Of a stretch of 64,000 bases of DNA, positions 1 to 64,000 are shown piece by piece. The notes beneath the pieces are model-generated. The model was not told the DNA's origin, ran no database searches, and saw only the letters and a program-made list of their open reading frames with translations. This DNA is from Pseudomonadota bacterium (GTDB lineage Bacteria > Pseudomonadota > Alphaproteobacteria > SHVP01), in contig JAQBYN010000017.1 in NCBI GenBank assembly GCA_027622715.1, forward strand, positions 577-64,576, written 5' to 3'. Every line of letters begins with the position of its first letter. Position 1 is the first letter of the stretch. A program made the translations under genes and the position numbers.

Positions 1-994
1 CATATGCGCTAAAAGTCGCCACCGTTCCGTCGCCGCTACCAACGGTCCACTTCCCTAAACTGATCCCGCCCGAAGGGACATCAACGTGCGTCAAGGTATC
101 CAAGAAGAAACCGGCAATGCGATGCTCATTGACGCCCCTCGGTTGGGAGCCAACGATCTCGCTCAGCTGGGCGGCTCGTTCTAGGTTCTTCTTTATGGTG
201 CCAAGTTTTTGACCGGTTGTGAACGCGGCGGGAAGCAAGTCAAGTTGGAGCCATGTTTCGAACTCCATGACGTCCACACGCTCGCCATTGGCAGAACAGC
301 AGTTGTATCTTGGAAGGAGTTCAAACAGCGACGGAAAGGTGAGTATGACATCTCTAATTGTTTGCATTCCTCCGGCAACGTGATTGGCAAATGGTCCCCA
401 CCCCGTTTGCAACAAGCGCAGGGTCTGAAGCGACCCGCGGTACGGCGTCCCCATGGCTACTAGGTTTTGGACTCTCCCGTTGCCAAACTCCTTGATGTAG
501 ATCCTCGCAACTAGACCACCCATGCTGTGCGCGAGAATGTCGAAATCGCCGCTTGGAATTTTTTCCTTTACGAATTGGTCGAACCGGGCCGCCGTCTCAA
601 AATTGCTCTGCCGCCAATCGTAACCAAATACGAGAAGTTGGTTGGGGGGCGCCTGGCTTTCCCGGTACCCCAATGCGCCCAAAATCTCTATAAGGGAGTC
701 ATACTGTCGGACTTTAATGAAGGGCCCGAGAAGCCTGAATTCCGTCACCAGGCCTTTTGCTTCGAAGGGCGGCGCACCCTCTATTCGTCGCAACCGGTCA
801 AGCTGAGTTAGGGAACTGACATCTCCCCAGACCAGTTGGCCGCTACTATCGGCAAGTCTCGACCCAAGTATTCCCGGAATGAAAACCAGAGGACGCTCGG
901 GCTTTGCATACGCCCCAGACGGCGGAACCATCGCGACGACGGCGCCCACTAGAAAAACCAAAGAAAATCTTAGGCTCCCCAAAGCCTCCAGCAT
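1..994 (-). CDS. Secreted LCAT/PGAP1-like alpha/beta hydrolase (lipase/acyltransferase), 3' end truncated by the window edge
   Basis: Not in the ORF track because it has no stop inside the window. Hand translation from ATG 994 is open to the edge. It shows a signal-peptide-like N-terminus, PLVFIPGILGSRL, FGYDWRQS, the nucleophile elbow AHSMGG, GTPYRGS and GDGTV, all typical of LCAT-family hydrolases. Confidence 0.85.
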   Translation of the reverse strand, partial: MLEALGSLRFSLVFLVGAVVAMVPPSGAYAKPERPLVFIPGILGSRLADSSGQLVWGDVSSLTQLDRLRRIEGAPPFEAKGLVTEFRLLGPFIKVRQYDSLIEILGALGYRESQAPPNQLLVFGYDWRQSNFETAARFDQFVKEKIPSGDFDILAHSMGGLVARIYIKEFGNGRVQNLVAMGTPYRGSLQTLRLLQTGWGPFANHVAGGMQTIRDVILTFPSLFELLPRYNCCSANGERVDVMEFETWLQLDLLPAAFTTGQKLGTIKKNLERAAQLSEIVGSQPRGVNEHRIAGFFLDTLTHVDVPSGGISLGKWTVGSGDGTVATFSAY

Positions 995-1094
995 CTTCGC
1001 GCCCCCGGGCTAGAAAGCCTACCGGGAGATATTATACCTAAGATTGTATCACGTTGCCGCCAAATTCGACCATCCCCGGTGGGATGACGCGCCG

Positions 1095-2309
1095 TTAGTC
1101 GACTTGCACGACCATCGCTTTGAGGTAGCGGCTTTGCGGTAGCATTGGATGGGCCGGGTGATCGGCGGAGGCTTCGGCAACACGCAGAACGCGCCCTTTG
1201 CGGCCGGCTAACGACAGCCCGTGCGCGACCTCATCTTCGAACGCGTCGCGCTCGACGAGATGCGAACAGGACGCAGCAAACAGAAAGCCGCCCGGGGTAA
1301 CCAAGGTGGCCGCTTGGTGAAACAGTTTGCGATACCCTTTGAGACCGACGGCCAAGTTCTTCCGCGATTTGACGAAGGCAGGCGGATCGCACACGACGAT
1401 ATCGAACCGCTCGTTCGCCTTGGCAAGGTCTTCCATGAACCCCGGCAGGGTGTGCGCCTCGAAACTGCAAATCTCGCCAACGCCATTGCGCGCCGCGGAT
1501 TCTCGCGCGAGTTCAAGGGCAGGTTCTGAACGATCGACACCCACGACGTCGCGCGCGCCCGCTTTGGCGGCGAGGATCCCGAAGCCCCCTAGGTAGCAAT
1601 AGAGATCGAGCACCCGCGCGCCTTTGGCGAGCGATGCAACAAACGCGCGGTTGTCGCGTTGATCGTAAAACCAACCGGTCTTTTGGCCGCCGCCGATGGG
1701 CGCCAAAAACAGCGCGCCGTTTTCTTCAATGACCATCGGTTCGTCGGGCAAAGTACCGATGACCTCGTCATAGAAGTTGAGACCTTCTAACGCGCGGACC
1801 GGCGAATCGTTTTTCAGAACGATCGCCCGAGGACTGAGCACCTCGCCAATCGCCCCGGTAATCGCCTCGCGATGCAGTTCCGCTCCTGCCGTATTAAGCT
1901 GACAGACCACAACATCGCCGTAACGGTCGACGATGACGCCCGGCAAGCCGTCGGCTTCGGCATGGATCAACCGGTAAAACGGCGCGGCGTAAAGCCGGTC
2001 GCGCAACGCGCACGCTTGCACCAAGCGCGCCGCAACGAAGGCCTGGTCGAAGGCCTGCTTGGGATCATCGGCAAAAACGCGCCCGGCGATCAAGCTATGT
2101 GGATTGAAGAACGCGGCGCCGAGCGGGCGGCCCATCTGTTCTTGCAAGCGCACGACGCTGCCTGGCGGGATCGCCTTCGCGGCATTGCTCATTTCGATTT
2201 CGTTGGAGAATACCCACGGACTGCCACGGCGCACCCGTTTGGTGCGGGTCACCATGACCACGGGGGTCGCGCCGGCGCTTTTTGCGGGTTCCTCGGCTAC
2301 GTCGGTCAT
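1095..2309 (-). CDS. Class I SAM-dependent rRNA methyltransferase, RlmI/YccW-like (PUA + MTase)
   Basis: Motifs PWVFSNE, EADGLPGVIVDRY, GQKTGWFYDQRDNR, VLDLYCYLGGFG and DPPAF. Start placed at ATG 2309, which overlaps the upstream TGA (ATGA). Confidence 0.9.
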   Translation of the reverse strand: MTDVAEEPAKSAGATPVVMVTRTKRVRRGSPWVFSNEIEMSNAAKAIPPGSVVRLQEQMGRPLGAAFFNPHSLIAGRVFADDPKQAFDQAFVAARLVQACALRDRLYAAPFYRLIHAEADGLPGVIVDRYGDVVVCQLNTAGAELHREAITGAIGEVLSPRAIVLKNDSPVRALEGLNFYDEVIGTLPDEPMVIEENGALFLAPIGGGQKTGWFYDQRDNRAFVASLAKGARVLDLYCYLGGFGILAAKAGARDVVGVDRSEPALELARESAARNGVGEICSFEAHTLPGFMEDLAKANERFDIVVCDPPAFVKSRKNLAVGLKGYRKLFHQAATLVTPGGFLFAASCSHLVERDAFEDEVAHGLSLAGRKGRVLRVAEASADHPAHPMLPQSRYLKAMVVQVD

Positions 2310-2563
2310 GCCCACATCGTTTCGCACACCTCGGCCCGTTCGCCGTCGGGTCCCAGAAAACTCAAGGCGCGGGCACCGTTGTAGGGCGGCGACGCCATAG
2401 CACGCGGCTCGGCGATGAGGCGCGCGTGCGCGGACTTATGAACTGCCGCGGCCACCATGTCGAGGTTCGTGCCCCACACGTCCGCCAGGAACGCGCCGAA
2501 TCGTTGCGGTGCGGCACACGCACCTGTCGCTGCGGCGAGGGTAGTGACCAGCGGTTTAGCCAC
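2306..2563 (-). CDS. Small protein or remnant resembling the C-terminal half of a VOC/glyoxalase domain
   Basis: Ends in PPYNGARALSFLGPDGERAEVCE, like the VOC 'F.DPDG..iEl' strand pair. GTG lies 2 nt after the upstream stop, and its TGA overlaps the next ATG. Confidence 0.45.
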   Translation of the reverse strand: MAKPLVTTLAAATGACAAPQRFGAFLADVWGTNLDMVAAAVHKSAHARLIAEPRAMASPPYNGARALSFLGPDGERAEVCETMWA

Positions 2564-2565
2564 GG

Positions 2566-3318
2566 TTAGTAGCGTTCCATTAGCGCGCCATAACCGCCGA
2601 TATGGTCGGCAATGCCGTTGGATCGCAGCGCATGCCAGTAAGTCGCGACATTGACACTGATTACCGGACGGTCGAGCCATTGTTCGGCGACGGCGGCGAA
2701 ACGGCCCATCGGCAGGTTGGCGCCGAACTGAATGATCGCGTCGGCGCCGTCGTCAGCAAGTTGCTGGAGGCCGTCGCGCAAGGCGCTGCGCGGCGTATGC
2801 GCAATCACGACCGGACCGGCAGAACGCAGATGCACCATGCTGCTGACCGCGTAGCCGATGTCGTCCATGAATTTCTGAATGTGCTGCTCGGCCGTCGGCA
2901 TGTAGGGCGTGAGCAAGCCAACCTTGCCGGTCACGCCATAGGCCTTCAGCGCCGCGGGTAGCGCGTCGGCCGCCAGCGTGACGCCCAGCCCGCCCGACCG
3001 TTTGGCCATGCGCGCCTTGACCTCTTGCGCCGCGGCCAAGCCACCGCCCCAAATGCTTTCTGCCGATATGCCGAGGATCATGTGATCGGGGCTGCAGGTC
3101 ATCACGCGATCGACCGCCTCTTCTAAGGCCACGTCGATGCGCCGGATCAGTTCTTCAAAGTCGGCATCGTTGGTGATCGGATCGTCCGGGATGTGCATTC
3201 GACCGACATGATTGGTGACACCGAGCGGTCGCAGGTCGTCGTATTCCGGTTGCACGATGGTATTTGTCGAGGGCGTCACGACGCCGAATTTCATCCGCCA
3301 AGCGAGGCCGTCGCCCAT
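2566..3318 (-). CDS. Maleate isomerase/arylmalonate decarboxylase-like protein (Asp/Glu racemase fold)
   Basis: Motifs FGVVTPSTNTIVQPE, LLTPY, GANLP and PVISVNVATYWHALR..G..G.G.L. RBS AAGGAG upstream. Confidence 0.85.
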   Translation of the reverse strand: MGDGLAWRMKFGVVTPSTNTIVQPEYDDLRPLGVTNHVGRMHIPDDPITNDADFEELIRRIDVALEEAVDRVMTCSPDHMILGISAESIWGGGLAAAQEVKARMAKRSGGLGVTLAADALPAALKAYGVTGKVGLLTPYMPTAEQHIQKFMDDIGYAVSSMVHLRSAGPVVIAHTPRSALRDGLQQLADDGADAIIQFGANLPMGRFAAVAEQWLDRPVISVNVATYWHALRSNGIADHIGGYGALMERY

Positions 3319-3333
3319 TGTCGTTGCTCCTTC

Positions 3334-3392
3334 TTAGGTCCAGGTCTTGCTGGCTTAGGTCCAGGTCTTGCTGGCTTAGGTCCAGGTCTTGC
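3334..3392. repeat. Tandem repeat of a 21-bp unit TTAGGTCCAGGTCTTGCTGGC, about 2.8 copies
   Basis: Exact copies at 3334-3354 and 3355-3375, partial copy at 3376-3392. The unit contains the last codons and stop of the cupin gene. Confidence 0.95.
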
Positions 3393-3759
3393 GCGCGGGC
3401 GACTTGATCTCGATGAGAACACAGTCTTCCAGCGCTTCGCTCATGTGCCACACGCCAATGGGGTGGCGCCAGACATCGCCGGGTTCGCACATGAAGGTCT
3501 CGTCGCCGATGTGCATGCGCAGCTTGCCTTCCAACAATGTCGCCACCGATTCATGGTCGTCATGCTTTTGCCACGGGTCGGTAATGCCCTTCATTTTCCA
3601 GGCTTTGAAGACCAGCATGGCCTCGGTGACCATGAGGACTTTGAGGTACAGACCCTCGGGCTCCATGACGCCCTCGACGGATTCGATCTTCACCTTTTCC
3701 AGCGCGTCATCGCGCAAGAACAGGGCCTCGAAAGGCGTCATATGGCGGTCTTCGCTCAT
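3376..3759 (-). CDS. Cupin-domain protein
   Basis: HDDHES...LLEG and PGDVWRHP.GV.H cupin motifs. Clear paralog of 60641-61030. Confidence 0.85.
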   Translation of the reverse strand: MSEDRHMTPFEALFLRDDALEKVKIESVEGVMEPEGLYLKVLMVTEAMLVFKAWKMKGITDPWQKHDDHESVATLLEGKLRMHIGDETFMCEPGDVWRHPIGVWHMSEALEDCVLIEIKSPARKTWT

Positions 3760-3887
3760 GGCATCCCCTTGGCTGCTGGTTGGCGGCTAGGCGGCGGTGG
3801 CCCCAGCTTGGCCCCCTGCAAAGCCGGATCGTAGCTGGAATTCGCTCTTTATGAGCGGTTTTCTGGCGCGGATTTCGGACGGCTGGA

Positions 3888-3934
3888 CCACAAGATGTGT
3901 GGCATCCCGAATCGAAATGCACTACAGTTTGGGG
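3888..3934 (+). promoter_or_regulatory. Tandem NrdR-box-like motifs overlapping a putative sigma70 promoter
   Basis: CCACAAGATGTGTGG (3888) and GCACTACAGTTTGGGG (3919) resemble acaCwAtATaTwGtg and are 31 bp apart. TGGCAT-N17-TACAGT lies at 3900-3928. Confidence 0.4.
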
Positions 3935-3964
3935 GTCATTAACAAAACGTAAGGAGGTGATCCA

Positions 3965-4039
3965 TTGTCTAGCGGAATATGTGGCGACAAACGCCAGTTC
4001 GGTGAAGCGACGGTGGAACTACCTTCACGGTCGGCTTAG
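3965..4039 (+). CDS. Putative 24-aa micropeptide MSSGICGDKRQFGEATVELPSRSA (or coding part of a dual-function sRNA)
   Basis: The TTG start is 7 nt after GGAGG, which sits within AAGGAGGTGATCCA (3951-3964). Stop TAG is at 4037-4039, followed by hairpins and a terminator. Confidence 0.5.
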   Translation: MSSGICGDKRQFGEATVELPSRSA

Positions 4040-4081
4040 AGGACTGGACGAATCGTCCATGGGCGTTTTACGCCTAATCTC

Positions 4082-4117
4082 GCGGGGGCGGTCTTAACGG
4101 GCCGCCCTTTCGCGTTT
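4082..4117 (+). terminator. Intrinsic terminator, possibly bidirectional
   Basis: GGGCGGTC-TTAACG-GGCCGCCC stem-loop followed by TTT, between convergent transcripts. Confidence 0.7.
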
Positions 4118-4125
4118 CGGGGTCG

Positions 4126-5292
4126 CTAATAGCTTTTCGGCAGGCCGAGCACGCGTTCGGCGATGTAGCACAGGATCAGCTGTTGGCTGACCGGCGCCAG
4201 GCGCGCGATCATCACCTCGCGCAGTAAGCGCTCCACAACAAACTCTTTGGCATAGCCATAGCCGCCGTGGGTTAGCACCGCGCGCTCGCAGGCGCGGTAG
4301 GCGACCTCGGCCGCAAGGTACTTGGCGGCGTTGGCTTCGGCGCCGCACGCTTGGCCCGTGTCGTAAAGCTGCGCCGCTTTCAGCATCAGCAGGTCGGCTG
4401 CTTCGAGTTCGGCCCAACTTTCCGCTAGCGGGTGTTGGATCGCTTGGTTTTGTCCGATGGGGCGGCCGAACACGATGCGCTCACCGGCGTATTTCGCGGC
4501 GCGTTGAATCGCGTAGCGGCCAATGCCGATCGCTTCGGCGGCGACCAAAATGCGCTCCGGGTTGAGGCCGTGCAGGAGGTAGCGGAACCCAAGCCCTTCC
4601 TCGCCAATTCGATCTTCGAGCGGCACCGGTAAGTCATCGATGAAGACCTCATTTGAGTCGACGGCCTTGCGGCCCATCTTGTCGATCTCGCGCACCGTGA
4701 CGTAATCGCGGTCGAGTTTCGTGTAGAACAACGACAGGCCATCGGTCCCCTTGGCGCCATCGTTACGCGGGGTTGTGCGGACCAACAGCAAGATGTGATC
4801 GGCCTCTTGCGCGGTGGATGTCCACACCTTGCGGCCCTGCACGATGTAGGTGTCGCCGTCGCGCACCGCTTTGGTCTTAATGCTGCCGGTATCCAGGCCG
4901 GCGTCGGGTTCGGTCACCCCAAAACAGGCGCGGTGTTCGCCCTTGATGATCGGCGGCAGCATCCGGGCCCGCTGTTCTTCCGTACCGAAAACCACCACGG
5001 GATTGAGACCGAAAATATTGAGATGAACCGACGACGCCGCGCCGAATGCGCCGGGACCGCACGCCACTGTCTGCATCATCAGCGCCGCTTCGGTGATGCC
5101 GAGCCCGGCGCCGCCGTAAGCTTGCGGCATGGCGACACCGAGCCAGCCATCCTTGGCCATCGCGTCGGCAAACTCGTGAGGAAACCCGCCCTCGTGGTCG
5201 CGCGTCAACCAATAGGTCTCGTCGAAACGCGCGGCAATGCGACCGACCGCGTCCTGGATCGCGCGCTGGTCGTCGTTTAGCGAGAAATCCAT
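4126..5292 (-). CDS. Acyl-CoA dehydrogenase family protein
   Basis: Motifs FGVTEPDAGLD, GRKVWTS, GLNPER, R.VFGRPIGQNQAIQH and THGGYGY..E..VER. Confidence 0.95.
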   Translation of the reverse strand: MDFSLNDDQRAIQDAVGRIAARFDETYWLTRDHEGGFPHEFADAMAKDGWLGVAMPQAYGGAGLGITEAALMMQTVACGPGAFGAASSVHLNIFGLNPVVVFGTEEQRARMLPPIIKGEHRACFGVTEPDAGLDTGSIKTKAVRDGDTYIVQGRKVWTSTAQEADHILLLVRTTPRNDGAKGTDGLSLFYTKLDRDYVTVREIDKMGRKAVDSNEVFIDDLPVPLEDRIGEEGLGFRYLLHGLNPERILVAAEAIGIGRYAIQRAAKYAGERIVFGRPIGQNQAIQHPLAESWAELEAADLLMLKAAQLYDTGQACGAEANAAKYLAAEVAYRACERAVLTHGGYGYAKEFVVERLLREVMIARLAPVSQQLILCYIAERVLGLPKSY

Positions 5293-5308
5293 TGGCGCGC
5301 CCCGATCC

Positions 5309-6013
5309 CTAGGTGACGAGTTCTAGAAGACAGCGGACCTCTTCGCCGTCGACGGACGTTACCGGACCGAGGAACCGGAAATCTATTTTCATCTCATGGA
5401 TACTGAAGACGCTGTTGAGGGAAAACGTCTTCTTCGCCAGTTCGCGCACCTTCTGATACGGCACAAATCGGCCGTGTGTCGTGATTTCGGCGCCACAGGC
5501 CAGCAGCACCCTGGGGCGCGACGGCGGCACCGCGTCAAGCGACACCGTGGCCCGGACATGGACAGCACACGATTCGAACCCAACGCCGACCGCTCGTTCC
5601 CGACAGTCCAGGCGGGTGGTCATGATTGTCACATGGGATCCTTTCGGTAACCCGGGTTCGGGCTCCGGCGCTTTGTACTGCGGCACCGCTGCGGCACCCG
5701 AGCCCAAGTTCAGATGCGAAAGGGCCACCCACCCCTTCAACGAAATACTCCCCTTGCGGTATTGGATCTCGGCCCAAGACCCTTGTCGCGACAACACGCC
5801 TACCGATCGACCAGCCGGCACGCCATCGACGACTGGCCCGCCGGGCGTCTCGTGGACCGTTGCGCGCTGTGTCGTCTGCGCACCCTGGCCCTGTGCTGCA
5901 GCATCGCGCGGGGTCGCCAGGCACAGCGCGGCTAGAAGGCCGCACAGCACGAGCAGTCGCCAGCTGGCACGTTCGCGCCCGGACTTCGCAACGCTGTGCG
6001 CGCGCAAGTTCAT
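5309..6013 (-). CDS. Secreted protein with a bacterial SH3-like domain and a Cys-containing C-terminal domain
   Basis: Signal peptide ending AAAQ. VHETPGGPVV..VPAG..V.VL.RQGSW.EI...GWV...L matches the SH3b pattern. ATGA overlap with the upstream gene. Confidence 0.7.
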   Translation of the reverse strand: MNLRAHSVAKSGRERASWRLLVLCGLLAALCLATPRDAAAQGQGAQTTQRATVHETPGGPVVDGVPAGRSVGVLSRQGSWAEIQYRKGSISLKGWVALSHLNLGSGAAAVPQYKAPEPEPGLPKGSHVTIMTTRLDCRERAVGVGFESCAVHVRATVSLDAVPPSRPRVLLACGAEITTHGRFVPYQKVRELAKKTFSLNSVFSIHEMKIDFRFLGPVTSVDGEEVRCLLELVT

Positions 6014-6912
6014 TTCTTGGCGCGGCGGGCCGCTTTCTTCGGCCTGGGTGCGCGGGCTTTCGCCGCAACCGGTTTTCTCTTGGCCGCCGCTTTCTTCTTG
6101 GCAGGCTTCGCGGCCTTCGCCTTCGTCGCTTTGCCCTTGGCCGCTTCGCGCTTTTCATAGTTCGCGGCGGCGCGCAGCATCGCGTGAATCATGCCAGGCT
6201 TTTCGACCATGGGTCGCGGGTGGGCCAAGCGCGAGTGGCTGTGGCCCAGGCTCAACATGGTTTCGACCATTTTGTAGGTCAGTGGGCCCGGATTGACGAC
6301 GGGCACCGGCAGGTTCTCGTTCAACCAAACGCCGGCCTGATGCATCGTGGTCGAGCCCAGCAAGATAACGTCGGCGCCCTTGGCAATGGCCCGTTCGGCC
6401 GCGGCCTTCATCAGCGGAAACATCGCCTCTTCCTTGCCGGTCATCAGCTTGGCCACATCCGTTTTGCCGCCGCCGATGGGTTCGACCGCCGCCAAGAATT
6501 GGGACAGCTGGCGCTGCTCGGCCCATTGCCGATGATTGAGACAGCCGGCCTCGTTCATCGCTAATACGCCAAAGCGCGAGCCCAGCATCAGCGCGTAGAG
6601 CATCGCCGTGCGCCCCGGGGCGACGACAGGAATATCGAGGACACTGCGCAACGCGCCCGCGGCCGAGTCCGACGTCGCGTCGATCACCACAGCGTCGTAG
6701 CCCTCTTCCTGCGCGGTGAGACCGGCCTCGAAACAACCCGCGTCCATCAAGAACCAATCATGGTCGCTCATGAAGCTCGTGCAGCTGGCTTGCACGGGGC
6801 GAAAATCGAAGTCGATATCGGGACCGAGCTTGACGGACTTGAGCTGGAGTTTCCGGTTCGCGACGCCGTCGGCGTCGAGCGGAAACGGGACGATCACGAG
6901 GCCTTTGGGCAT
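6010..6912 (-). CDS. Asp/Glu/hydantoin racemase family protein with a Lys/Ala-rich C-terminal tail
   Basis: Motifs GYDAVVID..SD, LRSVLDIPVVAPG, GADVILLGSTTM and PVPVVNP. Start re-assigned to ATG 6912 (MPKGLVIVP). Confidence 0.85.
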   Translation of the reverse strand: MPKGLVIVPFPLDADGVANRKLQLKSVKLGPDIDFDFRPVQASCTSFMSDHDWFLMDAGCFEAGLTAQEEGYDAVVIDATSDSAAGALRSVLDIPVVAPGRTAMLYALMLGSRFGVLAMNEAGCLNHRQWAEQRQLSQFLAAVEPIGGGKTDVAKLMTGKEEAMFPLMKAAAERAIAKGADVILLGSTTMHQAGVWLNENLPVPVVNPGPLTYKMVETMLSLGHSHSRLAHPRPMVEKPGMIHAMLRAAANYEKREAAKGKATKAKAAKPAKKKAAAKRKPVAAKARAPRPKKAARRAKK

Positions 6913-6955
6913 GGCTGTCGATCCTATTGTTTTTCGAATGGAGACGCGGTGGCGC

Positions 6956-7945
6956 CTAGAACAATTCTGCTTCCTTGACGTGGCGGCGTACCGACTGGGC
7001 GAACCAATCAAAGTGGTGTGGGCCGAAGGACATGTGACCGACCACATTGACCCCGTCGGACATCCCACACATGTAGCTGAATTCCTTGGACAGCATGAAG
7101 AGCGGCAGGCACGCACGCTCAAAATCCTCCAGCGGCCGTACCGCTTCGTAGCCCTGCATGTAGGCCTCCGTCGTTTGTGCCGTGATCTTCTTGTTGCCAC
7201 TTTGAATGAAGAAGGAGTTGGCCCAGGCTGGACTCATGCAGTCGTGCATCAAATGCGATTCGCCGCAGGTGTCGAAATCGAGAATCGTGAAGTTGTCGTC
7301 AGGCGTCACGAAGACATTCCGTACGTGCACGTCGCCGTGAATCGGACCGTATGGAACGCCGGCCGCGTAGGCCGCCTCCAATTTTTTCGGCAGCACGTCG
7401 GCAACTTTTTCGTAAAACGCGCGATCGTCGGGCCGCTCGTCGAGGCGCGCCACGAGTGCCGGAAACTTGCGCCTGATCTCGCCTGGAAAATCGATCGGGC
7501 GTGACGTCTTCCCTTTGAAGTCGGCGCCGGCAATATGCATTTGCGCGATGGCGCCGCCAATCCGCCGCGCCAGATCGGGTTTGGGGTCGGCATAGAACTG
7601 ATCGCCGTCCGCCCACTCGAACAGGCAGACGCGCCGGGAGCCCTCAGGCGCATCGATACCGAACGAAAGGTCGCCGTTGGCATCAGGCACCGCCACGATA
7701 ACCGGTATGCCCTTTTTCTCGAGATGGGCGAGATAGTCCAATTCCCAGGTGACGTTGTCTGCGGTGTGCTTGTCGGCGCGCCAAACCCGCGCGGCGAAAC
7801 GGTCCGTGCCGCTCTTCACCACATAGACATCGTTCATCCCGCGGGTAATCAGCTCGCAATGTACGGGCGCTGGGAGGTTCCAGCGCCGGCGAATTTCTTC
7901 GCCCAACGCCGCGTTATCAACCACCGAATGGAGAATTGGAAACAT
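6956..7945 (-). CDS. APH/type II homoserine kinase-like phosphotransferase
   Basis: Brenner motif HGDVHVRN, LDFD, and RGMNDVY. RBS GGGAGG before ATG 7945. Confidence 0.9.
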   Translation of the reverse strand: MFPILHSVVDNAALGEEIRRRWNLPAPVHCELITRGMNDVYVVKSGTDRFAARVWRADKHTADNVTWELDYLAHLEKKGIPVIVAVPDANGDLSFGIDAPEGSRRVCLFEWADGDQFYADPKPDLARRIGGAIAQMHIAGADFKGKTSRPIDFPGEIRRKFPALVARLDERPDDRAFYEKVADVLPKKLEAAYAAGVPYGPIHGDVHVRNVFVTPDDNFTILDFDTCGESHLMHDCMSPAWANSFFIQSGNKKITAQTTEAYMQGYEAVRPLEDFERACLPLFMLSKEFSYMCGMSDGVNVVGHMSFGPHHFDWFAQSVRRHVKEAELF

Positions 7946-7994
7946 GACCCCTCCCTGAGGCACCCAGGCTCATTCTAACGCGCTGTGGCGCGGG

Positions 7995-8336
7995 TTAGGC
8001 GGAAATATCCGCTGGGAAGACGTGAGCGCCGTCCGGACCGAGCGGCAGGTCATGCGCCGCGACAACAGCGGACACGGGCAGCGCGCCGTAGAGGTGCGGG
8101 AAGAGCACGCCACCGCGCGACGGCTCCCACTTCAATGTTTCGCCCAGCGGCACAGGGTCGACGACGAGAAGGACAAGACTGCTTTGACCGGCACGGTGTC
8201 GCGCAACGCTTTCCCGCAATTGTGCGAGGGCGGAGAAGTGAATGAACCCGTCGCGCGTGTCGTCGGGTGAGCCGGTGTAGCGGCCCGCCGTCTTTGCCAG
8301 CGCCCAATCGGCAGCCTTGCACACGTGATAAATCAT
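7995..8336 (-). CDS. DUF952 domain protein
   Basis: Motifs MIYHVC...DW, YTGSPDD.RDGFIHFS and LKWEPSRGG.LFPHLYG.L. Confidence 0.9.
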   Translation of the reverse strand: MIYHVCKAADWALAKTAGRYTGSPDDTRDGFIHFSALAQLRESVARHRAGQSSLVLLVVDPVPLGETLKWEPSRGGVLFPHLYGALPVSAVVAAHDLPLGPDGAHVFPADISA

Positions 8337-8399
8337 CGGACACCTATTTGGCGTTACGCCGCGCTGGATTGCCAGCAAGCGCCGTATCCTAGGTGCCCC

Positions 8400-8735
8400 C
8401 TACCGAGAGTCGATGAACTTTTCCAATTCGTCGAATTGGGACTCCCAGAATTGGCGATACTTTTCAGTCCATTCCCGGACGTCGTCGAGCGAGCCTGCGA
8501 CCGCGCGGTAGTACCGGTGCCGTCCTGCCTTGCGCCTGGTCACCAGGCCATTGTCGCGCAAGATTTTGAGATGCTGCGAGACCGCGCCGACGGTGATCCC
8601 GAGCGGCGCAACGAGGTCTTGAACGGCCATTTCGTTGGCCGCGAGGAGTTCCAGGAGTTTGCGCCGGTTGCCGTCGGCAATGGCATGAAAGACCCGGTCA
8701 GTCCCCTCGGCCTTGCCGATTTGTGCGTTCACCAT
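8400..8735 (-). CDS. ArsR/SmtB family transcriptional regulator
   Basis: VFHAIAD.NRR.LLELL...AVSQHLKILR..GLV..RK.GR.R.Y; C-terminal FWES.FD.L. Confidence 0.92.
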   Translation of the reverse strand: MVNAQIGKAEGTDRVFHAIADGNRRKLLELLAANEMAVQDLVAPLGITVGAVSQHLKILRDNGLVTRRKAGRHRYYRAVAGSLDDVREWTEKYRQFWESQFDELEKFIDSR

Positions 8736-8761
8736 TATATTTTAGCATATACTATAATATA
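8736..8761. promoter_or_regulatory. AT-rich palindromic operator, probable ArsR autoregulatory site
   Basis: TATATTTTAG-CATATA-CTATAATATA: a 10-bp inverted repeat with 1 mismatch, between the divergent arsR and DUF899 genes. Confidence 0.7.
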
Positions 8762-8789
8762 GTTGGATCAAGAACTGAGGGAGGTCCCA

Positions 8790-9503
8790 ATGACCAAACA
8801 AACAATCGTCAGCCCAGAACAATGGGTCTCGGCGCGCAAAGCGCTTTTGGCAAAGGAAAAGGAATTCACCCGAGCCCGCGATGCCCTGAGCGCCGCGCGC
8901 CGGGAATTGCCGTGGGAAAAAGTCGAGGCGGATTACACGTTCGATGGACCCAATGGCAAGCAAACGCTCGCCGACTTGTTCGACGGTCGCAGCCAGCTAA
9001 TCGTCTATCACTTCATGTTTGACCCGTCGTGGGACGAGGGCTGCAAGAGCTGTTCGTTCATGGCCGATCACTTCAATCCGGCGATCGTTCACCTCGCCGA
9101 ACGCGACGTCACGATGGTGGCGGCATCGACCGCGCCATTGGCAAAACTCGAAGCGTTCCGCAAGCGGATGGGCTGGACATTCAAGTGGGTGTCGTCGGGC
9201 GCCAGCGACTTCAATCGCGACTACCACGTGACCTTCACGCAAGAAGACATTGATGCCGGCACCGCCTACTACAACTACAAGAACGGCGGCTTTCCCGTGA
9301 CCGAAGGGCCGGGCTTAAGTGTTTTCTACAAGGACGACGATGGTCAAATATTCCACACGTATTCGGGCTACGCGCGCGGGCTCGATATGTTTCTTACGGC
9401 CTACAACTACCTGGATTTGGTGCCCAAGGGGCGCGATGAGGCCGACCTGCCCTACTCGATGGGCTGGCTCCGTCTTCACGACTCCTACGCCAATGCTGGC
9501 TAA
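8790..9503 (+). CDS. DUF899 family thioredoxin-like protein
   Basis: Motifs W..AR..LL.KEKE.TR.RD, LFDGRSQLIVYHFMF, CKSCS and LDLVPKGRDE...W.R.HD.Y. RBS GGGAGG. Confidence 0.92.
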   Translation: MTKQTIVSPEQWVSARKALLAKEKEFTRARDALSAARRELPWEKVEADYTFDGPNGKQTLADLFDGRSQLIVYHFMFDPSWDEGCKSCSFMADHFNPAIVHLAERDVTMVAASTAPLAKLEAFRKRMGWTFKWVSSGASDFNRDYHVTFTQEDIDAGTAYYNYKNGGFPVTEGPGLSVFYKDDDGQIFHTYSGYARGLDMFLTAYNYLDLVPKGRDEADLPYSMGWLRLHDSYANAG

Positions 9504-9506
9504 CGC

Positions 9507-11342
9507 TTAGGCGTAGAGGGCGGCAATTTCGCGCTCGTAAGCTTCGGTGATCTTGGCGCGGCGAATTTTCATGGTGGCTGTGACCTCGCCGTCATCGTGG
9601 TCGAGCTCTTTGGCCAGGAGGTGGAACTTTTTGATCCGTTCGACATTGGCCAACTGGGCGTTCGCACTGTCGACTTCGCGCTGGACGATCGCGGCTACCT
9701 GCGGATTCTCGACCAGAGACCGAAACGTCGTGTAGGCGACACCTTCGCCATCGGCCCAGTTCGCGATCATGTCGAAGTCAATCTGGATCAGCGCCGTCAC
9801 AAAGCGCCGACCGTCAGCCACGACCACACACTCCTTGATGTAGGGGCTCGCTTTCACCGCATTCTCGATCAGGCTCGGGGTTAGGTTCTTGCCCCCCGCG
9901 GTGATCGCGATATCCTTCTTACGGTCGATGATCGAAACCGATCCGTCGGGGAAAACCTCAGCGATGTCGCCAGTGTGCAACCAGCCATCTTGGAGCGCTT
10001 CGCGGGTCTCTTCGTCGTTGCGGTAGTAGCCCGCAAACACACAACCGCCACGAATAAGAAGTTCGCCGTCGGGCGCGGTTTTCATTTCGATGCCATCAAG
10101 CGGCACCCCGATCCGCCCCTCAAATCTTCGGTCACGGTGCTGAATGGCGCAGGCACCGGCCGTCTCGGTCATGCCGAATCCTTCCATCAACGGCACCCCA
10201 AGACCGCGCAAGAATCTGAGCGTTTCTAACGCAACTGGCGCTGCACCGGATATCGCGATCCTGCACCGCGTGAGCCCAAGCGCATTGCGCAACGGGCGGT
10301 AGGCGAGCCATTCCCACACTGCATGACGCAGGCGATCGCCAAGGCCGTAATTCGTTTTCCACGGGTCGTCAAAGCGGCGTGAATCGCGCAGGGCGGCGCG
10401 GAGCACAAGCCCTTGAATCAATCCCGCGCTGCGCGCCCGGATCAGCACATCGCCCCGCATCTTCTCCCAAATGCGCGGCACACCGAGGAAGATCGTCGGC
10501 GCGATTTCCCGCAAATCCGACTGCACCGTCCGCAAGCTCTCGCCAAAACTCACGACGTAGCCGGCGTGCATCGCGAGAAATACCGAGAACAGCTGCTCGG
10601 CGACATGGCAGAGCGGCAAATATGAGACCGCGGAGTCGCCTCTCGTCTGCCCGATGTTGCGCGCCGAGGCCTCGCCGACAAAAGCAATATTCCGGAACGT
10701 GATCAGCGCCGCCTTGGGCGGCCCGGTTGAGCCCGATGTACAGACGATCAACGCAACGTCATCGGGATCGTGGTCGGCCATCGCCCGGTCCAGGAAACCG
10801 GGATCGCGCTGCGACGCTTTGGCGCCCGCGTCGATCAGGTCGTCATAGGCAATTAGGTCGGCGCGGTCGTATCCAGCGAGACCTTTGCCATCAAAATAGA
10901 TGATGTGGCGTAGCTGCGGCAGTTGGTCGCGAATTTCGAGAACTTTGTCGACCTGCTCCTGATCTTCGCAAATGATCGCTTTAGCTTCGGTCAAGTTCAG
11001 GACGTGCAGGATTTCCGCGGCTGGCGACGTCGCATACACGCCCGCCGCGACAGCACCGGCGAGGTGCATGCCGAGTTCCGCGATGACCCATTCCCGCCGA
11101 TTCTCTGAAAGGATGGCAAGGTGATCGCCGCGTCCGTAACCAAGGCCAATAATACCTTGTGCGAAGTGTGAGGCGGCGCGCTCGTATTGCGACCAGCTCA
11201 TCTCGCTCCAAATGCCGAACCGTTTTTGCCGTAGGGCCGGCGCGTTGGGCCGGGTTCTGGCATGGCGGCGCAGCAGCCGCGGCAACGTCAAGATGTCGGG
11301 CGCGCGTTCGGCAATAATGTCGATTTCTTCGGCAACCGCCAT
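9507..11342 (-). CDS. Long-chain acyl-CoA synthetase (AMP-binding, FadD15-like)
   Basis: Motifs TSGSTGPPK, SYLPLCHVAE, EGFGMTE, GWLHTGD, DRKKD and T.TMKIRR. RBS AGGGAGG before ATG 11342. Confidence 0.93.
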   Translation of the reverse strand: MAVAEEIDIIAERAPDILTLPRLLRRHARTRPNAPALRQKRFGIWSEMSWSQYERAASHFAQGIIGLGYGRGDHLAILSENRREWVIAELGMHLAGAVAAGVYATSPAAEILHVLNLTEAKAIICEDQEQVDKVLEIRDQLPQLRHIIYFDGKGLAGYDRADLIAYDDLIDAGAKASQRDPGFLDRAMADHDPDDVALIVCTSGSTGPPKAALITFRNIAFVGEASARNIGQTRGDSAVSYLPLCHVAEQLFSVFLAMHAGYVVSFGESLRTVQSDLREIAPTIFLGVPRIWEKMRGDVLIRARSAGLIQGLVLRAALRDSRRFDDPWKTNYGLGDRLRHAVWEWLAYRPLRNALGLTRCRIAISGAAPVALETLRFLRGLGVPLMEGFGMTETAGACAIQHRDRRFEGRIGVPLDGIEMKTAPDGELLIRGGCVFAGYYRNDEETREALQDGWLHTGDIAEVFPDGSVSIIDRKKDIAITAGGKNLTPSLIENAVKASPYIKECVVVADGRRFVTALIQIDFDMIANWADGEGVAYTTFRSLVENPQVAAIVQREVDSANAQLANVERIKKFHLLAKELDHDDGEVTATMKIRRAKITEAYEREIAALYA

Positions 11343-11352
11343 CGCCACCTCC

Positions 11353-12144
11353 CTAGCTCAACCAGCGTTTGCGGCGCTTATAGTGTTTGACGTCCCGGAA
11401 CGACCGCTTCTCGGTGCCGCCCACGCCCAAGTAAAACTCGCGCACATCGTCGTCGTCCCGCAGCTTATCGACGGTGCCTTCGATTACGACCCGACCGTTC
11501 TCAAGGATATAACCATAATGCGCATGGGCAAACGCAACATTGGCGTTCTGCTCGACCAGAAGAATGGTTGCGCCGCGCTCCTCGTTGAGGCGCGAGATGG
11601 TATCGAATATCTCGAGAACGAGTTTGGGTGCGAGGCCAAGTGACGGCTCATCGAGCAAGATGATCTCGGGCTTCCCGATCAAGGCGCGCCCCAAGGCCAA
11701 CATTTGCTGTTCACCGCCAGAAAGATACCCGGCCAACTGCGTGCGCCGTTCTTTAAGGCGGGGAAAAAGATCGTAGATGTCGTCGAAATCGGCGCGCGAG
11801 TCTTTGCGCCCCGTCAGCGCGAAACTCGCGGCAACGAGATTGTCGTGAACCGTGAGGTCCGCGAATACGCGTCGCCCCTCGCGGACGTGGGCCATGCCGC
11901 GTCGCACCAGATTGTGGGGCTCTTGGCGCAGAACCGAGCGCCCGTCGAAGACGATATCGCCGTCGGTGACGTCGCCGTTTTCAAGCGGTAGGAGACCGGA
12001 GACTGCTTTTAGCGCGGTGGTTTTGCCGGCACCGTTGGCGCCCAGCAGGGCAACGACTTTCCCCTTGGGCACGTCAAAGGATAAGCCACGCAGCGCTTGG
12101 ACCACGCGGTGGTAGTAGACCTCGACGTTGCTGACGCTCAGCAA
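11353..12144 (-). CDS. ABC transporter ATP-binding protein, LivF-like
   Basis: Walker A GANGAGKT, LSGGEQQM, LLDEPSLGLAP and VEQN. Confidence 0.95.
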   Translation of the reverse strand: MLSVSNVEVYYHRVVQALRGLSFDVPKGKVVALLGANGAGKTTALKAVSGLLPLENGDVTDGDIVFDGRSVLRQEPHNLVRRGMAHVREGRRVFADLTVHDNLVAASFALTGRKDSRADFDDIYDLFPRLKERRTQLAGYLSGGEQQMLALGRALIGKPEIILLDEPSLGLAPKLVLEIFDTISRLNEERGATILLVEQNANVAFAHAHYGYILENGRVVIEGTVDKLRDDDDVREFYLGVGGTEKRSFRDVKHYKRRKRWLS

Positions 12145-12196
12145 CTAACCCTCCGGCGCAGCGGCGGCGCGTCGTGCGCCGCCGTCCGTCGCTCGG

Positions 12197-13402
12197 TTAC
12201 GTGACGATCCAGTCCGAGACCGGCAGGAAAAGTTTGGTTTCGGCGCTGTACGAATACACGCGCCCCTGCGGCACCGAATGATTCACAACGGTAACCGGTT
12301 GGCCCATGTACCCACCCGAATCCCAATTCTTGATCGCGCCCAACGCGGCAATCAAGTTTTTGGCGTTCACTTCTTTGTCGGCGTTGACCGTTGCCTCTAT
12401 CGCGTTCTTGGCAAGTTCGTGACTGAACATCGGCTGCAATGACCAGGTCACGACGTAACCAGGAAACTTGTCGCCGTACTTTTGTTTCTTGAACGCAAAG
12501 AACTTCGAGTATGACGGCGAATCCTTGGCTTCGTAGAAGTAGCGATACGGCAGCACACCCGCATAGCCGTCCAGGATCGGCCCGGCCTTTGCGGTGACCG
12601 CATCGGCGATGACCTTTTCCATCCCCCAGAACGTGCCGAGGAACTTGGTCTCCATTTTGAAAGCTCGCGCCGTGCCGATGATCTCAGGCCATACGCCGGT
12701 GACATAGCCGTGCATGATAACGAAATCAGGATTCGCGCGGCGTAACTGGGCGACATGCGTTTGGACTTCGGCGCCGGCAGCTTTCGTGATTTCTTCGTGG
12801 ACAACCTTCAGGCCGAGAGCCGCTGCCGCCTTGCGGCCATGCTCAATCGGATCGCGGCCGAACTCGGTATCCGAATAGACGAACGCAACGGTGCTGCCGC
12901 CATTATCCTTCACATGTTTGAGAAGGATATCGAACATCGCTTGGTAGGTTGGACCCGCGATGTACTGGAACGGGTTTGTCGCCGGGTTCGCCAAGTCCGA
13001 AGCAAATGAGGTGCCGCCACACAAGACCGGGGTGCGGTTTAATTCGGGCGCCACAAGTTTCATGAAGCCGGTTGAGTCACCAGAATAGAAGATCGGCTTT
13101 TCATCCGCCGACATCGCCTTTTTGAAGTTGGCGAGCGAGTTGGTCGGCACGTAACCCGAATCCTCGTGAATCAATTCGACCGGGCGCCCGGCGATGCCGC
13201 CGGAGTCATTGGTCATTTCAACCCAGTCGAGCAAGTCCTTAAGCGCCGTCGTGCCTGCTTGGGCAAACGGCCCAGTCAACGGCGACGATCCGGCGAACAC
13301 CCACTTCTTACTTTGCGCCTGCACGATGGCGGGCATGCCCATGATCGAGGTTGCCGCAACCGCCGCGGTCCCTTTGAGCACCGTTCTACGATCGACTTTC
13401 AT
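12197..13402 (-). CDS. ABC transporter substrate-binding protein (Liv/Peripla_BP_6 type) with Tat signal
   Basis: Twin-arginine motif DRRTVLK, PLTGPFA..G, N..GGI.GR and SDTEFGRDPI. Confidence 0.92.
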   Translation of the reverse strand: MKVDRRTVLKGTAAVAATSIMGMPAIVQAQSKKWVFAGSSPLTGPFAQAGTTALKDLLDWVEMTNDSGGIAGRPVELIHEDSGYVPTNSLANFKKAMSADEKPIFYSGDSTGFMKLVAPELNRTPVLCGGTSFASDLANPATNPFQYIAGPTYQAMFDILLKHVKDNGGSTVAFVYSDTEFGRDPIEHGRKAAAALGLKVVHEEITKAAGAEVQTHVAQLRRANPDFVIMHGYVTGVWPEIIGTARAFKMETKFLGTFWGMEKVIADAVTAKAGPILDGYAGVLPYRYFYEAKDSPSYSKFFAFKKQKYGDKFPGYVVTWSLQPMFSHELAKNAIEATVNADKEVNAKNLIAALGAIKNWDSGGYMGQPVTVVNHSVPQGRVYSYSAETKLFLPVSDWIVT

Positions 13403-13436
13403 TGCACTCTCCCTAACGATTTCATTGATGAGCCAG

Positions 13437-14480
13437 CTACGGCGAGAACGGCCATAAATTGATGTAACGCCAAATACGCGTCCAGATCGCGGCCAAGCCC
13501 ATCGGTTCGAAGATCATAAACACAATTATCAGCAGCCCGTACGCGATTGTATTTGCGGGCGCCGTGTATTCCACAATTGTGGGATTAAAAGGCGTCAAAA
13601 AGCCAAAAACCCACTTCAGCATTTCCGGGATCAAGATCACGAAAACCGCGCCAAATACCGGGCCCAACGTGCGGGCAGAGCCACCCACGACCAAGGCCGC
13701 CAAAAAGATGATCGAGAGCTGCAACTCGAACTGGGTGGGTAACAACGCCAGAAAGTTGTAGGCCCATAGCGAACCCGCCAACCCGGCATAGGCCGAGCCT
13801 AAGCCAAATGCGAGCAACTTGTATCGTGTGAGCCCGACGCCGATGATCTCGGCCGAATAATCTGAATCGCGGATCGCAATAAACGCGCGCCCTATTCGTG
13901 TGCGGAACAGGTTTTGCGCAAACAACACGGCCAAAACCGCGATTGGTACGATCAATGCATATTTCTGCGGATCGCTAACAAGGTCGATACCAAAGACCGA
14001 TGCGGGCGCCAGCGTGATGCCGCTGTCGCCATTGGTCACCGAACCCCAATGCTCGATGACGAAAACGATAATGAAACTTGCCGCAAGCGTTGCGATCGTT
14101 AGGTAAAGTCCGCGAATACGCAGCGAGGGCAACCCGAACATCAAGCCAACGCCAGCTGTGACCGCAACGGCCATCGGGATCACCACCCAAAACGGCACCC
14201 CGAGCCAATTGGCCAGAATTGCGGTCGCATAGGCGCCGACCCCGACCAGCGCGCCGTGCCCCAGCGAGATCAACCCGGTGTACCCGGTGAGGATGTTGAG
14301 CCCTGTAATGGCCACAGTGTAGATCGCGACTTGGGTCGCGAGAAACACGATGAAGCTGTTGGCGGCAAACGGCAGCAGCACCAGACCCGCCACCATCGCG
14401 GCAAAACCGTAACGCACCGGCCAGCTGCGAAAGATCGCTTCGTCGGCGGCGTAGGTCGCCTTGTAATCGCCAATAAGCAT
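13437..14480 (-). CDS. ABC transporter permease, LivM-like
   Basis: Motifs GLNILTGYTGLISLGH, SLRIRGLYL.IATLA and GRAFIAIRD. Confidence 0.93.
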   Translation of the reverse strand: MLIGDYKATYAADEAIFRSWPVRYGFAAMVAGLVLLPFAANSFIVFLATQVAIYTVAITGLNILTGYTGLISLGHGALVGVGAYATAILANWLGVPFWVVIPMAVAVTAGVGLMFGLPSLRIRGLYLTIATLAASFIIVFVIEHWGSVTNGDSGITLAPASVFGIDLVSDPQKYALIVPIAVLAVLFAQNLFRTRIGRAFIAIRDSDYSAEIIGVGLTRYKLLAFGLGSAYAGLAGSLWAYNFLALLPTQFELQLSIIFLAALVVGGSARTLGPVFGAVFVILIPEMLKWVFGFLTPFNPTIVEYTAPANTIAYGLLIIVFMIFEPMGLAAIWTRIWRYINLWPFSP

Positions 14481-14483
14481 ACG

Positions 14484-15383
14484 CTAGACCCGTTCCACGT
14501 CGCGCGTGCCCAACAACCCGTAAGGCCGAATGAGAATAATCAGGAGCACGACGGCGTATGGGACGACTTCTTTGAAATCGCCACCAAGAAAATGATTCGC
14601 CATGGCCTCGAGCCAACCAACGATGAACGCTGCCAGCAACACGCCGATCACAGAATCAAGGCCACCCAAAATGACCACCGCAATCACGCTCAATCCAACT
14701 TGGCCAAGGCCGGGCGTTAGGCTGTTCAGCGGCGCCAGCAACACACCGGCCAGCGCACCGGTTCCAGCAGCCACCATCCACGTCACCGAAAACACCCGCG
14801 GCACATTAATTCCCATGGCATAGGCGGTGGATTGATCCGATGCGGTGGCGCGGATCGCGACACCCGCTTTGGATTTCAAGAACAACACCGTGATGGCTGC
14901 AAAAACGATCCCGGCGATAAGAAAACTCGCCAACATTTGCCGGTTGATCGCCATCCCCGCGACGAAATCGATATTGAGACCGACCAAGGCCGGCGGGAAC
15001 TTGGCGTTGGTTGACCAAATGACCGCGGCGCTACCTTCGAGGACCGAGATCAGCCCAATCGTCACCATGATCATCGCAAACGGATTCTGCCCCAGCATGG
15101 GGCGCATCACGATACGCTCGATGGCCGCGCCAAACAGCGCACTTACCAAAAGAGTCAGCGGCACACCGAGGACATAGATCGCCCACGTGCCCAGCCCCAA
15201 GTCACCCAGGACAACGGTGATCGTGTAATAAAAGTAGGCGCCGATCATCATCACGGTGCCATGGGCGAAGTTGAAAACTTTGGTCGCTCGGAACACGAAC
15301 ACGATGCCGACCGCGATGAGCGCGTAAACCCCGCCCGTCATTAGGCCGGTCAAGCTATCCTCGATTACATAAACGATGTTCAT
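14484..15383 (-). CDS. ABC transporter permease, LivH-like
   Basis: Motifs G.VYALIA.G...VF.ATKVFNFAHG, GGLDS..G and RPYGLLG. Start re-assigned to ATG 15383, which overlaps the upstream TGA. Confidence 0.93.
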   Translation of the reverse strand: MNIVYVIEDSLTGLMTGGVYALIAVGIVFVFRATKVFNFAHGTVMMIGAYFYYTITVVLGDLGLGTWAIYVLGVPLTLLVSALFGAAIERIVMRPMLGQNPFAMIMVTIGLISVLEGSAAVIWSTNAKFPPALVGLNIDFVAGMAINRQMLASFLIAGIVFAAITVLFLKSKAGVAIRATASDQSTAYAMGINVPRVFSVTWMVAAGTGALAGVLLAPLNSLTPGLGQVGLSVIAVVILGGLDSVIGVLLAAFIVGWLEAMANHFLGGDFKEVVPYAVVLLIILIRPYGLLGTRDVERV

Positions 15384-16174
15384 CAGGCCGCGTCCTGCGC
15401 CGCGCCGAGGTAAGCCTCGATGACCGCCGGGTTTTCTTGCATTTCCTGCGGTGGCCCTTCGGCGATCTTCTCCCCGAAATTCAGCACGACGACGTGGTCG
15501 GATATGTCCATCACCATGCTCATGTCGTGCTCGACCAGAAGCACCGTGACCCCCCACTCCTCTTGGAGGTCGAGGATGAAGCGCGCCATGTCTTCGGTCT
15601 CTTCGCGGTTCATGCCCGCGACCGGTTCGTCGAGCAACAGCAGCTTGGGCCGCATCGCTAAGGCGCGCCCGAGCTCAACGCGTTTTTGCAAGCCGTAGGG
15701 CAACATGGAAACCGGCGTCTTGCGAATGTGGTCGATCTCGAGAAAATCGATGATCTCGCGTTCGATCTGCGCCCGAAGTTCGGTCTCCTCGCGCCGCGCA
15801 GGGCCCCAGAACAGCCCGGCGGCCAGAACCCCGGTCTTCAGATGCGTATGCGCGCCGAGTTTGATGTTGTCCAACACCGTCATACCGGGAAACAGGGAGA
15901 TGTTCTGGAACGTGCGCGCCATTCCTAGCGCCGCTCGTTTGTGGGTCGCAAGGTTGGTGAAGTCAGTCCCGTCAAAGATCAAGCGACCGGCGTCGGCCTT
16001 GTGAAATCCCGAGATGACATTGAACAGACTGGTCTTCCCGGCGCCGTTCGGCCCGATGAGCGCCGTGATGCCGCCAGGCTGAACGTCAAGCGACACGCTC
16101 TTAAGCGCCGCCACGCCGCCAAAACTTAATTCGATCCCTTCGGCCCGCAGCAGCGGCGCCGATGCCGTCGTCAC
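15383..16174 (-). CDS. ABC transporter ATP-binding protein, LivG-like
   Basis: Motifs GPNGAGKTS, ARTFQN, LPYGLQKRVE, LDEP.AG, VEHDM and VIEAYLG. Start at GTG 16174 is an estimate. Confidence 0.93.
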   Translation of the reverse strand: MTTASAPLLRAEGIELSFGGVAALKSVSLDVQPGGITALIGPNGAGKTSLFNVISGFHKADAGRLIFDGTDFTNLATHKRAALGMARTFQNISLFPGMTVLDNIKLGAHTHLKTGVLAAGLFWGPARREETELRAQIEREIIDFLEIDHIRKTPVSMLPYGLQKRVELGRALAMRPKLLLLDEPVAGMNREETEDMARFILDLQEEWGVTVLLVEHDMSMVMDISDHVVVLNFGEKIAEGPPQEMQENPAVIEAYLGAAQDAA

Positions 16175-16286
16175 GATCGCTAATACCCCCGACTGCGGCC
16201 TACGAAACAATCGCGGACCTCGGTTACGCCGCGCCATGATAGCCGCAAATCCGCACCGCAACGACCGCTCTCGTCATGCAGGCAAC

Positions 16287-17126
16287 CTACCGAGGCAGCG
16301 GCCAACTCGATGTGCCGATAAAATCGTCGAGCGCGGCGGCGAGTCCCGCCGGTCTATCAAGGGGAATATGGTGGCCTGCCCCCGCCACTGTCGCGATTTG
16401 GGCCTGCGGCAAATACCCCGCGAGGCGCGAAAGGGCGTCGGTGGACGTGATGTCCGAATGCTCACCCCGAACCAACAAAGCCGGGCAGGTCACGTTTAGC
16501 CGTTCAATATCGAAGTCGGCGCGGCTTTCCGCGGTCTCGGTTTGTTCGAAATGGCGATATTCGACCCGTCCATCGTCCAGCGCGCGAAACGAATGAAGCG
16601 CATAGTGGTCTTTCTGGGCGTCGCCCCAACCATCGCTGCGGTCCAACGCGGCGCGCCCCACAGCGAGATCGGCATAGACTCGTTTGCGCGGGGCAAAGTT
16701 GATCGCCGGATCAATCCAGATTCCCGAATCGACGATCGCAATCGCGGCCACCGCCTCTGGGCGCGCGCTTGCCATGGTCAGCGCCATGTAACCGCCGGTC
16801 GCGGTACCGACGACGATCACCCGGTCCACCGACAGGGCCGCGAGGAACGCCCAGACGTCGTCGATCAGCGTTTCAATGCGGTAGCCAGTGGGCGGCGCAT
16901 CGCTGAGACCGTGGCCACGTAGGTCGGGTGCTAGAAACCGGCGGTTGGGCAGCGCGCTGGCATCGACCACGAAATCCCAGACGCGGGCGTTGGACTTGTT
17001 CCCGTGCAACAGCAGAACCGGCGGTCCGGTGCCAGGCCAATCCAAAAAATGCAACGAGAGTTGATCGGCAATCGAACAGCGGTTCTCCACGGCCGGCCGT
17101 CGGAACACTGGCGCGGCGATCATCAA
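16287..17126 (-). CDS. Alpha/beta fold hydrolase-like protein with atypical nucleophile elbow
   Basis: Motifs LLLHG, PDLRGHGLS, GTATGG at the GxSxG position, P.LLVRGE.SD and AGHHIPLDRP. Confidence 0.88.
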   Translation of the reverse strand: MMIAAPVFRRPAVENRCSIADQLSLHFLDWPGTGPPVLLLHGNKSNARVWDFVVDASALPNRRFLAPDLRGHGLSDAPPTGYRIETLIDDVWAFLAALSVDRVIVVGTATGGYMALTMASARPEAVAAIAIVDSGIWIDPAINFAPRKRVYADLAVGRAALDRSDGWGDAQKDHYALHSFRALDDGRVEYRHFEQTETAESRADFDIERLNVTCPALLVRGEHSDITSTDALSRLAGYLPQAQIATVAGAGHHIPLDRPAGLAAALDDFIGTSSWPLPR

Positions 17127-17127
17127 A

Positions 17128-17979
17128 TTAGTTCTCGTCGACGATGGGGTTACGCAACACCCCGATGCCGGAAATGTCGATCTCGATGACGTCGCCCGCC
17201 TTCATCCACACCGGCGGGGTTCGGCCTGCGCCGACGCCGCCCGTCGTTCCAGTCGCAACCACGGTACCGGGCACCAGTGGGGCGATCTTCGACAGGTACT
17301 CAATGAGGGCGGGAATATCGAACAGCAGGTCGTCCGTCGTGGCTTCCTGCATGACCGTGCCATTGAGCCGTGTGGTAAGCGACAGCGCGGCGGGGTCAGG
17401 CACCTCGTCGCTGGTCACCATCCAGGGGCCCATGGCGCCGGAATGCCAGAAGGTTTTGCCCGGCATGAACTGTGTTGTGTGGCGCTGATAGTCCCGTATC
17501 GAACCGTCGTTGAAACAAGCATAGCCGGCGATATAGTCGAGCGCGTTCTTTGCCGCGATGTGACGCCCGGCGCGGCCGATGACGAAGGCAAGTTCGCCCT
17601 CGAAATCGAAGTGCTCGGACACCTTGGGGCGCACCATCGGTTGCCCGTGCCCGACTTGGGAATCAGCATAGCGCGCAAACAACATCGGGTGGGCCGGTGC
17701 TTCGCGGCCCATTTCCTCGATATGCGATTTGTAATTCAGGCCGACGCAAATGACCTTGGGCGGGACCACAATGGTCGGCAGGAATTCGATCTCGGCGATA
17801 CTCACTTCGGCCGCCTTGTTCGCGCCCGCGCGCACCACCTCGTCAAGGCCGCCATCGGCGATCGCCGCCGCCAGGCTCGGCCACCGGTCGGAAAACGTCC
17901 GGCCCACGTCAGCAACCCCGTCCTCAATCGCCACACCGTAGGTGTCGTGACCGTTGTGCCGATAGCTCAAGAGTTTCAT
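17128..17979 (-). CDS. Fumarylacetoacetate hydrolase family protein
   Basis: Motifs KVICVGLNY..H..E, DFEGEL, FNDGS.RD.Q, GKTF...G.MGPW and TGTTGGVG. Start re-assigned to ATG 17979. Confidence 0.95.
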   Translation of the reverse strand: MKLLSYRHNGHDTYGVAIEDGVADVGRTFSDRWPSLAAAIADGGLDEVVRAGANKAAEVSIAEIEFLPTIVVPPKVICVGLNYKSHIEEMGREAPAHPMLFARYADSQVGHGQPMVRPKVSEHFDFEGELAFVIGRAGRHIAAKNALDYIAGYACFNDGSIRDYQRHTTQFMPGKTFWHSGAMGPWMVTSDEVPDPAALSLTTRLNGTVMQEATTDDLLFDIPALIEYLSKIAPLVPGTVVATGTTGGVGAGRTPPVWMKAGDVIEIDISGIGVLRNPIVDEN

Positions 17980-18061
17980 GCCGCGTCCTCGCCGTTGTTT
18001 GCACGCCGGGTATAGCATTCCGGCGCTTGGGTGCAACGCCGAAGAAGCAAGCGACCTTGCA

Positions 18062-18099
18062 CACCGTCAATCGCAACACGTCAGTGTCGATTGACGGTG
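18062..18099. promoter_or_regulatory. Perfect 12-bp inverted repeat in a divergent promoter region
   Basis: CACCGTCAATCG (18062-73) and CGATTGACGGTG (18088-99), with an inner ACAC/GTGT. Confidence 0.5.
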
Positions 18100-18201
18100 C
18101 GATATTGCGCGGCAAACAGCGGGTGGCAGAAGCGCAACGTTTTTTGTCTGGCACTAACCACCCGCAAAATGGTGGAATTGGCTTTTGCGTAGTAGGAAGC
18201 C

Positions 18202-19548
18202 ATGGCTGAACAACGCGACATCGCCGCTGGTCGGCTTGACCAAGCGGCCTACCTGGCCGGATTTAGCATCGACGCCAAGGTGCCGCTCGACCAAGGGCGC
18301 GCGCTGATCGAGGCCAGCCGCTGTTACTTCTGTTATGACGCGCCGTGCGTTGAAGCCTGCCCCACCGGGATCGACATCCCGTCTTTCATCCGCAAGATAT
18401 CAACGCGCAATACGCGGGGCGCCGCGCTCGACATTCTCGAACCCAACATATTTGGCGGCGCCTGCGCGCGGGTCTGTCCAGTCGAGGAATTGTGCGAAGA
18501 AGCCTGCGTACGCGACGCGCAAGAAACCAAGCCGGTTTCCATCGGGCTTCTACAGCGATTTGCCACGGACCGTTTCTTTGAAACCGGGGAGCAACCCTTC
18601 GCGCGTGCGCCGGCCACGGGCAAGAAGATTGCTGTTGTCGGCGCCGGCCCGGCGGGCCTGGCGGGTGCCCACCGACTGGCGCGTCTTGGCCATGCCGTGA
18701 CGGTCTACGACGCCCGCGAGAAGGCCGGTGGGCTGAACGAGTATGGGATCGCTGCGTACAAGGTGGTCGACGGTTTTGCCCAGAAAGAAGTCGACTTCAT
18801 TCTTGGCGTTGGTGGTATCACCGTGGAAACCGGCAAAGCGCTCGGCAAAGATTTGACGCTTGACGCGTTGCGGCGGGATTTTGACGCTGTGTTCTTGGCG
18901 GTCGGCCAAGCCGGGGTCCGCGCTGTTGGTGTCTCTGGTGAAGATATCATCGGAGTCGAGCCGGCAGTGGATTTCATTGCCCGGCTGCGCCAGGCCGCCG
19001 ATCTCGCGGCCCTCCCCGTGGGACGCAGGGTGGTGGTGATCGGCGGCGGCAACACCGCCATCGATGCGGCAATCCAAAGTCGACGCCTCGGAGCCGGAGA
19101 TGTGACGATGGTGTACCGCCGCGGTCCCGACGACATGGGCGCCACAGATCACGAACAGGAATTCGCCAAGACCGACGGGGTGAAGATCAAATACTGGGCC
19201 AAGCCCGTACGGTTCATGGGCACGGACGGTGCGCTGACCGGAGTCGAATTCGAGTCTACGCGAATAACCGGCGGCAAGATTGAAGGCACCGGCGACACGT
19301 TTGTGGTGCCCGCCGACATGGTACTGACCGCCGTGGGCCAGATGCTCGTCGACGATCCAATAACCAAGAATGCCAAGGAGCCGCTGAGCGTTGTCGGCGG
19401 GCGCATCGTTACCGACGGGCATGGTCGGACCTCACTCAAAGGTGTCTACGCGGGCGGCGATTGCGTTGAAGGCAAAGACCTCACAGTGCAAGCTGTCGAG
19501 GACGGGAAGAACGCGGCGCTCGCCATCGACGGCGATCTGCGCGGTTGA
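18202..19548 (+). CDS. preT: Dihydropyrimidine dehydrogenase subunit PreT (GltD-like Fe-S flavoprotein)
   Basis: Motifs EA.RCYFCYDAPC..ACPT, CARVCP.E.LCE.AC, GAGPAG and GGGNTAID. Adjacent to preA. Confidence 0.92.
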   Translation: MAEQRDIAAGRLDQAAYLAGFSIDAKVPLDQGRALIEASRCYFCYDAPCVEACPTGIDIPSFIRKISTRNTRGAALDILEPNIFGGACARVCPVEELCEEACVRDAQETKPVSIGLLQRFATDRFFETGEQPFARAPATGKKIAVVGAGPAGLAGAHRLARLGHAVTVYDAREKAGGLNEYGIAAYKVVDGFAQKEVDFILGVGGITVETGKALGKDLTLDALRRDFDAVFLAVGQAGVRAVGVSGEDIIGVEPAVDFIARLRQAADLAALPVGRRVVVIGGGNTAIDAAIQSRRLGAGDVTMVYRRGPDDMGATDHEQEFAKTDGVKIKYWAKPVRFMGTDGALTGVEFESTRITGGKIEGTGDTFVVPADMVLTAVGQMLVDDPITKNAKEPLSVVGGRIVTDGHGRTSLKGVYAGGDCVEGKDLTVQAVEDGKNAALAIDGDLRG

Positions 19549-19566
19549 GCGACGAAGGGAAATATC

Positions 19567-20832
19567 ATGGCTGATTTGCGCAACAACTTCGCTGGGATCA
19601 GATCTCCCAACCCGTTCTGGTTGGCGTCCGGACCGCCGACCGACAAAGCCTATAACGTCGAACGCGCATTCGAGGCTGGTTGGGGCGGCGTCATCTGGAA
19701 AACGGTGGGCGAGCCAGTGGTCAATGTCTCGTCCCGCTACGGCGCCAACGCCTACAACGGCACCCGCGTCGCCGGCTTTACCAACATCGAGCTCATCAGC
19801 GACCGCTCCGTCGAAATCAACCTGCGGGAAATCAAAGAAGTGAAGAAACGGTGGCCCGACCGCGCCGTTGTCGTCTCGCTGATGGTGCCGTGCGAAGAAC
19901 CGATTTGGGAAAGCATTTTGCACCAAGTAAACGAGACCGGTTGTGACGGTGTCGAGCTGAACTTCGGCTGCCCGCACGGCATGTCGGAACGCGGCATGGG
20001 CGCGGCCGTCGGCCAAGTGCCGGAATACGTCGCCATGGTGACGCGTTGGGCCAAGCAGCATTCGCGGGTGCCTGTCATCGTCAAGCTGACCCCTAATGTG
20101 AACGATGTCTTGTTTCCTGCCCAAGCCGCCGTCGACGGTAACGCCGACGCTGTGTCGTTGATCAATACGGTGGCTTCGGTCATCGGGGTCGACCTCGACA
20201 CCATGTCGCCGCTGCCGGAAGTCAACGGCAAAGGCAGCCACGGCGGCTATTGCGGCCCGGCGGTCAAACCGATTGCGCTGCGCATGATCGGCGACATTGC
20301 CCGCGAGTTCGGCCCCGATCTGCGGATCTCCGGCATTGGCGGCATTTCAACGTGGCACGACGCCGCCGAGCATATCGCGATGGGCGCCGCCAACGTTCAA
20401 GTGTGCACGGCGGCGATGCACCAGGGCTTTAAAATCGTCGAGGACATGATCGACGGCCTATCGAACTGGATGGACTCCAAGGGCTACCGCACACTCGACG
20501 ATTTCCGCGGCCACGCCATTCCCAACTATGTCCGGTGGGAAAACCTTGACATGAACTACGAGATCGTTGCCCGCATCGATCAGGATGCCTGCATCAAATG
20601 CGGCCTATGCCACATCGCCTGCGAGGACACCGCACACCAGGCCATCACCGCGCGCACCAACGGCACCCGGCGTTACGAGGTGATCGACAAAGAATGCGTC
20701 GGTTGCAACCTGTGCATGCTGGTTTGCCCGGTCGAGAACTGCATCACGATGGAGCGCGTCGACAACGGCAAGCCCTACACCCAGTGGTCCGAAGACCCGC
20801 GCAACCCGGCGAATAGGGTTGCCGCAGAATAG
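19567..20832 (+). CDS. preA: NAD-dependent dihydropyrimidine dehydrogenase subunit PreA
   Basis: Motifs SPNPFWLAS.PPTD, NIELISDR, ELNFGCPHGMSERGMG and HGGYCGPAVKPIAL; two C-terminal 4Fe-4S motifs. Confidence 0.96.
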   Translation: MADLRNNFAGIRSPNPFWLASGPPTDKAYNVERAFEAGWGGVIWKTVGEPVVNVSSRYGANAYNGTRVAGFTNIELISDRSVEINLREIKEVKKRWPDRAVVVSLMVPCEEPIWESILHQVNETGCDGVELNFGCPHGMSERGMGAAVGQVPEYVAMVTRWAKQHSRVPVIVKLTPNVNDVLFPAQAAVDGNADAVSLINTVASVIGVDLDTMSPLPEVNGKGSHGGYCGPAVKPIALRMIGDIAREFGPDLRISGIGGISTWHDAAEHIAMGAANVQVCTAAMHQGFKIVEDMIDGLSNWMDSKGYRTLDDFRGHAIPNYVRWENLDMNYEIVARIDQDACIKCGLCHIACEDTAHQAITARTNGTRRYEVIDKECVGCNLCMLVCPVENCITMERVDNGKPYTQWSEDPRNPANRVAAE

Positions 20833-20839
20833 ATAGCGC

Positions 20840-21034
20840 TTAAGCCGCGCGGCGTACTTCTTGGCCGTTGTGGGTGTCGAGACCAAGCTCGAGAATGGCC
20901 AGGATCATCGCCGGTAAACGGACGCCCTCGCGGAAGGCCGTGGCCTCGAGCCGGGCCACCGTCGATTCGGGCAGCTGAACGCTCAGGTGGACGCGGTCGT
21001 CAAAATTTTTGGGTGGGCGCATTGTCTCCATCAT
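20840..21034 (-). CDS. Small putative ribbon-helix-helix (CopG/Arc-like) DNA-binding protein
   Basis: An alternating beta-strand (RVHLSVQLP) is followed by helix ESTVARLEATAFREG and helix LPAMILAILELGL. Fills the intergenic gap cleanly. Confidence 0.55.
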   Translation of the reverse strand: MMETMRPPKNFDDRVHLSVQLPESTVARLEATAFREGVRLPAMILAILELGLDTHNGQEVRRAA

Positions 21035-21171
21035 CCGTTAGCGCGGCGTCCCCTGTCGGGGCGTCGGCCGCTCATGTTTCCGGTCACATGTTATGGAGCA
21101 GGAACATGACGGTTGCGTTACAGCGCGCACGACTTTTGCGCCGATAAGTAGGAAACGTCGGCGTCGCCGAA

Positions 21172-22497
21172 CTACTCGGCCGCGAGGCGCCGTGGCTCGC
21201 CCAGTGCGACAATACTCGGTATCTCGAAATAGAACGTTGTGTCGCCGCCTGGCGTCGACTCGAAGCCAATGCGCCCCTCATGCCGCTCGACAATGAGCTT
21301 ACAAATATGGAGTCCGAGCCCGGTGCCGCCGAATTTACGGGCGGTCGACCCATCCGCCTGGGTGAACTTTCCAAAAATGTGCGGCTTGAACGCTTCGGGA
21401 ACGCCGGGACCGCGGTCGGTCACCGAAAACCGTACCGCCTCGTCGCGCTGAGCGACGCGCAAGATCACGTCCCCGCCGCGCGGCGAAAACTTTACGGCGT
21501 TGGCGATGAGGTTACCGAGTACTTGAAGCAGCTGGTCACGGTCCCCGGTCGCGGTGATATCAAGATCGGCGTCTGCCAGCGACAGACTGACACCTTCGCT
21601 ATGGGCAAGGCCGGTTGCCTGATCCACCGAAAGCCGCACAAGCGACGTCGCGTTGATCGCCTCTGGGCGAAGCGAAATACGCCCGGCTTCGATGCGCTCG
21701 ATATCCAAGATGTCGTTGATCAATCGGATCAACCGATCACTGTTGTCCGAGGCAATGGCCACGATCTCTCGTGCCCGATCCGATATGTGTCCGACCATGC
21801 CGGAATCAAGCAACCCCAAAGCGCCCTTGATCGATGTCAGCGGCGTACGCAATTCGTGGCTGACGGTAGAGACAAACTCATTCTTCATGCGGTCGATCTG
21901 ACGACGCTCGCTAACATCAAGAACGGTCAATTGCACGGCGTCTTCGCCGTCCCATTTCACGGGTTGAACGTAGCTCTCGACCCAGATTTCGGTCCCATCT
22001 TTGCGCAGCGCAGAGTGAGTGGCGTCACGCGCCCGGCCCGTTTGACGGATTTCCCGAGACCGCTCGAGTGCAGCCGACCGGCTCGCCTGCGGTAGCAATG
22101 GCAGCATCGATCCAAATGCCAGAGCGTCCGCCACGGAGTCAAAACCGAATATTTCGGCGAATGCCCGATTACAATAGAGCGCGTTGAAATTTCGCTGAAT
22201 GCAAAGTCCTTGGACCGACCCCTCGGCAAGGTCCCTAAACTTTGCCTCGTTCTCGATCGCCCGCGCCTCCGCGCGCCGCGCTCGGTCGAGCGCGACGAAT
22301 ACAACGTACGAAACCGGCAACGCGACGACGAACGGGACAATAAAGAGGAACGCGCCATAGGCCGGACGCGCCGAATACCCGGGCAGATTGAAGACCCAAA
22401 ATACGAGTGAGGCGATGATATTGGTGGCAAGCGTTATTGCCGCGCTGTTCAGTAGCGCACTCGGCCAGACACCGAGGCGTTCAGCCGCACGGAACAC
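21172..22497 (-). CDS. Membrane PAS-domain sensor histidine kinase (no cognate regulator in window)
   Basis: Two TM segments, a PAS/PAC domain (RKDGTEIWV, DVSER), H-box VSHELRTPL, N-box NAVKFS, D.GPG and GGTGLGL. Start uncertain. Confidence 0.93.
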   Translation of the reverse strand: MFRAAERLGVWPSALLNSAAITLATNIIASLVFWVFNLPGYSARPAYGAFLFIVPFVVALPVSYVVFVALDRARRAEARAIENEAKFRDLAEGSVQGLCIQRNFNALYCNRAFAEIFGFDSVADALAFGSMLPLLPQASRSAALERSREIRQTGRARDATHSALRKDGTEIWVESYVQPVKWDGEDAVQLTVLDVSERRQIDRMKNEFVSTVSHELRTPLTSIKGALGLLDSGMVGHISDRAREIVAIASDNSDRLIRLINDILDIERIEAGRISLRPEAINATSLVRLSVDQATGLAHSEGVSLSLADADLDITATGDRDQLLQVLGNLIANAVKFSPRGGDVILRVAQRDEAVRFSVTDRGPGVPEAFKPHIFGKFTQADGSTARKFGGTGLGLHICKLIVERHEGRIGFESTPGGDTTFYFEIPSIVALGEPRRLAAE

Positions 22498-22604
22498 CCA
22501 TTCCGTGATCCCGCGGCGTCCACTATCTACTGAAGTCGACAGTTCATCCCCCTACCCCTCGGTCAACGCCCGCGGCAGGATACCGTCATATAAGCGCCGG
22601 GAGG

Positions 22605-22773
22605 TAAAGGGCGGCCCCCCTCAGGGCCAGCGGGGGGCCGCCTTACAAAACTGTACCAAGCTCGTCCTACTCAATAGCCGCACTATCCCACGCGCCCACC
22701 CCGCCGACTGTGATGGGCGTCACGGGAGAGGCGTTATTGGAGGATAAAGCCCCAGCAGATCTGCTGGGTTCGC
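22605..22773 (-). ncRNA. Candidate structured small RNA (hairpin + ~90-nt imperfect rod + terminator-like hairpin)
   Basis: 18-bp palindrome at 22751-68; long self-complementary segment 22660-22750 with G-U pairs on the minus strand only; 11-bp GC stem at 22610-22642. A -10-like TATAAC lies at 22786-81. Confidence 0.45.
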
Positions 22774-22797
22774 GCATCCGGTTATAGGTTCCACGGG

Positions 22798-23784
22798 TTA
22801 TGGGCGGTCCGCGTGCGTGACCCTTCTTTCGGCCTCGCCGGTGGCTAAAAAGCGGCAAACGTTGGCCACTGCGTGGCGCGCCGCATTCAGGAAATACCGT
22901 TGGGTTATGCCCGAGTTGTGCGGCGAGCCAAGGACGTTCGGCAGATCCATGAACGGGAAGTTGGCCGAGAACTTCCCTTCCGCGAACGGCTCGCCCCACC
23001 AGGTATCGAGACACGCCGAAAACCGCGGCGTCGTTTTTAGGTGAGCGAAGAGCGCTGCCTCGTCGATCACCGCGCCACGGGCCACATTGACCAGCGTCGC
23101 ATCGTTTTTCATCAGCGCCAATGCAGCTGCATCGATCATGCCCTTGGTTTGGGCGTTAAGGCCCAGCGACAAGACAACCACGTCAGCGCGCGGCAGGATC
23201 TCGCCAAGCGCCGACAGCGTCCCGACGAAATCAACCGCCTCGTCGGTGCGCCCACTACGATTGATGGCCTCAATGCGCACGTCAAAGCCGCGCAACAAAC
23301 GCGCAGTTGCCTTTCCGATTCCGCCAAAACCGATAATTGCGCAGGTGTCGCCCCGGAGTTCGCGGGTCCGTTCCGCTTGCATCATCCACTCGCCGCGCCC
23401 CAAGGCGAGATGGCGCCGCACAAGATCTTTCTTGACCGCCAGGATCATCCCCACCACATGCTCGGCCATCTGCGGTGCAAACGCGCCGCCGTTATGCGCG
23501 ATCATCGCGTCGCCCGGCAGCTGATCGAACGGGAGCTGATCGACCCCGGCAATCATGGTCTGAACCATTTTGCCGGCAAATAGCACAGGATCTATTTTCG
23601 CCAAGTCCGCCTTGGTTCCGCTAACGATGATGACGCGCGCCGCCTTCATCGCATTGCGGCGCGCGGTTTCGTCTGACGCGCCGACGAAAACCAAATCCGC
23701 CTGCCCTGCCAGCGCATCGACGAATACCTGTTTGACCCCCTCGTCCGTTGGCTCGAAGGCAACAACAACAACCGGTAGCGACAT
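22798..23784 (-). CDS. D-isomer-specific 2-hydroxyacid dehydrogenase
   Basis: Motifs AGVD, MAEH, IIGFGGIGK, NVARG, LD.WW.EP and SPHNSG. Confidence 0.93.
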   Translation of the reverse strand: MSLPVVVVAFEPTDEGVKQVFVDALAGQADLVFVGASDETARRNAMKAARVIIVSGTKADLAKIDPVLFAGKMVQTMIAGVDQLPFDQLPGDAMIAHNGGAFAPQMAEHVVGMILAVKKDLVRRHLALGRGEWMMQAERTRELRGDTCAIIGFGGIGKATARLLRGFDVRIEAINRSGRTDEAVDFVGTLSALGEILPRADVVVLSLGLNAQTKGMIDAAALALMKNDATLVNVARGAVIDEAALFAHLKTTPRFSACLDTWWGEPFAEGKFSANFPFMDLPNVLGSPHNSGITQRYFLNAARHAVANVCRFLATGEAERRVTHADRP

Positions 23785-23843
23785 GATGGAATCCTTTGAG
23801 GACCAAGACGTGATGCGGGAGGAATTGAATAGAACTTGGCGCC

Positions 23844-24499
23844 TTAAGCTGGCGCCGGGTTCAACGTCGGTGTCGCTGAAAAGTTGATGGCAATTGAAAT
23901 ACGAATGTCGTTGCCAAGGTAGGGACTAACGCCGTGGCTGAGAAACGACGGGAAGATCACCATCATACCCGCCCTTGGCGCGATGGCCTCGGAGGCGCCA
24001 ACTGAAAGCCCGCCGGGAAAACTGAAGGCAAGCAGGGGTGCATGCATCGCGGGTCCCACGCCGCGCGGATCGGCGAATTCGAGCTGGCCACCCAGCGCGG
24101 GGTCCGCGCCAACGCCGCCATCGGCAACGTAATACACCGCGGACCAAAAGCAGCCGGCATGGGTGTGATACTCGTTGCCTTGATTTTGCCGGTTCACATT
24201 CGCCCAAGCGTTGATGTGCCAGTCGACTTTGACCGGCTTGCCCTGCCGAGCCGGTCGACCAAGGCCCGGCCATGTACCAAAAGAGTCTGGGCGGCAGCGC
24301 CGCCCCAGCTCAAAAAGTCGGTGTCCGACTGCCAGCCACCCAAATTGCTGTGTTGCGTGGACGGATGGGCCTTTTCGCGGTCGAGAATTGCTTTTTCGAG
24401 TGCCAAGTTGAGCGAAGCGCAGTCGGGCAAAACCGTTGCCAAGACTGGTGTCTGGAACAGCCCGTTGACCTGAACTTCTTGCTTTGGTGGCGTTGTCAT
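23844..24499 (-). pseudogene. Frameshifted putative 2OG-Fe(II) oxygenase (TIGR02466-like)
   Basis: The N-half (LFQTP, SNLGGWQS) and C-half (W.INAWANVN, HTH..CFWSAVYYV, FPSFL.H.V.PY, RISIAIN) lie in different frames, joined near 24248. Confidence 0.8.
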
Positions 24500-24558
24500 C
24501 GCGCGAGTTTATTCGGGAACGAAGTCGCGCAATAGGCAGGCAGGGCGATTTTCGCGAT

Positions 24559-25800
24559 TTAGAGCGATGGTTCTTGCGGCGTGGCGCGTGGGTCCATTTC
24601 GCCTGAAATCGGCATCGGACGTAACATCGTGACGAAACCTTCGCGGTTCGCTTCGTGGACCGGCCCGCGCTGGCTCATTCGATAGAGTGCAAACCCGGCG
24701 AGCGCCAAGTGTGCGCCCGCCGTCCACAAGAAAAGCGACCGCGGCCCGATCGCAGACATCAGTGTTGCCGCCAGGACCGGACCACCCACGGCGCCCGCAC
24801 CGTAATAAAGCAGCAGGCCGCTGCTTGCGGCGACGAAATCCTTGCTCTCGATATGATCGTTGGTGTGCGCAACGCAGAGCGAGTAGACCGACAAGACGAA
24901 CATGCCGGTCAAGCCGCCGAGCACCATGACAACCCAAATACCGGCGCCGGGCCAAAACGCCAGCAGCAATCCGCCAAACGCACCGACCAGACAGGCCAGG
25001 ACAATGGCCTTGCGCCGGTCCCAACGGTCTGAGAGGCGGCCCAACGGCCACTGACCCAGCGCCCCACCCAGCACAAATACACTGACAAAGATGGCCGCGA
25101 GCGCGGTCGATCCAAGTTGCAGCGCGCCGAAGACGGCTCCGAGCGACCAAAAGGAACCGTTGGCCACGCCCACCAGGAAGCAACCGCCCACACCCAGCGG
25201 CGAAACGCGATATAGCGCGATCAGCCCGAGAGGTTCGGTTGGCTCAATGATCGGCGCGGTCGCACGCGACAGGGCCACCGGCACAAGCGAAAGACAAACG
25301 GCGAGGCAGGTGACGAGAAATGGCGTGACCGCACCAACATCCATCACGACCATCAAAAGTTGGCCTGCCATCAAAGCGACGAAGTTCACAACCATGTAGA
25401 TCCCGAACAAACCGCCACGGGTCTCGTTGGCCGCTTGGTGGTTAAGCCAACTTTCGATGACGACATAAAGACCGGCGACCGCGAACCCGGTAACGGCCCG
25501 GACGACGATCCAAACCACAAGGTCAACCGCCAGCGCGTGCGCGATCACCGTCGCCGCGGCGATTGCCGCGAATGACGCGAAGAGCCGTATATGGCCGACG
25601 CGGGCAACGAGGCGCGGTGTCTGCAAACACCCAGCGATGAAACCCGCGAAGTAGCTGCCGCCCATCACCGCGATGCCAAGCGTCGAAAAACCCTCGGCGA
25701 CACCGCGCAGTGGCAGCAAAACGCCGAGAACGCCTGTGCCCAGGACGAGACCGGTCACGCCGAGCAGGAGGGCGGAAACAGGCAGAATGTTTATTGGCAT
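24559..25800 (-). CDS. MFS transporter, YcaD-like
   Basis: About 12 hydrophobic segments; RVGHIR.F, VIESWLN, QWPLGRLSDR.DRR and AHTND. Confidence 0.92.
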   Translation of the reverse strand: MPINILPVSALLLGVTGLVLGTGVLGVLLPLRGVAEGFSTLGIAVMGGSYFAGFIAGCLQTPRLVARVGHIRLFASFAAIAAATVIAHALAVDLVVWIVVRAVTGFAVAGLYVVIESWLNHQAANETRGGLFGIYMVVNFVALMAGQLLMVVMDVGAVTPFLVTCLAVCLSLVPVALSRATAPIIEPTEPLGLIALYRVSPLGVGGCFLVGVANGSFWSLGAVFGALQLGSTALAAIFVSVFVLGGALGQWPLGRLSDRWDRRKAIVLACLVGAFGGLLLAFWPGAGIWVVMVLGGLTGMFVLSVYSLCVAHTNDHIESKDFVAASSGLLLYYGAGAVGGPVLAATLMSAIGPRSLFLWTAGAHLALAGFALYRMSQRGPVHEANREGFVTMLRPMPISGEMDPRATPQEPSL

Positions 25801-25898
25801 TCAAAAACGACGCTTGACTGGACCAGGCGAAACGCCGTCCGACCCCGTGGTTCTAGCAGGAATCCAACACCTGTGCCCGGTTTGGTACCGGACCGGCC

Positions 25899-26888
25899 TT
25901 AAAGCAGCTTGGCGTCGTCGACATGGCGGCGCACGCTTTCGGCGAACCAGTCGAATCCGGGGAAATGGAACGCGACGTGGCCGATCGCATTCACCGCGCG
26001 CGAGAATCCGCACAGATATTGAAACTCTTTGCCCACTAGGAACAGCGGAATGTGGCTGCGCTCCAGATCGGATAGTGGACGCACCGTCTCGTAGCCCTCA
26101 AGAAAAACATCCCACAACGCCATGGGCAGATCGTTTTTCTCGATCGACCATCGGTAGCTCATCAATTCTTGGGCAAAGAAATCGACGCCACACGCGTCGA
26201 AATCCATGATCGTGACGTCGTCGTTGGGTCGAATGAAGGCGTTGTGAATGTGAAAGTCGCCGTGAATCGTGCCCGACGGCACGTTGTCGGCGCTTCTTAC
26301 TGCACGGTAGGCCGCGGTGACCGCATCGGCGACCTCGCGGTAATAGGCCAAGTCCACCGGGCGGTGCGCGATGAGTTTCTCCAGATACGGAAACGCCTTG
26401 GCTATGCCGACTTCACGGTCGATCAACGGACCCGATTTGGTCTGCGCCCATGCTTCGGACAGTTTGTGGATCTGACCGAAGATGACGCCCATCTTGCGCG
26501 ATACGCTGGCGGTTGGGTCGGCCGAGAATGCTTTGCCTTCAACAAATGCAAACAGGGCGACCGGGCGCTCGCCTTCCGGACCGGCAACGATCAGGTGCCC
26601 CGACCCGTCCACGCCGCGTTGCGGCACCGGCAGCGGCACACCGCCCGCATCAAGATGCAGCATGAAGTCCATCTGATAGTCGACCTTTTCGACCAATGTC
26701 GTACCGGGACGACAAACCTGCGCGACATATTTCTTGCCCGCTGCCCGCACCAAATAAAAATCGTTCATCCCGCGATGCAGCAGTTCGCACAAGAACGGCG
26801 TGCCCAGCCCGTAGTGCGCGTTGATAGCACCGCCTAACGCCGTGGCATCAAGAATGGTGTGGGCCGCCGGAATGATGTGTTGGTTCAT
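25899..26888 (-). CDS. APH/type II homoserine kinase-like phosphotransferase (paralog 2)
   Basis: Motifs CELLHRGMNDFY, HGDFHIHN and MDFD. RBS GGGGAGG. Confidence 0.9.
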   Translation of the reverse strand: MNQHIIPAAHTILDATALGGAINAHYGLGTPFLCELLHRGMNDFYLVRAAGKKYVAQVCRPGTTLVEKVDYQMDFMLHLDAGGVPLPVPQRGVDGSGHLIVAGPEGERPVALFAFVEGKAFSADPTASVSRKMGVIFGQIHKLSEAWAQTKSGPLIDREVGIAKAFPYLEKLIAHRPVDLAYYREVADAVTAAYRAVRSADNVPSGTIHGDFHIHNAFIRPNDDVTIMDFDACGVDFFAQELMSYRWSIEKNDLPMALWDVFLEGYETVRPLSDLERSHIPLFLVGKEFQYLCGFSRAVNAIGHVAFHFPGFDWFAESVRRHVDDAKLL

Positions 26889-27012
26889 GGTGCCTCCCCG
26901 AATCGCCGCATCCTACCCGTCGGGGGGCGCGAACGCATAGCGCTAGCAACGTGCCAGCAGAAATAGGCGGGCCGCCAGGATACACTTGTCACAACTAAGA
27001 AGGAGAATCGCC

Positions 27013-27390
27013 ATGACCGATACGCCGGGACGTTTTCTTAATCTTCAGACCTGTATTTACCGGGTGAACGACCTGGCCAAAGCCAAGGCCTGGTACACCG
27101 ACGTTCTGGGCGCGCCGCCCTATTTCGACGAGCCATTTTACGTGGGCTTCAGCGTCGCGGGTTTTGAGCTGGGGTTGATGCCCGGCGAAACTCAGAGCGC
27201 CGAGCACCCCGGCGTCTCGTGCTATTGGGGTGTTGCCGACGCGACGGCCGAGCACACCCGGCTTCTCTCCCTGGGTGGGACGGCACTCGAAGAACCGCAT
27301 GACGTCGGCGAAGGCATTGTGGTCGCAGCGGTGCGCGATCCGTTCGGCAATCCGTTCGGCGTGATCTGCAACCCGCACTTCACCAAGTAG
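27013..27390 (+). other. VOC/glyoxalase family protein
   Basis: Motifs IY.V.DL.KAK.WY, PYFDEPFYVGF...G.ELGL and DVG.GI.VA.V.DPFGN. RBS AAGGAG. Confidence 0.92.
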
Positions 27391-27392
27391 GC

Positions 27393-28658
27393 TCAGGTCG
27401 ACCCAAGCACGAGTGCGGCGCGCCGTTCCGCGGCACGGTGGGCATACAGCAGAAGCACGAGGGCGGCGCTGACGCCGATCATCATCCACAGCGCGCCGTC
27501 GAAGCCGCCGGTCACGTCTGAGACCACGCCGATGGTGAGCGGGCCCAGGACACCGCCAATCTCAGCTGCGGAGAAGAACAAACCACCGGCCGCGCCCATG
27601 TGCTGCGCCTCGACACCGCGGGTTTCCATCAGGATAAGCATCGCCACGGCCATCAACGACCCTCGGCCAAGTCCCTGAACCACCAGCGACGCCACGATGC
27701 TGGACATCGCCGGACTGAAGAGCAGGACGGCGCCAACCCCGATACTCACGAACAGGACCAGGAGAATTGGAAATCGCCACCGGGGCGTGGCAAGACGCGG
27801 CACGACGAGTGATCCAACAACCCCGACAGCGACCGGCAGCGCCGCCCACAGGCCCGCCGCCGACGGTGCCATACCGCCATGGCGCAACAATTCAGGGAGC
27901 CAGTTACCCATCCCGTGAAAGAAGAAAAATATGCCGACGCTCATCGCCAGTACAAGGCCCACGGAGGGAATGCGGAGCAGCTTGCCGAAGACGGCGATTT
28001 GGTCGCCCATGGTCCCGCCCCGCTTGTTAGTCGCCTCCACCGAGCGGTTGATCGGATTTGTCGCGACGACCAACCAGGCAAAACCGGCCGCCACGATCAG
28101 GCCCGTGTGAATCAGCAACACGGAACGCCATTCGCCGCCGACGAGGGGCAACAAGACGCTGTTGGTCAACGATAGCGACAGAACGCTCCCAAGCGCTGGC
28201 CCTGTGATGTAAATCCCCATGGCGAGGCCGCGCTCCTTGCCTTGAAACCATTGAGCAATGGCCTTCGGGGCGCCGATCGAGATGAGTGGGCCGCCGATAC
28301 CGAAGAGTCCGACCGCGAAGAACATGGTCAGGTAGTCCGGCGCAACCGACCTTAAACCGCCGGACATGGCCATGATCATTGCCGCGAGGAAAAGCGACCA
28401 TTTCAGTCCCACGCGATCGACAAACGCGCCGCATGGAATCGCCACGACGATATAGACCAGCGGCCAAGCACCGAGAATGCTCCCCATCGCTGTATGGCTG
28501 ATGCCGAGATCGTTGGTGATCCGCGCGAGCATCGGCGCCATCGCGGCCGACAGCAGGCCGAACGAGAAATAGATCAACCAGACGCCGCCGAGCATGGCCC
28601 AACGAAAGGGATGTTCGTGCGGCGTGATCGCTGCCTCGGACGTTGACGCGATATTCAG
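27393..28658 (-). CDS. MFS transporter, CynX-like (tandem paralog B)
   Basis: About 12 TM segments and collinear with the upstream paralog. Homology (HEHPFRW vs HETSYRW) extends upstream of ATG 28595 to a CTG at 28658 preceded by GGGGAG. Confidence 0.88.
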   Translation of the reverse strand: MNIASTSEAAITPHEHPFRWAMLGGVWLIYFSFGLLSAAMAPMLARITNDLGISHTAMGSILGAWPLVYIVVAIPCGAFVDRVGLKWSLFLAAMIMAMSGGLRSVAPDYLTMFFAVGLFGIGGPLISIGAPKAIAQWFQGKERGLAMGIYITGPALGSVLSLSLTNSVLLPLVGGEWRSVLLIHTGLIVAAGFAWLVVATNPINRSVEATNKRGGTMGDQIAVFGKLLRIPSVGLVLAMSVGIFFFFHGMGNWLPELLRHGGMAPSAAGLWAALPVAVGVVGSLVVPRLATPRWRFPILLVLFVSIGVGAVLLFSPAMSSIVASLVVQGLGRGSLMAVAMLILMETRGVEAQHMGAAGGLFFSAAEIGGVLGPLTIGVVSDVTGGFDGALWMMIGVSAALVLLLYAHRAAERRAALVLGST

Positions 28659-28670
28659 AATCTCACTCCC

Positions 28671-29939
28671 CTAGGAAATCGCCGCGGTCGCTGTCTCTCG
28701 TCGCACCACACGGCGATGCGCCGCCAGCAGCAATACCAGAACAACGCTCACCACCGCTAACACCAATAGCGGTGCGGCAAATGTTCCGGTGACCTCAAAC
28801 AGGACGCCGAAACTGAGTGGACCGAAGACCCCGCCAATCTCCGCCGCCGTGAAAAAGAGCCCGCCCGCCGCGCCGATCTGGTGGCTGGCGACCCCACGCG
28901 TGTCCATCAGCGTCATGAGTGCGACGGTCATCAGCGCGCCCCGCGCAATGCCATGCGCGACAAAGGCGGCGCCGAGAAGAACCGGATTCGGCGACATCAG
29001 AAAGACCGCGCCCAAACCCATGCAGAGAAATAGCATCAACAAAACGGCAGTCCGCCGCTCCGGCGTCGCCAGGCGCGACACGATCAGCGAAGCGACAACG
29101 CCAACGGCGACCGGTGCCGAGGCCAACAACCCTGCCGGGCCAGCGGCGATGCCGTGGGCGATTAGGATTTCCGGCAACCAATTGGTTGTCGCGTCGTAGA
29201 AGTAGAAAATCCCCACACTCATCGCGAGGATGAGGACGACGGCCGGTACTCTCAGAAGATTGGCGTAGACCGCGACCTGATGGCGGATCGTGCCACGACC
29301 GCCCGCCTCGTCACCGGTATCGGCCTGGCGAAACGCGGCCCGGGACGAGAGCGCGAGCCAGTAGAGTCCGCCTGCCACCATGAACACCGCATAAATCGCC
29401 AGCACCAGCCGCCACCGCCCGCCGGTGAGCGGCATCAGCACCGTGTTCGACGTCGCCAATGCGGCGATTCCACCGAGCGCAGGGCCGGTGAAGTAGATGC
29501 CCATCGCCAACCCCCGCTCGCGCCCGCTGAACCATTTGGCGATCGCTTTCGGGGTGGTGATCGACAGCAACGGTCCGCCGATTCCAAATAACGCGACGGC
29601 GAAGAACAGGCTCCAGAAATCAACGGCCAGCCCGCGCGTGATCGCCGATACCGCCATGATCGCGGCCGCGATCAACAAGGACCGCCGGGTCCCAAGCCGG
29701 TCGACCAGCGCGCCGCACGGGATCGACGCAAACACATAGAACAGCGGCCACGCGCTGAGCACGGTGCCCATTGCCGAATAACTTAGTCCCAGCGCGGCAC
29801 TTACCGGCCCCACCAACGGCGCCAGCCCGTTTATCTGAAGACCGAAGGAGAAATAGATCAGCCAAATGCCGCTAAGAACCACCCAGCGGTACGACGTTTC
29901 GTGCGCCACCGGCGAGGGCGCCACGGTCACGGTCGTCAC
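28671..29939 (-). CDS. MFS transporter, CynX-like (tandem paralog A)
   Basis: Motifs G.WLIYFSFGL, PCGALVDRLG, PKAIA.WF.G.ERGLAMGIY and AAGGLFF.AAEIGGV. Confidence 0.9.
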   Translation of the reverse strand: MTTVTVAPSPVAHETSYRWVVLSGIWLIYFSFGLQINGLAPLVGPVSAALGLSYSAMGTVLSAWPLFYVFASIPCGALVDRLGTRRSLLIAAAIMAVSAITRGLAVDFWSLFFAVALFGIGGPLLSITTPKAIAKWFSGRERGLAMGIYFTGPALGGIAALATSNTVLMPLTGGRWRLVLAIYAVFMVAGGLYWLALSSRAAFRQADTGDEAGGRGTIRHQVAVYANLLRVPAVVLILAMSVGIFYFYDATTNWLPEILIAHGIAAGPAGLLASAPVAVGVVASLIVSRLATPERRTAVLLMLFLCMGLGAVFLMSPNPVLLGAAFVAHGIARGALMTVALMTLMDTRGVASHQIGAAGGLFFTAAEIGGVFGPLSFGVLFEVTGTFAAPLLVLAVVSVVLVLLLAAHRRVVRRETATAAIS

Positions 29940-29948
29940 GCGCGGTGT

Positions 29949-30932
29949 CTAAAGAATGCCCAAGGCACCGATGTGTCGCCGCGTCCGTTCGCCGAACCAA
30001 TCAAGATCGGGATTGAGGAGCGTCGTGTGCCCCACGGCATTTACGTTTCCGGCAAAGCCGATCAAAAAGCGCAACTCCTTGGCTGCGTAGAACAGCGGCA
30101 TCAACGCACGTTCAGCTGCGCTCATCGGGCGGGTGCTTTCGTATCCCGCCACAAAGGACTGGTTGATGGCATCGTCGACTCCGCCGATGTAATCGTTGGC
30201 CCAAGTGAAACTGCTGATCTCCGCGGCCCAGTGGTCGACGCCGCAATTATCGAAGTCCAGCAGGACAATCTCGCCGTTGTCGATGAAGGCGTTGAAGCTG
30301 TGAAAGTCGCCGTGGCTCGGCCCCTTGGGCGCGTCCGCCTCGGGGAGCCGCTTCAACGCATTGGCGATTGCGTCGACCGCCCGCGCATACCATGCGCTGT
30401 CCCCCGCGCGGTGCGCCACCATGCGCTGTAGGTCCGGCAGGCCGCGCCGCAATTGCCCGCTGCTATCGACCTGCCGCACCTCTTTGGGCGCGAACTTTTT
30501 GGCAGTCACGTGCAACCGCCCAAATAGTGCGCCCAAGCGGTGCGCGGTCTCGGGATAGGGGTTATCGGCAAATGGCGCCCCAGCCGCCCAACGGAACAAC
30601 GACAGATAGCGCGCGCCTTCTGGCGCACGCAGTGGAACGTATAGCGCGCCGTCGCGCGTCGGCAACGCCGCTGGCACCGGGATGCCGGCATCGTCGAGGA
30701 AGTTGAGAAATGCCGTTTCATAGGCGACGTCGGCTTCGCTGCGAAATCCAGAGCGCCACACACGGCTCGCATAGGTCGTCTCGCCGCCGCGAATGAGATA
30801 CACGTCGTTCATCCCGCGCGTCAGCAATTCGCAGTGGACCGGTTGCGGCAAGTCGTAGGCCCCGGCGATGAGATCACGCAGCGCGGGTGAATCAAGAATT
30901 GAGTGCGCAATCGGCAAAACCTTGGCGGCCAT
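29949..30932 (-). CDS. APH/type II homoserine kinase-like phosphotransferase (paralog 3)
   Basis: Motifs CELLTRGMNDVY, HGDFHSFN and LDFD. Start re-assigned to ATG 30932. Confidence 0.9.
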   Translation of the reverse strand: MAAKVLPIAHSILDSPALRDLIAGAYDLPQPVHCELLTRGMNDVYLIRGGETTYASRVWRSGFRSEADVAYETAFLNFLDDAGIPVPAALPTRDGALYVPLRAPEGARYLSLFRWAAGAPFADNPYPETAHRLGALFGRLHVTAKKFAPKEVRQVDSSGQLRRGLPDLQRMVAHRAGDSAWYARAVDAIANALKRLPEADAPKGPSHGDFHSFNAFIDNGEIVLLDFDNCGVDHWAAEISSFTWANDYIGGVDDAINQSFVAGYESTRPMSAAERALMPLFYAAKELRFLIGFAGNVNAVGHTTLLNPDLDWFGERTRRHIGALGIL

Positions 30933-31115
30933 CGTCGTGTCCTTGGGTGTCAGGGGAATCGTCGAAGAACGGGCCGCAGTGTAAGGGGCCGGGCCGCCGC
31001 CACCAATCACCTTCGCTCACGTTGCCCAACCCACGAGGTTTGTGGCGGTTTCGGTGGACAAGGCGCGCAGTCGCTGCATATTGCTAGGCCACCCCCGCGC
31101 GTTCCCGGAGACCCC

Positions 31116-31757
31116 ATGCGGCTTTCGCCCACTGAGACCGATGTTTTACTGGTCATTGACGTGCAAAACGACTTTTGCACGGGCGGCGCGCTGGCCGTTC
31201 CAAATGGCGACGACATTGTGCCGATTATTAACCGCTTGCAGGATCGTTTCCCGAATGTCGTCCTGACGCAGGACTGGCACCCCGCCGACCACACGTCATT
31301 CGCCTCGCAGCACAAAGGCAAAAACGCATTCGATACGGTGACAGCGGCTTATGGCGCGCAGGTGTTATGGCCGGATCATTGCGTACAGAACACGCCTGGC
31401 GCGGACCTCCACGCAGATCTCGCATCAGCTCACGCTCAACTCATCATCCGCAAGGGGTTTCGCCGGGCCGTCGACTCATACTCGGCGTTCTTTGAGAATG
31501 ATCGGACCACGCCGACTGGTCTTACCGGATACCTACGCGAGCGCGGGATCGACCGCGTGTTTTTGACCGGACTCGCGACCGACGTGTGCGTCCGGTTCAG
31601 CGCGATGGATGCGCGCAACGAGGGGTTCGACACCTTGCTTATCATCGACGCCTGTCGCGGGCTGAGTGACGACGCCGTCAGCAAGGCCGTTACCGCAATG
31701 AAGGAGGCCGGGGTGCGCATCATGGAATCTTTTGCCGTCACCGGGGTCGCGGCATGA
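31116..31757 (+). CDS. pncA: Nicotinamidase/pyrazinamidase
   Basis: Motifs IDVQNDFC.GGALAV, TQDWHP.DH.SF, LWPDHCVQ, RKG....DSYSAF and GLATD.CV. Start ATG 31116. Confidence 0.95.
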   Translation: MRLSPTETDVLLVIDVQNDFCTGGALAVPNGDDIVPIINRLQDRFPNVVLTQDWHPADHTSFASQHKGKNAFDTVTAAYGAQVLWPDHCVQNTPGADLHADLASAHAQLIIRKGFRRAVDSYSAFFENDRTTPTGLTGYLRERGIDRVFLTGLATDVCVRFSAMDARNEGFDTLLIIDACRGLSDDAVSKAVTAMKEAGVRIMESFAVTGVAA

Positions 31758-32737
31758 CCCAATTTGTCACCCTGGACGAAATTCGCGCCGCGCATGACAG
31801 CCTGCCCGGGATCATTCGCCGCACACCGATTGTGCCGCTGGCGCGGGACTCTGGCGAAGTGGGCCGCGAATCGCTGTTCCTCAAGCTGGAGAATCTTCAA
31901 GTCACCGGCGCCTACAAGGTGCGCGCGGCGTTCAACATGATCCGCGTGTTGGGGCCGCAAAATCTCAAACGCGGGTTGGTCCTCACTTCTTCAGGGAACT
32001 TCGCGCAGGCGTTCGCGTTGGCGGGGCGGCTCTATGATGTGCCGATCGTCGTGGTGATGATGGACCGCACCAGCCCGTTCAAGGTCGAGGCGGCACGCGG
32101 CTATGGCGCTGAAGTGGTGTTTTGCGGCGATGATGCCTTGGCCCGCCAACCGACCGCCGAACGGGTCGCGACCGAACGCGGCATGACTGTCATCGACACC
32201 TGGGAGGAACGCCCCATCCCGGCCGGCCACGGCAGCATCGGCCTGGAATTGCTCGAACAAATGCCCGACGTCGCATGCGTGTTGGCACCCGTGAGCAGCA
32301 GCGGCCTCATTGCCGGCGTCGCGACGGCGATCAAAGAAACCGCGCCGCACGTCAAGGTAATCGGCGTCCAGCCTGAGCGCGCCAACGCGGCCTATGTCTC
32401 GCGTGAGCGCGGCGTGCCCACGACAATCGACTACTGGGACAGCATGGCGGATGGGTTGTCGGCCGTGCGACCCGGCGCGTTTCCGTTCGCGCATGTGCAA
32501 CGCTACGTCGACGATATCGTTCTGATTGGCGAAGCCGACATCGCTGCCGCGTTTCGCACCTTGCTTTATCGCGGCAAGGTCTTGGGCGAGCCTGCCGGGG
32601 TGGTAGCGGCAGCTGGCTTTCTGTCGGGCCGCGTTCCTTCCGACCAAAAGACCGTTGCGCTAGTCACCGGTGGGAACATTGCCCCAGACCTGGTTCGCCA
32701 TTTGTTGTCCGACCCGAGCGAGCACTCTCCACAATAA
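31754..32737 (+). CDS. PLP-dependent threonine/serine dehydratase or serine racemase-like protein
   Basis: Motifs LKLENLQ.TG.YK.R, SSGN.AQA, IGVQPE, ADGL and TGGN. ATGA overlap with pncA. Confidence 0.9.
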   Translation: MTQFVTLDEIRAAHDSLPGIIRRTPIVPLARDSGEVGRESLFLKLENLQVTGAYKVRAAFNMIRVLGPQNLKRGLVLTSSGNFAQAFALAGRLYDVPIVVVMMDRTSPFKVEAARGYGAEVVFCGDDALARQPTAERVATERGMTVIDTWEERPIPAGHGSIGLELLEQMPDVACVLAPVSSSGLIAGVATAIKETAPHVKVIGVQPERANAAYVSRERGVPTTIDYWDSMADGLSAVRPGAFPFAHVQRYVDDIVLIGEADIAAAFRTLLYRGKVLGEPAGVVAAAGFLSGRVPSDQKTVALVTGGNIAPDLVRHLLSDPSEHSPQ

Positions 32738-32769
32738 GAAAGGACCGCCCAGTTGCCTGCGGCGGTCCT
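32733..32769 (-). terminator. Intrinsic terminator, U-tract on the minus strand
   Basis: AGGACCGCC/GGCGGTCCT 9-bp stem; the minus strand continues TTCTTATT. Confidence 0.75.
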
Positions 32770-32889
32770 AATCTCGGATGTGGCGAATGACTGCGTTAGG
32801 GGGGAGTCATTCGGCCATCCAACCTAGCGAATATCCATCTCTCGCAACACAGGGGCCGGGAGGCAGCGGGAGCGGATGTTCAGCTTAGG
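32733..32889 (-). ncRNA. Candidate 3'UTR-derived sRNA with two C-rich-loop hairpins plus terminator
   Basis: Hairpin 1 (32823-32889) has loop UGCCUCCCGGCCCC. Hairpin 2 (32776-32820) has loop CCCCCCUAACGC. The terminator follows. Folded by eye. Confidence 0.5.
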
Positions 32890-32997
32890 CTATTTCTTCC
32901 CGAAGCCGGGTTTCGCCGCAGGTTTCGCAGAAACGCCAGGTTTTGCGGCGGGCTTCGCAGACGACGCGGGCTTCGCGCCGGGTTTCTTCGTGTCCAT
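32890..32997 (-). CDS. 35-aa Lys/Pro/Ala-rich repeat micropeptide MDTKKPGAKPASSAKPAAKPGVSAKPAAKPGFGKK
   Basis: RBS GGAGAG 8 nt before ATG; stop TAG. The peptide repeat is preserved while codons vary synonymously (AAG CCC/AAA CCT/AAA CCC). Below the ORF-track size cutoff. Confidence 0.75.
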   Translation of the reverse strand: MDTKKPGAKPASSAKPAAKPGVSAKPAAKPGFGKK

Positions 32998-33090
32998 GTG
33001 AGGTGCTCTCCAATAAACCAGCATGTGCTGGCAGAAGTATTTATAGATCACGCCCTACCATCGGACAATCAAATGTTTTAAGTACTTAAT

Positions 33091-33105
33091 ATCGATTTTT
33101 ACGAT
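33091..33105. promoter_or_regulatory. LysR-type T-N11-A recognition site
   Basis: ATCG-ATTTTTA-CGAT palindrome immediately upstream of the LysR gene in an AT-rich divergent spacer. Confidence 0.7.
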
Positions 33106-33113
33106 GGTATGTC

Positions 33114-34013
33114 ATGGACGACACACAGGCGCGCACCTTCCTCGAAATCATCGAGGCGGGCACATTTGTGGCGGCGGCTGAACGGTTAAACGTCACGCAA
33201 TCCACCGTCAGCGCACGGATAAAGGAACTTGAACTGACGCTTGGGCGACCGCTTTTTCTTCGCGGTCGTGCGGGGGCGACGCTCACGCCCGCCGGGCACC
33301 GGCTGCGCCGTCACGCCACCGCGATCCTGCGCGTGTGGCAACAAGCAAAGCAGGAGGTCGCGCTGCCGGCGGCATATCGCGCGAGCTTGCGCATCGGCGG
33401 CCAACTCAGTTTGTGGGACCGCGTCCTGGTACGTTGGTTGGGCCGCCTCCGCGCGGAGATGCCGGATGTCGCGTTGCAGGGCGAGGTAACCCAGCCCGAA
33501 GGCCTCATGCGGCAAATGACCGAGGGCTTTCTAGACGTCGCCATTCTTTACTCGCCGGAATCTCGGTCGGGGCTCATCGTCGAGCCCCTTCTCGAAGAGA
33601 CGCTGGAGCTGGTGAGCAGCGCGGCGAATTACGCCGACTCGCCCAACGTTCCTTATGTCTTTGTCGACTGGGGACCGGAGTTCCTGAATAGCCATCAACA
33701 AATCTTTGCTGACACCGAAACCCCTGGGCTTCACGTGAGCGTCGGAGTCATTGGCCTGCAATACATTTTGGAGTTTGGGGGGGCCGGCTATTTTCCGACC
33801 CGCGTGGTTCAACCGCTTATCGAGCGCGGCAGACTCTTTCGCGTCGAGGGCACGCCGTCTTTCGCGCGGCCGGCGTTCGCGGTGTACCGCAGCGACGACA
33901 AGAGTGCCGAGCTTGCTGCTGCGCTGGTTTGTTTGCGGACTCTTATCGCCGAAGAACCGGCGATCCACCCCGACGCGGTCAGCGCTTCTTCTTCGCCGCC
34001 GCTGCCTTCCTGA
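33114..34013 (+). CDS. LysR family transcriptional regulator, HdfR-like
   Basis: HTH F..AAERLNVTQSTVSARI..LE..LG..LF.R, plus W.QA.QEV and YV.VDWGPEF as in HdfR. Confidence 0.93.
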   Translation: MDDTQARTFLEIIEAGTFVAAAERLNVTQSTVSARIKELELTLGRPLFLRGRAGATLTPAGHRLRRHATAILRVWQQAKQEVALPAAYRASLRIGGQLSLWDRVLVRWLGRLRAEMPDVALQGEVTQPEGLMRQMTEGFLDVAILYSPESRSGLIVEPLLEETLELVSSAANYADSPNVPYVFVDWGPEFLNSHQQIFADTETPGLHVSVGVIGLQYILEFGGAGYFPTRVVQPLIERGRLFRVEGTPSFARPAFAVYRSDDKSAELAAALVCLRTLIAEEPAIHPDAVSASSSPPLPS

Positions 34014-34776
34014 ACTGGGGTTTGCGCTTGGCGCGAAAGGCCCGCTCGCCTTCCCGACCCTCGGGCGAATCGTAGTACAGACGCACCGCGATGTTGCCGA
34101 GATTGGAGAGGCCGCGAATCGATTCGGTCTCAGCGTTGAACGCACGCTTGCCCAGGGCGATCGCGGTCGGGCTCATTTGCAAGATTTCGTCGCACCAGCG
34201 CCGCACTTCGCCATCAAGCCGCGCGTCGGGCACGACGGCGTTCACCAGCCCCATCTCCATGGCCTCGTGCGCTGTGTAGCGGCGACACAAGAACCAGATT
34301 TCTTTAGCCTTCTTTTGACCGACATGGCGCGCCAACAAGTTGGTGCCGAACCCGGGATCGACCGAGCCCATTTTTGGACCGGCTTGGCCGAATACCGCGC
34401 TCTCGCCGGCAACCGTCAGGTCGCAAATCGTCGCCAGCACGTTACCGCCGCCGATGCACCAGCCGCGCACTTTGGCGATCACCGGCTTGGGCGCATCGCG
34501 CATGATCGAGTGCAGTTCCTCAATCGGTAAACCAATGGTGCCGCGACCATCGTAGACGCCGTCATGCGCGCCCTGGTCGCCGCCGGAGGAGAACGCTTTC
34601 TTTCCCGCGCCCGTCAGGACGATCACACCGATATCGTCGTTCCACGCGGCTTTATTGAAGGCGTCGACAAGTTCTTCGCAGGTTTGCCCGCGAAACGCAT
34701 TGTGCACTTCGGGACGGTTGATGGTGATTGTCGCGACGCTATCGCGCACCGTGTACTTGATGTCTTTGAACGCCAC
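33979..34776 (-). CDS. badI: 2-ketocyclohexanecarboxyl-CoA hydrolase (crotonase family)
   Basis: NAFRG.TC.EL, GGDQ..HDG.YDGRGT.GLP.EELH..RD.PKPVIA, GPKMGSVDPG.GT and LYYD..E..EG match BadI as I recall it. Confidence 0.85.
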   Translation of the reverse strand: MAFKDIKYTVRDSVATITINRPEVHNAFRGQTCEELVDAFNKAAWNDDIGVIVLTGAGKKAFSSGGDQGAHDGVYDGRGTIGLPIEELHSIMRDAPKPVIAKVRGWCIGGGNVLATICDLTVAGESAVFGQAGPKMGSVDPGFGTNLLARHVGQKKAKEIWFLCRRYTAHEAMEMGLVNAVVPDARLDGEVRRWCDEILQMSPTAIALGKRAFNAETESIRGLSNLGNIAVRLYYDSPEGREGERAFRAKRKPQFRKAAAAKKKR

Positions 34777-34777
34777 G

Positions 34778-36337
34778 TCAGGTTTGTCCTTGCCAGTAGG
34801 GTTTGCGCAGATCGGCCTTCATGACCTTGCCCGCTGGGTTGCGCGGCAATTCGTCACGAATTTCTATTGATGCAATGCGCTGGTGCTTGCCGAGTCGTTC
34901 GTTGGCCCAGGTCCGCATCGCGTCCAAGTCAGGTGCCGCGTCCGAGGTCGGCACGATCAACGCCAGCGGGGTTTCGCCCCAGCGTTCGTGCGGAATACCG
35001 ATGACACACAAATCGTAAACGTCGGGATGGGCGCCCAGAACGCGCTCGATATCGGCCGGGAACACGTTGTAACCGCCCGACACGATCATGTCCTTCTTGC
35101 GGTCGAGCAGAAAGAGAAAGCCGTCCTCGTCGAGCCGCCCGATATCGCCCGAGCGTAGAAAGGTTCGCCCACTGCCGGGCTCACGCCAGATCGCGGCTTC
35201 GGTCTGTTCGGGGCTGTTGTGATACCCCTTCATCAGGATCGGACTGTGACCAACGATTTCGCCAGCTTCGCCTTGCGGCAATTCCTTGCCGGCATGGTCG
35301 ATGATGCGGATATCATTGCCCAACATCGCGCGCCCCACCGACACGATTTTTGCCGGCAAATCCTCCGGCCGCACGATTGTCGCGAAGCCTTCGGTCAGTC
35401 CATAGACCTCGTAGTAGCCGCACGGGAATGCGTCCAACATGCGGCGCTTGATACCCTCGCGCATGTGCGAGCCGACAGTTGCGAGCGTCTTTAACGACGA
35501 GAGGTCGCGCGTCTGCGCCGCGGGCGAATCAAGAATTACCTGATATTGGGCCGGCACCATAACCGTCGCCGAGCCGTGCCAGCGCTCGACCAAGCGGCAC
35601 CATTCTTCGGCCTCGAACTTCGGCATGATGACCGTGCTGGCGCCAAACAGGAACGCGCACAACAGCAGTGTCCACGCGGTATTCGAGTGCAACGCCGTTG
35701 TGACGATAAAGACCGAATCGGTGTTGAAGTGCTGTTCCGAACTCATCAGATAGGCGTGATTGAGACGGCAATAGTGCGTCAACACGATCCCCTTGGGGAC
35801 GCCCGTCGTGCCCGACGAATAAATCAGACAGGCATCGTCATCGGGCTCAATTCGGATTTGGGGCGCGTCTTCGCGCGCAGCCGCAAACCAATCGTCGAAC
35901 GTCCGCCAACCCGGCCCCGCACCACCGATGGCAATAAACGCGGCGGCATCGACGGTCAGTTCGGCGCGGATACTGTCGATGCGCTCCAGATAGGCATCGC
36001 TCACGATCAATACCTTGGCGCCGCAATCGGCAATCATCGTGGCTAGGCTGTCTGCGGTCACGATTGTCGGCAGCGACGCCACCGCAGCCCCCGCTTTCAG
36101 CGTGCCGAAATAAGCGCATACCGCATCGCTGCTGTTGTCGGCAAGAATGCCAACCTTGTCGCCGCGCCCGACGCCCAGCGCGGCCAGCGCATGGGCGATG
36201 CGATTTTGGCGCCGCTCAAAGGCCCCCCAGCTGAGCACGACGTCATTGCAGATCAGTGCAGGTTTCTCGGGATGGCGCCGCGCGTGCAGCGCCATGTGCT
36301 CGGGGATCAAAATGGCGGGGATGTCGAATCTGGTCAT
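34778..36337 (-). CDS. Class I adenylate-forming enzyme (acyl-CoA ligase)
   Basis: Motifs YSSGTTG.PKG, YGLTE, SGDIG, DRKKDMIVSGG.NV.P and PRN..GK. Start re-assigned to ATG 36337. Confidence 0.93.
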   Translation of the reverse strand: MTRFDIPAILIPEHMALHARRHPEKPALICNDVVLSWGAFERRQNRIAHALAALGVGRGDKVGILADNSSDAVCAYFGTLKAGAAVASLPTIVTADSLATMIADCGAKVLIVSDAYLERIDSIRAELTVDAAAFIAIGGAGPGWRTFDDWFAAAREDAPQIRIEPDDDACLIYSSGTTGVPKGIVLTHYCRLNHAYLMSSEQHFNTDSVFIVTTALHSNTAWTLLLCAFLFGASTVIMPKFEAEEWCRLVERWHGSATVMVPAQYQVILDSPAAQTRDLSSLKTLATVGSHMREGIKRRMLDAFPCGYYEVYGLTEGFATIVRPEDLPAKIVSVGRAMLGNDIRIIDHAGKELPQGEAGEIVGHSPILMKGYHNSPEQTEAAIWREPGSGRTFLRSGDIGRLDEDGFLFLLDRKKDMIVSGGYNVFPADIERVLGAHPDVYDLCVIGIPHERWGETPLALIVPTSDAAPDLDAMRTWANERLGKHQRIASIEIRDELPRNPAGKVMKADLRKPYWQGQT

Positions 36338-36434
36338 GGCCGCTGCAGTCTCGCGGCGCAGGCGGTGTCGCGCAAGTCCATCGCTTGCGGCCAACTCGCG
36401 ACAGCGCCACACTGCGCACGCAGAGGGGAAACAA

Positions 36435-37592
36435 ATGGCGCAAACCAAACATGCCATGTTGGTCAACGCGGACCACGATGAGGCGGCGCGCCAGCATTTC
36501 GCCGTGGGGCTGAAGTCCCACCTCTCGGCCCACGTCGCATCTGGGACAAAATCGGCCTATGAGGCGCGGGTCAAGCCAGCTTACCGCCGCGCCAAAGGCC
36601 GGGTGCCGACGACGCGCCATGAGGTACGACGGGCCCTCGCACACGACCCGTACTACCAAGCAGCCAGCGCGCTCAAGCGCACCGCGCAGGAAATCATGTG
36701 GGACGCGGTCGGCGCGCCGGTGGAGCGCGAGTGGGAAGACCTAAAGGCCCGCGCGCAAACCTGCAGCGCTCAACTCGGCTCATTGAGGCTCGATCCGGCC
36801 CTCAAAATTCCCCGCTATCACGCGGCCGTCGATATTCACTGCATGCCGGGCGGCTACCACAGCGAAATCGGCGCGGACGACCTGTACGCCGGCGCGCTCT
36901 ACGACCGAGGCATTTATTTGTTCTCGATGGGGCTGCGCGGCGATCTCAACGACGATTTCGGCCACAGCCTGGTGGCGTGGGTTCGCAGCCGATATCCGAG
37001 TCTATCGCCAAAACGCATCCTCGACTTGGGTTGTTCCGTCGGGCACGGCACCTTGCCCTGGGCTGACGCCTTCCCCGACGCTGAGGTCCATGCCTTCGAT
37101 GTCGGGGCGCCCATGCTGCGCTACGCCCATGCGCGGGCCGGTGCGCTCGGCAAGTCCGTGCACTTCTCGCAACAGAATGCCGAGGCGACGGATTTTCCGG
37201 ACGGTCACTTCGACCTCATTGTGTCGCAGATCATCATTCACGAGACCTCGCGCCGCGCCCTGCCCCGCATCTTGCGTGAGTGCCACCGCCTTCTGAAACC
37301 CGGCGGGTTGATGGTGCACATGGACGGGATCGATTGGCGTGGTCTCGATCCCTACGACGCCTTCGTTCCCGACTGGGACACCTACTTCAACAACGAGCCC
37401 TTCATCGGCCCGATGCACGACCTAGATCTGCCGCAACTCGCCGCAGACGTCGGTTTCTCGCGAGACAAAATCATCTTCGCGACCGCGACCAGCGCGCGCC
37501 GAGAACACGAAAACCGCGACCGCAGCGAGCTCACATCCGGCGACTTCGGCAACGTGGGCGCGTTCATGGTGTTCGGCGGCATTAAGGACTGA
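36435..37592 (+). CDS. Class I SAM-dependent methyltransferase with long N-terminal extension
   Basis: Motifs RILDLGCSVG, DVGAPMLRYA, FDLIVS and LKPGG. RBS GAGGGG before ATG 36435. Paralog of 58938-60086. Confidence 0.9.
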   Translation: MAQTKHAMLVNADHDEAARQHFAVGLKSHLSAHVASGTKSAYEARVKPAYRRAKGRVPTTRHEVRRALAHDPYYQAASALKRTAQEIMWDAVGAPVEREWEDLKARAQTCSAQLGSLRLDPALKIPRYHAAVDIHCMPGGYHSEIGADDLYAGALYDRGIYLFSMGLRGDLNDDFGHSLVAWVRSRYPSLSPKRILDLGCSVGHGTLPWADAFPDAEVHAFDVGAPMLRYAHARAGALGKSVHFSQQNAEATDFPDGHFDLIVSQIIIHETSRRALPRILRECHRLLKPGGLMVHMDGIDWRGLDPYDAFVPDWDTYFNNEPFIGPMHDLDLPQLAADVGFSRDKIIFATATSARREHENRDRSELTSGDFGNVGAFMVFGGIKD

Positions 37593-37635
37593 TTAGAAAA
37601 TGGGCACGACGTTCGTGGTGCCTATTTTTCGTGCA
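37590..37635 (+). promoter_or_regulatory. Two NtrC-binding-site-like motifs upstream of amtB
   Basis: TGATT-N7-GGGCA (37590-606) and TGCCT-N7-GTGCA (37619-635), compared with consensus TGCAC-N7-GTGCA. Confidence 0.6.
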
Positions 37636-37691
37636 ATCATTTGGTGAGATTGATCGCCAAGTAGCTGCCTCCGCCGACAATATCCCTTTAT

Positions 37692-37737
37692 TTTCAATTA
37701 CTTAAAGAACCGGGCAAGTCTTGGCACGACTCTTGGG
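37692..37737 (+). promoter_or_regulatory. IHF-like site and sigma54-type -24/-12 promoter with variant -12
   Basis: TTTCAATTACTTA resembles WATCAANNNNTTR. TGGCACGACTCTTGG has a perfect -24, but its -12 reads TTGG instead of TTGC. Confidence 0.55.
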
Positions 37738-37779
37738 TAGTACCGCCTGACGGCATCCAACAAAGGCGAGTCAGGCCCC

Positions 37780-39087
37780 ATGCGCAAATACCTCGGCATC
37801 AGCGTTATTTCCCTTTTCTGCGTCGCCGCGGCCCCAGCACTCGCGCAGGAGGTCAGCGAAACCGCCTACATCTTCAACTCGCTGTCCTTCTTGATGAACG
37901 GGTTCTTGGTCATGTGGATGGCGGCGGGCTTCGCGATGCTCGAAAGCGGCTTGGTGCGAAGCAAGAATGTCGCGACGATCTGCCTCAAGAACATCGCGCT
38001 CTTCGCCATCGCCGGGATCATGTATTACCTGGTCGGCTACGACCTGATGTACACCGGCGTCGACGGTGGGTTCATGGGCTCGTTCTCGTGGTGGGGCGCC
38101 GACGACAGCGCCGCGTTGGCTGGCGATTTCTCCGGCAATTACGCCGCCTCCGCCGACTGGTTCTTCCAGATGGTCTTCGTCGCCACGGCAGCATCCATCG
38201 TGTCGGGCGCGGTCGCCGAGCGCAGCAAGCTGTGGTCGTTCCTGGCCTTCACCGTCGTGCTGACGGCGATCATCTACCCGATCGCCGGTTCATGGCAGTG
38301 GGGCGGCGGTTGGCTGAGCGAGATGGGCTTCGCCGACTTTGCGGGCTCGACGCTGGTGCATTCGGTGGGCGGCTGGGCGGCGCTAACCGGCTGTCTGATT
38401 ATTGGCGCGCGCAAGGGTAAGTTCGGCGCGGGCGGCAAGGTCACGCCGATGCCGGGTTCGTCGTTGCCGCTGGCGACGCTCGGCACGTTTATTCTGTGGC
38501 TCGGCTGGTTCGGCTTCAATGGTGGCAGCCAACTCGCCATGGGTTCGGCGGCCGATGTGATTGCGATTGCCAACATCTACGTCAACACCAACATGGCGGC
38601 CGCGGGCGGTGTGGTTGCCGCGATGATTTTGGCGCAACTTCTCTACAAGAAGGTCGACCTAACCCTGGTGCTCAACGGCGCCATCGCCGGTTTGGTTTCG
38701 ATCACCGCCGGCCCTGACACACCGACGATCCTCGAGGCGATTTTAATCGGCGGCGTCGGCGGTATCCTCGCGGTCCTCGCCATCCCGCTGTTCGACCGGT
38801 TCAAGGTCGACGACGTGGTCGGCGCGATATCGGCGCACTTGGTCGCCGGGATTTGGGGCACCATCGCGGTGCCGCTAACGAATGGCGACGCGCAGTTCGG
38901 CGTACAGCTGCTGGGCGTTGTATCAATCGGCGCGTTCACCGTGATCGCCAGTTCCATCGTCTGGTTGGCGATTAGATACACGGTCGGCATCCGCGCCCAC
39001 GAAGAGGACGAAGCGCTGGGTCTCGACCGCTCCGAACTTGGGCTCGAGGCCTATCCTGAATTTGCGTCCGGTTCGCGCTCGATATAG
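37780..39087 (+). CDS. amtB: Ammonium transporter
   Basis: Motifs M.AGFAMLESGLVRSKN, FFQMVF, GAVAER, DFAGST.VH..GG, LWLGWFGFNGGS and DDVVGA...H. Both pore His residues are present. Confidence 0.96.
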   Translation: MRKYLGISVISLFCVAAAPALAQEVSETAYIFNSLSFLMNGFLVMWMAAGFAMLESGLVRSKNVATICLKNIALFAIAGIMYYLVGYDLMYTGVDGGFMGSFSWWGADDSAALAGDFSGNYAASADWFFQMVFVATAASIVSGAVAERSKLWSFLAFTVVLTAIIYPIAGSWQWGGGWLSEMGFADFAGSTLVHSVGGWAALTGCLIIGARKGKFGAGGKVTPMPGSSLPLATLGTFILWLGWFGFNGGSQLAMGSAADVIAIANIYVNTNMAAAGGVVAAMILAQLLYKKVDLTLVLNGAIAGLVSITAGPDTPTILEAILIGGVGGILAVLAIPLFDRFKVDDVVGAISAHLVAGIWGTIAVPLTNGDAQFGVQLLGVVSIGAFTVIASSIVWLAIRYTVGIRAHEEDEALGLDRSELGLEAYPEFASGSRSI

Positions 39088-39352
39088 CGCCCGGTCTCAA
39101 CGCCCTCGGCGCGGGCATCGTTGCGAAAGCAGAGCCGTTCTCCCTCTTCGGACTGTTTCTAATCGGTGCCCACTTCGAACCAGACCGGCGCGTGCATTGC
39201 AGAAGGGTATTTGTGCGCCGCAATATTTGGCGCAGATGGTCGTGCAACAGCCAAGGATTCCGGCGGCCACCGCCCGGCATGTTTTCATTAGGGTGTCGCT
39301 GCGACTAACATCGTCCGTGGAGAGGCAGGAAGCTTCTCAGGGAGGACGATAA

Positions 39353-40885
39353 ATGAAAAAACTCATCGCAAGCGCGGGTGCAGCGGTCATTGCCGCAACA
39401 GTCGCATTTGGTGCCGCGCCGGTCGCGCAGGCCCAAGAAAAAGTTCTGCGCGTTGCCCACTTCGGCTTCAATCCGCAAAAAGGCCGTTTTGAAATGGCGT
39501 TCGGCGCGCAGTCGACACTGCCGTTGATGGCCTTCGCCGACAGCATGACTTTTCTGAACAAGGATGGTTCGGTTGATCCAGGCCTTGCCACGTCTTGGGA
39601 GGCAAAGGACCAATCAACTTGGGTCTTTAAGATTCGTGAAGGCGTGAAGTTCCACAATGGCGCGCCGATGACCGCCGATCAGGTCGTCAAGAACGTTGAG
39701 TTCCTTATTAGCGACGAGGCCGGCAAGACGAGCATATCATCTCGCTTCCTCGGCCTCGCCAGCGCCAAGAAGATCGACGAGCGCACCGTCGAGATCACCA
39801 CTACGACTCCGAACCCGATTCTCGACCGTTGGTTCGCCCTCTTCCGGATAATGGATGCCGATTACCAAAAAGACGTTGGGATTGAAGGTTTCACGATCAA
39901 ACCGATCGGCACCGGGCCCTTTAAAGTCACGAGTTGGTCCGGCGAAACCATGGAGGCCGAGAAATTTGCCGACGCATGGCGCCCGGCCAAAATTGACCGG
40001 CTCCGCATTGACTCGCTGACCGAAGTTGCCGCGCGCGTCAGCGCGCTGCAGTCCGGGCAGGTGGATATCGCCTGGGTGTTGAGCCCCGACGATATTCCCC
40101 GCCTTGACGCCTCCGGCCATAAGGTCAACATCACCCAAATTTTCGATGTCGTCTCGTTCAAGTTCAACACCATCCCCGAACGCACGACTGCCGACAACAC
40201 ACCGATCCTCGACCGACGCGTCCGGCGGGCGATCAACTTCGCCATCAACCGTGACCAATATGTGAAGGAAGTCTTGGGTGGACTAACAGTCGCGGCGGGC
40301 CAGTCGGGTGCAAGCACGGTTGCGGGACATCAAAAGGACATCAAACCCTATCCGTACGATCCGGCGCAGGCCAAGAAACTCTTGGCCGAAGCCGGTTTCG
40401 GCGGTGGTCTCAATCTGATCATGGAATTGATTCCGACCTCGACCGATTACACCAACACGTCGCAATTCATCGCTGACAACTTGCGCCAGGTCGGCATCAA
40501 CCTGGAACTCCGGCAGATTGCGCTTGCCGATTTGCTGGGCAAGCTGCGGGGGCAAAAGCCTTGGGATGGCCACATGTGGATGGGGCTCGTTGAGTCCTTC
40601 CCAACCGGCGACGTTATGCGTCCCTTCGCCACCGACTCGTGCAGCTTTTTCGGGGCGTTTATCTGCGACAAATCGATCCAACCGACGATCGACGCGGCGA
40701 ACTCAGAGTTCGATAAGTCCAAACGCGCCGAACTTGTCCGTAAAGTTGTGCAGCACTATCACGATGAGGCGTTGATCTCGTACATGTACGAACGGTCTGT
40801 CATCGACGGCCTTTCGCCGAAGGTGAAGAACTACAAGCTGTTCAATCGTGCGATCAACTGGCACGAAATCGACCTCGAAGGCTGA
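39353..40885 (+). CDS. ABC substrate-binding protein, family 5 (DppA/OppA-like), orphan
   Basis: Signal peptide; PGLATSW, F.IREGVKFHNG, PIGTGPF, D.RVRRAINFAINR and YPYDP..AKKLLAEAG. Confidence 0.92.
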   Translation: MKKLIASAGAAVIAATVAFGAAPVAQAQEKVLRVAHFGFNPQKGRFEMAFGAQSTLPLMAFADSMTFLNKDGSVDPGLATSWEAKDQSTWVFKIREGVKFHNGAPMTADQVVKNVEFLISDEAGKTSISSRFLGLASAKKIDERTVEITTTTPNPILDRWFALFRIMDADYQKDVGIEGFTIKPIGTGPFKVTSWSGETMEAEKFADAWRPAKIDRLRIDSLTEVAARVSALQSGQVDIAWVLSPDDIPRLDASGHKVNITQIFDVVSFKFNTIPERTTADNTPILDRRVRRAINFAINRDQYVKEVLGGLTVAAGQSGASTVAGHQKDIKPYPYDPAQAKKLLAEAGFGGGLNLIMELIPTSTDYTNTSQFIADNLRQVGINLELRQIALADLLGKLRGQKPWDGHMWMGLVESFPTGDVMRPFATDSCSFFGAFICDKSIQPTIDAANSEFDKSKRAELVRKVVQHYHDEALISYMYERSVIDGLSPKVKNYKLFNRAINWHEIDLEG

Positions 40886-40891
40886 TTAGAT

Positions 40892-40925
40892 GCTCCCGGG
40901 GGCGCGGCTCCCGGGAGCCCTTCTC
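40892..40925. terminator. GC-rich hairpin between convergent genes
   Basis: GCTCCCGGGGGC-GCG-GCTCCCGGGAGC followed by CCTTCT. Confidence 0.6.
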
Positions 40926-41608
40926 TAGGACGGCCCCGAGCGGCGTTTTAGATAATCGCCGAGCGCGCGTCCGGGCAGGTCTTCAAACCGTTCGTCGCGG
41001 CGCGCGATCTGTTCCATTCGATCCAGGCGGAAATTGCGGAAGTCGTCGCGAGTTTCGCACCAGCCGACCACCGTCCAGGCATATCCCCAGTAGAACAGCC
41101 CGAGCGGGTGAATGATTCGCGCGGTCGTCTCGCCGTCGGCGCGGGTGTAGCGAAAGCTTACTTTGTAACGATCGTTCACCGCCCGGCGCACAACCGCCAA
41201 GTTCGCGGTCACCGCAGTGTCGGGCATGATCCGCGGCGCGAACAGCGCGCTTTCAACGATGTTGGCGCGCAGCGGTTCGGGCAGCACACCTTCGATCTTG
41301 GTCAGCGCGCTGTGCGCCGCCGAAGCTAAGTCGGGGTCGGCCCAACTCTGGACAATCCGCGATCCCAGGATGAGCGCTTCGATTTCCTCAGCGTTGAACA
41401 TCAGCGGCGGCAGATCGAATTTTCGATCCAGCGTATAGCCGACCCCGGCTTCGCCGGTGATTGGAACGCCGGTGACAATTAGATCGGCGACGTCGCGGTA
41501 GATCGTCCGTTCCGACACATCGAGCTCGCCCGCCAGCTGTGCTGCAGTCATGAAGCGGCGCGATCGCAACATTTGGATGATTTCGAAAAGGCGGTCGGCG
41601 CGACGCAT
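40925..41608 (-). CDS. YafY-family HTH-WYL transcriptional regulator
   Basis: Motifs MRRADRLFEIIQ.LR, VSERTIYRD, G.PI.GEAGVGY, LPPLMF and W.VVGWCE.R.DFRNFRLDR. Confidence 0.95.
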   Translation of the reverse strand: MRRADRLFEIIQMLRSRRFMTAAQLAGELDVSERTIYRDVADLIVTGVPITGEAGVGYTLDRKFDLPPLMFNAEEIEALILGSRIVQSWADPDLASAAHSALTKIEGVLPEPLRANIVESALFAPRIMPDTAVTANLAVVRRAVNDRYKVSFRYTRADGETTARIIHPLGLFYWGYAWTVVGWCETRDDFRNFRLDRMEQIARRDERFEDLPGRALGDYLKRRSGPS

Positions 41609-41693
41609 GCGAGCTCATCTGTTGCGGGCGCAGCGGACAGGCGCACCAGCGGGAATGCTAGTGCGCCTGTCTGGTCGCGTCGAATAGCGCAGG

Positions 41694-42059
41694 TTAGGCA
41701 CCGCTTCCGGCGCCTTCTCCTTGGTACAGCGCGACAGTGGCGCCGGCGGGGTCTTGCAGAACTACAAAACTGCCTACTGGAATATCGACCCTGGGTTGGA
41801 GAATTTTGGCGCCCAGCGATTCGGCCTTCTTGGCGGCGACATCCAGATCTTCGACCCATAGGTACGGCAACCAATGCGCTGGCCCACCGCTCGACGGAGC
41901 AATGCCAGCAAATGGCGCGGCGCCATTGGTAACTACGGTGTAGGTCGCGCCGCCCATTTCCGCGTCCGAGAAACTCCAGCCCATCAGGTCGCCGTAGAAC
42001 GACTTGGCTTTGTCCGGGCTACTGGGGTGTAGTTCCATATAGGCAAACGGGTTTGTCAT
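41694..42059 (-). CDS. VOC/glyoxalase family protein (tandem copy 2)
   Basis: Motifs NPF.YMELH....AKSFYGDL.GW.F, HWLPYL.V.DLD and DPAGATVAL.Q. Confidence 0.93.
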   Translation of the reverse strand: MTNPFAYMELHPSSPDKAKSFYGDLMGWSFSDAEMGGATYTVVTNGAAPFAGIAPSSGGPAHWLPYLWVEDLDVAAKKAESLGAKILQPRVDIPVGSFVVLQDPAGATVALYQGEGAGSGA

Positions 42060-42152
42060 CAGTGTGTCTCCGAATGTTGAGAGGTCGAATTGCGCGGGAA
42101 GGCACCGGTTTCTCCGAGGGCGGCACCGCCACCCCCGAAGGAACGCGGCGAG

Positions 42153-42503
42153 TCATCTCTTGGGCTGGAACAATGCGACCGTGGCGCCGGCCGGATCTTC
42201 AATGAAAACAAAGCTGCCGGCCGGGATATCGACCCGCGGCTGGACCACCTTAGCCCCGAGCTGCTCAGCCTTCTTGGTCGACGCGTCCAAATCCGCGACA
42301 CCGAGATACGGCAACCAATGGGGCGATCCACCATTGGCCGGCGCAATCCCGGCAAACGGCTCGGCGCCGTTATTGACCATGGTGTAGGCCGCGCCGCCCA
42401 TGTCCATCTCGGCAAACTTCCAGCCCAGCAAGTCGCCGTAAAACGATTTGGCCTTGTCGCTGCTGTTAGGGTGCAATTCCATATAAACGAACGGGTTTGT
42501 CAT
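42153..42503 (-). CDS. VOC/glyoxalase family protein (tandem copy 1)
   Basis: Nearly the same sequence as copy 2. Start re-assigned to ATG 42503 with RBS GGAG. Confidence 0.93.
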   Translation of the reverse strand: MTNPFVYMELHPNSSDKAKSFYGDLLGWKFAEMDMGGAAYTMVNNGAEPFAGIAPANGGSPHWLPYLGVADLDASTKKAEQLGAKVVQPRVDIPAGSFVFIEDPAGATVALFQPKR

Positions 42504-42558
42504 TGGGGTGTCTCCGTGTGGGGTTATTGCGTTGAAGCTTGGAGACCATAGCAACCCC

Positions 42559-42582
42559 CTCCTGACAGCATGGTGTCAGGAG
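42559..42582. promoter_or_regulatory. Perfect palindromic operator, probable WYL regulator site
   Basis: CTCCTGACA-GCATGG-TGTCAGGAG, just upstream of a minus-strand -10-like TATGGT (42550-45). Confidence 0.75.
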
Positions 42583-42613
42583 ACTTTCGTGAGCACGTTT
42601 TTTTTGTCGAGCG

Positions 42614-43294
42614 CTAGTCGATCCACTCAAGACCGAGGTCGTCCGCCAATCTGCGCCCGCCGCGCAAATCGAAGATCGTTTGCCTGGTCGCTTTGAGTGT
42701 TTCGATGTTGGCGTTGATGCGCGCCGACTCCGGGCCAACGGCAGCGATGAGGTCTGCAACATCGCCGCGCGGTATGACGCACACACCGTCCAACGTGCCG
42801 ACAATCACATCGCCCGGCTCAATCAAAACGCCGCCGCACGTCACCGCGACGTTGACCGACCCGCGCGCCTGTACGGGCGTGCTGCGCAGCGTTGCGCCGC
42901 GACAGAACACCGGCAGGCTTTGCTCGACGATCGAATCGGCATCAATGACAACGCCGTCGACCACCACGCCGGCACAACCAACGTTCGCCGCCGAAAGGGT
43001 CAACCCCCCACCCCATGCGAAGCCCGCGGTACTGCCACCGGCCGCAACCACGATGACATCGCCTGGCTGCGCCACACCGGTCGCGATCATGCCGAGCATT
43101 GGATCGGGCCCCACGGACGCGACCGTTACCGCTGGACCGACAACGCGAACATTGCGCAGCCCCAAGGGCTCTATCGCTGAGTCCATGAGCTGCGCCGTGG
43201 GCAGCGCCTTGACGATTTGGTCAAGCCGCAGCCCGTGCACCTGCGCCACCAGATCCCGCGGCGGACGGTTGATTGAGGCATAGACTTTGGGCAC
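42614..43294 (-). CDS. RraA/HMG aldolase-like protein
   Basis: Motifs GPAVTV, PGDVIVV, WGG, GVVVDG, PVFCRG and NV.V.CGGV.I.PGDVIVG..DGV.VIPR. RBS GGAGG before GTG 43294. Confidence 0.88.
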   Translation of the reverse strand: MPKVYASINRPPRDLVAQVHGLRLDQIVKALPTAQLMDSAIEPLGLRNVRVVGPAVTVASVGPDPMLGMIATGVAQPGDVIVVAAGGSTAGFAWGGGLTLSAANVGCAGVVVDGVVIDADSIVEQSLPVFCRGATLRSTPVQARGSVNVAVTCGGVLIEPGDVIVGTLDGVCVIPRGDVADLIAAVGPESARINANIETLKATRQTIFDLRGGRRLADDLGLEWID

Positions 43295-43379
43295 ATCTTC
43301 CTCCGAGTGATCGCCAAAAGAAAAGCTGCGGCGCCTTGCGACGCCGCAGCTGTAATGGACGTGCCGAGCATGTCTCGGT

Positions 43380-44891
43380 TTAGTTGGCCAGTGCGACGTC
43401 GGCCCAGTTGATGCGCCAGTTCTCATTTTTGAATCCTGACACTTTGCTCGACGTCGCATCGAGTTCGAACTGCTCGTACAGGAATATCTGCGGCGCCTCA
43501 TCATGGTAGATTTGGGCGATTTCCCTCAGATACTGGGCACGCTTTTTGGGGTCGAACTCGCTGTTGGCGCCCTTGATCGCAGCCTCTGCGGCCGGGATGC
43601 AAGTCCACTTCTGCCGCGCTTCGCAGGAATGGAACGCATTAATCGAGCGCATCACGTCGATCGACGGGTTGGAACCATAGTTCATGATGTGCATCTGACC
43701 TTCGAACTCTTTGGTACCGACCACGCGGCCGAACAAGTCAGGCAACGTAATGATCTTTAGTTCCATCGCGATGCCGACCCGGGAAAGGTCTTGTGCAACC
43801 TGCTGGTACAAATTGGTCAGATCCGCATTGTTGTTGACGATTTCCGCGACCACTTTGAGACCGTTGGGGAAGCCCGCCTCGGCAAGAAGCTGTTTCGCCT
43901 TCGCCGGGTCATAGGGATAGGCCTCGACATCGGCCTGGAATCCATTGACCGATGATGCCGCGGGTTGGCCTGCCGCCTTGCCGAACCCATTGAACAGGGT
44001 GTCGATGAACGACTTGTCGATCGCATAGTTGAAGGCCTGGCGCACACGTTTGTCGGTTGTGAAACCGCCGGTCGACTGGTTGAAGACCAGAATGGCGACC
44101 GAGGGTGTCGAACCGACATTCACCGTCCCGCCCGCCTGTTTGATCAGGTTGACCGAGTCGGTCGGGATGCCGAAGGCGATATCGACCGCTTCGGACTGGA
44201 ATGCTTGTACGCGGGTCGCCGCCTCGGGCTGGAAATACATCAATAGCCCGTCGACTTTGGGCTGGCGTGGCCCCTTTTCGAACCGGACCATCTGAGCCTT
44301 GGTATCGTCCCACGATGTCACGTGAAATGGCCCGGTGCCGGATGGATTGTTGCCGAACTTCTCGCGCCCAAGATCGCTCCACGCCGCCGGGTCGATGATC
44401 CGAAACGCCGAAATCTCGTTCGGCAGGATCGGCGACGGGCGATCCGTAATAATTTCCACGGTCATGTCGTCGATCTTCCGGGCATCGACAATGTGTTTGA
44501 GACTGCCGTAGACGGACCCGCCGTACTTTTTTTGATCGTCCGATTGAAGGTTCTTGACCGCCGCAACCACCGCATCGGCGGTAAATGCCGTCCCGGCGTG
44601 AAACGAAATTCCAGGCGTAAGCTTAAATTCCCAGGTCAGCGGTCCGGTGTTTTTCCAACTCGTCGCCAAGCGAGCGCGCGGCGAGCCGTCGCCATCCACC
44701 GTGACAAGCGGATCGAACGATGTCTCAAAAGTGTAGGTATGTTGGTAGCTAAGACTGGTCGTCGGATCGCCGTGATTCGGCGGATTGCCGATGTTCGACA
44801 CACGCAACGTCTGAGCAAAACCAAGCGATCCTGAACCGACGACGAAGGCCGCCACTATTGCGACCGTTGCCAAGTTTCTTGTTCGGGTCAT
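43380..44891 (-). CDS. ABC substrate-binding protein, family 5 (paralog)
   Basis: Signal peptide; LATSW, GTGPF, D.RVRQAFNYAID and YPYDP.KAK.LLAEAG. RBS GGGAGG before ATG 44891. Confidence 0.92.
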   Translation of the reverse strand: MTRTRNLATVAIVAAFVVGSGSLGFAQTLRVSNIGNPPNHGDPTTSLSYQHTYTFETSFDPLVTVDGDGSPRARLATSWKNTGPLTWEFKLTPGISFHAGTAFTADAVVAAVKNLQSDDQKKYGGSVYGSLKHIVDARKIDDMTVEIITDRPSPILPNEISAFRIIDPAAWSDLGREKFGNNPSGTGPFHVTSWDDTKAQMVRFEKGPRQPKVDGLLMYFQPEAATRVQAFQSEAVDIAFGIPTDSVNLIKQAGGTVNVGSTPSVAILVFNQSTGGFTTDKRVRQAFNYAIDKSFIDTLFNGFGKAAGQPAASSVNGFQADVEAYPYDPAKAKQLLAEAGFPNGLKVVAEIVNNNADLTNLYQQVAQDLSRVGIAMELKIITLPDLFGRVVGTKEFEGQMHIMNYGSNPSIDVMRSINAFHSCEARQKWTCIPAAEAAIKGANSEFDPKKRAQYLREIAQIYHDEAPQIFLYEQFELDATSSKVSGFKNENWRINWADVALAN

Positions 44892-45114
44892 TGAAAGTCC
44901 TCCCACCATAACGTCGGCAGTCGGCCGTGCCGCCCGCGGACGCACCCAGGGTCAACCCTAGCACCCACTTGGCTGCCCCGCGTAGCAAGACTAGCGTCAT
45001 CATCGCTGACCTAACGAGCGCGAGATTCGATGGTTGCGCACGGTGATCGTCGTTTAGGATCATGCCGGGTTATCGGTGAAGGCGGATGGCCTGGGCTGGG
45101 AGGGCCGCACGACA

Positions 45115-46827
45115 ATGGCAAAATTCGATCTGGTTATCCGCGGCGGCACGTTGATCGACGGTACCGGCGGCGATCCCTATGCCGCGGATATCGCGGTCGG
45201 CGGTGGCCGCATCGAGAAGATCGGCAAGGTCGACGATGCCGGGACCGCGGAAATCGACGCCAAAGGGTTGATGGTCACACCGGGCTTCATCGACATTCAC
45301 ACCCATTTCGATGCCCAGGTCATGTGGGATACCCACATGACTCCGTGTTCTCAACACGGCGTCACCACGGTCTTGATGGGCAACTGCGGCGTTGGCTTTG
45401 CGCCGTGCAAGCCGGAACACCGCGATGTCATGGTCGATGTCATGGACGGGGTCGAAGACATTCCGGCCTTGGTACTCAATGAGGGCCTGCCGTGGACGTG
45501 GGAGAGCTTTCCCGAATTCATGGATGTGCTGGCGACGCGGAAGGCTGACGTCGACTTCGGCACCTTTGTCACCCATGTGCCGATCCGGGTTTACGTGATG
45601 GGCGAGCGCGGCATCCGCCGCGAACCTGCATCGGCTGACGACATTCAGCGCATGGCTGCCTTGGTCGAAGAGGGTATCGAGGCCGGTGCCTTCGGCTTCA
45701 CCACCTCGCGGGCCACCGGCCACCGCGCCCGCAGCGGTGACGTGGTGCCCTCGACGACCGCCGACGAGGACGAGCTGATGGCCATGGCATTGGCGATGAA
45801 ACGCAAGGGCCGCGGCCACTTCATGTCGGCCTCGGAATTCAATATGGCCAACGGTTTTTCTAGTGAATTCAATATGTTACGGCGTATTGCTGAGACATCA
45901 GGTCGGCCCGTGCACTTCCCGCTGTTGCAGGGCAACGAGGCGCCGGAGCGTTGGCGCGAGATCGCTGACGGCGCTGCCGCGGCCATTCGCAACGGCGCCA
46001 GCATGTACGGCCAAGTCGTCGCGCGGCCGGTTGGCGTGTTGTTCGGCCTTGAGATGACCTCGAACCCGTTCACGACCTGTCCCTCGTATGAGGCCATCGC
46101 CCATCTGCCGCTGCCCGAGCGCGTCGCCGTGATGCGCAACCCCGAGCTGCGCGCCCGGCTTTTGGCCGAGGAGCCCGGCGACCCCGAGGCGCGGACCGTG
46201 ATTATGTCGCGCAGCGCCCACCTGCTGTACCGCATGGGTGATCCACCCAATTATTCGCCGCCGATCGCGGAGCGCCTCGACAAGGTTGCCGAACGCCATG
46301 GAACCACACCCCTCGCGGTGGCCTACGACACGTTGCTCGAGAACGAGGGGCACGGCGTCCTGTATTTTCCGGCACGCAATTTCGCGTTCAACAACCTCGA
46401 CACGTGCCTTGAAATGTTGCGCCGTCCGGAAATGGAAATCGGTCTTGGCGATGCCGGCGCCCATGTCGGCCGCATTTGCGACAGCAGCATGCCGACGTTC
46501 CTGCTGACCTATTGGGGCCGCGACCGCGACGGCGAGCGCTTGCCGCTGCCCTGGATCGTCAAGGCACTGACCAGCGATCACGCACGCGTCATGGGCATGC
46601 CCGACCGCGGCATTCTCAAGGAAGGGCTCAAAGCAGACATCAACGTGATCGATCATGGTCGCCTGAGGCTCCACGCGGCCCAGGCGACGCACGATCTGCC
46701 GACCGGCGCGATGCGGCTGTCGCAGCAAGCCGACGGCTATGTCGCGACGGTAGTATCGGGCGAGATTACCCGGCGTGACGGTGACTGGACCGGCGCGTTA
46801 CCGGGCCGCCTGGTAAGGGCAGCTTAA
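45115..46827 (+). CDS. N-acyl-D-amino-acid deacylase family amidohydrolase
   Basis: Motifs D.VIRGGTLIDGTG, PGFIDIHTHFD, GVTTV.MGNCG, DAGAH, DRG..GLKADINVID and TGALPG. Confidence 0.92.
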   Translation: MAKFDLVIRGGTLIDGTGGDPYAADIAVGGGRIEKIGKVDDAGTAEIDAKGLMVTPGFIDIHTHFDAQVMWDTHMTPCSQHGVTTVLMGNCGVGFAPCKPEHRDVMVDVMDGVEDIPALVLNEGLPWTWESFPEFMDVLATRKADVDFGTFVTHVPIRVYVMGERGIRREPASADDIQRMAALVEEGIEAGAFGFTTSRATGHRARSGDVVPSTTADEDELMAMALAMKRKGRGHFMSASEFNMANGFSSEFNMLRRIAETSGRPVHFPLLQGNEAPERWREIADGAAAAIRNGASMYGQVVARPVGVLFGLEMTSNPFTTCPSYEAIAHLPLPERVAVMRNPELRARLLAEEPGDPEARTVIMSRSAHLLYRMGDPPNYSPPIAERLDKVAERHGTTPLAVAYDTLLENEGHGVLYFPARNFAFNNLDTCLEMLRRPEMEIGLGDAGAHVGRICDSSMPTFLLTYWGRDRDGERLPLPWIVKALTSDHARVMGMPDRGILKEGLKADINVIDHGRLRLHAAQATHDLPTGAMRLSQQADGYVATVVSGEITRRDGDWTGALPGRLVRAA

Positions 46828-46960
46828 GCGTAGACAACGCGGCGCGGCCCAAGGGGCGCGGTCTCCGGCACTGCCCTAGAACTGGACACGTCCTGGCGGC
46901 GCGTGGCGTGATGTAATATGACCCCAGACAACTCGAAACGAAGACAACACGGAATGCCCC

Positions 46961-48358
46961 ATGATCCTGCCCGCCGCCGATAAATCCTTCGAACTCTCCG
47001 TACCCGTCTTGGTGATCGGCGCCGGTGCTTGCGGCATCAGCGCGGCGTTGACGGCCAAGGAATATGGCGCCGAGACGATGTTGCTGGAGCGCGACGACAC
47101 GCCAACCGGATCGTCGGCGTTATCGACCTGCCTAATCCCGGCTGCCGGTACCAAACTGCAAAAGGCCGCGGGCGTTGCAGACTCGCCCGAACAATTCGCT
47201 AAGGACCTGATTGCCAAGGCCAAGAACAAGAACGACCCCGACATGGCGCGCTGGGTCGCCGAAGCGAGCGGCCCGACCGTCGACTGGCTGATCGACACGG
47301 TTGGTTTGCCGCTATCGTTGCTTACCGGGTTCAAATACCCCGGCCATAGCGTGTGGCGCATGCACGGCTCGCCCAACCGCACCGGTACTGAATTGATGGC
47401 CGTCCTGACCGAGGCCGTGGCGCGCGAAGCGATCGACCTCGCGACCTCCGCCCCGGTCACCGACCTCTACGCCGATCAAGCGAGCGGCCGCGTAACCGGC
47501 GTGCGCATCACCCGCCCCGACGGCGCAACCGAAGATATCGGGTGTGACGCGCTAATCCTGGCCTGCAACGGCTATGGCGGGAACTCAGAGATGGTGCGCG
47601 AGTACGTGCCCGAAATGTCGGACGCTTGGTACTTTGGCCACACCGGCAACAAAGGCGACGCGGTCCACTGGGGTGTCGCACTGGGCGGCGCGGTAGCCGA
47701 CATGGGGGGCTATCAAGGCCACGGCGCGGTGACCCAACCGCACGGGACATTGTTGTTCTGGGGCCTCCTCACCGAGGGCGGCATCCAGGTAAACCTCAAC
47801 GGCGAACGCTTTTCCAACGAGGTTCGCGGCTATTCGGAACAGGCCGTCGAGGTGATCGGCCAACCCGAGGCCGTTGCCTGGGAAATCTGGGACGAGGGCA
47901 GCCACAAACTCGGGCTCGATTTTCTCGACTACCGCAACGGCATCGAGATGGGCGCGCATAAGACCGCCGACACCATCGAGGGCATCGCCCAACAAAGCGG
48001 CGTCCCGCTCGACGCGCTGAAACAGACCTTCGCTGATATCGAGGCCTACAAGCGCGGCGAGAAGGACGACCCGTGGGGCCGCGACTGGGGCAAGACAGAC
48101 CTGCTGGAACCGCCCTACCATTTCGCCAAGATCACCGGCGCCTTGTTCCACACCCAAGGTGGCCTAGTCGTCAACGACAAGGCGCAGGTGTTGCGCGAGG
48201 ATGGCACGCCGCTACCCAACCTGTTCGCCGGTGGCGGCGCCGCACGCGGCCTATCGGGGCCATCGCGCTGGGGCTACCTGTCCGGCAACGGCCTGCTGAC
48301 CGCGACGGTGTTGGGCCGCATTGCCGGCCGCGAATCCGCCAAGCTCGTCAAAGGCTAG
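46961..48358 (+). CDS. FAD-dependent oxidoreductase (FAD_binding_2; flavocytochrome c/KstD superfamily), tandem A
   Basis: Motifs VIGAGACG..AAL, GYGGN, G.RFSNE, LFHTQGGL, LPNLFAGG and YLSGNGL. Confidence 0.9.
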   Translation: MILPAADKSFELSVPVLVIGAGACGISAALTAKEYGAETMLLERDDTPTGSSALSTCLIPAAGTKLQKAAGVADSPEQFAKDLIAKAKNKNDPDMARWVAEASGPTVDWLIDTVGLPLSLLTGFKYPGHSVWRMHGSPNRTGTELMAVLTEAVAREAIDLATSAPVTDLYADQASGRVTGVRITRPDGATEDIGCDALILACNGYGGNSEMVREYVPEMSDAWYFGHTGNKGDAVHWGVALGGAVADMGGYQGHGAVTQPHGTLLFWGLLTEGGIQVNLNGERFSNEVRGYSEQAVEVIGQPEAVAWEIWDEGSHKLGLDFLDYRNGIEMGAHKTADTIEGIAQQSGVPLDALKQTFADIEAYKRGEKDDPWGRDWGKTDLLEPPYHFAKITGALFHTQGGLVVNDKAQVLREDGTPLPNLFAGGGAARGLSGPSRWGYLSGNGLLTATVLGRIAGRESAKLVKG

Positions 48359-48387
48359 CCTGAGCCAGCGCCTGTGCTAGCCTGAGC
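48354..48387. repeat. 12-bp direct repeat GCTAGCCTGAGC spanning the stop codon
   Basis: Copies at 48354-65 and 48376-87. Confidence 0.7.
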
Positions 48388-48406
48388 GCCATCCAAGGAG
48401 CCGCCG

Positions 48407-49834
48407 ATGCCCATCAAACCCGCCGCCGGAAAGACCTTCGAATACACCGTGCCCGTCGTGGTCGTTGGTGCCGGCGCCGCTGGGATGACCGCTGCGTTGG
48501 CCGCCCGCGACGGCGGCGCTGAGGTGTTGTTGCTGGAACGCGATCACACGCCGCGCGGCTCGACCGCGATGTCCCAAGGCAATATCGCGGCGGCCGGCAC
48601 CAAAAGTCAGAAGGCAGCCGGCGTTGACGACTCAGGCGATCGCTTCGCCGACGACATTATCAAGCTGACGCGCGGTGAGACCGATGCCGAGCTGGCGCGC
48701 GTCTTTGCCAATGCCTCGGGCAGAACCGTCGATTGGCTTACCGAAACGCACCACATCCCGCTGGCGGTTGACATGGATTGGGGTGCCAAGTTGGGGCATT
48801 CGCGCTCGCGCATTCACGCGACGCCGCGCAAAACCGGCACCGAGCTAGTGAGTTGCTTGTTGAACGCCTGCGAAACCGCCGGCGTCGATCTCATTACCGA
48901 CGCGCATGTCGTCGATGTGTTTGCCGACGGCGATGGCACTGTGCGTGGTGTGCGCTTTGAACGCCCCGACGGCTCGGACGAAGAGGTCGGCTGCGGCGCG
49001 TTGATCCTGACCACCTGCGGCTTTGGCGCGAACCGCGAGATGATCCGTGAATTCATTCCCGACATGGCCGACGCGATCTACCACGGCCACGAAGGCAACG
49101 AAGGCGACGGCATCCAGTGGGGCATGGAACTGGGCGCCGCCACCGCCGACATGACTGCGTTCCAAGGCCTTGGCGCACTCGCCGAACCGGCACGCGTGCT
49201 GATCCACTACATCGTCATTCTCGACGGCGGGATCGTCGTCAACATCAACGGCGAGCGCTTCACCGACGAGTCGACCGACATTTCCGGCATGGGCCGCAAG
49301 GTCACCGCGCAACCCGAGCACTACGTCTGGTTCATCTTCGATCAAAAACGCCAAGACTTCGTCATGAAGTACGAGGAACACAAAGAGGCGATGGAAGTGG
49401 GCGCGGTGCGCAAGGCCGAAACCACCGAAGAGCTCGCCCAGATCACCAAGATGCCATTGGAGACGTTGGAGAAAACGCTCGCCGATGTGGTCGCGATGCA
49501 AAACGGCACAGGCAAAGACAAACACGGTCGCGACTTCGCCAACGAAACGCCGTTGCAAGGCCCGCCTTGGTATGTCGTTAAATCCGTGGGCGCCCTGTTC
49601 CACACGCAAGGTGGTCTGGTGATCGATGGGAACGCCCAGGTCCAGCGCATAGACGGCACGCCACTACCCAATCTTTTCGCCGCCGGCGGCACCGCGCGCT
49701 CAACCTCGGGCCCGTCAGACTGGGGTTACATTCCAGCAGCCGGCCTGTTCACGGCCACGACCCAAGGCCGACTTGCCGGTGTAGCCGCGGCGCGGCTCAC
49801 CACCGCAGCGGAGCAGAGCGCCGCCGCGGAGTAG
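48407..49834 (+). CDS. FAD-dependent oxidoreductase (FAD_binding_2), tandem B
   Basis: Motifs VVGAGAAG..AAL, GFGAN, GERFTDE, LFHTQGGL and LPNLFAAG. RBS AAGGAG. Confidence 0.9.
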   Translation: MPIKPAAGKTFEYTVPVVVVGAGAAGMTAALAARDGGAEVLLLERDHTPRGSTAMSQGNIAAAGTKSQKAAGVDDSGDRFADDIIKLTRGETDAELARVFANASGRTVDWLTETHHIPLAVDMDWGAKLGHSRSRIHATPRKTGTELVSCLLNACETAGVDLITDAHVVDVFADGDGTVRGVRFERPDGSDEEVGCGALILTTCGFGANREMIREFIPDMADAIYHGHEGNEGDGIQWGMELGAATADMTAFQGLGALAEPARVLIHYIVILDGGIVVNINGERFTDESTDISGMGRKVTAQPEHYVWFIFDQKRQDFVMKYEEHKEAMEVGAVRKAETTEELAQITKMPLETLEKTLADVVAMQNGTGKDKHGRDFANETPLQGPPWYVVKSVGALFHTQGGLVIDGNAQVQRIDGTPLPNLFAAGGTARSTSGPSDWGYIPAAGLFTATTQGRLAGVAAARLTTAAEQSAAAE

Positions 49835-49837
49835 CCC

Positions 49838-50242
49838 CTACCCCTTCGGCTTCTTCTGCTCGACCTTCTCGACCGGCCCGCCGGCCTCGACCCAGGCGCC
49901 GAAGCCACCGTCGATATGGGCCACGGGCTCTAGGCCCATGTCCTGGAGCTGTTTGGTCGCCAGCGCCGAGCGCCAGCCCGATTTGCAATAAAACACGAAC
50001 TTCTTACCGCTGGCGAAAACGTCGCGGTGATAGGGGCTGTCGGGGTCGACCCAGAATTCCAACATGCCGCGCGGGGCATGGACGGCCCCCAGAATCTTGC
50101 CTTCGTGCCACAATTCGCGGACATCGCGGATATCCACGATTGTCACGGATTCGTCACCGCCCAAGGCCAAAGCGTCCTTCACGGCGATGGTCTCGACCGC
50201 CGAATTGGCCTCATCGACCAATTGCTTGTAGCCTTTCTTCAT
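49838..50242 (-). CDS. Single-domain rhodanese-like protein
   Basis: Motifs VDIRD.REL, PRGMLEFW.DPDSPY, FYCKSGWRSALA and HIDGGF.AW. Start ATG 50242. Confidence 0.93.
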   Translation of the reverse strand: MKKGYKQLVDEANSAVETIAVKDALALGGDESVTIVDIRDVRELWHEGKILGAVHAPRGMLEFWVDPDSPYHRDVFASGKKFVFYCKSGWRSALATKQLQDMGLEPVAHIDGGFGAWVEAGGPVEKVEQKKPKG

Positions 50243-50325
50243 CCTATGTGTTCTCCGTTCGGGTTGGCGCTCAGAGTAGCCGATCCGGCCCCTAAGACCA
50301 CGCACAGACCCAAGAAAGGTCCCCC

Positions 50326-50643
50326 GTGACCGCCAGAAGAGCCCGTTTTCACGTTGGCCAGATCGTCGCCCACCGGCGGGCGGGATACCGCGGCGTCGTC
50401 TATGACGTCGACCCGATCTTCAGCCTGGACGATGAGTGGTACGACGAAATGGCCCGCTCACGCCCGCCTAAGGACAAGCCCTGGTACAGCGTGCTGGTCG
50501 ATGGCGGCGAGCACACCACCTATGTCGCCGAGCGCAACCTTGAGCGTAGCGACGATGAAACCGACATCCACCATCCCCTGGTGGAGGATTTGTTCGCTGA
50601 ACTCCGCGACGGCGCCTACGTGTCGCGCGACCGCCACAACTGA
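50326..50643 (+). CDS. hspQ: Heat shock protein HspQ (YccV-like)
   Basis: Motifs ARF.VGQIV.HR..GYRGVVYDVDP.F, RPPKD.PWY.VL and TYVAERNL. Confidence 0.92.
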   Translation: MTARRARFHVGQIVAHRRAGYRGVVYDVDPIFSLDDEWYDEMARSRPPKDKPWYSVLVDGGEHTTYVAERNLERSDDETDIHHPLVEDLFAELRDGAYVSRDRHN

Positions 50644-50670
50644 CCACCAACCGACATAAGGAGGCACGGC

Positions 50671-51441
50671 ATGCGTCTTAAGGGCAAGTCGGCGCTCGTC
50701 ACGGGCGCCGCATCAGGTATCGGCAAGGCCACCGCGCAACGCTTCGCCGAAGAGGGCTGCACCGTCGTTTGCGCCGACAAGAACGGCGACGGCGCGCAAC
50801 AATCCGCCAAAGAAATCAACGCGACCGGCGCAAAAGCCTTTGCCGTCACGCTCGACGTGACCCAGGCCGACCAGGTCGGCGCCGCGATTGCCAAAGCGAT
50901 CGAGCAGACCGGCGGCCTCGACATTGTCGTCAACAATGCGGGCATCACTATCGTCGGCAGCGTCGAGCAAATGAGCGAGGCACAGTGGGACACCGAGATG
51001 GATATCAACGTCAAATCCATCTTCTTGATGTCCAAGGCCGTATGGAGCCACATGAAAGTCCGCAAAGGTGGCGTGATCCTCAACACCGCGTCGATCGCCG
51101 GGCAAATCGGCATCGCCCAAGACGCGGCTTATTGCGCGTCCAAAGCCGCCGTCATCATGTTGACGCGTTGCATGGCCAAGGACGGCGCGGGCGACAAAAT
51201 TCGCGTTAACTGCGTGTGCCCGGGGTTCATCGACACGCCGATGATCCAGGGCTATTTCAACGATCAAGACGATCCCGCCGCGGCACGACAATTTGCCACT
51301 GGCCTTCATCCATTGGGCAGGCTCGGTTTCGCCCGCGATATCGCCAACGGGTTCCTCTATTTGGCGAGCGACGACGCCGAATGGGTGACAGGCACCGCGC
51401 TGACAGTAGACGGAGGCCTCATGGCCGCGCTGCCGGGCTAG
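50671..51441 (+). CDS. Short-chain dehydrogenase/reductase
   Basis: Motifs TGAASGIG, NNAG, YCASK, IRVN.VCPG.IDT and VDGG. Confidence 0.95.
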   Translation: MRLKGKSALVTGAASGIGKATAQRFAEEGCTVVCADKNGDGAQQSAKEINATGAKAFAVTLDVTQADQVGAAIAKAIEQTGGLDIVVNNAGITIVGSVEQMSEAQWDTEMDINVKSIFLMSKAVWSHMKVRKGGVILNTASIAGQIGIAQDAAYCASKAAVIMLTRCMAKDGAGDKIRVNCVCPGFIDTPMIQGYFNDQDDPAAARQFATGLHPLGRLGFARDIANGFLYLASDDAEWVTGTALTVDGGLMAALPG

Positions 51442-51507
51442 TCAACGGTTGAAGCAAACCCAGGCGGTCCTTAAGTTCAAAGGCCCGCTCTCCTGACCCA
51501 GGTTGCC

Positions 51508-52509
51508 ATGGATATCCGCAAAGGCTTTCTCGATACCGTCGGCAACACGCCGCTGATCCGCCTTAACCGGCTGTCGGATGAAACGGGGTGCGAGATCCTC
51601 GGCAAAGCCGAGTTCCTCAACCCGGGTGGCTCGGTCAAGGATCGCGCCGCGCTGGCGATTATTGAGGACGCCGAGAAGAGCGGCGCGCTAAAGCCGGGCG
51701 GCACCATCGTCGAGGGCACCGCCGGCAATACCGGCATTGGCCTCGCCCTCGTCGGTAACGCCAAGGGCTACAAGACAATCATCATCATTCCCGATACCCA
51801 GAGCCAAGAAAAGATGGACATGCTGACGGTGTGCGGTGTCGATCTGCGCCCGGTACCGGCCAAGCCCTACCGCGACCCCGATAACTACGTGAAGATTTCG
51901 GGCCGCACTGCGGACGCGCTCAACGAAAAAAACCCGGGCAGCGCGATTTGGGCCAACCAGTTCGACAACGTCGCCAACCGTGACGGCCATTTCCGCACCA
52001 CTGGGCCCGAGATATGGCAACAGACCGGTGGCAAGATCGACGGCTTCATCTGCGCCGTCGGCACCGGCGGTACGTTGGCCGGCGTCGGCATGTATCTGAA
52101 AGAGCAACACCGCGGCGTGACAATCGGCCTCGCCGATCCGATGGGTGCCGCGCTGTACCACTATTACGCGCACGGCGAACTGAAATCCGAAGGCTCGTCC
52201 ATCACTGAAGGAATCGGCCAAGGTCGCATCACCAAGAACCTCGAAGGCGCGCCGGTCGACATGCCGTTCCAAATTCCCGATGCCGAGGCACTCCAGATCG
52301 TTTTCGACCTCATCGAACAAGAAGGTTTAGTGCTGGGCGGTTCCAGCGGCATCAATGTCGCCGGCGCTGTGCGTATGGCCAAAGAACTCGGCCCGGGCCA
52401 TACCATCGTCACGGTGCTGTGCGATTTCGGCTCGCGCTATCAAAGCAAGATGTTCAATCCCATCTTCTTGCGCGACAAGGGCCTGCCGGTCCCGCATTGG
52501 ATGGCCTAA
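51508..52509 (+). CDS. cysK: Cysteine synthase
   Basis: Motifs GNTPLIRL, KAEFLNPGGSVKDR, EGTAGNTG, NQFDN, GTGGT and EGIGQ. Confidence 0.93.
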   Translation: MDIRKGFLDTVGNTPLIRLNRLSDETGCEILGKAEFLNPGGSVKDRAALAIIEDAEKSGALKPGGTIVEGTAGNTGIGLALVGNAKGYKTIIIIPDTQSQEKMDMLTVCGVDLRPVPAKPYRDPDNYVKISGRTADALNEKNPGSAIWANQFDNVANRDGHFRTTGPEIWQQTGGKIDGFICAVGTGGTLAGVGMYLKEQHRGVTIGLADPMGAALYHYYAHGELKSEGSSITEGIGQGRITKNLEGAPVDMPFQIPDAEALQIVFDLIEQEGLVLGGSSGINVAGAVRMAKELGPGHTIVTVLCDFGSRYQSKMFNPIFLRDKGLPVPHWMA

Positions 52510-52513
52510 GAGC

Positions 52514-53224
52514 ATGACCGAACAACTGTTCACGCAAGACGCCTATCTCACCGATTGCACGGCGACGGTTACCGTGGTGCACGATATGGCCGTCGAACTC
52601 GATCGCACCGTGTTCTACGCGCAAGGTGGCGGCCAACCGGGCGACACCGGCACGCTAACCTTGGCCGACGGGACAGTGCTGGTCGTCAGCAACGCCACCA
52701 AAGGCGACACGCCGGGCAGCGTCGTCCACCTCATTGCCGGCGGCGTCACACCGCCGCCGGTCGGCACCGCGGTCACCGCCAAAATCGACTGGGCGCGCCG
52801 CCACAAATTCATGCGTATGCATACCTGCCTGCATCTTTTGTCGGCGGTCCTGCCCTACCCCGTCACCGGCGGTTCGATCGGCGAAGAAAAAGGCCGCCTC
52901 GACTTCGACCTACCAGAGGCAAACCTCGACAAGGAAGACATCGCCGCCAAACTGGCCGCGCTGATCGCCGCCGACAGCCCGGTTAGCGATGAATGGATCA
53001 CCGATGCCGAACTCGATGCCAACCCCGACCTTGTCAAAACGATGGCCGTCCAACCGCCGCGCGGCCTCGGCAAGGTGCGCCTGCTGCGGATCGGCGACGA
53101 TGTGGACCTGCAGCCCTGCGGCGGCACCCACGTCAAACGCACCGGCGAGATCGGCGCCATCGAAGTCGGCAAGATCGAAAAGAAAGGCCGCCAGAACCGC
53201 CGCGTGAACCTGCGCTTCGCGTAG
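52514..53224 (+). CDS. alaX: Alanyl-tRNA editing protein AlaX
   Basis: Motifs LDRTVFY.QGGGQPGD.G, HTCLH (HxxxH) and QPCGGTHV (CxxxH). Start ATG 52514. Confidence 0.93.
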   Translation: MTEQLFTQDAYLTDCTATVTVVHDMAVELDRTVFYAQGGGQPGDTGTLTLADGTVLVVSNATKGDTPGSVVHLIAGGVTPPPVGTAVTAKIDWARRHKFMRMHTCLHLLSAVLPYPVTGGSIGEEKGRLDFDLPEANLDKEDIAAKLAALIAADSPVSDEWITDAELDANPDLVKTMAVQPPRGLGKVRLLRIGDDVDLQPCGGTHVKRTGEIGAIEVGKIEKKGRQNRRVNLRFA

Positions 53225-53234
53225 CGGCGCCGAT

Positions 53235-54134
53235 CTAGCGGAACACGATGCTGTTGCGCGTCAAGAAGCGCCCCGCGAAGGTGATCGGCACGGCCTCGTT
53301 CTCAAGAATGCTGGTGGCGGAACCGCCGCGCTCGGCATGGATGTGCAAGTGCGGTTGAGTCGACTTACCTGAGTTCCCGACCTGCCCAACCGGGGTGCCG
53401 TCAGCGACCATTTGGTTGACCGAAACCCCGACGCTCCCGGGTTGCAGATGAGCCAGAAGCACCTTAATCCCCCTGCACGCGATGATGACATGATTGCCCG
53501 CTCCCGCCTCTCGATTCACTGCCGGCGGGACAATATTCGGATGCCCGTCCACGGCAACAACGACCGTACCGTCACAGGGACTGTGAACGGGTTCGCCGAA
53601 TATCTCGAACCGGGCCAAACTGGTTGCGTCGCCGTTGCCCGCGGCGCGGCCCGATGCACTCAGCTTTACGATGTCGAGAGCGAAACGTTCCGGTTGAGAC
53701 GCCTGATGGTTGTTGATCCATCGCGAATTGCCGCCACCCCCGACATAGTAGGGCCCGCCCGACAGCGGAAATGAAAGGTCGATCGCGCCAGCCGGCGCGA
53801 AAGACGCGGCAATGATATGGACGTCGAACCCTGCGACGCCGATCAGGAACAAAATTGCGATAGCCCGCCTCGACAATTTCGTCGGGCGCGCCGTTGGTGC
53901 GATCCGGCGGTAGCCTCGAATAGCCGCGATCGCGAGCACGAGCGGAATCGCCACAAGCCAAAAATAGCTTAGGCCGTCCCAACGGCCGGTCGCCAACAAG
54001 AAGAACATCACGCTTGCCGCGGCGCCAGTTCGAAGCGCCCACATCGAGAGATTGCGGGGTCTGGCGGACGCGAGATCGATCGCAAAGGCCAGGGGCACCA
54101 AGAGCTGAACGGCGAGCAGCAACGCGAGGTTCAT
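53235..54134 (-). CDS. Membrane-anchored M23 family metallopeptidase
   Basis: N-terminal TM segments; H....FALD, SPCDG.V, GNHV, AHLQ.GS and VGNSG.ST.PHLH. Confidence 0.88.
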   Translation of the reverse strand: MNLALLLAVQLLVPLAFAIDLASARPRNLSMWALRTGAAASVMFFLLATGRWDGLSYFWLVAIPLVLAIAAIRGYRRIAPTARPTKLSRRAIAILFLIGVAGFDVHIIAASFAPAGAIDLSFPLSGGPYYVGGGGNSRWINNHQASQPERFALDIVKLSASGRAAGNGDATSLARFEIFGEPVHSPCDGTVVVAVDGHPNIVPPAVNREAGAGNHVIIACRGIKVLLAHLQPGSVGVSVNQMVADGTPVGQVGNSGKSTQPHLHIHAERGGSATSILENEAVPITFAGRFLTRNSIVFR

Positions 54135-54373
54135 TTGGACCAGGATTCGTTTCCTCGGAACGCCGCGATTGTACTGTCCCGCAGCGGCGTGCCACAAGAT
54201 GCGGTTTGCCGCCAAGAACGTTGCGGCGCTCGCGTCGAAGATCCGCGCAGACCTTGATCGGGCGGCGCCGGCTCCCTACCCTTCGCCTCGCCTCGGAAGC
54301 GTCGGGACCCGTCTAGCGCGCTTCAATCAAGACAGCTCGTTTTGGTATCCACGCGTCAACAGAAAGGATCGAC

Positions 54374-55216
54374 ATGCCCTACGTCCACCCCGATGCCCTA
54401 GTCGAAACCGATTGGCTTTCCGACAACCTTGCCAACGTGAAAGTGCTCGACGGCTCGTGGTACCTGCCGGCGCAGAACCGTGATCCGGTAGCGGAATACG
54501 CCGCCGGGCACATTCCGGGCGCGCAGTTCTTTGATATCGACGCGATTGCCGATCCCGACACCGACCTGCCCCATATGCTGCCCACCGCCGAGGACTTCGC
54601 AAAGGCGGTCGGCGCCATGGGAATCTCGAACAAAGACCGCGTCGTTGTTTACGACGGCATCGGCCTGCAAAGCGCCGCGCGGGTGTGGTGGGAGTTCCGT
54701 GCATTCGGCCATGCCAACGTCGCGTTGCTCAATGGCGGCTTGCCGAAATGGCAAGCCGAAGACCGGCCGCTCGAAACCACAACGCCAGTGCCCAAGCCCG
54801 CGACGTTTGCGGCGAAACGCGATGCCACCATCTTGCGCACTGCGGACCAACTGCTTGCCAACGTCGAAAGCCGGGCCGAACAGGTGCTGGATGTGCGCCC
54901 CAAAGGTCGCTTCGATGGTACCGATGCAGAGCCGCGTCCGGGCGTTCGCTCGGGCCATATCCCCGGCGCGAAGCATTTGGTCTACACCGACATCTTGAAC
55001 CCTGACCGCACGTTAAAAGACGCCGACGCGTTGCGCGCGGCGTTGACGGGATCGGGGATCGACCTGAACGGTACCGTGGTCACCAGCTGCGGCTCCGGCA
55101 TTACCGCGTCGGTGATGGCGCTCGGCCTGCACCTCATCGGCCACGACAAGTGGGCGGTCTATGACGGGTCGTGGACCGAATGGGGTGGCCGCACGGACAC
55201 GCCGATTGATACCTGA
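54374..55216 (+). CDS. sseA: 3-mercaptopyruvate sulfurtransferase
   Basis: Motifs HIPGA.FFDID, PHMLP, ARVWW, EPRPG.RSGHIPG, active site CGSGIT and YDGSW.EW. Confidence 0.95.
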   Translation: MPYVHPDALVETDWLSDNLANVKVLDGSWYLPAQNRDPVAEYAAGHIPGAQFFDIDAIADPDTDLPHMLPTAEDFAKAVGAMGISNKDRVVVYDGIGLQSAARVWWEFRAFGHANVALLNGGLPKWQAEDRPLETTTPVPKPATFAAKRDATILRTADQLLANVESRAEQVLDVRPKGRFDGTDAEPRPGVRSGHIPGAKHLVYTDILNPDRTLKDADALRAALTGSGIDLNGTVVTSCGSGITASVMALGLHLIGHDKWAVYDGSWTEWGGRTDTPIDT

Positions 55217-55223
55217 TATAGCG

Positions 55224-55415
55224 GTGGTTCTCGAGTCGCGGCTGACCAGCCCCGAATGCGGCCACGCGAAAGTCGAGACCATGCCGACCGACACCTGCCA
55301 ATTCTTTTGCGACTGTGAAGCATGCGGCGCGGTTCTGCGCCCGCTGCCGGGCGACTGCTGCGTCTTTTGTTCCTACGGCTCAGTTGCGGGTCCCTCGAAT
55401 CAGGTCGCGGCATGA
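55224..55415 (+). CDS. GDCCVxC-domain small Cys-rich protein, partly degenerate
   Basis: Motifs ETMPTD.CQFF.DC..CG..LRP.PGDCCVFCSYG. Start uncertain (GTG 55224 or ATA 55218). Confidence 0.75.
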   Translation: MVLESRLTSPECGHAKVETMPTDTCQFFCDCEACGAVLRPLPGDCCVFCSYGSVAGPSNQVAA

Positions 55416-55648
55416 CCGCCATTGACCTCTACGGGCTCGCCGCGGTGAGTGGCATGCTGCTGTTCTACGCCTTTGAGCGCCGTCATGCGGGCTTCGTCAT
55501 CGCCTTCGCCGCCGCCTGCGCCGCGGCCTCGATCTACGGCTTCCTGATCGGCTCCTGGCCGTTCGGCCTGATCGAGGCGATCTGGTCGGTCGTCGCGCTA
55601 GTGCGCTGGCGACGGCGGATACGGACGCCGCAAGAAGTCGCCAACTAG
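55412..55648 (+). CDS. Small membrane protein (about 3 TM)
   Basis: Motifs GL.AV..ML.FYA.E and S.YGFL.G.WPFGL.EAIW..VA..RW. ATGA overlap with the upstream gene. Confidence 0.8.
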   Translation: MTAIDLYGLAAVSGMLLFYAFERRHAGFVIAFAAACAAASIYGFLIGSWPFGLIEAIWSVVALVRWRRRIRTPQEVAN

Positions 55649-55683
55649 CGCCACACCACCCCCAATGCTATGAGTGCCGCATC

Positions 55684-56850
55684 ATGAAAGAAGACACAAA
55701 AATCGTCCGCGCCGGGCGGCATCCCGCGCAACATGGCGGCGCCGTCAACACGCCGGTTTATCATGTCTCTACCGTTCTGGTGGACACGCTGGAGGAACTG
55801 GAAGGACTGCGCCAACGCAAGCCGCCGGTGATGGCCTATGGCCGCCGCGGGACGCCGACCAGTCATGCCTTTGAAGAGGCCGTCGCTGAACTCGAGGGCG
55901 GCGCGGGTTGCGTGAGTTTTCCTTCGGGGCTCGCCGCCATATCCGGGGCGCTTCTTACCTACGCCGAAACCGGTGCGCACTTTCTCATTTCCGACAGCGC
56001 CTACGGACCGACGCGCCGGTTGTGCGACACGTTGCTCAAACGCCTCGGCGTCACCACGGATTATTACGACCCGTTGATCGGCGGCGACATCGCCAACCTG
56101 ATCAAGGACAACACCAAGATCGTGTTCACCGAATCACCTGGCTCGCTAACGTTTGAGGTGCAAGACATCCCGGCGATTGCGGCCGCCGCCCATGAACGCG
56201 GCGCCAAGGTGTTGATGGACAATACCTGGGCCTCGCCGATTTACTTTAAACCGTTCGATCACGGCGTCGATCTGTCGATCCAGGCCGCCACCAAATACAT
56301 CGTCGGACACTCCGACGCGATGTTGGGCACCGTAACGGCCAACGAGGAATGCCTCGAGGCGCTGCAAGAGACGACCTACAGCATGGGCTTTGCCGCCGGG
56401 CCGGACGATCTATACCTCGGCACGCGCGGCATCCGCACGATTGGCGTGCGCCTGCGTCAGCATATGGAGTCCGGCCTTAACGTCGCACGTTGGCTGCAAA
56501 GCCGGCCCGAAGTTGTGCGCGTCATCCACCCCGGGTTGCCCAACGATCCCGGCCACGCGCTGTGGCAGCGCGACTTTACCGGTGCGTCCGGCTTGTTCGC
56601 CTTCGTCATCAAGAGCTGCCCGCGCGCCGCCCTTGAAGCCATGGTCAATCACTTCAAATATTTCGGTATGGGCGCATCGTGGGGCGGCTACGAAAGCCTG
56701 TGCATGCCGACATCGCCGGAAAAGATGCGCACCGTCACGACGTGGGAGCCGGGCGGCCAATGCATGCGCATCCACGTCGGCCTCGAAGATGTCGACGACC
56801 TGATCGAAGATCTGTCGAGCGCGTTCGACCGTCTCAACGCCGCGATGTAG
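55684..56850 (+). CDS. metC: Cystathionine beta-lyase
   Basis: Motifs VNTPVYH.ST, YGRRGTPT, ESPGSLTFEVQD, DNTWA, ATKYIVGHSD and SWGGYESL. Confidence 0.95.
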   Translation: MKEDTKIVRAGRHPAQHGGAVNTPVYHVSTVLVDTLEELEGLRQRKPPVMAYGRRGTPTSHAFEEAVAELEGGAGCVSFPSGLAAISGALLTYAETGAHFLISDSAYGPTRRLCDTLLKRLGVTTDYYDPLIGGDIANLIKDNTKIVFTESPGSLTFEVQDIPAIAAAAHERGAKVLMDNTWASPIYFKPFDHGVDLSIQAATKYIVGHSDAMLGTVTANEECLEALQETTYSMGFAAGPDDLYLGTRGIRTIGVRLRQHMESGLNVARWLQSRPEVVRVIHPGLPNDPGHALWQRDFTGASGLFAFVIKSCPRAALEAMVNHFKYFGMGASWGGYESLCMPTSPEKMRTVTTWEPGGQCMRIHVGLEDVDDLIEDLSSAFDRLNAAM

Positions 56851-56940
56851 CTCGGGCCTCTGCGGAGTCGGGCACCTGACTCGAGGCGGTATCTCGAACA
56901 AATCAATCCGAATCCAAACGATGCTATAGTTCGTCAACAC

Positions 56941-58308
56941 ATGGTTCGGGTTTGGGCGATGGCATACACGCGCGCTACATTTGCCTCATTGGCTGCCGCC
57001 GCGCTGGTCACGACGATGACATACGTCTCGGCCCAGGCCGCCGACCTGGTGATCGACATTCTGCCGCGATCCACCCTTGTTGCCGGCGACGCCTTCGCGG
57101 TTGTTATTCGCGGCGGCACCCCCGGTCAGAGCGTTGAACTCGAATCACGTTCGTCCGATTTCTTCAACGACACCTGGATCGCGCGCAACGCCTATATTTT
57201 TGACTCAAACGGTACGGTCGACCCTGGACGCCAAGCCCCTTTCGTTGGCAGCTACGAGGGAATCGACGGGCTAGGGCCGTTCTGGTCGATGAAGCGTGTC
57301 ACGGAGCGCCCGGTGCCTTGGGGGTTTGGCCGCTCCGCGCAGCAGCTGCCGCAATTCTTTTTCACCCGAGCCGGCGTCAACCGCGTCACATTGCGCGCCA
57401 GCGCGCCCGGCGGTGCCGACGCGCAGGCCGCCATTGAATTCACCACGGTGGGACGGGGCGTTATCCAACGCCAGATCGGTGACCCACAGATCGTTGGGAC
57501 CTTCTTTGAACCCACGGCACCGTCACCCTGGCCGACCGTCGTCGTCCTCGGCGGCAATCGCTTCACCTACCGCGGCGCCCAAACCATTGCTGGACGTCTC
57601 GCTACGCAGGGTTACGCCGCCTTGGCGCTGGCTTACGCCGACGTCGGCGACCTGCCGCCACTTTCGAGCGCCGTCGCCCTGGAATATTTCGACAATGCGA
57701 TGGCATGGGTGCGACGACAGTCGAACGTCATACCGGAAAAAATCGCCCTGCTCGGTGTTGGGCACGACGCCGGCCTCGCGCTGCTGCTCGCCGCGAATGC
57801 GCCAAACGCATTCGCTGCCGTGGTCGCCGCCAATCCCCACTCGGTGGTGTTCCCGCGCCAAACCCAATCCGGCGCCCCGTGGACGCGAAGCGGCGGTCAG
57901 TTGCCGCATGTCCCGTTGGCCCACTGGGATGACGATTTCCGAAGAACCGGTCACTACTACTACGTCTTGGAAAAAAGCCTCGTTCTATTCGAAGACGCCG
58001 TGGCCGCGGCACGCATTCCGGTTGAGCGTATAACCAGCCCCGTCCTGTTGCTCTCTGCTGGCGACGATCTCGCGCAGCCGTCAGACCGCATGGCACGGGA
58101 AATTGCGCAAGCTATGGGAGACGCCGGCCATCGTGACCGCGCACGGCATTTGAAGTTTCTCAACGCCGGGCTCGTCCTCAGCGGTGACGGCATCACGCCA
58201 ACCACCCCCAGCGCGCTGCGCTTCGGCGGGACCCCACAAGGCAACTCAGCCGCGCAATTCAAGGCGTGGCAAGAAGTCCTCACCTTCCTCCGCCAAAGTT
58301 TGCGTTAG
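56941..58308 (+). CDS. Secreted acyl-CoA thioesterase/BAAT-like protein lacking catalytic Ser and His
   Basis: N-domain G.VD....P..GSY.G.DG.G.FWSM; LA.QGYAALALAY, LEYFD.A..W, A.IPVERI..PVLL.S..DD..PS and GGT..GN. Alternative start 56959. Confidence 0.82.
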   Translation: MVRVWAMAYTRATFASLAAAALVTTMTYVSAQAADLVIDILPRSTLVAGDAFAVVIRGGTPGQSVELESRSSDFFNDTWIARNAYIFDSNGTVDPGRQAPFVGSYEGIDGLGPFWSMKRVTERPVPWGFGRSAQQLPQFFFTRAGVNRVTLRASAPGGADAQAAIEFTTVGRGVIQRQIGDPQIVGTFFEPTAPSPWPTVVVLGGNRFTYRGAQTIAGRLATQGYAALALAYADVGDLPPLSSAVALEYFDNAMAWVRRQSNVIPEKIALLGVGHDAGLALLLAANAPNAFAAVVAANPHSVVFPRQTQSGAPWTRSGGQLPHVPLAHWDDDFRRTGHYYYVLEKSLVLFEDAVAAARIPVERITSPVLLLSAGDDLAQPSDRMAREIAQAMGDAGHRDRARHLKFLNAGLVLSGDGITPTTPSALRFGGTPQGNSAAQFKAWQEVLTFLRQSLR

Positions 58309-58415
58309 CGATAGCGCGGGGCCATCTAACAACGAGGCCCGCCAGGGCATTCATTTGTCGGATCGGCGCGCGCCGCGGTATGGTCGCCGCAACACTCAAC
58401 ACGCTGAGAACCGCC

Positions 58416-58820
58416 ATGACTGACACTGCCCTGACCCAACTCCTCGCCGAAACCAAGTTCGACGCGAACGGCCTCGTGCCCGCGATCGCACAGCAGCACG
58501 ATACCCGCGAGGTGTTGATGATGGCGTGGATGAACGCCGACGCGATCCGCGAAACGCTTGAATCGGGTCGCGTTTGTTATTGGTCGCGGTCGCGCCAAGC
58601 GTTGTGGAAAAAGGGCGAGACCTCGGGCCAAATTCAAGACCTGAAGGAACTCCGCATCGACTGCGACGGCGACACCATTCTCGTGCTGGTCGACCAAACC
58701 GGCGTCGCCTGCCACACCGGACGGCGCAATTGTTTCTACCGCGCGGTGCGCGACGGTGCGTTGACGGTCATCGCCGAAGCCGAGGCTGATTCCAAGGCGC
58801 TCTATGGCGAAAAAGGCTGA
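58416..58820 (+). CDS. hisI: Phosphoribosyl-AMP cyclohydrolase
   Basis: Motifs GLVPAIAQ, VLMMAWMN, YWSRSR..LW.KGETSG, DCDGD and ACHTGR..CF. Confidence 0.96.
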   Translation: MTDTALTQLLAETKFDANGLVPAIAQQHDTREVLMMAWMNADAIRETLESGRVCYWSRSRQALWKKGETSGQIQDLKELRIDCDGDTILVLVDQTGVACHTGRRNCFYRAVRDGALTVIAEAEADSKALYGEKG

Positions 58821-58825
58821 CGCGG

Positions 58826-58878
58826 CCCCGACCCCGTTCACGGCCTGAGGCCGGATCTCCCCCTATTCGAGGGGAGGA
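58826..58878. repeat. Two-hairpin palindromic element resembling alphaproteobacterial intergenic repeats, or a terminator
   Basis: CGGCC-TGA-GGCCG followed by CTCCCC-N8-GGGGAG. Single copy in this window. Confidence 0.3.
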
Positions 58879-58937
58879 ATTCGCCCAGCTCTTAAGCGCG
58901 ATGGTGCGAGCCGTCGTCGGTGCGGCGTCGCGCGGTG

Positions 58938-60086
58938 CTACGCGCCCCGCTTGCCGCCATGGGCCAGCAAGTACCCACCGACGTGGTGGGTGTAATTGCC
59001 CGCGCCGTCGTCGGTGCTGACGTGCACCGGGATCATGTCCATGATGACTTCGTTGTGACCGAAGCCGGCGTCCTGCATGACCTGGCGCAAATCAAAATCG
59101 TGCAACGTACCGACGAACGGCTCGGCGTTGTAATGCGTGTCCCAGTCGGTCAAGTATTGGTCGAACGGCTCTTTGTCGGCGAACGGCGGTATTTCAAGGT
59201 GCAGCGCGATGCCACCCGGCCGCAGCAGGCGGCGGCTTTCGGCCATGATGTTGCGCATCGCCTTGGCCGAGGTTTCGTGCAGCGCGATGTGCGAGACAAT
59301 TAGATCGAAGGATTGGTCGGGAAAATCGGTGTGTTCCGCATTCTGCTGCGAAAAATGCACCGTCTTGCCCATCCCTTCGGCGCGCGCATGGGCGTAGCGC
59401 AGCATCGGCGCGCCGACGTCGATCGCGTGAATCTCGGCGTCCGGAAACGCATCGACATAGGGCAGCGTCGAATGGCCCACCGCACAGCCCATGTCGAGAA
59501 TGCGCTTGGGCCCTAGGTCGGCGTAATTTGTCGAGAGATGACCCAGCAAGGTCGACCCGCACGACTCGTTATGCGCGCCCATCCCGCCCATCATGTAGAG
59601 GTAGACGCCGCGGTCATAGAGCGCGCCGGCCGATACGTCGTCTGGCGCCGCGTCGGTCGTGTAATTGCCGGGCATACAATGAATGTCCACCGCCGTGACA
59701 TAGCGGGGCAGCGCCAGGGCCGGGTCCAGGCGCAGCGTGCCCTTGGTCCGACCTTGCGCTTTCGCGCGGCCATTCAGATCATCGACCGTTCTGTCGACCG
59801 TCGCGCCAACCGAATCCCACATCATTTCCTGGGTGGTGCGCATAAAGGCGCTCCAGTATTGATGATAGGGCTCGCGGACCATTGCCTTGCGCACCTCTTG
59901 TCGGTTACGCGGGGCGCGGCCCTGGGCGCGCACGAATGTCTTCAACGCCGCGCCTTCGTAGACCACCTTGTTGCCAGCCGTAACCGTGCCGGTGACATGC
60001 TCGCGCATGCTTTTCATGAAGACCTGCCGCGATTCCTCGTCGTGGGTCGGTTGCGGCAACATGGGATGATGGGCTTGCAACGACAT
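58938..60086 (-). CDS. Class I SAM-dependent methyltransferase (paralog of 36435-37592)
   Basis: Motifs AVDIHCMPG, GALYDRG, RILDMGCAVGH, HFSQQNAE and DWDT..N.EPF. Start ATG 60086. Confidence 0.9.
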   Translation of the reverse strand: MSLQAHHPMLPQPTHDEESRQVFMKSMREHVTGTVTAGNKVVYEGAALKTFVRAQGRAPRNRQEVRKAMVREPYHQYWSAFMRTTQEMMWDSVGATVDRTVDDLNGRAKAQGRTKGTLRLDPALALPRYVTAVDIHCMPGNYTTDAAPDDVSAGALYDRGVYLYMMGGMGAHNESCGSTLLGHLSTNYADLGPKRILDMGCAVGHSTLPYVDAFPDAEIHAIDVGAPMLRYAHARAEGMGKTVHFSQQNAEHTDFPDQSFDLIVSHIALHETSAKAMRNIMAESRRLLRPGGIALHLEIPPFADKEPFDQYLTDWDTHYNAEPFVGTLHDFDLRQVMQDAGFGHNEVIMDMIPVHVSTDDGAGNYTHHVGGYLLAHGGKRGA

Positions 60087-60211
60087 GGCGGGCTCCCTTG
60101 GATGGCCGGTGGCCGCCAGTATGCCAGAAACCGCCACTCCTGGGGCCGCTTCGCTGGCGACCGGCGGAATCGCCCGCTAGACTGCGGCAAAACCAGGGGA
60201 GGATGGGGCAT

Positions 60212-60601
60212 ATGATCCCAAAAGATCACCGCGAATTCTACGAACTCGACATGGGTACAGGCTGGGAAACTCCGGCAGGCTATCCCGAGGGTATCAAGCA
60301 AAAGATCATTTCCGGCAGCCTTGATGAGGAGAACAAGACCGGTAGCCGCACCCGCGTGCTGACCATCGCCGCCGGCACATACACCGTCGAGCCCTTCGTC
60401 CATGACTACTGGGAAGAGGTCTTCTTGTTCAAAGGCGACTTGCGCGTCGGCAACGATGCGCAAGGAAGAGGCGGCGAGAGTTTTGGCCCCTTCACCTACG
60501 CCGTGCGCCCGCCCGGGTCGTGGCATGGACCGGTCGCCAGTGACACCGGTTGCACCGTTCTCGAAATTCACTACTACGATCCGGACGACCGTCCGGCCTG
60601 A
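60212..60601 (+). CDS. Cupin-domain protein (ChrR-like cupin)
   Basis: Motifs LDE..KTG.RTR, PFVHDYWEEV and YA.RPPG.WHGP. RBS GGGGAGG. Confidence 0.85.
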   Translation: MIPKDHREFYELDMGTGWETPAGYPEGIKQKIISGSLDEENKTGSRTRVLTIAAGTYTVEPFVHDYWEEVFLFKGDLRVGNDAQGRGGESFGPFTYAVRPPGSWHGPVASDTGCTVLEIHYYDPDDRPA

Positions 60602-60640
60602 TCCAAAGCAAACCCACCGCCCGCAATAACGGAGAAAAAA

Positions 60641-61030
60641 ATGAACGGACCCGCCGACCGCATGATGACGCCGATGGACGTGCTCTATCGCGCCGACAAA
60701 GACATCGTTGAAGAAGACATCCACGCCGTCGAAGGCGCCGTCGAACAGGGCGAACTCAAGGTCAAGGTTCTGATGGTGACCGAAAACATGCTGGTGCTGA
60801 AGGCCTGGCGCGGTAAGGGCCTGATCGATCCCATCCACCAGCACGATGACCATGAATCGGTGGCCACGTTGCTGTACGGCAAATTAAAAATGCAGATCGG
60901 CGACAAGGAATTCGTCGCCGGTCCGGGCGATGTCTGGCGCCACCCGCCGGGTGTGCCGCATTTCTCCGAGGCGCTTGAGGAATGCGCGCAGATCGAAATC
61001 AAGTCGCCCGCCCGCAAGACCTGGACCTAG
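60641..61030 (+). CDS. Cupin-domain protein
   Basis: Motifs HQHDDHES, GPGDVWRHPPGVPH and IEIKSP. Confidence 0.88.
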   Translation: MNGPADRMMTPMDVLYRADKDIVEEDIHAVEGAVEQGELKVKVLMVTENMLVLKAWRGKGLIDPIHQHDDHESVATLLYGKLKMQIGDKEFVAGPGDVWRHPPGVPHFSEALEECAQIEIKSPARKTWT

Positions 61031-61039
61031 TTAGTATCG

Positions 61040-61071
61040 AAAGGGGCCGCTAAACCCGGTCCCTTTTTTTT
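61040..61071 (+). terminator. Intrinsic terminator
   Basis: AAAGGGGCCG/CGGTCCCTTT stem with a T8 tract. Confidence 0.85.
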
Positions 61072-61077
61072 CGCACC

Positions 61078-61103
61078 GCGTTATATAGGACCGTATATTA
61101 CGC
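61078..61103 (+). promoter_or_regulatory. ModE/Mo-box operator
   Basis: GCGTTATATA-GGACCG-TATATTACGC matches CGnTATATA-N6-TATATAnCG and lies directly before modA. Confidence 0.85.
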
Positions 61104-61106
61104 TCC

Positions 61107-61889
61107 ATGACGATCCTTCGCGCATTCCGTACCGCCATATTCGCGGCCATCGTTGGACTGGTGTCGGCGCCTGCCGGTGCGCAGGAAAACGTCCTTGTCT
61201 TTGCCGCCGCCAGCGTTGCGCCAGCGATCCGCGCAACGGCCCAAGACTTCACGGCTAAGACCGGCGTCACCGTAACGGTATCGGCGGCGGCAACCTCCGC
61301 CTTGGCGCAGCAAATCATCCGCGGCGCGCCAGCCCACATATTTATTTCGGCTCATCCGCGGTGGATGAGCGTTCTAGCTGACCGTGGCGCCATCGATGCC
61401 ACGCGCCAGACCGCGCTGCTCGGCAACGAACTGGTGTTGATCGCGCCCAACGCCCATGCGACGCCGCTCGATCCGGCACCCGGTTTTGCCGTGCGCGGCG
61501 CGCTCGGGCCGGATGGCCGGCTTGCCCTCGGCGATCCCGATCATGTACCGGCCGGCGTTTACGCAAAGCAAGCGCTGTCCGCCCTGGGTGTATGGAGCGA
61601 GGTCACCGACCGTCTGGCGCCGGCGGGCGATGTTATCGCGGCCCTTACATTTGTCGCGCGCGGCGAAGCGCCGTTGGGCATCGTCTACCGAACCGATGCG
61701 GCGATGAGCGATGCGGTCAGCATCGTGGGTGCTTTCCCGGCCAACACACACGACCCCATCCGATACGACGTGGCCCCCGTCACCCGAAACGCCAGCGCGG
61801 CCAGCGGCGCGTTCTTGCTTTATCTCCTCTCCGAGGCCGCGCGCCCGGTGTTCGAGCGATTCGGTTTTGTTTTCTTGCCCCGGACCTGA
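61107..61889 (+). CDS. modA: Molybdate ABC transporter substrate-binding protein
   Basis: Motifs VFAAAS, LAQQI..GAPA.IFISA, LLGN.LVLIAP, DPDHVPAG.YA and GIVY.TDA. Confidence 0.95.
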   Translation: MTILRAFRTAIFAAIVGLVSAPAGAQENVLVFAAASVAPAIRATAQDFTAKTGVTVTVSAAATSALAQQIIRGAPAHIFISAHPRWMSVLADRGAIDATRQTALLGNELVLIAPNAHATPLDPAPGFAVRGALGPDGRLALGDPDHVPAGVYAKQALSALGVWSEVTDRLAPAGDVIAALTFVARGEAPLGIVYRTDAAMSDAVSIVGAFPANTHDPIRYDVAPVTRNASAASGAFLLYLLSEAARPVFERFGFVFLPRT

Positions 61890-61892
61890 CAC

Positions 61893-62588
61893 ATGCTATC
61901 GCCGTTAGAAGTTGAAATCGTTCTTCTTTCGCTGCGGGTCGGGTTCTGGGCCGTGTTGGTGGGACTACCGCTTGCGATTGCCGCGGCGTGGCTACTCGCA
62001 CGCACCTCGTTCCCGGGCAAGGCCGTGGTGGACGGCCTGCTGCACCTGCCGCTGGTGGTACCACCGGTCATCGTCGGCTACACGCTCCTTGTCCTGCTTG
62101 GGCGCCAAGGTGTGATTGGCGCCTTCCTCGACAACGTTTTCGGAATTTCCTTTGCCTTCAACTGGAAGGGCGCCGCCGTCGCGTCGGGGGTCATGGCATT
62201 CCCCCTCATGGTGCGGGCGATCCGTCTTTCGATCGAGGCGATTGACCGGAGGATCGAAACCGCCGCGCGTACGCTTGGCGCATCACCGCTGCGGGTTTTC
62301 GCGACCATCACACTACCCCTCGCGCTACCCGGCATCCTGTCGGGCACGGTGCTGGCTTTCGCCCGCTCGCTCGGCGAGTTTGGCGCGACGATCACCTTTG
62401 TCTCGAACATTCCCGGCGAGACCCGAACGCTACCGCTTGCCGTCTTTAGCTTGATGCAGGTGCCCGGTACCGAGGCCGCCATCCTCCGCTTGGTACTGAT
62501 CTCCATTGCCATTGCGTTGGCAGCGCTTGTTGTTTCTGAATACCTGAGCCGCCGCGTCGCCGCCCGCATCCGCGGCACCCCGCCATGA
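61893..62588 (+). CDS. modB: Molybdate ABC transporter permease
   Basis: Motifs HLPLV.PPV..GY, FPLMVR.IR and FARSLGEFGATI.F..NIPGET.T. Confidence 0.96.
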   Translation: MLSPLEVEIVLLSLRVGFWAVLVGLPLAIAAAWLLARTSFPGKAVVDGLLHLPLVVPPVIVGYTLLVLLGRQGVIGAFLDNVFGISFAFNWKGAAVASGVMAFPLMVRAIRLSIEAIDRRIETAARTLGASPLRVFATITLPLALPGILSGTVLAFARSLGEFGATITFVSNIPGETRTLPLAVFSLMQVPGTEAAILRLVLISIAIALAALVVSEYLSRRVAARIRGTPP

Positions 62589-63667
62589 TTAGGGTCGCCA
62601 TCCAGAAGAAACTCGGCGCGTTCACGCTTGATGTGTCATTCGTTTCCGGCGCTGGTGTGACGGCGCTTTACGGTGTTTCGGGCGCCGGCAAAACCTCCAT
62701 CGTCAACGCCATTGCCGGCCTGATGCGCCCGGACGCAGGACACATCGAACTCGACGGCATCACCGTCTTCGATTCGACGTCCCGCATTTTCCTGCCCCCG
62801 GAGCGGCGCGGCGTCGGCTACGTCTTTCAAGAAGACCGGTTGTTTCCACACCTTTCCGTGCGCCGCAATCTGTCCTACGGGCAGCGCCGCAGTGAGGGCC
62901 ACCCTCAACCTAGCTTCGATGACGTGATTGACCTGCTCGGTCTTGCGCCTCTCCTTGAACGATTGCCGCACCGACTATCTGGCGGCGAAAAACAACGCGT
63001 CGCGATTGGCCGCGCGGTGCTTTCGCGCCCACGCTTGTTGTTGATGGATGAGCCGTTGGCGAATCTCGACACCGCGCGGCGCGCTGAAATATTGCCGTTC
63101 TTGGAGCGCCTGTGCCGCGACCTCTCGCTGCCGATCGTCTACGTCAGTCACGCGATCGAAGAAATTACCCGCCTCGCCGACACGCTGATCGTTCTGGACC
63201 GCGGCAAGGTCGTCGCCGCTGGCCCGGTACCGGCGATCACCGCACGGCTGGACCTGTCCCCGCTGATCGATCGAGGCGATGCGGGTACCGTTTTAGTTGG
63301 AACGATCGAAAGCCACGATACCCGCTATCATTTGACAACCGTGGCCTTCGACGGTGGCCGACTGGTTGTGCCAGCGGTCGGCGGTCCGGTCGGTGCCGCG
63401 CTGCGGCTGCGCATTCAAGCGCGTGATGTCGCGATCGCCACGTCCGTGCCAACGGGCATCAGCACACTCAACTGCTTGCCCGGCGTGATTACGGAACTGG
63501 GCACCGGGCGGCAGGCGCACCGTGATGTCCAGGTCAATGTCGGCGTGCCGATTTTGGCGCGCTTGACGCAACGATCAATTAGCGAGTTGGGGTTGGAACC
63601 GGGGCGTCAGGTGACGGCGTTGATCAAATCCGTCGCGGTCGAAAGAACTGATCGGTCGGCGGATTAA
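62585..63667 (+). CDS. modC: Molybdate ABC transporter ATP-binding protein
   Basis: Motifs GVSGAGKT, GYVFQE.RLFPH, LSGGEKQRVAIGRA and YVSH; C-terminal TOBE A.IKSV. Confidence 0.96.
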   Translation: MIRVAIQKKLGAFTLDVSFVSGAGVTALYGVSGAGKTSIVNAIAGLMRPDAGHIELDGITVFDSTSRIFLPPERRGVGYVFQEDRLFPHLSVRRNLSYGQRRSEGHPQPSFDDVIDLLGLAPLLERLPHRLSGGEKQRVAIGRAVLSRPRLLLMDEPLANLDTARRAEILPFLERLCRDLSLPIVYVSHAIEEITRLADTLIVLDRGKVVAAGPVPAITARLDLSPLIDRGDAGTVLVGTIESHDTRYHLTTVAFDGGRLVVPAVGGPVGAALRLRIQARDVAIATSVPTGISTLNCLPGVITELGTGRQAHRDVQVNVGVPILARLTQRSISELGLEPGRQVTALIKSVAVERTDRSAD

Positions 63668-63906
63668 GACCCCGTCGCGACGCAATCCCGTTCGCCGAGC
63701 GTCTTCGTGCATGTCACCGGCGATGCCGGGGGTGCGGGGGGTGGTGGCGGCACCTCGAAGAATTTGCCGACATCGCTTGCCGGTGCGCACCAAAATGCCC
63801 GTTCGGGCGGGGCGCCAAACTCCGCGCCGCAGGAGAACGCTGTCCCGCAACCGCTGAGCGCTAAGGCAAAGCCGACAAAAACGTAGCGACGCGCGCCATT
63901 GAGCAT
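63664..63906 (-). CDS. Small Cys/Pro-rich lipoprotein
   Basis: Lipobox LSGC after a hydrophobic stretch; four further Cys, a poly-Pro linker and a C-terminal CTKTLGERDC. Confidence 0.7.
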   Translation of the reverse strand: MLNGARRYVFVGFALALSGCGTAFSCGAEFGAPPERAFWCAPASDVGKFFEVPPPPPAPPASPVTCTKTLGERDCVATGS

Positions 63907-63957
63907 GATCGCTCCACCGAACCTGATGACCGTGGGGGCCCATGGTAGCGCGTCGTG

Positions 63958-63973
63958 GTTAACTGCTGGTTAA
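63958..63973 (-). promoter_or_regulatory. CtrA-binding box
   Basis: The minus strand reads TTAA-CCAGCAG-TTAAC, the full TTAA-N7-TTAAC consensus, about 52 bp upstream of the lipoprotein ATG. Confidence 0.7.
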
Positions 63974-64000
63974 GAAGACGGGGTCGGCGGCGCAAAGAGA

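What the first reader, a model, noticed from the sequence alone, without database searches (positions are those of the whole stretch)
3935..4117. Stand-alone small transcript with a 14-nt perfect complement to the 16S rRNA 3' end and a 24-aa ORF
Seen: AAGGAGGTGATCCA (3951-64) is the exact reverse complement of the conserved 16S tail UGGAUCACCUCCUU, far longer than a normal SD. An A-rich leader precedes it and it runs straight into a TTG start for MSSGICGDKRQFGEATVELPSRSA. Two small hairpins (TGGACG/CGTCCA, GGCGT/ACGCC) and a terminator follow. The unit is on the strand opposite to both neighbours and has its own promoter-like element. Inference: a micropeptide gene or dual-function RNA. A very strong SD with a weak start codon might hold 30S subunits or act as a decoy for anti-SD sRNAs.
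Basis: partly seen in the sequence, partly recalled or inferred. Interest (0 to 1): 0.72.

Follow-up and report, generated by a model that had tools for sequence, protein, structure and literature searches.

The report
Known ribosome-binding small mRNA (rre/CC2171)
This is a real, stand-alone small RNA gene whose start region matches the end of the ribosome's 16S RNA unusually well, but it belongs to a family (rre genes, also filed as the CC2171 small RNA) that was described in 2016 and whose role is still unknown.

Summary
AAGGAGGTGATCCA lies at 3951-3964 (+). A TTG start, a 24-codon ORF, two small hairpins and a terminator follow, between two genes on the other strand. Even the inner 10-mer occurs once in the 3.15-Mb genome.

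It is not new. Rfam's CC2171 sRNA (RF01867) aligns end to end, but at only 29 bits against a cut-off of 75. Hahn et al. (PMC5711450) described the family as rre small mRNAs (rreB, rreR). These carry 16-17 nt of complementarity to the 16S 3' end, bind 30S strongly, are translated weakly and are destabilised through their start codon. Their function is unknown.

Comparison of 140 relatives supports ribosome use of the ORF:
- Frame 0 ends after 14-36 codons in 136 of 140, against 51 and 43 in the other frames.
- The start was ATG, GTG or TTG in all 120 loci of the public-genome scan, and in 91 of 93 sites in a separate class-wide scan.
- Codon 2 is Ser in 120 of 121 distinct RNAs, using all four TCN codons.
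- The peptide itself is barely constrained: dN/dS is 0.67-1.29.

This copy is a short variant, with 14 nt of complementarity and a TTG start. The same motif also occurs in Gemmatimonadota.

The parts
3899..3927 (+). Putative promoter: -35-like GTGGCA (3899-3904), a 17-nt spacer, and -10-like CTACAG (3922-3927). The predicted start of transcription is near 3934.
   Evidence: Inference only. Two blocks are conserved upstream of the element in all 8 same-genus sequences (TGGC/TTGCC ... CTA[CG]A[CG]). The E. coli-type scan found no promoter. The likeness to the rhizobial CTTGAC-N17-CTATAT consensus is recalled, not tested.
3934..3950 (+). Short A/C-rich 5' leader (…TAACAAAACGT), unpaired in the predicted fold.
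   Evidence: A CAACAA-type leader precedes the SD in most relatives. Hahn et al. propose that the single-stranded 5' part of the complementarity region acts as the seed for 16S pairing (PMC5711450, section 19).
3951..3964 (+). Extended Shine-Dalgarno AAGGAGGTGATCCA: 14 contiguous nt complementary to the 16S 3' tail UGGAUCACCUCCUU.
   Evidence: It is unique in the genome. GGAGGTGATCC is invariant across the relatives, except for an A-to-G variant that still allows G·U pairing with 16S. The 16S tail was read from three other alphaproteobacterial genomes.
3965..4039 (+). Short ORF: TTG start, 24 sense codons, TAG stop (4037-4039).
   Evidence: The start sits 12 nt after the first G of GGAGG in all relatives. 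The stop codon is aligned in all 9 family-level sequences as TAA, TAG or TGA. Frame-specific openness is shown.
3983..3995 (+). Hairpin inside the ORF: GGCG-acaaa-CGCC.
   Evidence: Consensus fold of 9 relatives, 4 pairs kept (GC in 9/9, 8/9 plus 1 GU, 9/9, 9/9).
4004..4037 (+). Longer hairpin formed by the 3' half of the ORF, reaching to the first base of the stop codon. It is weaker in this copy, with 2 broken pairs.
   Evidence: 12 pairs, 2 of them with changes on both sides, and two mismatches in the window row. In the single-sequence MFE fold of the window this stretch pairs with the SD instead.
4045..4059 (+). Hairpin TGGACG-AAT-CGTCCA.
   Evidence: 5 pairs; 2 carry a change on both sides in L010.
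4061..4075 (+). Hairpin GGGCG-TTTTA-CGCCT.
   Evidence: 5 pairs, GU/AU alternation at the closing pair.
4084..4117 (+). Intrinsic terminator: stem GGGGGCGGTC / GGGCCGCCC (4084-4107), then TTTCGCGTTT. It ends 9 nt from the stop of the convergent acyl-CoA dehydrogenase gene.
   Evidence: The Rfam CC2171 model aligns its terminator helix here. The simple terminator scan did not flag it, because the T run is interrupted.

Best explanation
Window 3934-4117 (+) is an independently transcribed small mRNA of about 184 nt. It is of the rre type ('ribosome-regulated expression': rreB, rreR). This is the same family that Rfam holds, in its Caulobacter/Rhizobiales form, as the CC2171 sRNA.

The conserved core is a short unpaired A/C-rich leader, an extended Shine-Dalgarno sequence that pairs with the single-stranded 3' tail of 16S rRNA (14 nt here, 16-17 nt in most members), a start codon at fixed spacing (TTG here), and a Ser codon.

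By homology with rreB, the RNA is captured tightly by 30S subunits. Translation of its 24-codon ORF is inefficient, because the over-long SD helix and the weak start slow the exit from initiation. Engagement at the start codon also couples the RNA's decay to the ribosome. What selection keeps is ribosome loading and transit over a frame of set length, not the peptide.

Shown here: the sequence anatomy, the family relationship, and the frame, start and stop conservation. Shown in print for rreB: 30S binding, weak translation and start-codon-dependent stability. Inferred for this copy: transcription, 30S binding and weak translation. The physiological role is unknown.
For: Identity:
- RF01867 aligns over model positions 1-159 to 3941-4108 (+), E = 3.6e-4. 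The consensus 5' end is cAAcaAucGAAAGGAGGUGAUCCAGUGUCU.
- BLASTN finds the element in 7 of 7 other same-genus genomes and in 3 more distant ones.
- RF01867 hits in the class run without a break from 90 to 22 bits. Of the 28 places, 23 carry the motif.
- rreB-type loci (L069, L139: 14 codons, next to a tRNA gene as published) score 49.4 and 47.4 bits. An rreR-type locus (L045) scores 40.1 bits.

Ribosome use:
- The start was ATG, GTG or TTG in 120 of 120 loci where any base was allowed, and in 91 of 93 places in 401 class genomes.
- The first frame-0 stop falls at 14-36 codons in 136 of 140. The other frames give 51 and 43 of 140. Early stops (before codon 14) number 1, against 55 and 63.
- Codon 2 is Ser in 120 of 121 distinct RNAs (TCT 85, TCG 24, TCA 6, TCC 5).
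- In two clades (23 and 18 distinct sequences) the stop stays at codon 19 while switching among TAA, TAG and TGA.
- Non-ATG starts make up 70 of 121.

Independent unit:
- Flanking-gene orientations are ++39, +-35, --29, -+24.
- There is no family-wide neighbour among 100 flanking ORFs.

Published experiments on rreB: PMC5711450 (abstract and sections 13, 18 and 19 read).
Against: - No RNA data exist for this organism, so transcription, the 5' end and translation are all unshown here.
- The assembly has no 16S gene, so pairing with its own 16S tail is assumed from other genomes.
- The Rfam score (29 bits) is far below the gathering score (75).
- Complementarity is 14 contiguous nt, short of the 16-17 nt that Hahn et al. 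used to recognise rre genes. The TTG start cannot give the extra G-C pair that GTG gives.
- Hahn et al. describe the peptides as well conserved within clades. My counts argue against residue-level selection, but they are crude: the ORFs are very short, saturation is likely, and RNA structure constrains synonymous sites.
- The function remains unknown. Overexpression of rreB had no growth effect (PMC5711450, section 19).
Confidence: 0.72

Rival explanations
1. It is a true micropeptide gene. The 24-aa product is the functional molecule, and the unusual ribosome-binding site only tunes its dose.
For: The ORF, start and stop are conserved. The N-terminal half, MSSG(I/M)CGDKRQFG, is similar across the genus. 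Hahn et al. report clade-level conservation of RreB and RreR (PMC5711450, sections 13 and 18).
Against: Peptides of different clades share only MS plus one residue. Variability is equal at the three codon positions. dN/dS is 0.67-1.29 in the four clades that gave pairs. The conserved N-terminal codons coincide with RNA helices. Synthetic RreB and RreR were unstructured, and the construct expected to overproduce RreB had no effect on growth (PMC5711450). One of 10 peptides looked up is in a 15-billion-protein collection, and that one carries no informative name. The window's peptide matched no NCBIfam model.
Confidence: 0.12
2. It is a non-coding, base-pairing sRNA (the Rfam view of CC2171). 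The SD-like 5' end acts as a seed or sponge for CU-rich sRNAs or mRNAs, and the ORF is incidental.
For: Rfam classes CC2171 as an sRNA gene. The RNA is structured: z = -4.55. A long-range helix between codons 1-8 and the stretch before the terminator covaries. Own duplexes average -14.4 kcal/mol against -10.3 for swapped partners, own is better in 68 of 78, and own ranks in the best tenth in 35 of 78. Northern blots detect the RNA in Methylorubrum (bioRxiv 10.1101/2022.01.24.477521, passages read).
Against: Frame-specific lack of early stops, start-codon identity, and stop-codon switching are not expected of an incidental ORF. The invariant stretch equals the complement of the 16S tail to 16 nt in typical members. 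rreB co-sediments with 30S, and egfp fusions are translated (PMC5711450).
Confidence: 0.08
3. It is a 30S sponge. The RNA titrates free small subunits, or shields the 16S 3' tail, to lower global translation under some condition.
For: The SD duplex is exceptionally long and the start codons are weak. rreB resides mostly in the ribosome fraction (PMC5711450).
Against: Overexpression of ribosome-binding rreB did not change growth, and ribosomes far outnumber the RNA (PMC5711450, section 19). There is one copy per genome in most of the 86 class genomes that hold the motif.
Confidence: 0.08

Closest known systems
rreB, the small mRNA of Bradyrhizobiaceae (Hahn et al., RNA Biol 2017;14:1353; PMC5711450)
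   Same: Stand-alone transcript of about 165-185 nt with its own promoter and terminator. Extended SD complementary to the 16S 3' tail, non-ATG start at the same spacing, very short ORF, and structured 3' part. Both align end to end to RF01867 below its cut-off.
   Different: rreB has 17 nt of complementarity including the G of GTG, and 14 codons. This copy has 14 nt, a TTG start and 24 codons, and its peptide is unrelated. The genomic context differs: rreB lies beside tRNA-Gly, this one beside an acyl-CoA dehydrogenase.
rreR of the Rhodobacter/Roseobacter clade (same paper)
   Same: Same 5' core and architecture. The 18 distinct 18-codon sequences of my sample (MSR.. type; starts GTG) fit the published description.
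   Different: 18 codons, GTG start, 16-17 nt of complementarity, unrelated peptide.
Rfam RF01867, CC2171 sRNA of Caulobacter
   Same: The consensus 5' end carries the same leader, extended SD, start and UCU. The overall order of helices and the terminator align. The RNA was validated by Northern blot in Methylorubrum (bioRxiv 10.1101/2022.01.24.477521).
   Different: It is filed as a non-coding sRNA. The window scores 29 bits against a gathering score of 75. The central helices differ.
Extended SD motifs of Staphylococcus aureus mRNAs (PMC13009471; search listing and start of abstract only)
   Same: SD-anti-SD pairing longer than the canonical core.
   Different: There it is a genome-wide property of ordinary genes that promotes initiation. 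Here it is a single locus in a genome where even the 10-mer is unique. In rreB it impedes translation.
rnTrpL/peTrpL of Sinorhizobium (PMC6614838, PMC7298713; search listings only)
   Same: A small alphaproteobacterial RNA that ends at a terminator and contains a translated mini-ORF.
   Different: It is leaderless, precedes trpE(G) as an attenuator, and has Trp codons. The rre element has no fixed downstream gene.

Membership tests
rre small mRNAs (rreB/rreR, Hahn et al.) | A region of 16-17 nt perfectly complementary to the 16S 3' end, running up to or into the start codon | tested here: not met
   There are 14 contiguous nt (3951-3964). U3950 breaks the 5' extension, and T of TTG cannot pair where G of GTG does. 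The own 16S is not assembled, so the comparison uses three other alphaproteobacterial 16S tails.
rre small mRNAs (rreB/rreR, Hahn et al.) | A short ORF starting directly after the complementarity region | tested here: met
   TTG lies 12 nt after the first G of GGAGG, followed by 24 codons. The spacing is the same in all 140 relatives examined.
rre small mRNAs (rreB/rreR, Hahn et al.) | A stand-alone small transcript with its own promoter and terminator, in a context not conserved between clades | tested here: inconclusive
   A terminator is predicted and conserved. Neighbours are on the other strand. Flank orientation is random across the family. The promoter is only inferred, and there is no RNA evidence.
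rre small mRNAs (rreB/rreR, Hahn et al.) | Sequence continuity with accepted members | tested here: met
   There is a chain of BLASTN and covariance-model hits from the window through L010-L012 to rreB-type (L069, L139) and rreR-type (L045) loci. All align full-length to one model.
rre small mRNAs (rreB/rreR, Hahn et al.) | Strong 30S binding, weak translation, start-codon-dependent decay | not testable with these tools
   Known only for B. japonicum rreB (PMC5711450).
Rfam RF01867 (CC2171) | Score at or above the gathering threshold of 75 bits | tested here: not met
   29 bits, E = 3.6e-4, no hit in the gathering-mode scan. Only 5 of 151 class genomes exceed the cut-off, although 23 places carry the motif.
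Rfam RF01867 (CC2171) | Full-length alignment with the conserved 5' motif and the terminal helix | tested here: met
   Model positions 1-159 of 159 align. The posterior is high over the first 30 positions and over the terminator.

The most novel reading that the evidence does not exclude
rre/CC2171 RNAs are not peptide genes. They are ribosome-engaging RNAs in which selection keeps only 30S capture, a deliberately weak start and a fixed-length transit path, with the peptide as a by-product. The device is also older or more mobile than reported. The same leader-SD-start-UCU core occurs in single copy in 23 of 61 genomes of the class of a Gemmatimonadales MAG. None of those 23 has an ATG start: 12 are TTG, 10 GTG and 1 CTG. 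This suggests a conserved role in sensing or checking the free 16S 3' tail or initiation capacity.
Probability: 0.3. Interest if true: 0.6.

Novelty: new member of a known kind. Interest (0 to 1): 0.3.

Why it matters
For this window, little: the locus can be annotated as an rre-type small mRNA (CC2171-like) of unknown role.

For the family, the comparison adds several points that I did not find in the papers I could search (CC2171/RF01867; rreB/rreR; no mention of Rfam, Landt, Sphingomonad, TTG or Gemmatimon in PMC5711450):
- rre genes and Rfam CC2171 are one family.
- Rfam's threshold misses most members.
- The frame and length are selected, but the residues are not.
- The element also occurs in Sphingomonadales and outside Alphaproteobacteria.

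In genomes where few genes use an SD (24.6% in Caulobacter; PMC4117421), one locus with the longest possible SD is a natural probe of how the 16S tail is used.

Tried and rejected
1. SD masked by an anti-SD mimic inside the ORF. The window's MFE fold pairs GGAGGUG plus the start region with GACGGUGGA..UACCUUC, and several relatives showed UGGAUC/CCUCC-like stretches. Across 121 distinct RNAs, predicted pairing of the SD core, its extension and the start was no higher than in dinucleotide shuffles of the body. Means were 0.76 against 0.75, and real exceeded shuffled in 60, 50 and 60 of 121. The genus consensus fold pairs CCUUC within an ORF-internal hairpin instead. Rejected as a family feature.

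2. Leader peptide or attenuator of a downstream gene. Orientation of the flanks is random and there is no common neighbour among 100 flanking ORFs. Only local synteny appears. Rejected.

3. Expression check. No RNA holder was listed among 24 public runs; all rows were DNA metagenomes.

4. Peptide searches. There was no NCBIfam hit for the 24-aa peptide or for the overlapping 66-aa ORF 3897-4097. Nine of 10 peptides are absent from the protein collection.

5. Own anti-SD. There is no 16S in the assembly. In two same-genus genomes the only match to the 16S-tail pattern was the element itself.

6. Literature limits. The Landt 2008 paper is not held. Whether the S. meliloti small-proteome tables include a homologue could not be seen.

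8. RF01867 places L035, L036, L037, L039 and L040 were dropped as coding-region or terminator-only matches. L064, L071, L075 and L128 of the pattern scan look like ordinary genes or chance.

Full report
**1. What is there**

One search shows, on the plus strand, an A/C-rich stretch (TAACAAAACGT) followed by AAGGAGGTGATCCA at 3951-3964 and TTG at 3965. One search lists the ORF 3965-4039, which encodes 24 aa (MSSGICGDKRQFGEATVELPSRSA) and ends in TAG.

Downstream lie the hairpins TGGACG/CGTCCA (4045-4059) and GGGCG/CGCCT (4061-4075). A G+C-rich stem at 4084-4107 follows, then TTTCGCGTTT. The 178-nt stretch 3940-4117 folds at -75.4 kcal/mol, z = -4.55 against 200 shuffles.

Both neighbours are on the minus strand: a cupin-domain ORF at 3376-3759 and an acyl-CoA dehydrogenase at 4126-5292.

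The 14-mer occurs once in the 3.15-Mb assembly, and so does its inner 10-mer. In the window, even with two mismatches allowed, it is the only site.

Two points are weaker:
- The E. coli-type promoter scan finds nothing. The promoter is inferred only from two blocks that all eight genus sequences share upstream.
- The assembly has no 16S gene. I read the 16S tail from three other alphaproteobacterial genomes, which show CUGGAUCACCUCCUUUCU.

**2. What it is**

A permissive Rfam scan aligns RF01867 (the CC2171 sRNA of Caulobacter) over its whole length to 3941-4108. The score is 29 bits, E = 3.6e-4, far below the gathering score of 75. The gathering-mode scan of the window finds nothing. The model's consensus 5' end is cAAcaAucGAAAGGAGGUGAUCCAGUGUCU. 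This is the same leader, extended SD, start codon and UCU.

BLASTN finds the element in 7 of 7 other genomes of the genus and in three more distant genomes.

RF01867 hits 26 of 151 genomes sampled from the class, and 5 of them exceed the cut-off. Scores run without a break from 90 to 22 bits. Of the 28 places, 23 carry the motif and 5 do not look like the family.

They are mostly Rhodobacterales, Sphingomonadales, Rhizobiales, Acetobacteraceae and Rhodospirillales.

In 401 class genomes, the 17-nt pattern occurs in 86, mostly once per genome. The reversed control occurs in about 10.

**3. It is published**

[quoted passage not shown] I read the abstract and sections 13, 18 and 19, and ran a term search. 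The paper reports:
- rreB of Bradyrhizobiaceae is a 165-nt mRNA with 17 nt of complementarity to the 16S 3' end, a GTG start and 14 codons.
- It is seen on Northern blots, lies in the ribosome pellet and co-sediments with 30S.
- It becomes more stable when the start codon is replaced by a stop.
- rreR of the Rhodobacter/Roseobacter clade has 18 codons.
- The peptides are unstructured, overexpression has no growth effect, and the function 'remains elusive'.

The paper does not mention Rfam, CC2171, Landt, Sphingomonadales, TTG or Gemmatimonadota. No later paper with 'rreB' and 'Shine-Dalgarno' is in the searchable library.

My rreB-type loci (L069 and L139: 14 codons, beside a tRNA gene as published) score 49.4 and 47.4 bits on RF01867. 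An rreR-type locus scores 40.1 and a Sphingomonas locus 41.4. The rre genes and CC2171 are therefore one family, most of it below Rfam's cut-off.

CC2171 has also been seen by Northern blot in Methylorubrum (bioRxiv 10.1101/2022.01.24.477521, passages read) and predicted in Mesorhizobium (PMC5596092, passage read).

**4. Coding or not**

Several signals point to ribosome use of the ORF:
- Where the pattern allowed any base, the start was ATG, GTG or TTG in 120 of 120 loci and in 91 of 93 places. The two CTG cases are a second hit in one genome and a hit in a genome that also has a control hit.
- In 140 motif-bearing loci, the first frame-0 stop falls at 14-36 codons in 136. The other two frames give 51 and 43. 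Stops before codon 14 number 1, against 55 and 63.
- Codon 2 is Ser in 120 of 121 distinct RNAs, with all four TCN codons in use.
- In 23 Sphingomonadales-type and 18 rreR-type distinct sequences, the stop stays at codon 19 while switching among TAA, TAG and TGA.
- In the genus alignment, net indels within the ORF are multiples of three and the stop is aligned in all nine sequences.

The residues themselves are barely constrained:
- Variability is equal at the three codon positions.
- Crude NG86 dN/dS is 0.67-1.29 in four clades. This estimate is weak because the ORFs are short and RNA structure constrains silent sites.
- Peptides of different clades share little beyond MS.
- Non-ATG starts make up 70 of 121, in line with selection for weak initiation.

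**5. RNA structure**

The genus consensus fold keeps a hairpin inside the ORF (3983-3995), a longer hairpin formed by the ORF's 3' half (4004-4037), the two small hairpins and the terminator. Six of the 44 predicted pairs show a change on both sides with the pair kept.

Across 78 diverse members, the first eight codons pair with the stretch just before the terminator better than with swapped partners. Own duplexes average -14.4 kcal/mol against -10.3. Own is better in 68 of 78 and ranks in the best tenth in 35 of 78. This supports the long-range helix of the Rfam model. In the window itself this helix is weak (-7.5 kcal/mol).

My idea that the SD is masked by an anti-SD mimic inside the ORF did not survive its control or the consensus fold.

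**6. How it most likely works**

By homology with rreB, the unpaired leader and the 5' part of the SD seed pairing with the 16S tail. The long helix holds the 30S subunit. The weak TTG start and the over-long helix keep translation low. Engagement at the start codon couples decay of the RNA to the ribosome.

For this copy all of that is inference. Two differences from typical members might loosen the grip. Complementarity is 14 contiguous nt, because U3950 breaks the 5' extension that gives typical members 16 nt. TTG also cannot add the pair that GTG adds.

The unit is independent of its neighbours. Flank orientation is random across the family, and there is no common neighbour.

**7. Verdict**

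The locus is real, correctly described, and correctly suspected of holding 30S subunits. It is a new member of a known family with unknown function. It is not a new kind of element.

The points that may be new are the rre = CC2171 equation, the evidence that frame and length are kept but residues are not, the Sphingomonadales clade, and the occurrence in Gemmatimonadota (23 of 61 genomes, no ATG start among them).

Noticed in passing
L041, L051, L063 (genome contigs); genomes G414-G477: The same leader-SD-start-UCU core, followed by a 20-codon ORF, occurs in MAGs labelled Gemmatimonadales/Gemmatimonadota. In the class of G414, 23 of 61 genomes carry the 17-nt pattern once each, against 1 reversed-control hit. 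Starts are TTG 12, GTG 10, CTG 1 and ATG 0. RF01867 does not detect L041 at E <= 0.1. The rre paper does not mention this.
   Followed up: partly
L024, L050, L052, L055, L058, L061 and others (23 distinct sequences): A Sphingomonadales-type clade has an ATG start and an 18-codon ORF beginning MSHGSA. The stop is fixed at codon 19. A class-IV aminotransferase gene often lies downstream on the same strand (L024, L050, L052, L106). Sphingomonadales are not listed in the rre paper.
   Followed up: partly
L018, L022; G029, G056, G103, G167, G211, G213, G230, G268, G358, G366, G405: A recurrent variant, GGAGGTGGTCC (A to G), turns an A-U pair with the 16S tail into G·U rather than a mismatch. One of these loci (L018) still scores 71.7 bits on RF01867.
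   Followed up: partly
L065 (Pseudohongiella MAG), genome G417: A MAG labelled as a gammaproteobacterium carries the motif with ATG and a 25-codon ORF (MSSD...). There is no RF01867 hit and no clear terminator by my finder. It may be a member or a chance strong ribosome-binding site.
   Followed up: no
window 3842-3858 (+): A terminator-like hairpin, TCGCTCTTTATGAGCGG followed by TTTTCTGGCG, lies between the cupin gene's start and the element's putative promoter. It was the only site flagged by the scan in 3600-4400.
   Followed up: no
window 4108-4126: The element's terminator ends 9 nt from the stop codon of the convergent acyl-CoA dehydrogenase gene (4126-5292, minus strand). It could therefore serve both transcripts. 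The pairing of element and acyl-CoA dehydrogenase is kept in same-genus loci.
   Followed up: partly
window 3897-4097 (+): A 66-aa GTG ORF in another frame spans the whole element. It has no NCBIfam match and is most likely spurious.
   Followed up: partly
genome G000: The assembly (86 contigs, 100% complete by marker genes) has no detectable 16S rRNA gene. Public runs that hold the stretch are all aquatic, estuary or seawater DNA metagenomes.
   Followed up: yes

Follow-up and report, generated by a model that had tools for sequence, protein, structure and literature searches.

The KPAA repeats of PhaF are disordered, bind RNA upstream of the Shine-Dalgarno (SD) sequence, and activate translation, according to the available portion of one report (PMC12818456). 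The accessible text of another describes DNA binding by KPAA-repeat peptides in vitro and the association of AlgP with polyphosphate granules (PMC9239181). PhaF has 22 such units and AlgP has about 25 to 30, each array being joined to a folded domain (phasin or AlgP N-terminal). The Rhizobiales LysR-type regulator VtlR/LsrB activates the AbcR and VrsA sRNAs as well as a gene for a small hypothetical protein, as stated in the available part of PMC7486931. In Rhodobacter sphaeroides, the ccaF1 3' untranslated region (3'UTR) is processed into the CcsR sRNAs, and the CcaF1 protein itself binds RNA (available excerpt of PMC8034643). In enterobacteria, hdfR is divergent from maoP. The accessible parts of the literature on lysine-rich small proteins, and on LysR-divergent small proteins or sRNAs in Alphaproteobacteria, held no description of a cassette that pairs a LysR regulator with a KPAA-type peptide.

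The window analyzed here is a stretch of 64,000 nucleotides of alphaproteobacterial DNA, within which all positions are numbered. It contains a divergent pair made up of a plus-strand gene for an HdfR-like LysR regulator and a minus-strand unit of about 300 nt that encodes a 35-amino-acid (aa) peptide (Table 1). The minus-strand unit consists, in order, of the box, the -35 and -10 elements, a 5' stem-loop, the SD sequence, the open reading frame (ORF), two 3'UTR stem-loops, and a terminator. Every element of the regulator, peptide, hairpin, and terminator anatomy that an earlier note on this DNA had listed was found in the sequence. The LysR regulator and the basic micropeptide probably form a real small regulatory module. 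The best reading of the locus, in which we place reasonable but limited confidence, is that LysR activates a dedicated mRNA encoding a free-standing polycationic peptide of the KPAA type, the two genes forming a self-contained cassette. Transcription of the minus-strand unit, its dependence on LysR and the sign of that dependence, translation, and the target of the peptide are what we infer; the 15 sequencing runs listed as containing the stretch were all DNA metagenomes, with no RNA run among them. Leader-peptide attenuation was ruled out because the minus strand has no further gene before the terminator.

Table 1. Features of the divergent LysR-peptide locus (positions within the window)
Feature	Position	Strand	Basis
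LysR-type transcriptional regulator, HdfR-like, 299 aa	33114-34013	+	Pfam, NCBIfam, E. coli HdfR identity, PDB
ATCG-N7-CGAT palindrome, contains T-N11-A, presumed LysR site	33091-33105		sequence, conservation; binding inferred
Conserved core TAAAACATTTGATTGTCCGATG, possible activation half-site	33059-33080	-	alignment; includes -35-like TTGTCC
-35-like TTGTCC	33068-33063	-	17-nt spacer to TATAAA
-10-like TATAAA, putative	33045-33040	-	read from sequence
5'-terminal stem-loop GCCAGCA-CA-TGCTGG, then U-run	33032-33017	-	RNAfold
SD GGAGAG, 8 nt before ATG	33011-33006	-	read from sequence
35-aa ORF MDTKKPGAKPASSAKPAAKPGVSAKPAAKPGFGKK	32997 (ATG) to 32892-32890 (stop)	-	ORF list, comparison
3'UTR stem-loop 1 (SL1), apical CCUCCC at 32863-32858	32889-32823	-	RNAfold, compensatory pairs
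3'UTR stem-loop 2 (SL2), loop CCCCCCUAACGC at 32804-32793	32820-32776	-	RNAfold
Intrinsic terminator, stem 32769-32742, T-run 32741-32733 (UUUCUUAUU)	32769-32733	-	RNAfold

The regulator has the two domains of a LysR-type protein, with matches to HTH_1 (PF00126, 2.3e-19, residues 5 to 62) and LysR_substrate (PF03466, 2.1e-16, residues 89 to 272). The best NCBIfam match was HdfR (NF002946), and the best PDB sequence match was 6wn5, also an HdfR. The description of the regulator as HdfR-like therefore holds in that HdfR is the nearest named family. However, the score of 139.1 bits is below the equivalog cut-off of 240, and the identity to E. coli K-12 HdfR is 32% over 269 aa. The locus has in common with enterobacterial hdfR-maoP this nearest family and a divergent small gene. 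In contrast to MaoP, which is a 112-aa DUF413 protein (PF04219, 2.4e-38), the partner in the window is an unrelated 35-aa peptide, and the E. coli intergenic region does not contain the ATCG-N7-CGAT box. We also considered a 70-aa partner in Kordiimonas as a MaoP relative, but the DUF413 match was absent. The 25 best NCBIfam matches listed for the regulator did not include VtlR/LsrB. The similarity to VtlR/LsrB is that of a LysR-type regulator with short-transcript targets, which are putative here. Unlike in that system, the regulator is nearest to HdfR, and its target is divergent and apparently the sole such site in the genome.

The presumed operator (ATCG at 33105-33102 and CGAT at 33094-33091 when read on the minus strand, centered at 33098) is 8 nt from the lysR ATG. 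It is kept in the four aligned genus-level loci, in a fifth (L099), and beside distant LysR orthologs, and a strict box was present no more than 200 nt away in 44 of 151 loci. The bare box means little alone because the genome contains 306 copies, compared to about 39 expected from composition, and it was discarded as evidence. The composite of box and conserved core has a single copy in the genome, and relatives retain it. The core consensus, AAAYATTCGTTTGTC, recurs in distant loci with constant spacing to the box, box and promoter core are conserved beside LysR orthologs of several families, and the composite motif was found in 15 of 17 peptide-type loci. The TATAAA that the earlier note had taken as the -10 element is present, but its exact letters are not kept in the relatives, which have TACATT, TACAAA, or TACATA at this position, so that only the pattern TAYAWW is conserved. 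Judging from the -35/-10 match, transcription would start near 33033. The box would then be centered at approximately -65, where LysR activators usually bind, in agreement with the earlier note, which had put it about 65 bp before the predicted start. A consensus promoter scan missed the TTGTCC/TATAAA pair and gave instead a sigma-70-like pair, ATGACA-16-GATATT (33115-33088), which we did not accept as the main promoter, since it is not conserved in relatives.

Comparison of related sequences indicates that the 35-aa ORF is very likely coding. The orthologous ORFs are 35, 35, 35, and 31 aa long, and their indels measure 12 and 6 nt. The variable columns are distributed 7/4/18 over the three codon positions, mostly in the third, and in 11 of the 21 variable codon columns all changes are synonymous. 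A second, independent lineage gave 16 synonymous and 3 non-synonymous codon changes between L053 and L147 and 10 synonymous and 0 non-synonymous changes between L053 and L054. The codon signature leaves the strand unfixed because the antisense frame is also open and shares the wobble positions of the ORF; the strand was assigned from the SD sequence, the ATG, the promoter, and the orientation of the terminator. The antisense frame, which is rich in G, F, A, and P, was rejected as a gene, as it has no conserved start or SD sequence and is opposed to the promoter and terminator. An in-frame upstream extension of the ORF, giving a 53-aa reading, is not conserved.

That both strands are open in the ORF register, and that the ORF is made of short nucleotide repeats, would also fit a purely non-coding transcript whose open frame is an untranslated by-product of the repeated RNA motif GCGAARCCYG. 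ORF-less transcripts beside related LysR genes, and the absence of the exact 35-aa peptide from the protein collection, point the same way. However, we regard this alternative as very improbable. The SD sequence is conserved at the right spacing (TGGAGA in the four aligned genus-level loci and L099), the ATG and stop are kept in all five genus-level copies, and the indels are in-frame, only multiples of three. There is also a strong synonymous excess in two independent lineages, and lineages with quite different nucleotide sequences share the amino acid composition, a terminal Lys/Arg pair, and the position of the ORF.

The earlier note had predicted that standard annotation would miss such a module, and this was borne out by a conserved unit whose peptide belongs to no Pfam or NCBIfam family. 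Neither the 35-aa nor the 53-aa reading matched any family in these two collections, DUF1127 included, which distinguishes the peptide from CcaF1, a 71-aa DUF1127 protein, and sets the locus further apart from VtlR/LsrB. An exact look-up of four peptides, that of the window among them, found none in the protein collection, and a search of the ESM Atlas gave no lead (best score, 0.78). A peptide profile search returned only 7 matches in 1.84 billion representatives, with long KPAA-repeat proteins among them.

We additionally examined whether such ORFs recur beside related regulators, using a strict scan for an SD sequence and ATG followed by 18 to 60 aa with a net charge of at least +6, at least 4 Lys, and no more than 15% hydrophobic residues. 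The scan covered the 400 nt divergent from the LysR start in the best 80 loci from each of two sets of LysR relatives (231 and 208). Positives were found in 10 of 80 genome loci and in 5 of 70 metagenome loci, 10 loci with <300 nt upstream having been left out, compared to 0 of 80 and 0 of 70 on the control strand. This corresponds to 15 in 59,737 nt versus 5 in 1,289,847 nt elsewhere in these loci, or approximately 65-fold, figures that are too high because kin are not independent. The same scan of the whole genome of the window gave 7 matches. In the LysR tree, peptide-bearing loci fall into at least eight lineages of one clade, and the carriers belong to several alphaproteobacterial families, with cultured ones including Oceanibacterium hippocampi and Sulfitobacter (the latter with an L078-type locus). 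In O. hippocampi CECT 7691, locus L082 contains the box and the core together with a 5' hairpin and an ORF of 34 aa. Within the order, the peptide profile and the LysR (E ≤ 1e-30) co-occur in 4 of 17 genomes, and the remaining 13 yielded neither. Weak profile matches to 20-residue stretches (E values of 0.002 to 0.005) were seen in genomes G011 and G014.

The small basic ORF was present in only about one-tenth of the LysR orthologs sampled. In the remaining orthologs, the divergent side has small hydrophobic peptides, a 70-aa acidic protein, transcripts lacking an ORF, or nothing. The peptide also changes fast: two genomes with 98% identity in LysR share 28 of the 35 peptide residues. Since it is both fast-changing and of low complexity, homology between lineages is unprovable and convergence is possible. 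Of the conservation next to orthologous LysR genes that had been suggested as a check, a similar small basic ORF does recur beside distant regulators, but conservation of the 3'UTR stops at the genus.

The stem of the 5' stem-loop is invariant in five of five genus copies. Most other peptide-bearing lineages have a hairpin of different sequence just upstream of the SD sequence, with L048/L120 as the exception and with modest z-scores. At the other end of the unit, the terminator has a G+C-rich hairpin followed by a U-run, is predicted by RNAfold in all four sequences folded, and shows compensatory changes in its stem in relatives. It lies 5 nt beyond the stop codon of a convergent gene for a PLP enzyme. 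A simple terminator scan with the loop capped at 8 nt did not list it.

Between the ORF and the terminator, the members of the genus share the 3'UTR fold. In the alignment, 82.5% of the cells were paired, compared to 33 to 48% when the partners were slid, and compensatory change was seen in 12 of 37 pairs, compared to 0 to 4 when slid; none of 500 shuffles reached the observed values. Both hairpins with C-rich loops described in the earlier note are present. The SL2 motif CCCCUNACGC is invariant in five of five copies, while the SL2 stem varies with compensation. However, the CCUCCC loop of SL1 is kept in only four of the five genus-level copies, and the motifs are restricted to the genus, CCCCUNACGC occurring among the scanned loci only in the genus-level copies (4 of 4 scanned).

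This pattern raises the possibility of a dual-function RNA, in which the peptide is made and the 3'UTR, released or in place, pairs its C-rich loops with G-rich ribosome-binding sites. The conserved fold with its compensatory changes and the invariant SL2 loop on a varying stem argue for it, and so does the identity of the 3'UTR between the window and L002/L003 (0.55 to 0.59), which exceeds that of the four-fold sites of LysR (0.41 to 0.42). In one clade (L055, L122, L143, and L151), moreover, the same promoter type faces an ORF-less transcript of approximately 110 to 130 nt that has an invariant C-rich block and a terminator, and because of these loci it is plausible that the regulator family drives small RNAs. 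The available parts of the reports on CcsR from the ccaF1 3'UTR (PMC8034643) and on the VtlR targets (PMC7486931) provide precedents, and the window has in common with ccaF1-CcsR a small protein gene with structured 3'UTR RNA elements. Against this, CCUCCC is replaced by CUUCCG in the closest relative, and other peptide-bearing lineages have 3'UTRs of quite different length and content, some consisting of a terminator alone. An Rfam scan of positions 32000 to 34500 (E ≤ 10) gave only two irrelevant sub-threshold matches. A gathering-level Rfam scan of 19 related loci gave none, either to AbcR, as in the VtlR/LsrB system, or to CcsR/cuckoo. No paralogue of the 3'UTR was found in the genome, and a simple search for sites complementary to the SL2 loop was untelling, with 57 scattered matches without pattern. 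We therefore consider a dual-function RNA a tentative alternative and a rather doubtful one.

The peptide consists of six KPxx units, two of them perfect KPAA, with 9 Lys and a net charge of +8. It has no hydrophobic run and ≤15% hydrophobic residues, and a hydrophobic membrane segment of the kind found in type I toxins is absent. It shares the Lys-Pro-Ala repeat chemistry of the PhaF, AlgP, and H1-like tails, including the tandem arrangement of KPxx units, although shared descent is undemonstrable for a low-complexity sequence. In contrast to PhaF and AlgP, it is all repeat within its 35 aa, has no folded N-terminal domain, and has a dedicated LysR regulator. By analogy with these much longer repeat domains, binding to polyanions (RNA, DNA, or polyphosphate) is the most likely mode of action of the peptide.

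Known ribosome-associated small proteins are also small and very basic. The peptide shares both properties, and it could accordingly be a stress-induced or stationary-phase ribosome-associated factor and not a binder of the nucleoid, RNA, or polyphosphate. In a large Magnetospirillum-type clade, the orthologous LysR gene is located directly downstream of a gene for a Ribosomal_S30AE hibernation factor, which would suit such a role. However, this neighborhood is found only where the peptide is absent, and the labile low-complexity sequence is unlike that of ribosomal components. We consider a ribosome-associated role highly unlikely and retain the polyanion-binding KPAA-type peptide as the preferred reading.

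Under the preferred reading, the HdfR-like LysR would bind two sites, the ATCG-N7-CGAT box near -65 and, more weakly, one that overlaps the -35 element of the divergent promoter. With a co-inducer, it would activate a monocistronic RNA of approximately 300 nt. From the same box it may also repress lysR itself, a proposal made because the box is only 8 nt from the lysR start codon. The RNA, with a putatively protective 5' stem-loop and a good ribosome-binding site, would be translated into an intrinsically disordered polycationic KP(A/G)x-repeat peptide of 35 residues, which may be seen as a small, independent version of the KPAA-repeat tails found in AlgP, PhaF, and histone H1. The structured 3'UTR, with two stem-loops and the terminator, would at least stabilize or terminate the message and may also yield a processed RNA. 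In a fuller version, which we think improbable, the LysR sensor would control a trans-acting KPAA micropeptide that serves either as a minimal translation activator binding RNA or as an organizer of the nucleoid or polyphosphate, together with a 3'UTR regulatory RNA with a C-rich seed in the genus. If true, a transcript of 300 nt would turn one signal into two effectors, a protein and an RNA.

Proteins of fewer than 50 residues are routinely missed, and few have a clear regulatory handle. The micropeptide described here has two, namely, a dedicated regulator with an operator-promoter motif that occurs once in the genome and its recurrence beside orthologous regulators. A natural peptide of 25 to 40 residues composed entirely of KPAA-type repeats would allow a minimal test of the smallest number of repeats that is enough and of their binding partners. 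The divergent small cargo also appears to be exchanged within the regulator family, among a basic peptide, a hydrophobic peptide, an acidic protein, and an ORF-less RNA. Such exchange would make the family well suited to the study of how short transcripts pass between coding and non-coding functions in evolution.

The layout of the region, reread in sequence, is as the earlier note had described it, with a lysR gene divergent from a short minus-strand unit that carries a 35-codon frame. With a start about 7 nt past the -10 element, near 33033, the center of the ATCG-N7-CGAT box (33098) would lie at about -65 and the RNA would be about 300 nt long. A consensus promoter and terminator scan reported neither the TTGTCC/TATAAA promoter nor the terminator of the unit, and the alternative -35/-10 pair from that scan is not kept in relatives. 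Both LysR domains were found in the 299-amino-acid (aa) regulator. Among NCBIfam models, HdfR matches it best (139 bits, under a 240-bit cutoff); its closest solved relative by sequence is an HdfR effector domain (6wn5), and its identity to E. coli K-12 HdfR is 32%. The designation "HdfR-like" therefore holds for the nearest family but not for orthology. The 3' end of lysR (33979 to 34013) shares 35 nt with the 3' end of a convergent enoyl-CoA hydratase-family gene (33979 to 34776, minus strand), for which the best NCBIfam model is BadI, 2-ketocyclohexanecarboxyl-CoA hydrolase (409 bits; cutoff of 467.6 not reached).

Features of the cassette (window positions) and of related loci (locus positions)
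Feature	Position	Strand	Basis or remark
lysR	33114-34013	+	sequence
ATCG-N7-CGAT palindrome, perfect	33105-33091	minus-strand reading	8 nt from lysR ATG
TTGTCC within conserved block	33068-33063	-	sequence
TATAAA, after 17-nt spacer from TTGTCC	33045-33040	-	sequence
Hairpin GCCAGCA-CA-TGCTGG and U-run	33032-33017	-	sequence
GGAGAG (SD)	33011-33006	-	sequence
35-codon frame	ATG 32997, end 32890	-	sequence
Stem-loop SL1	32889-32823	-	sequence
Stem-loop SL2	32820-32776	-	sequence
Terminator: G+C-rich hairpin, then UUUCUUAUU	32769-32733	-	sequence
ORF-less unit	L055:2260-2418; L122:1270-1425; L143:266-406; L151:94-234	- of each locus
Magnetospirillum-type example loci	L023:1922-2272; L025:1925-2275

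The 35-codon open reading frame (ORF) is very likely a gene. DNA of the minus-strand unit is present in three of the seven other genomes of the genus. A peptide profile search of the 17 genomes of the order in the collection gave four strong matches (E ≤ 8e-12) and two weak partial ones, and exactly the same four genomes hold the LysR at E ≤ 1e-30. A fifth genus-level copy, L099, lies on a metagenome contig. The SD, ATG, and stop are kept in all five copies, and the peptide has 35 aa in four of them and 31 aa in the fifth, via 12-nt and 6-nt indels. In the four copies without gaps, the variable columns number 7, 4, and 18 at first, second, and third codon positions, and 11 of the 21 variable codon columns are purely synonymous. 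The antisense frame is also open and has its wobble positions in common with the small ORF, so the strand is set by the SD, start codon, promoter, and terminator and not by the codon count. The peptide itself evolves fast. The window's genome and L099 share 98% identity in the LysR protein and 91% at four-fold sites; identity drops to 81% in the intergenic region and to 86% in the small ORF (window 32890 to 33113). All 15 differences in the ORF fall within codons 13 to 32, and 28 of 35 residues are identical, with the differences concentrated in the C-terminal half of the peptide. Such divergence points to turnover driven by the repeats, to relaxed constraint, or to recombination.

We also examined loci around LysR relatives (41 to 98% identity), 80 from reference genomes (the best 80 of 231) and 80 from metagenomes (the best 80 of 208). 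The 400 nt running divergently from each LysR start were scanned with strict criteria, ten metagenome loci being left out for too little upstream DNA. A small basic ORF was detected at 10 of 80 genome loci and 5 of 70 metagenome loci, compared to none on the opposite strand of the same zones (80 and 70 loci). The 15 matches in 59,737 nt of divergent zone, against 5 in 1,289,847 nt elsewhere in the loci, correspond to an approximately 65-fold rate. Examples from beyond the order are MAAKKPAAKPAAKPAAKPAAKPAKKK, MAIGKKPAPKKTPAGSGSKPAAMPSKNAGRK, MKPSKPSAPAKPQGKPSAAKPAAATGSKPASPKK, and MKSTSKPKPASKPESKDKPPVIAVKPGHNSGR. Two more loci, L071 and L147, have such an ORF with a weaker SD. Codon differences within one lineage beyond the order were 16 synonymous versus 3 nonsynonymous, and 10 versus 0, a very clear coding signature. 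The strict scan gave 7 matches in the whole of the window's genome; one of them, on the minus strand of contig C33 with its start near 734, is another small basic ORF preceded by an SD (46 aa; MAKGQQRSNREAKKPKK...) and, as far as checked, does not adjoin this LysR type.

In a FastTree phylogeny of 161 LysR sequences (L071 set to peptide type by hand, L147 still labeled as lacking the ORF), loci with the divergent small basic ORF are spread over at least 8 lineages, all within a single clade of 115 rows. The tree requires eight label changes, four of them forced by well-supported branches. This pattern would fit an ancient association followed by many losses or replacements as well as repeated gain, between which the tree does not discriminate, and homology of the low-complexity peptides of different lineages cannot be proved. 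L085 and L170 (Loktanella type), sisters of Sulfitobacter peptide-type loci, keep the promoter core and 5' hairpin with a decayed SD and basic ORF, which looks like a recent peptide loss.

Within the cassette, sequence conservation is highest at the promoter-operator. The bare box is not rare, with 306 copies in the 3.15-Mb genome versus about 39 expected from composition; the composite of the box and the conserved core, the downstream block holding the -35-like TTGTCC, occurs once. Among the 151 loci with enough upstream DNA, the strict box was found in 44 and the composite in 24, and the composite is present in 15 of 17 peptide-type loci. The layout recurring beside orthologs of several families is ATATCG-N7-CGATATTA, 12 to 14 nt, AAAYATTCGTTTGTC, and a -10-like TAnAnn. 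The second element (AAAYATTCGTTTGTC) overlaps the -35 and resembles a degenerate half of the box. In the classic LysR arrangement, a recognition site lies near -65 and an activation site at -35, and the box and the -35-overlapping element match this arrangement as putative counterparts.

In the genus-level copies, a 5- to 7-bp hairpin with an invariant stem lies immediately 5' of the SD. Most other peptide-type lineages have a hairpin of unrelated sequence in this position, the L048/L120 lineage being without one; the z-scores from folding are modest (-0.8 to -4.6). Since its sequence differs while the LysR box is unchanged, this hairpin is more likely an RNA feature, e.g., for 5' protection, than an operator.

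In single-sequence folding, the 3' untranslated region (3'UTR) formed the same three stem-loops in each of the four sequences used. In an alignment of only five related sequences, from which the structure itself was derived, 82.5% of cells pair (33 to 48% with slid partners) and 12 of 37 pairs have changes on both sides (0 to 4 with slid partners), values reached by 0 of 500 shuffles. The SL2 loop CCCCUNACGC is invariant in all five copies, and the SL1 motif CCUCCC is present in four and is replaced by CUUCCG in the closest relative. The 3'UTR identity of the window's genome to L002 and L003 (0.55 to 0.59) exceeds that at LysR four-fold sites (0.41 to 0.42); it is barely above them for L004 and not above them for the close pair. 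The SL1 and SL2 motifs are absent from the loci scanned outside the genus, where the 3'UTRs vary between a terminator alone and several hairpins. On this comparative evidence, the 3'UTR is under selection as a structure within the genus. No Rfam family matched the region or related loci, and the window's genome has no 3'UTR paralogue. The anti-SD small RNA (sRNA) proposed in the earlier note is a possible reading of the 3'UTR.

Orthologous regulators face other cargos. The composite faces hydrophobic peptides of 27 to 30 aa in L062 and L079 (a Muproteobacteria MAG and a Thiogranum MAG) and a 137-aa protein in L052. In one clade (L055, L122, L143, and L151), it faces predicted ORF-less transcripts of about 110 to 130 nt with a terminator and the invariant block CCCAGCCCCUU(C/U).A.GGUUC; these had no Rfam matches and look like an undescribed LysR-driven sRNA. 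In Kordiimonas (L068, L081, L091, and L149), the strict box with a core variant faces a conserved acidic protein of 70 aa, for which Pfam gave no convincing match. In a large Magnetospirillum/Telmatospirillum clade (L021-L047 type), a Ribosomal_S30AE (hibernation factor) gene immediately precedes lysR and the box is about 100 nt from the lysR start, with a highly conserved spacer between; no divergent unit or small ORF was found at these loci. Within the first ~220 nt upstream of lysR in L025, between the box and the hibernation factor gene, are two to three tandem repeats of near-identical hairpins (GGGGGG..CCCCCC, then AUUUU).

Nine residues of the 35-aa peptide are lysines and one is an aspartate. 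The peptide contains six KPxx units, of which two are KPAA, and lacks any hydrophobic stretch. Its profile had only 7 matches among 1.84 billion representatives, six of them long repeat proteins and the seventh the product of the L099 gene, read from a start farther upstream as 56 aa. According to PMC12818456 and PMC9239181, the KPAA repeats of PhaF are its RNA-binding, translation-activating part, peptides of the KPAA-repeat type bind DNA in vitro, and AlgP, which also has such repeats, associates with polyphosphate granules. By analogy, the most economical guess is that the free six-unit peptide binds a polyanion.

In VtlR/LsrB circuits, a LysR regulator directly activates short transcripts (PMC7486931); the cassette, with its LysR regulator and predicted short transcript, would work in a similar way. 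It may also resemble the ccaF1-CcsR arrangement (PMC8034643). The cassette has neither DUF1127 nor an Rfam match and on these grounds falls outside both systems. It falls outside HdfR/MaoP as well, since E. coli hdfR is divergent from maoP, which encodes a DUF413 protein without a counterpart here. Literature searches on KPAA or lysine-rich small proteins and on alphaproteobacterial LysR regulators with divergent small proteins or sRNAs yielded no description of the cassette. The description that suits it best is a dedicated LysR regulator whose divergent cargo is a free-standing micropeptide of the KPAA type.
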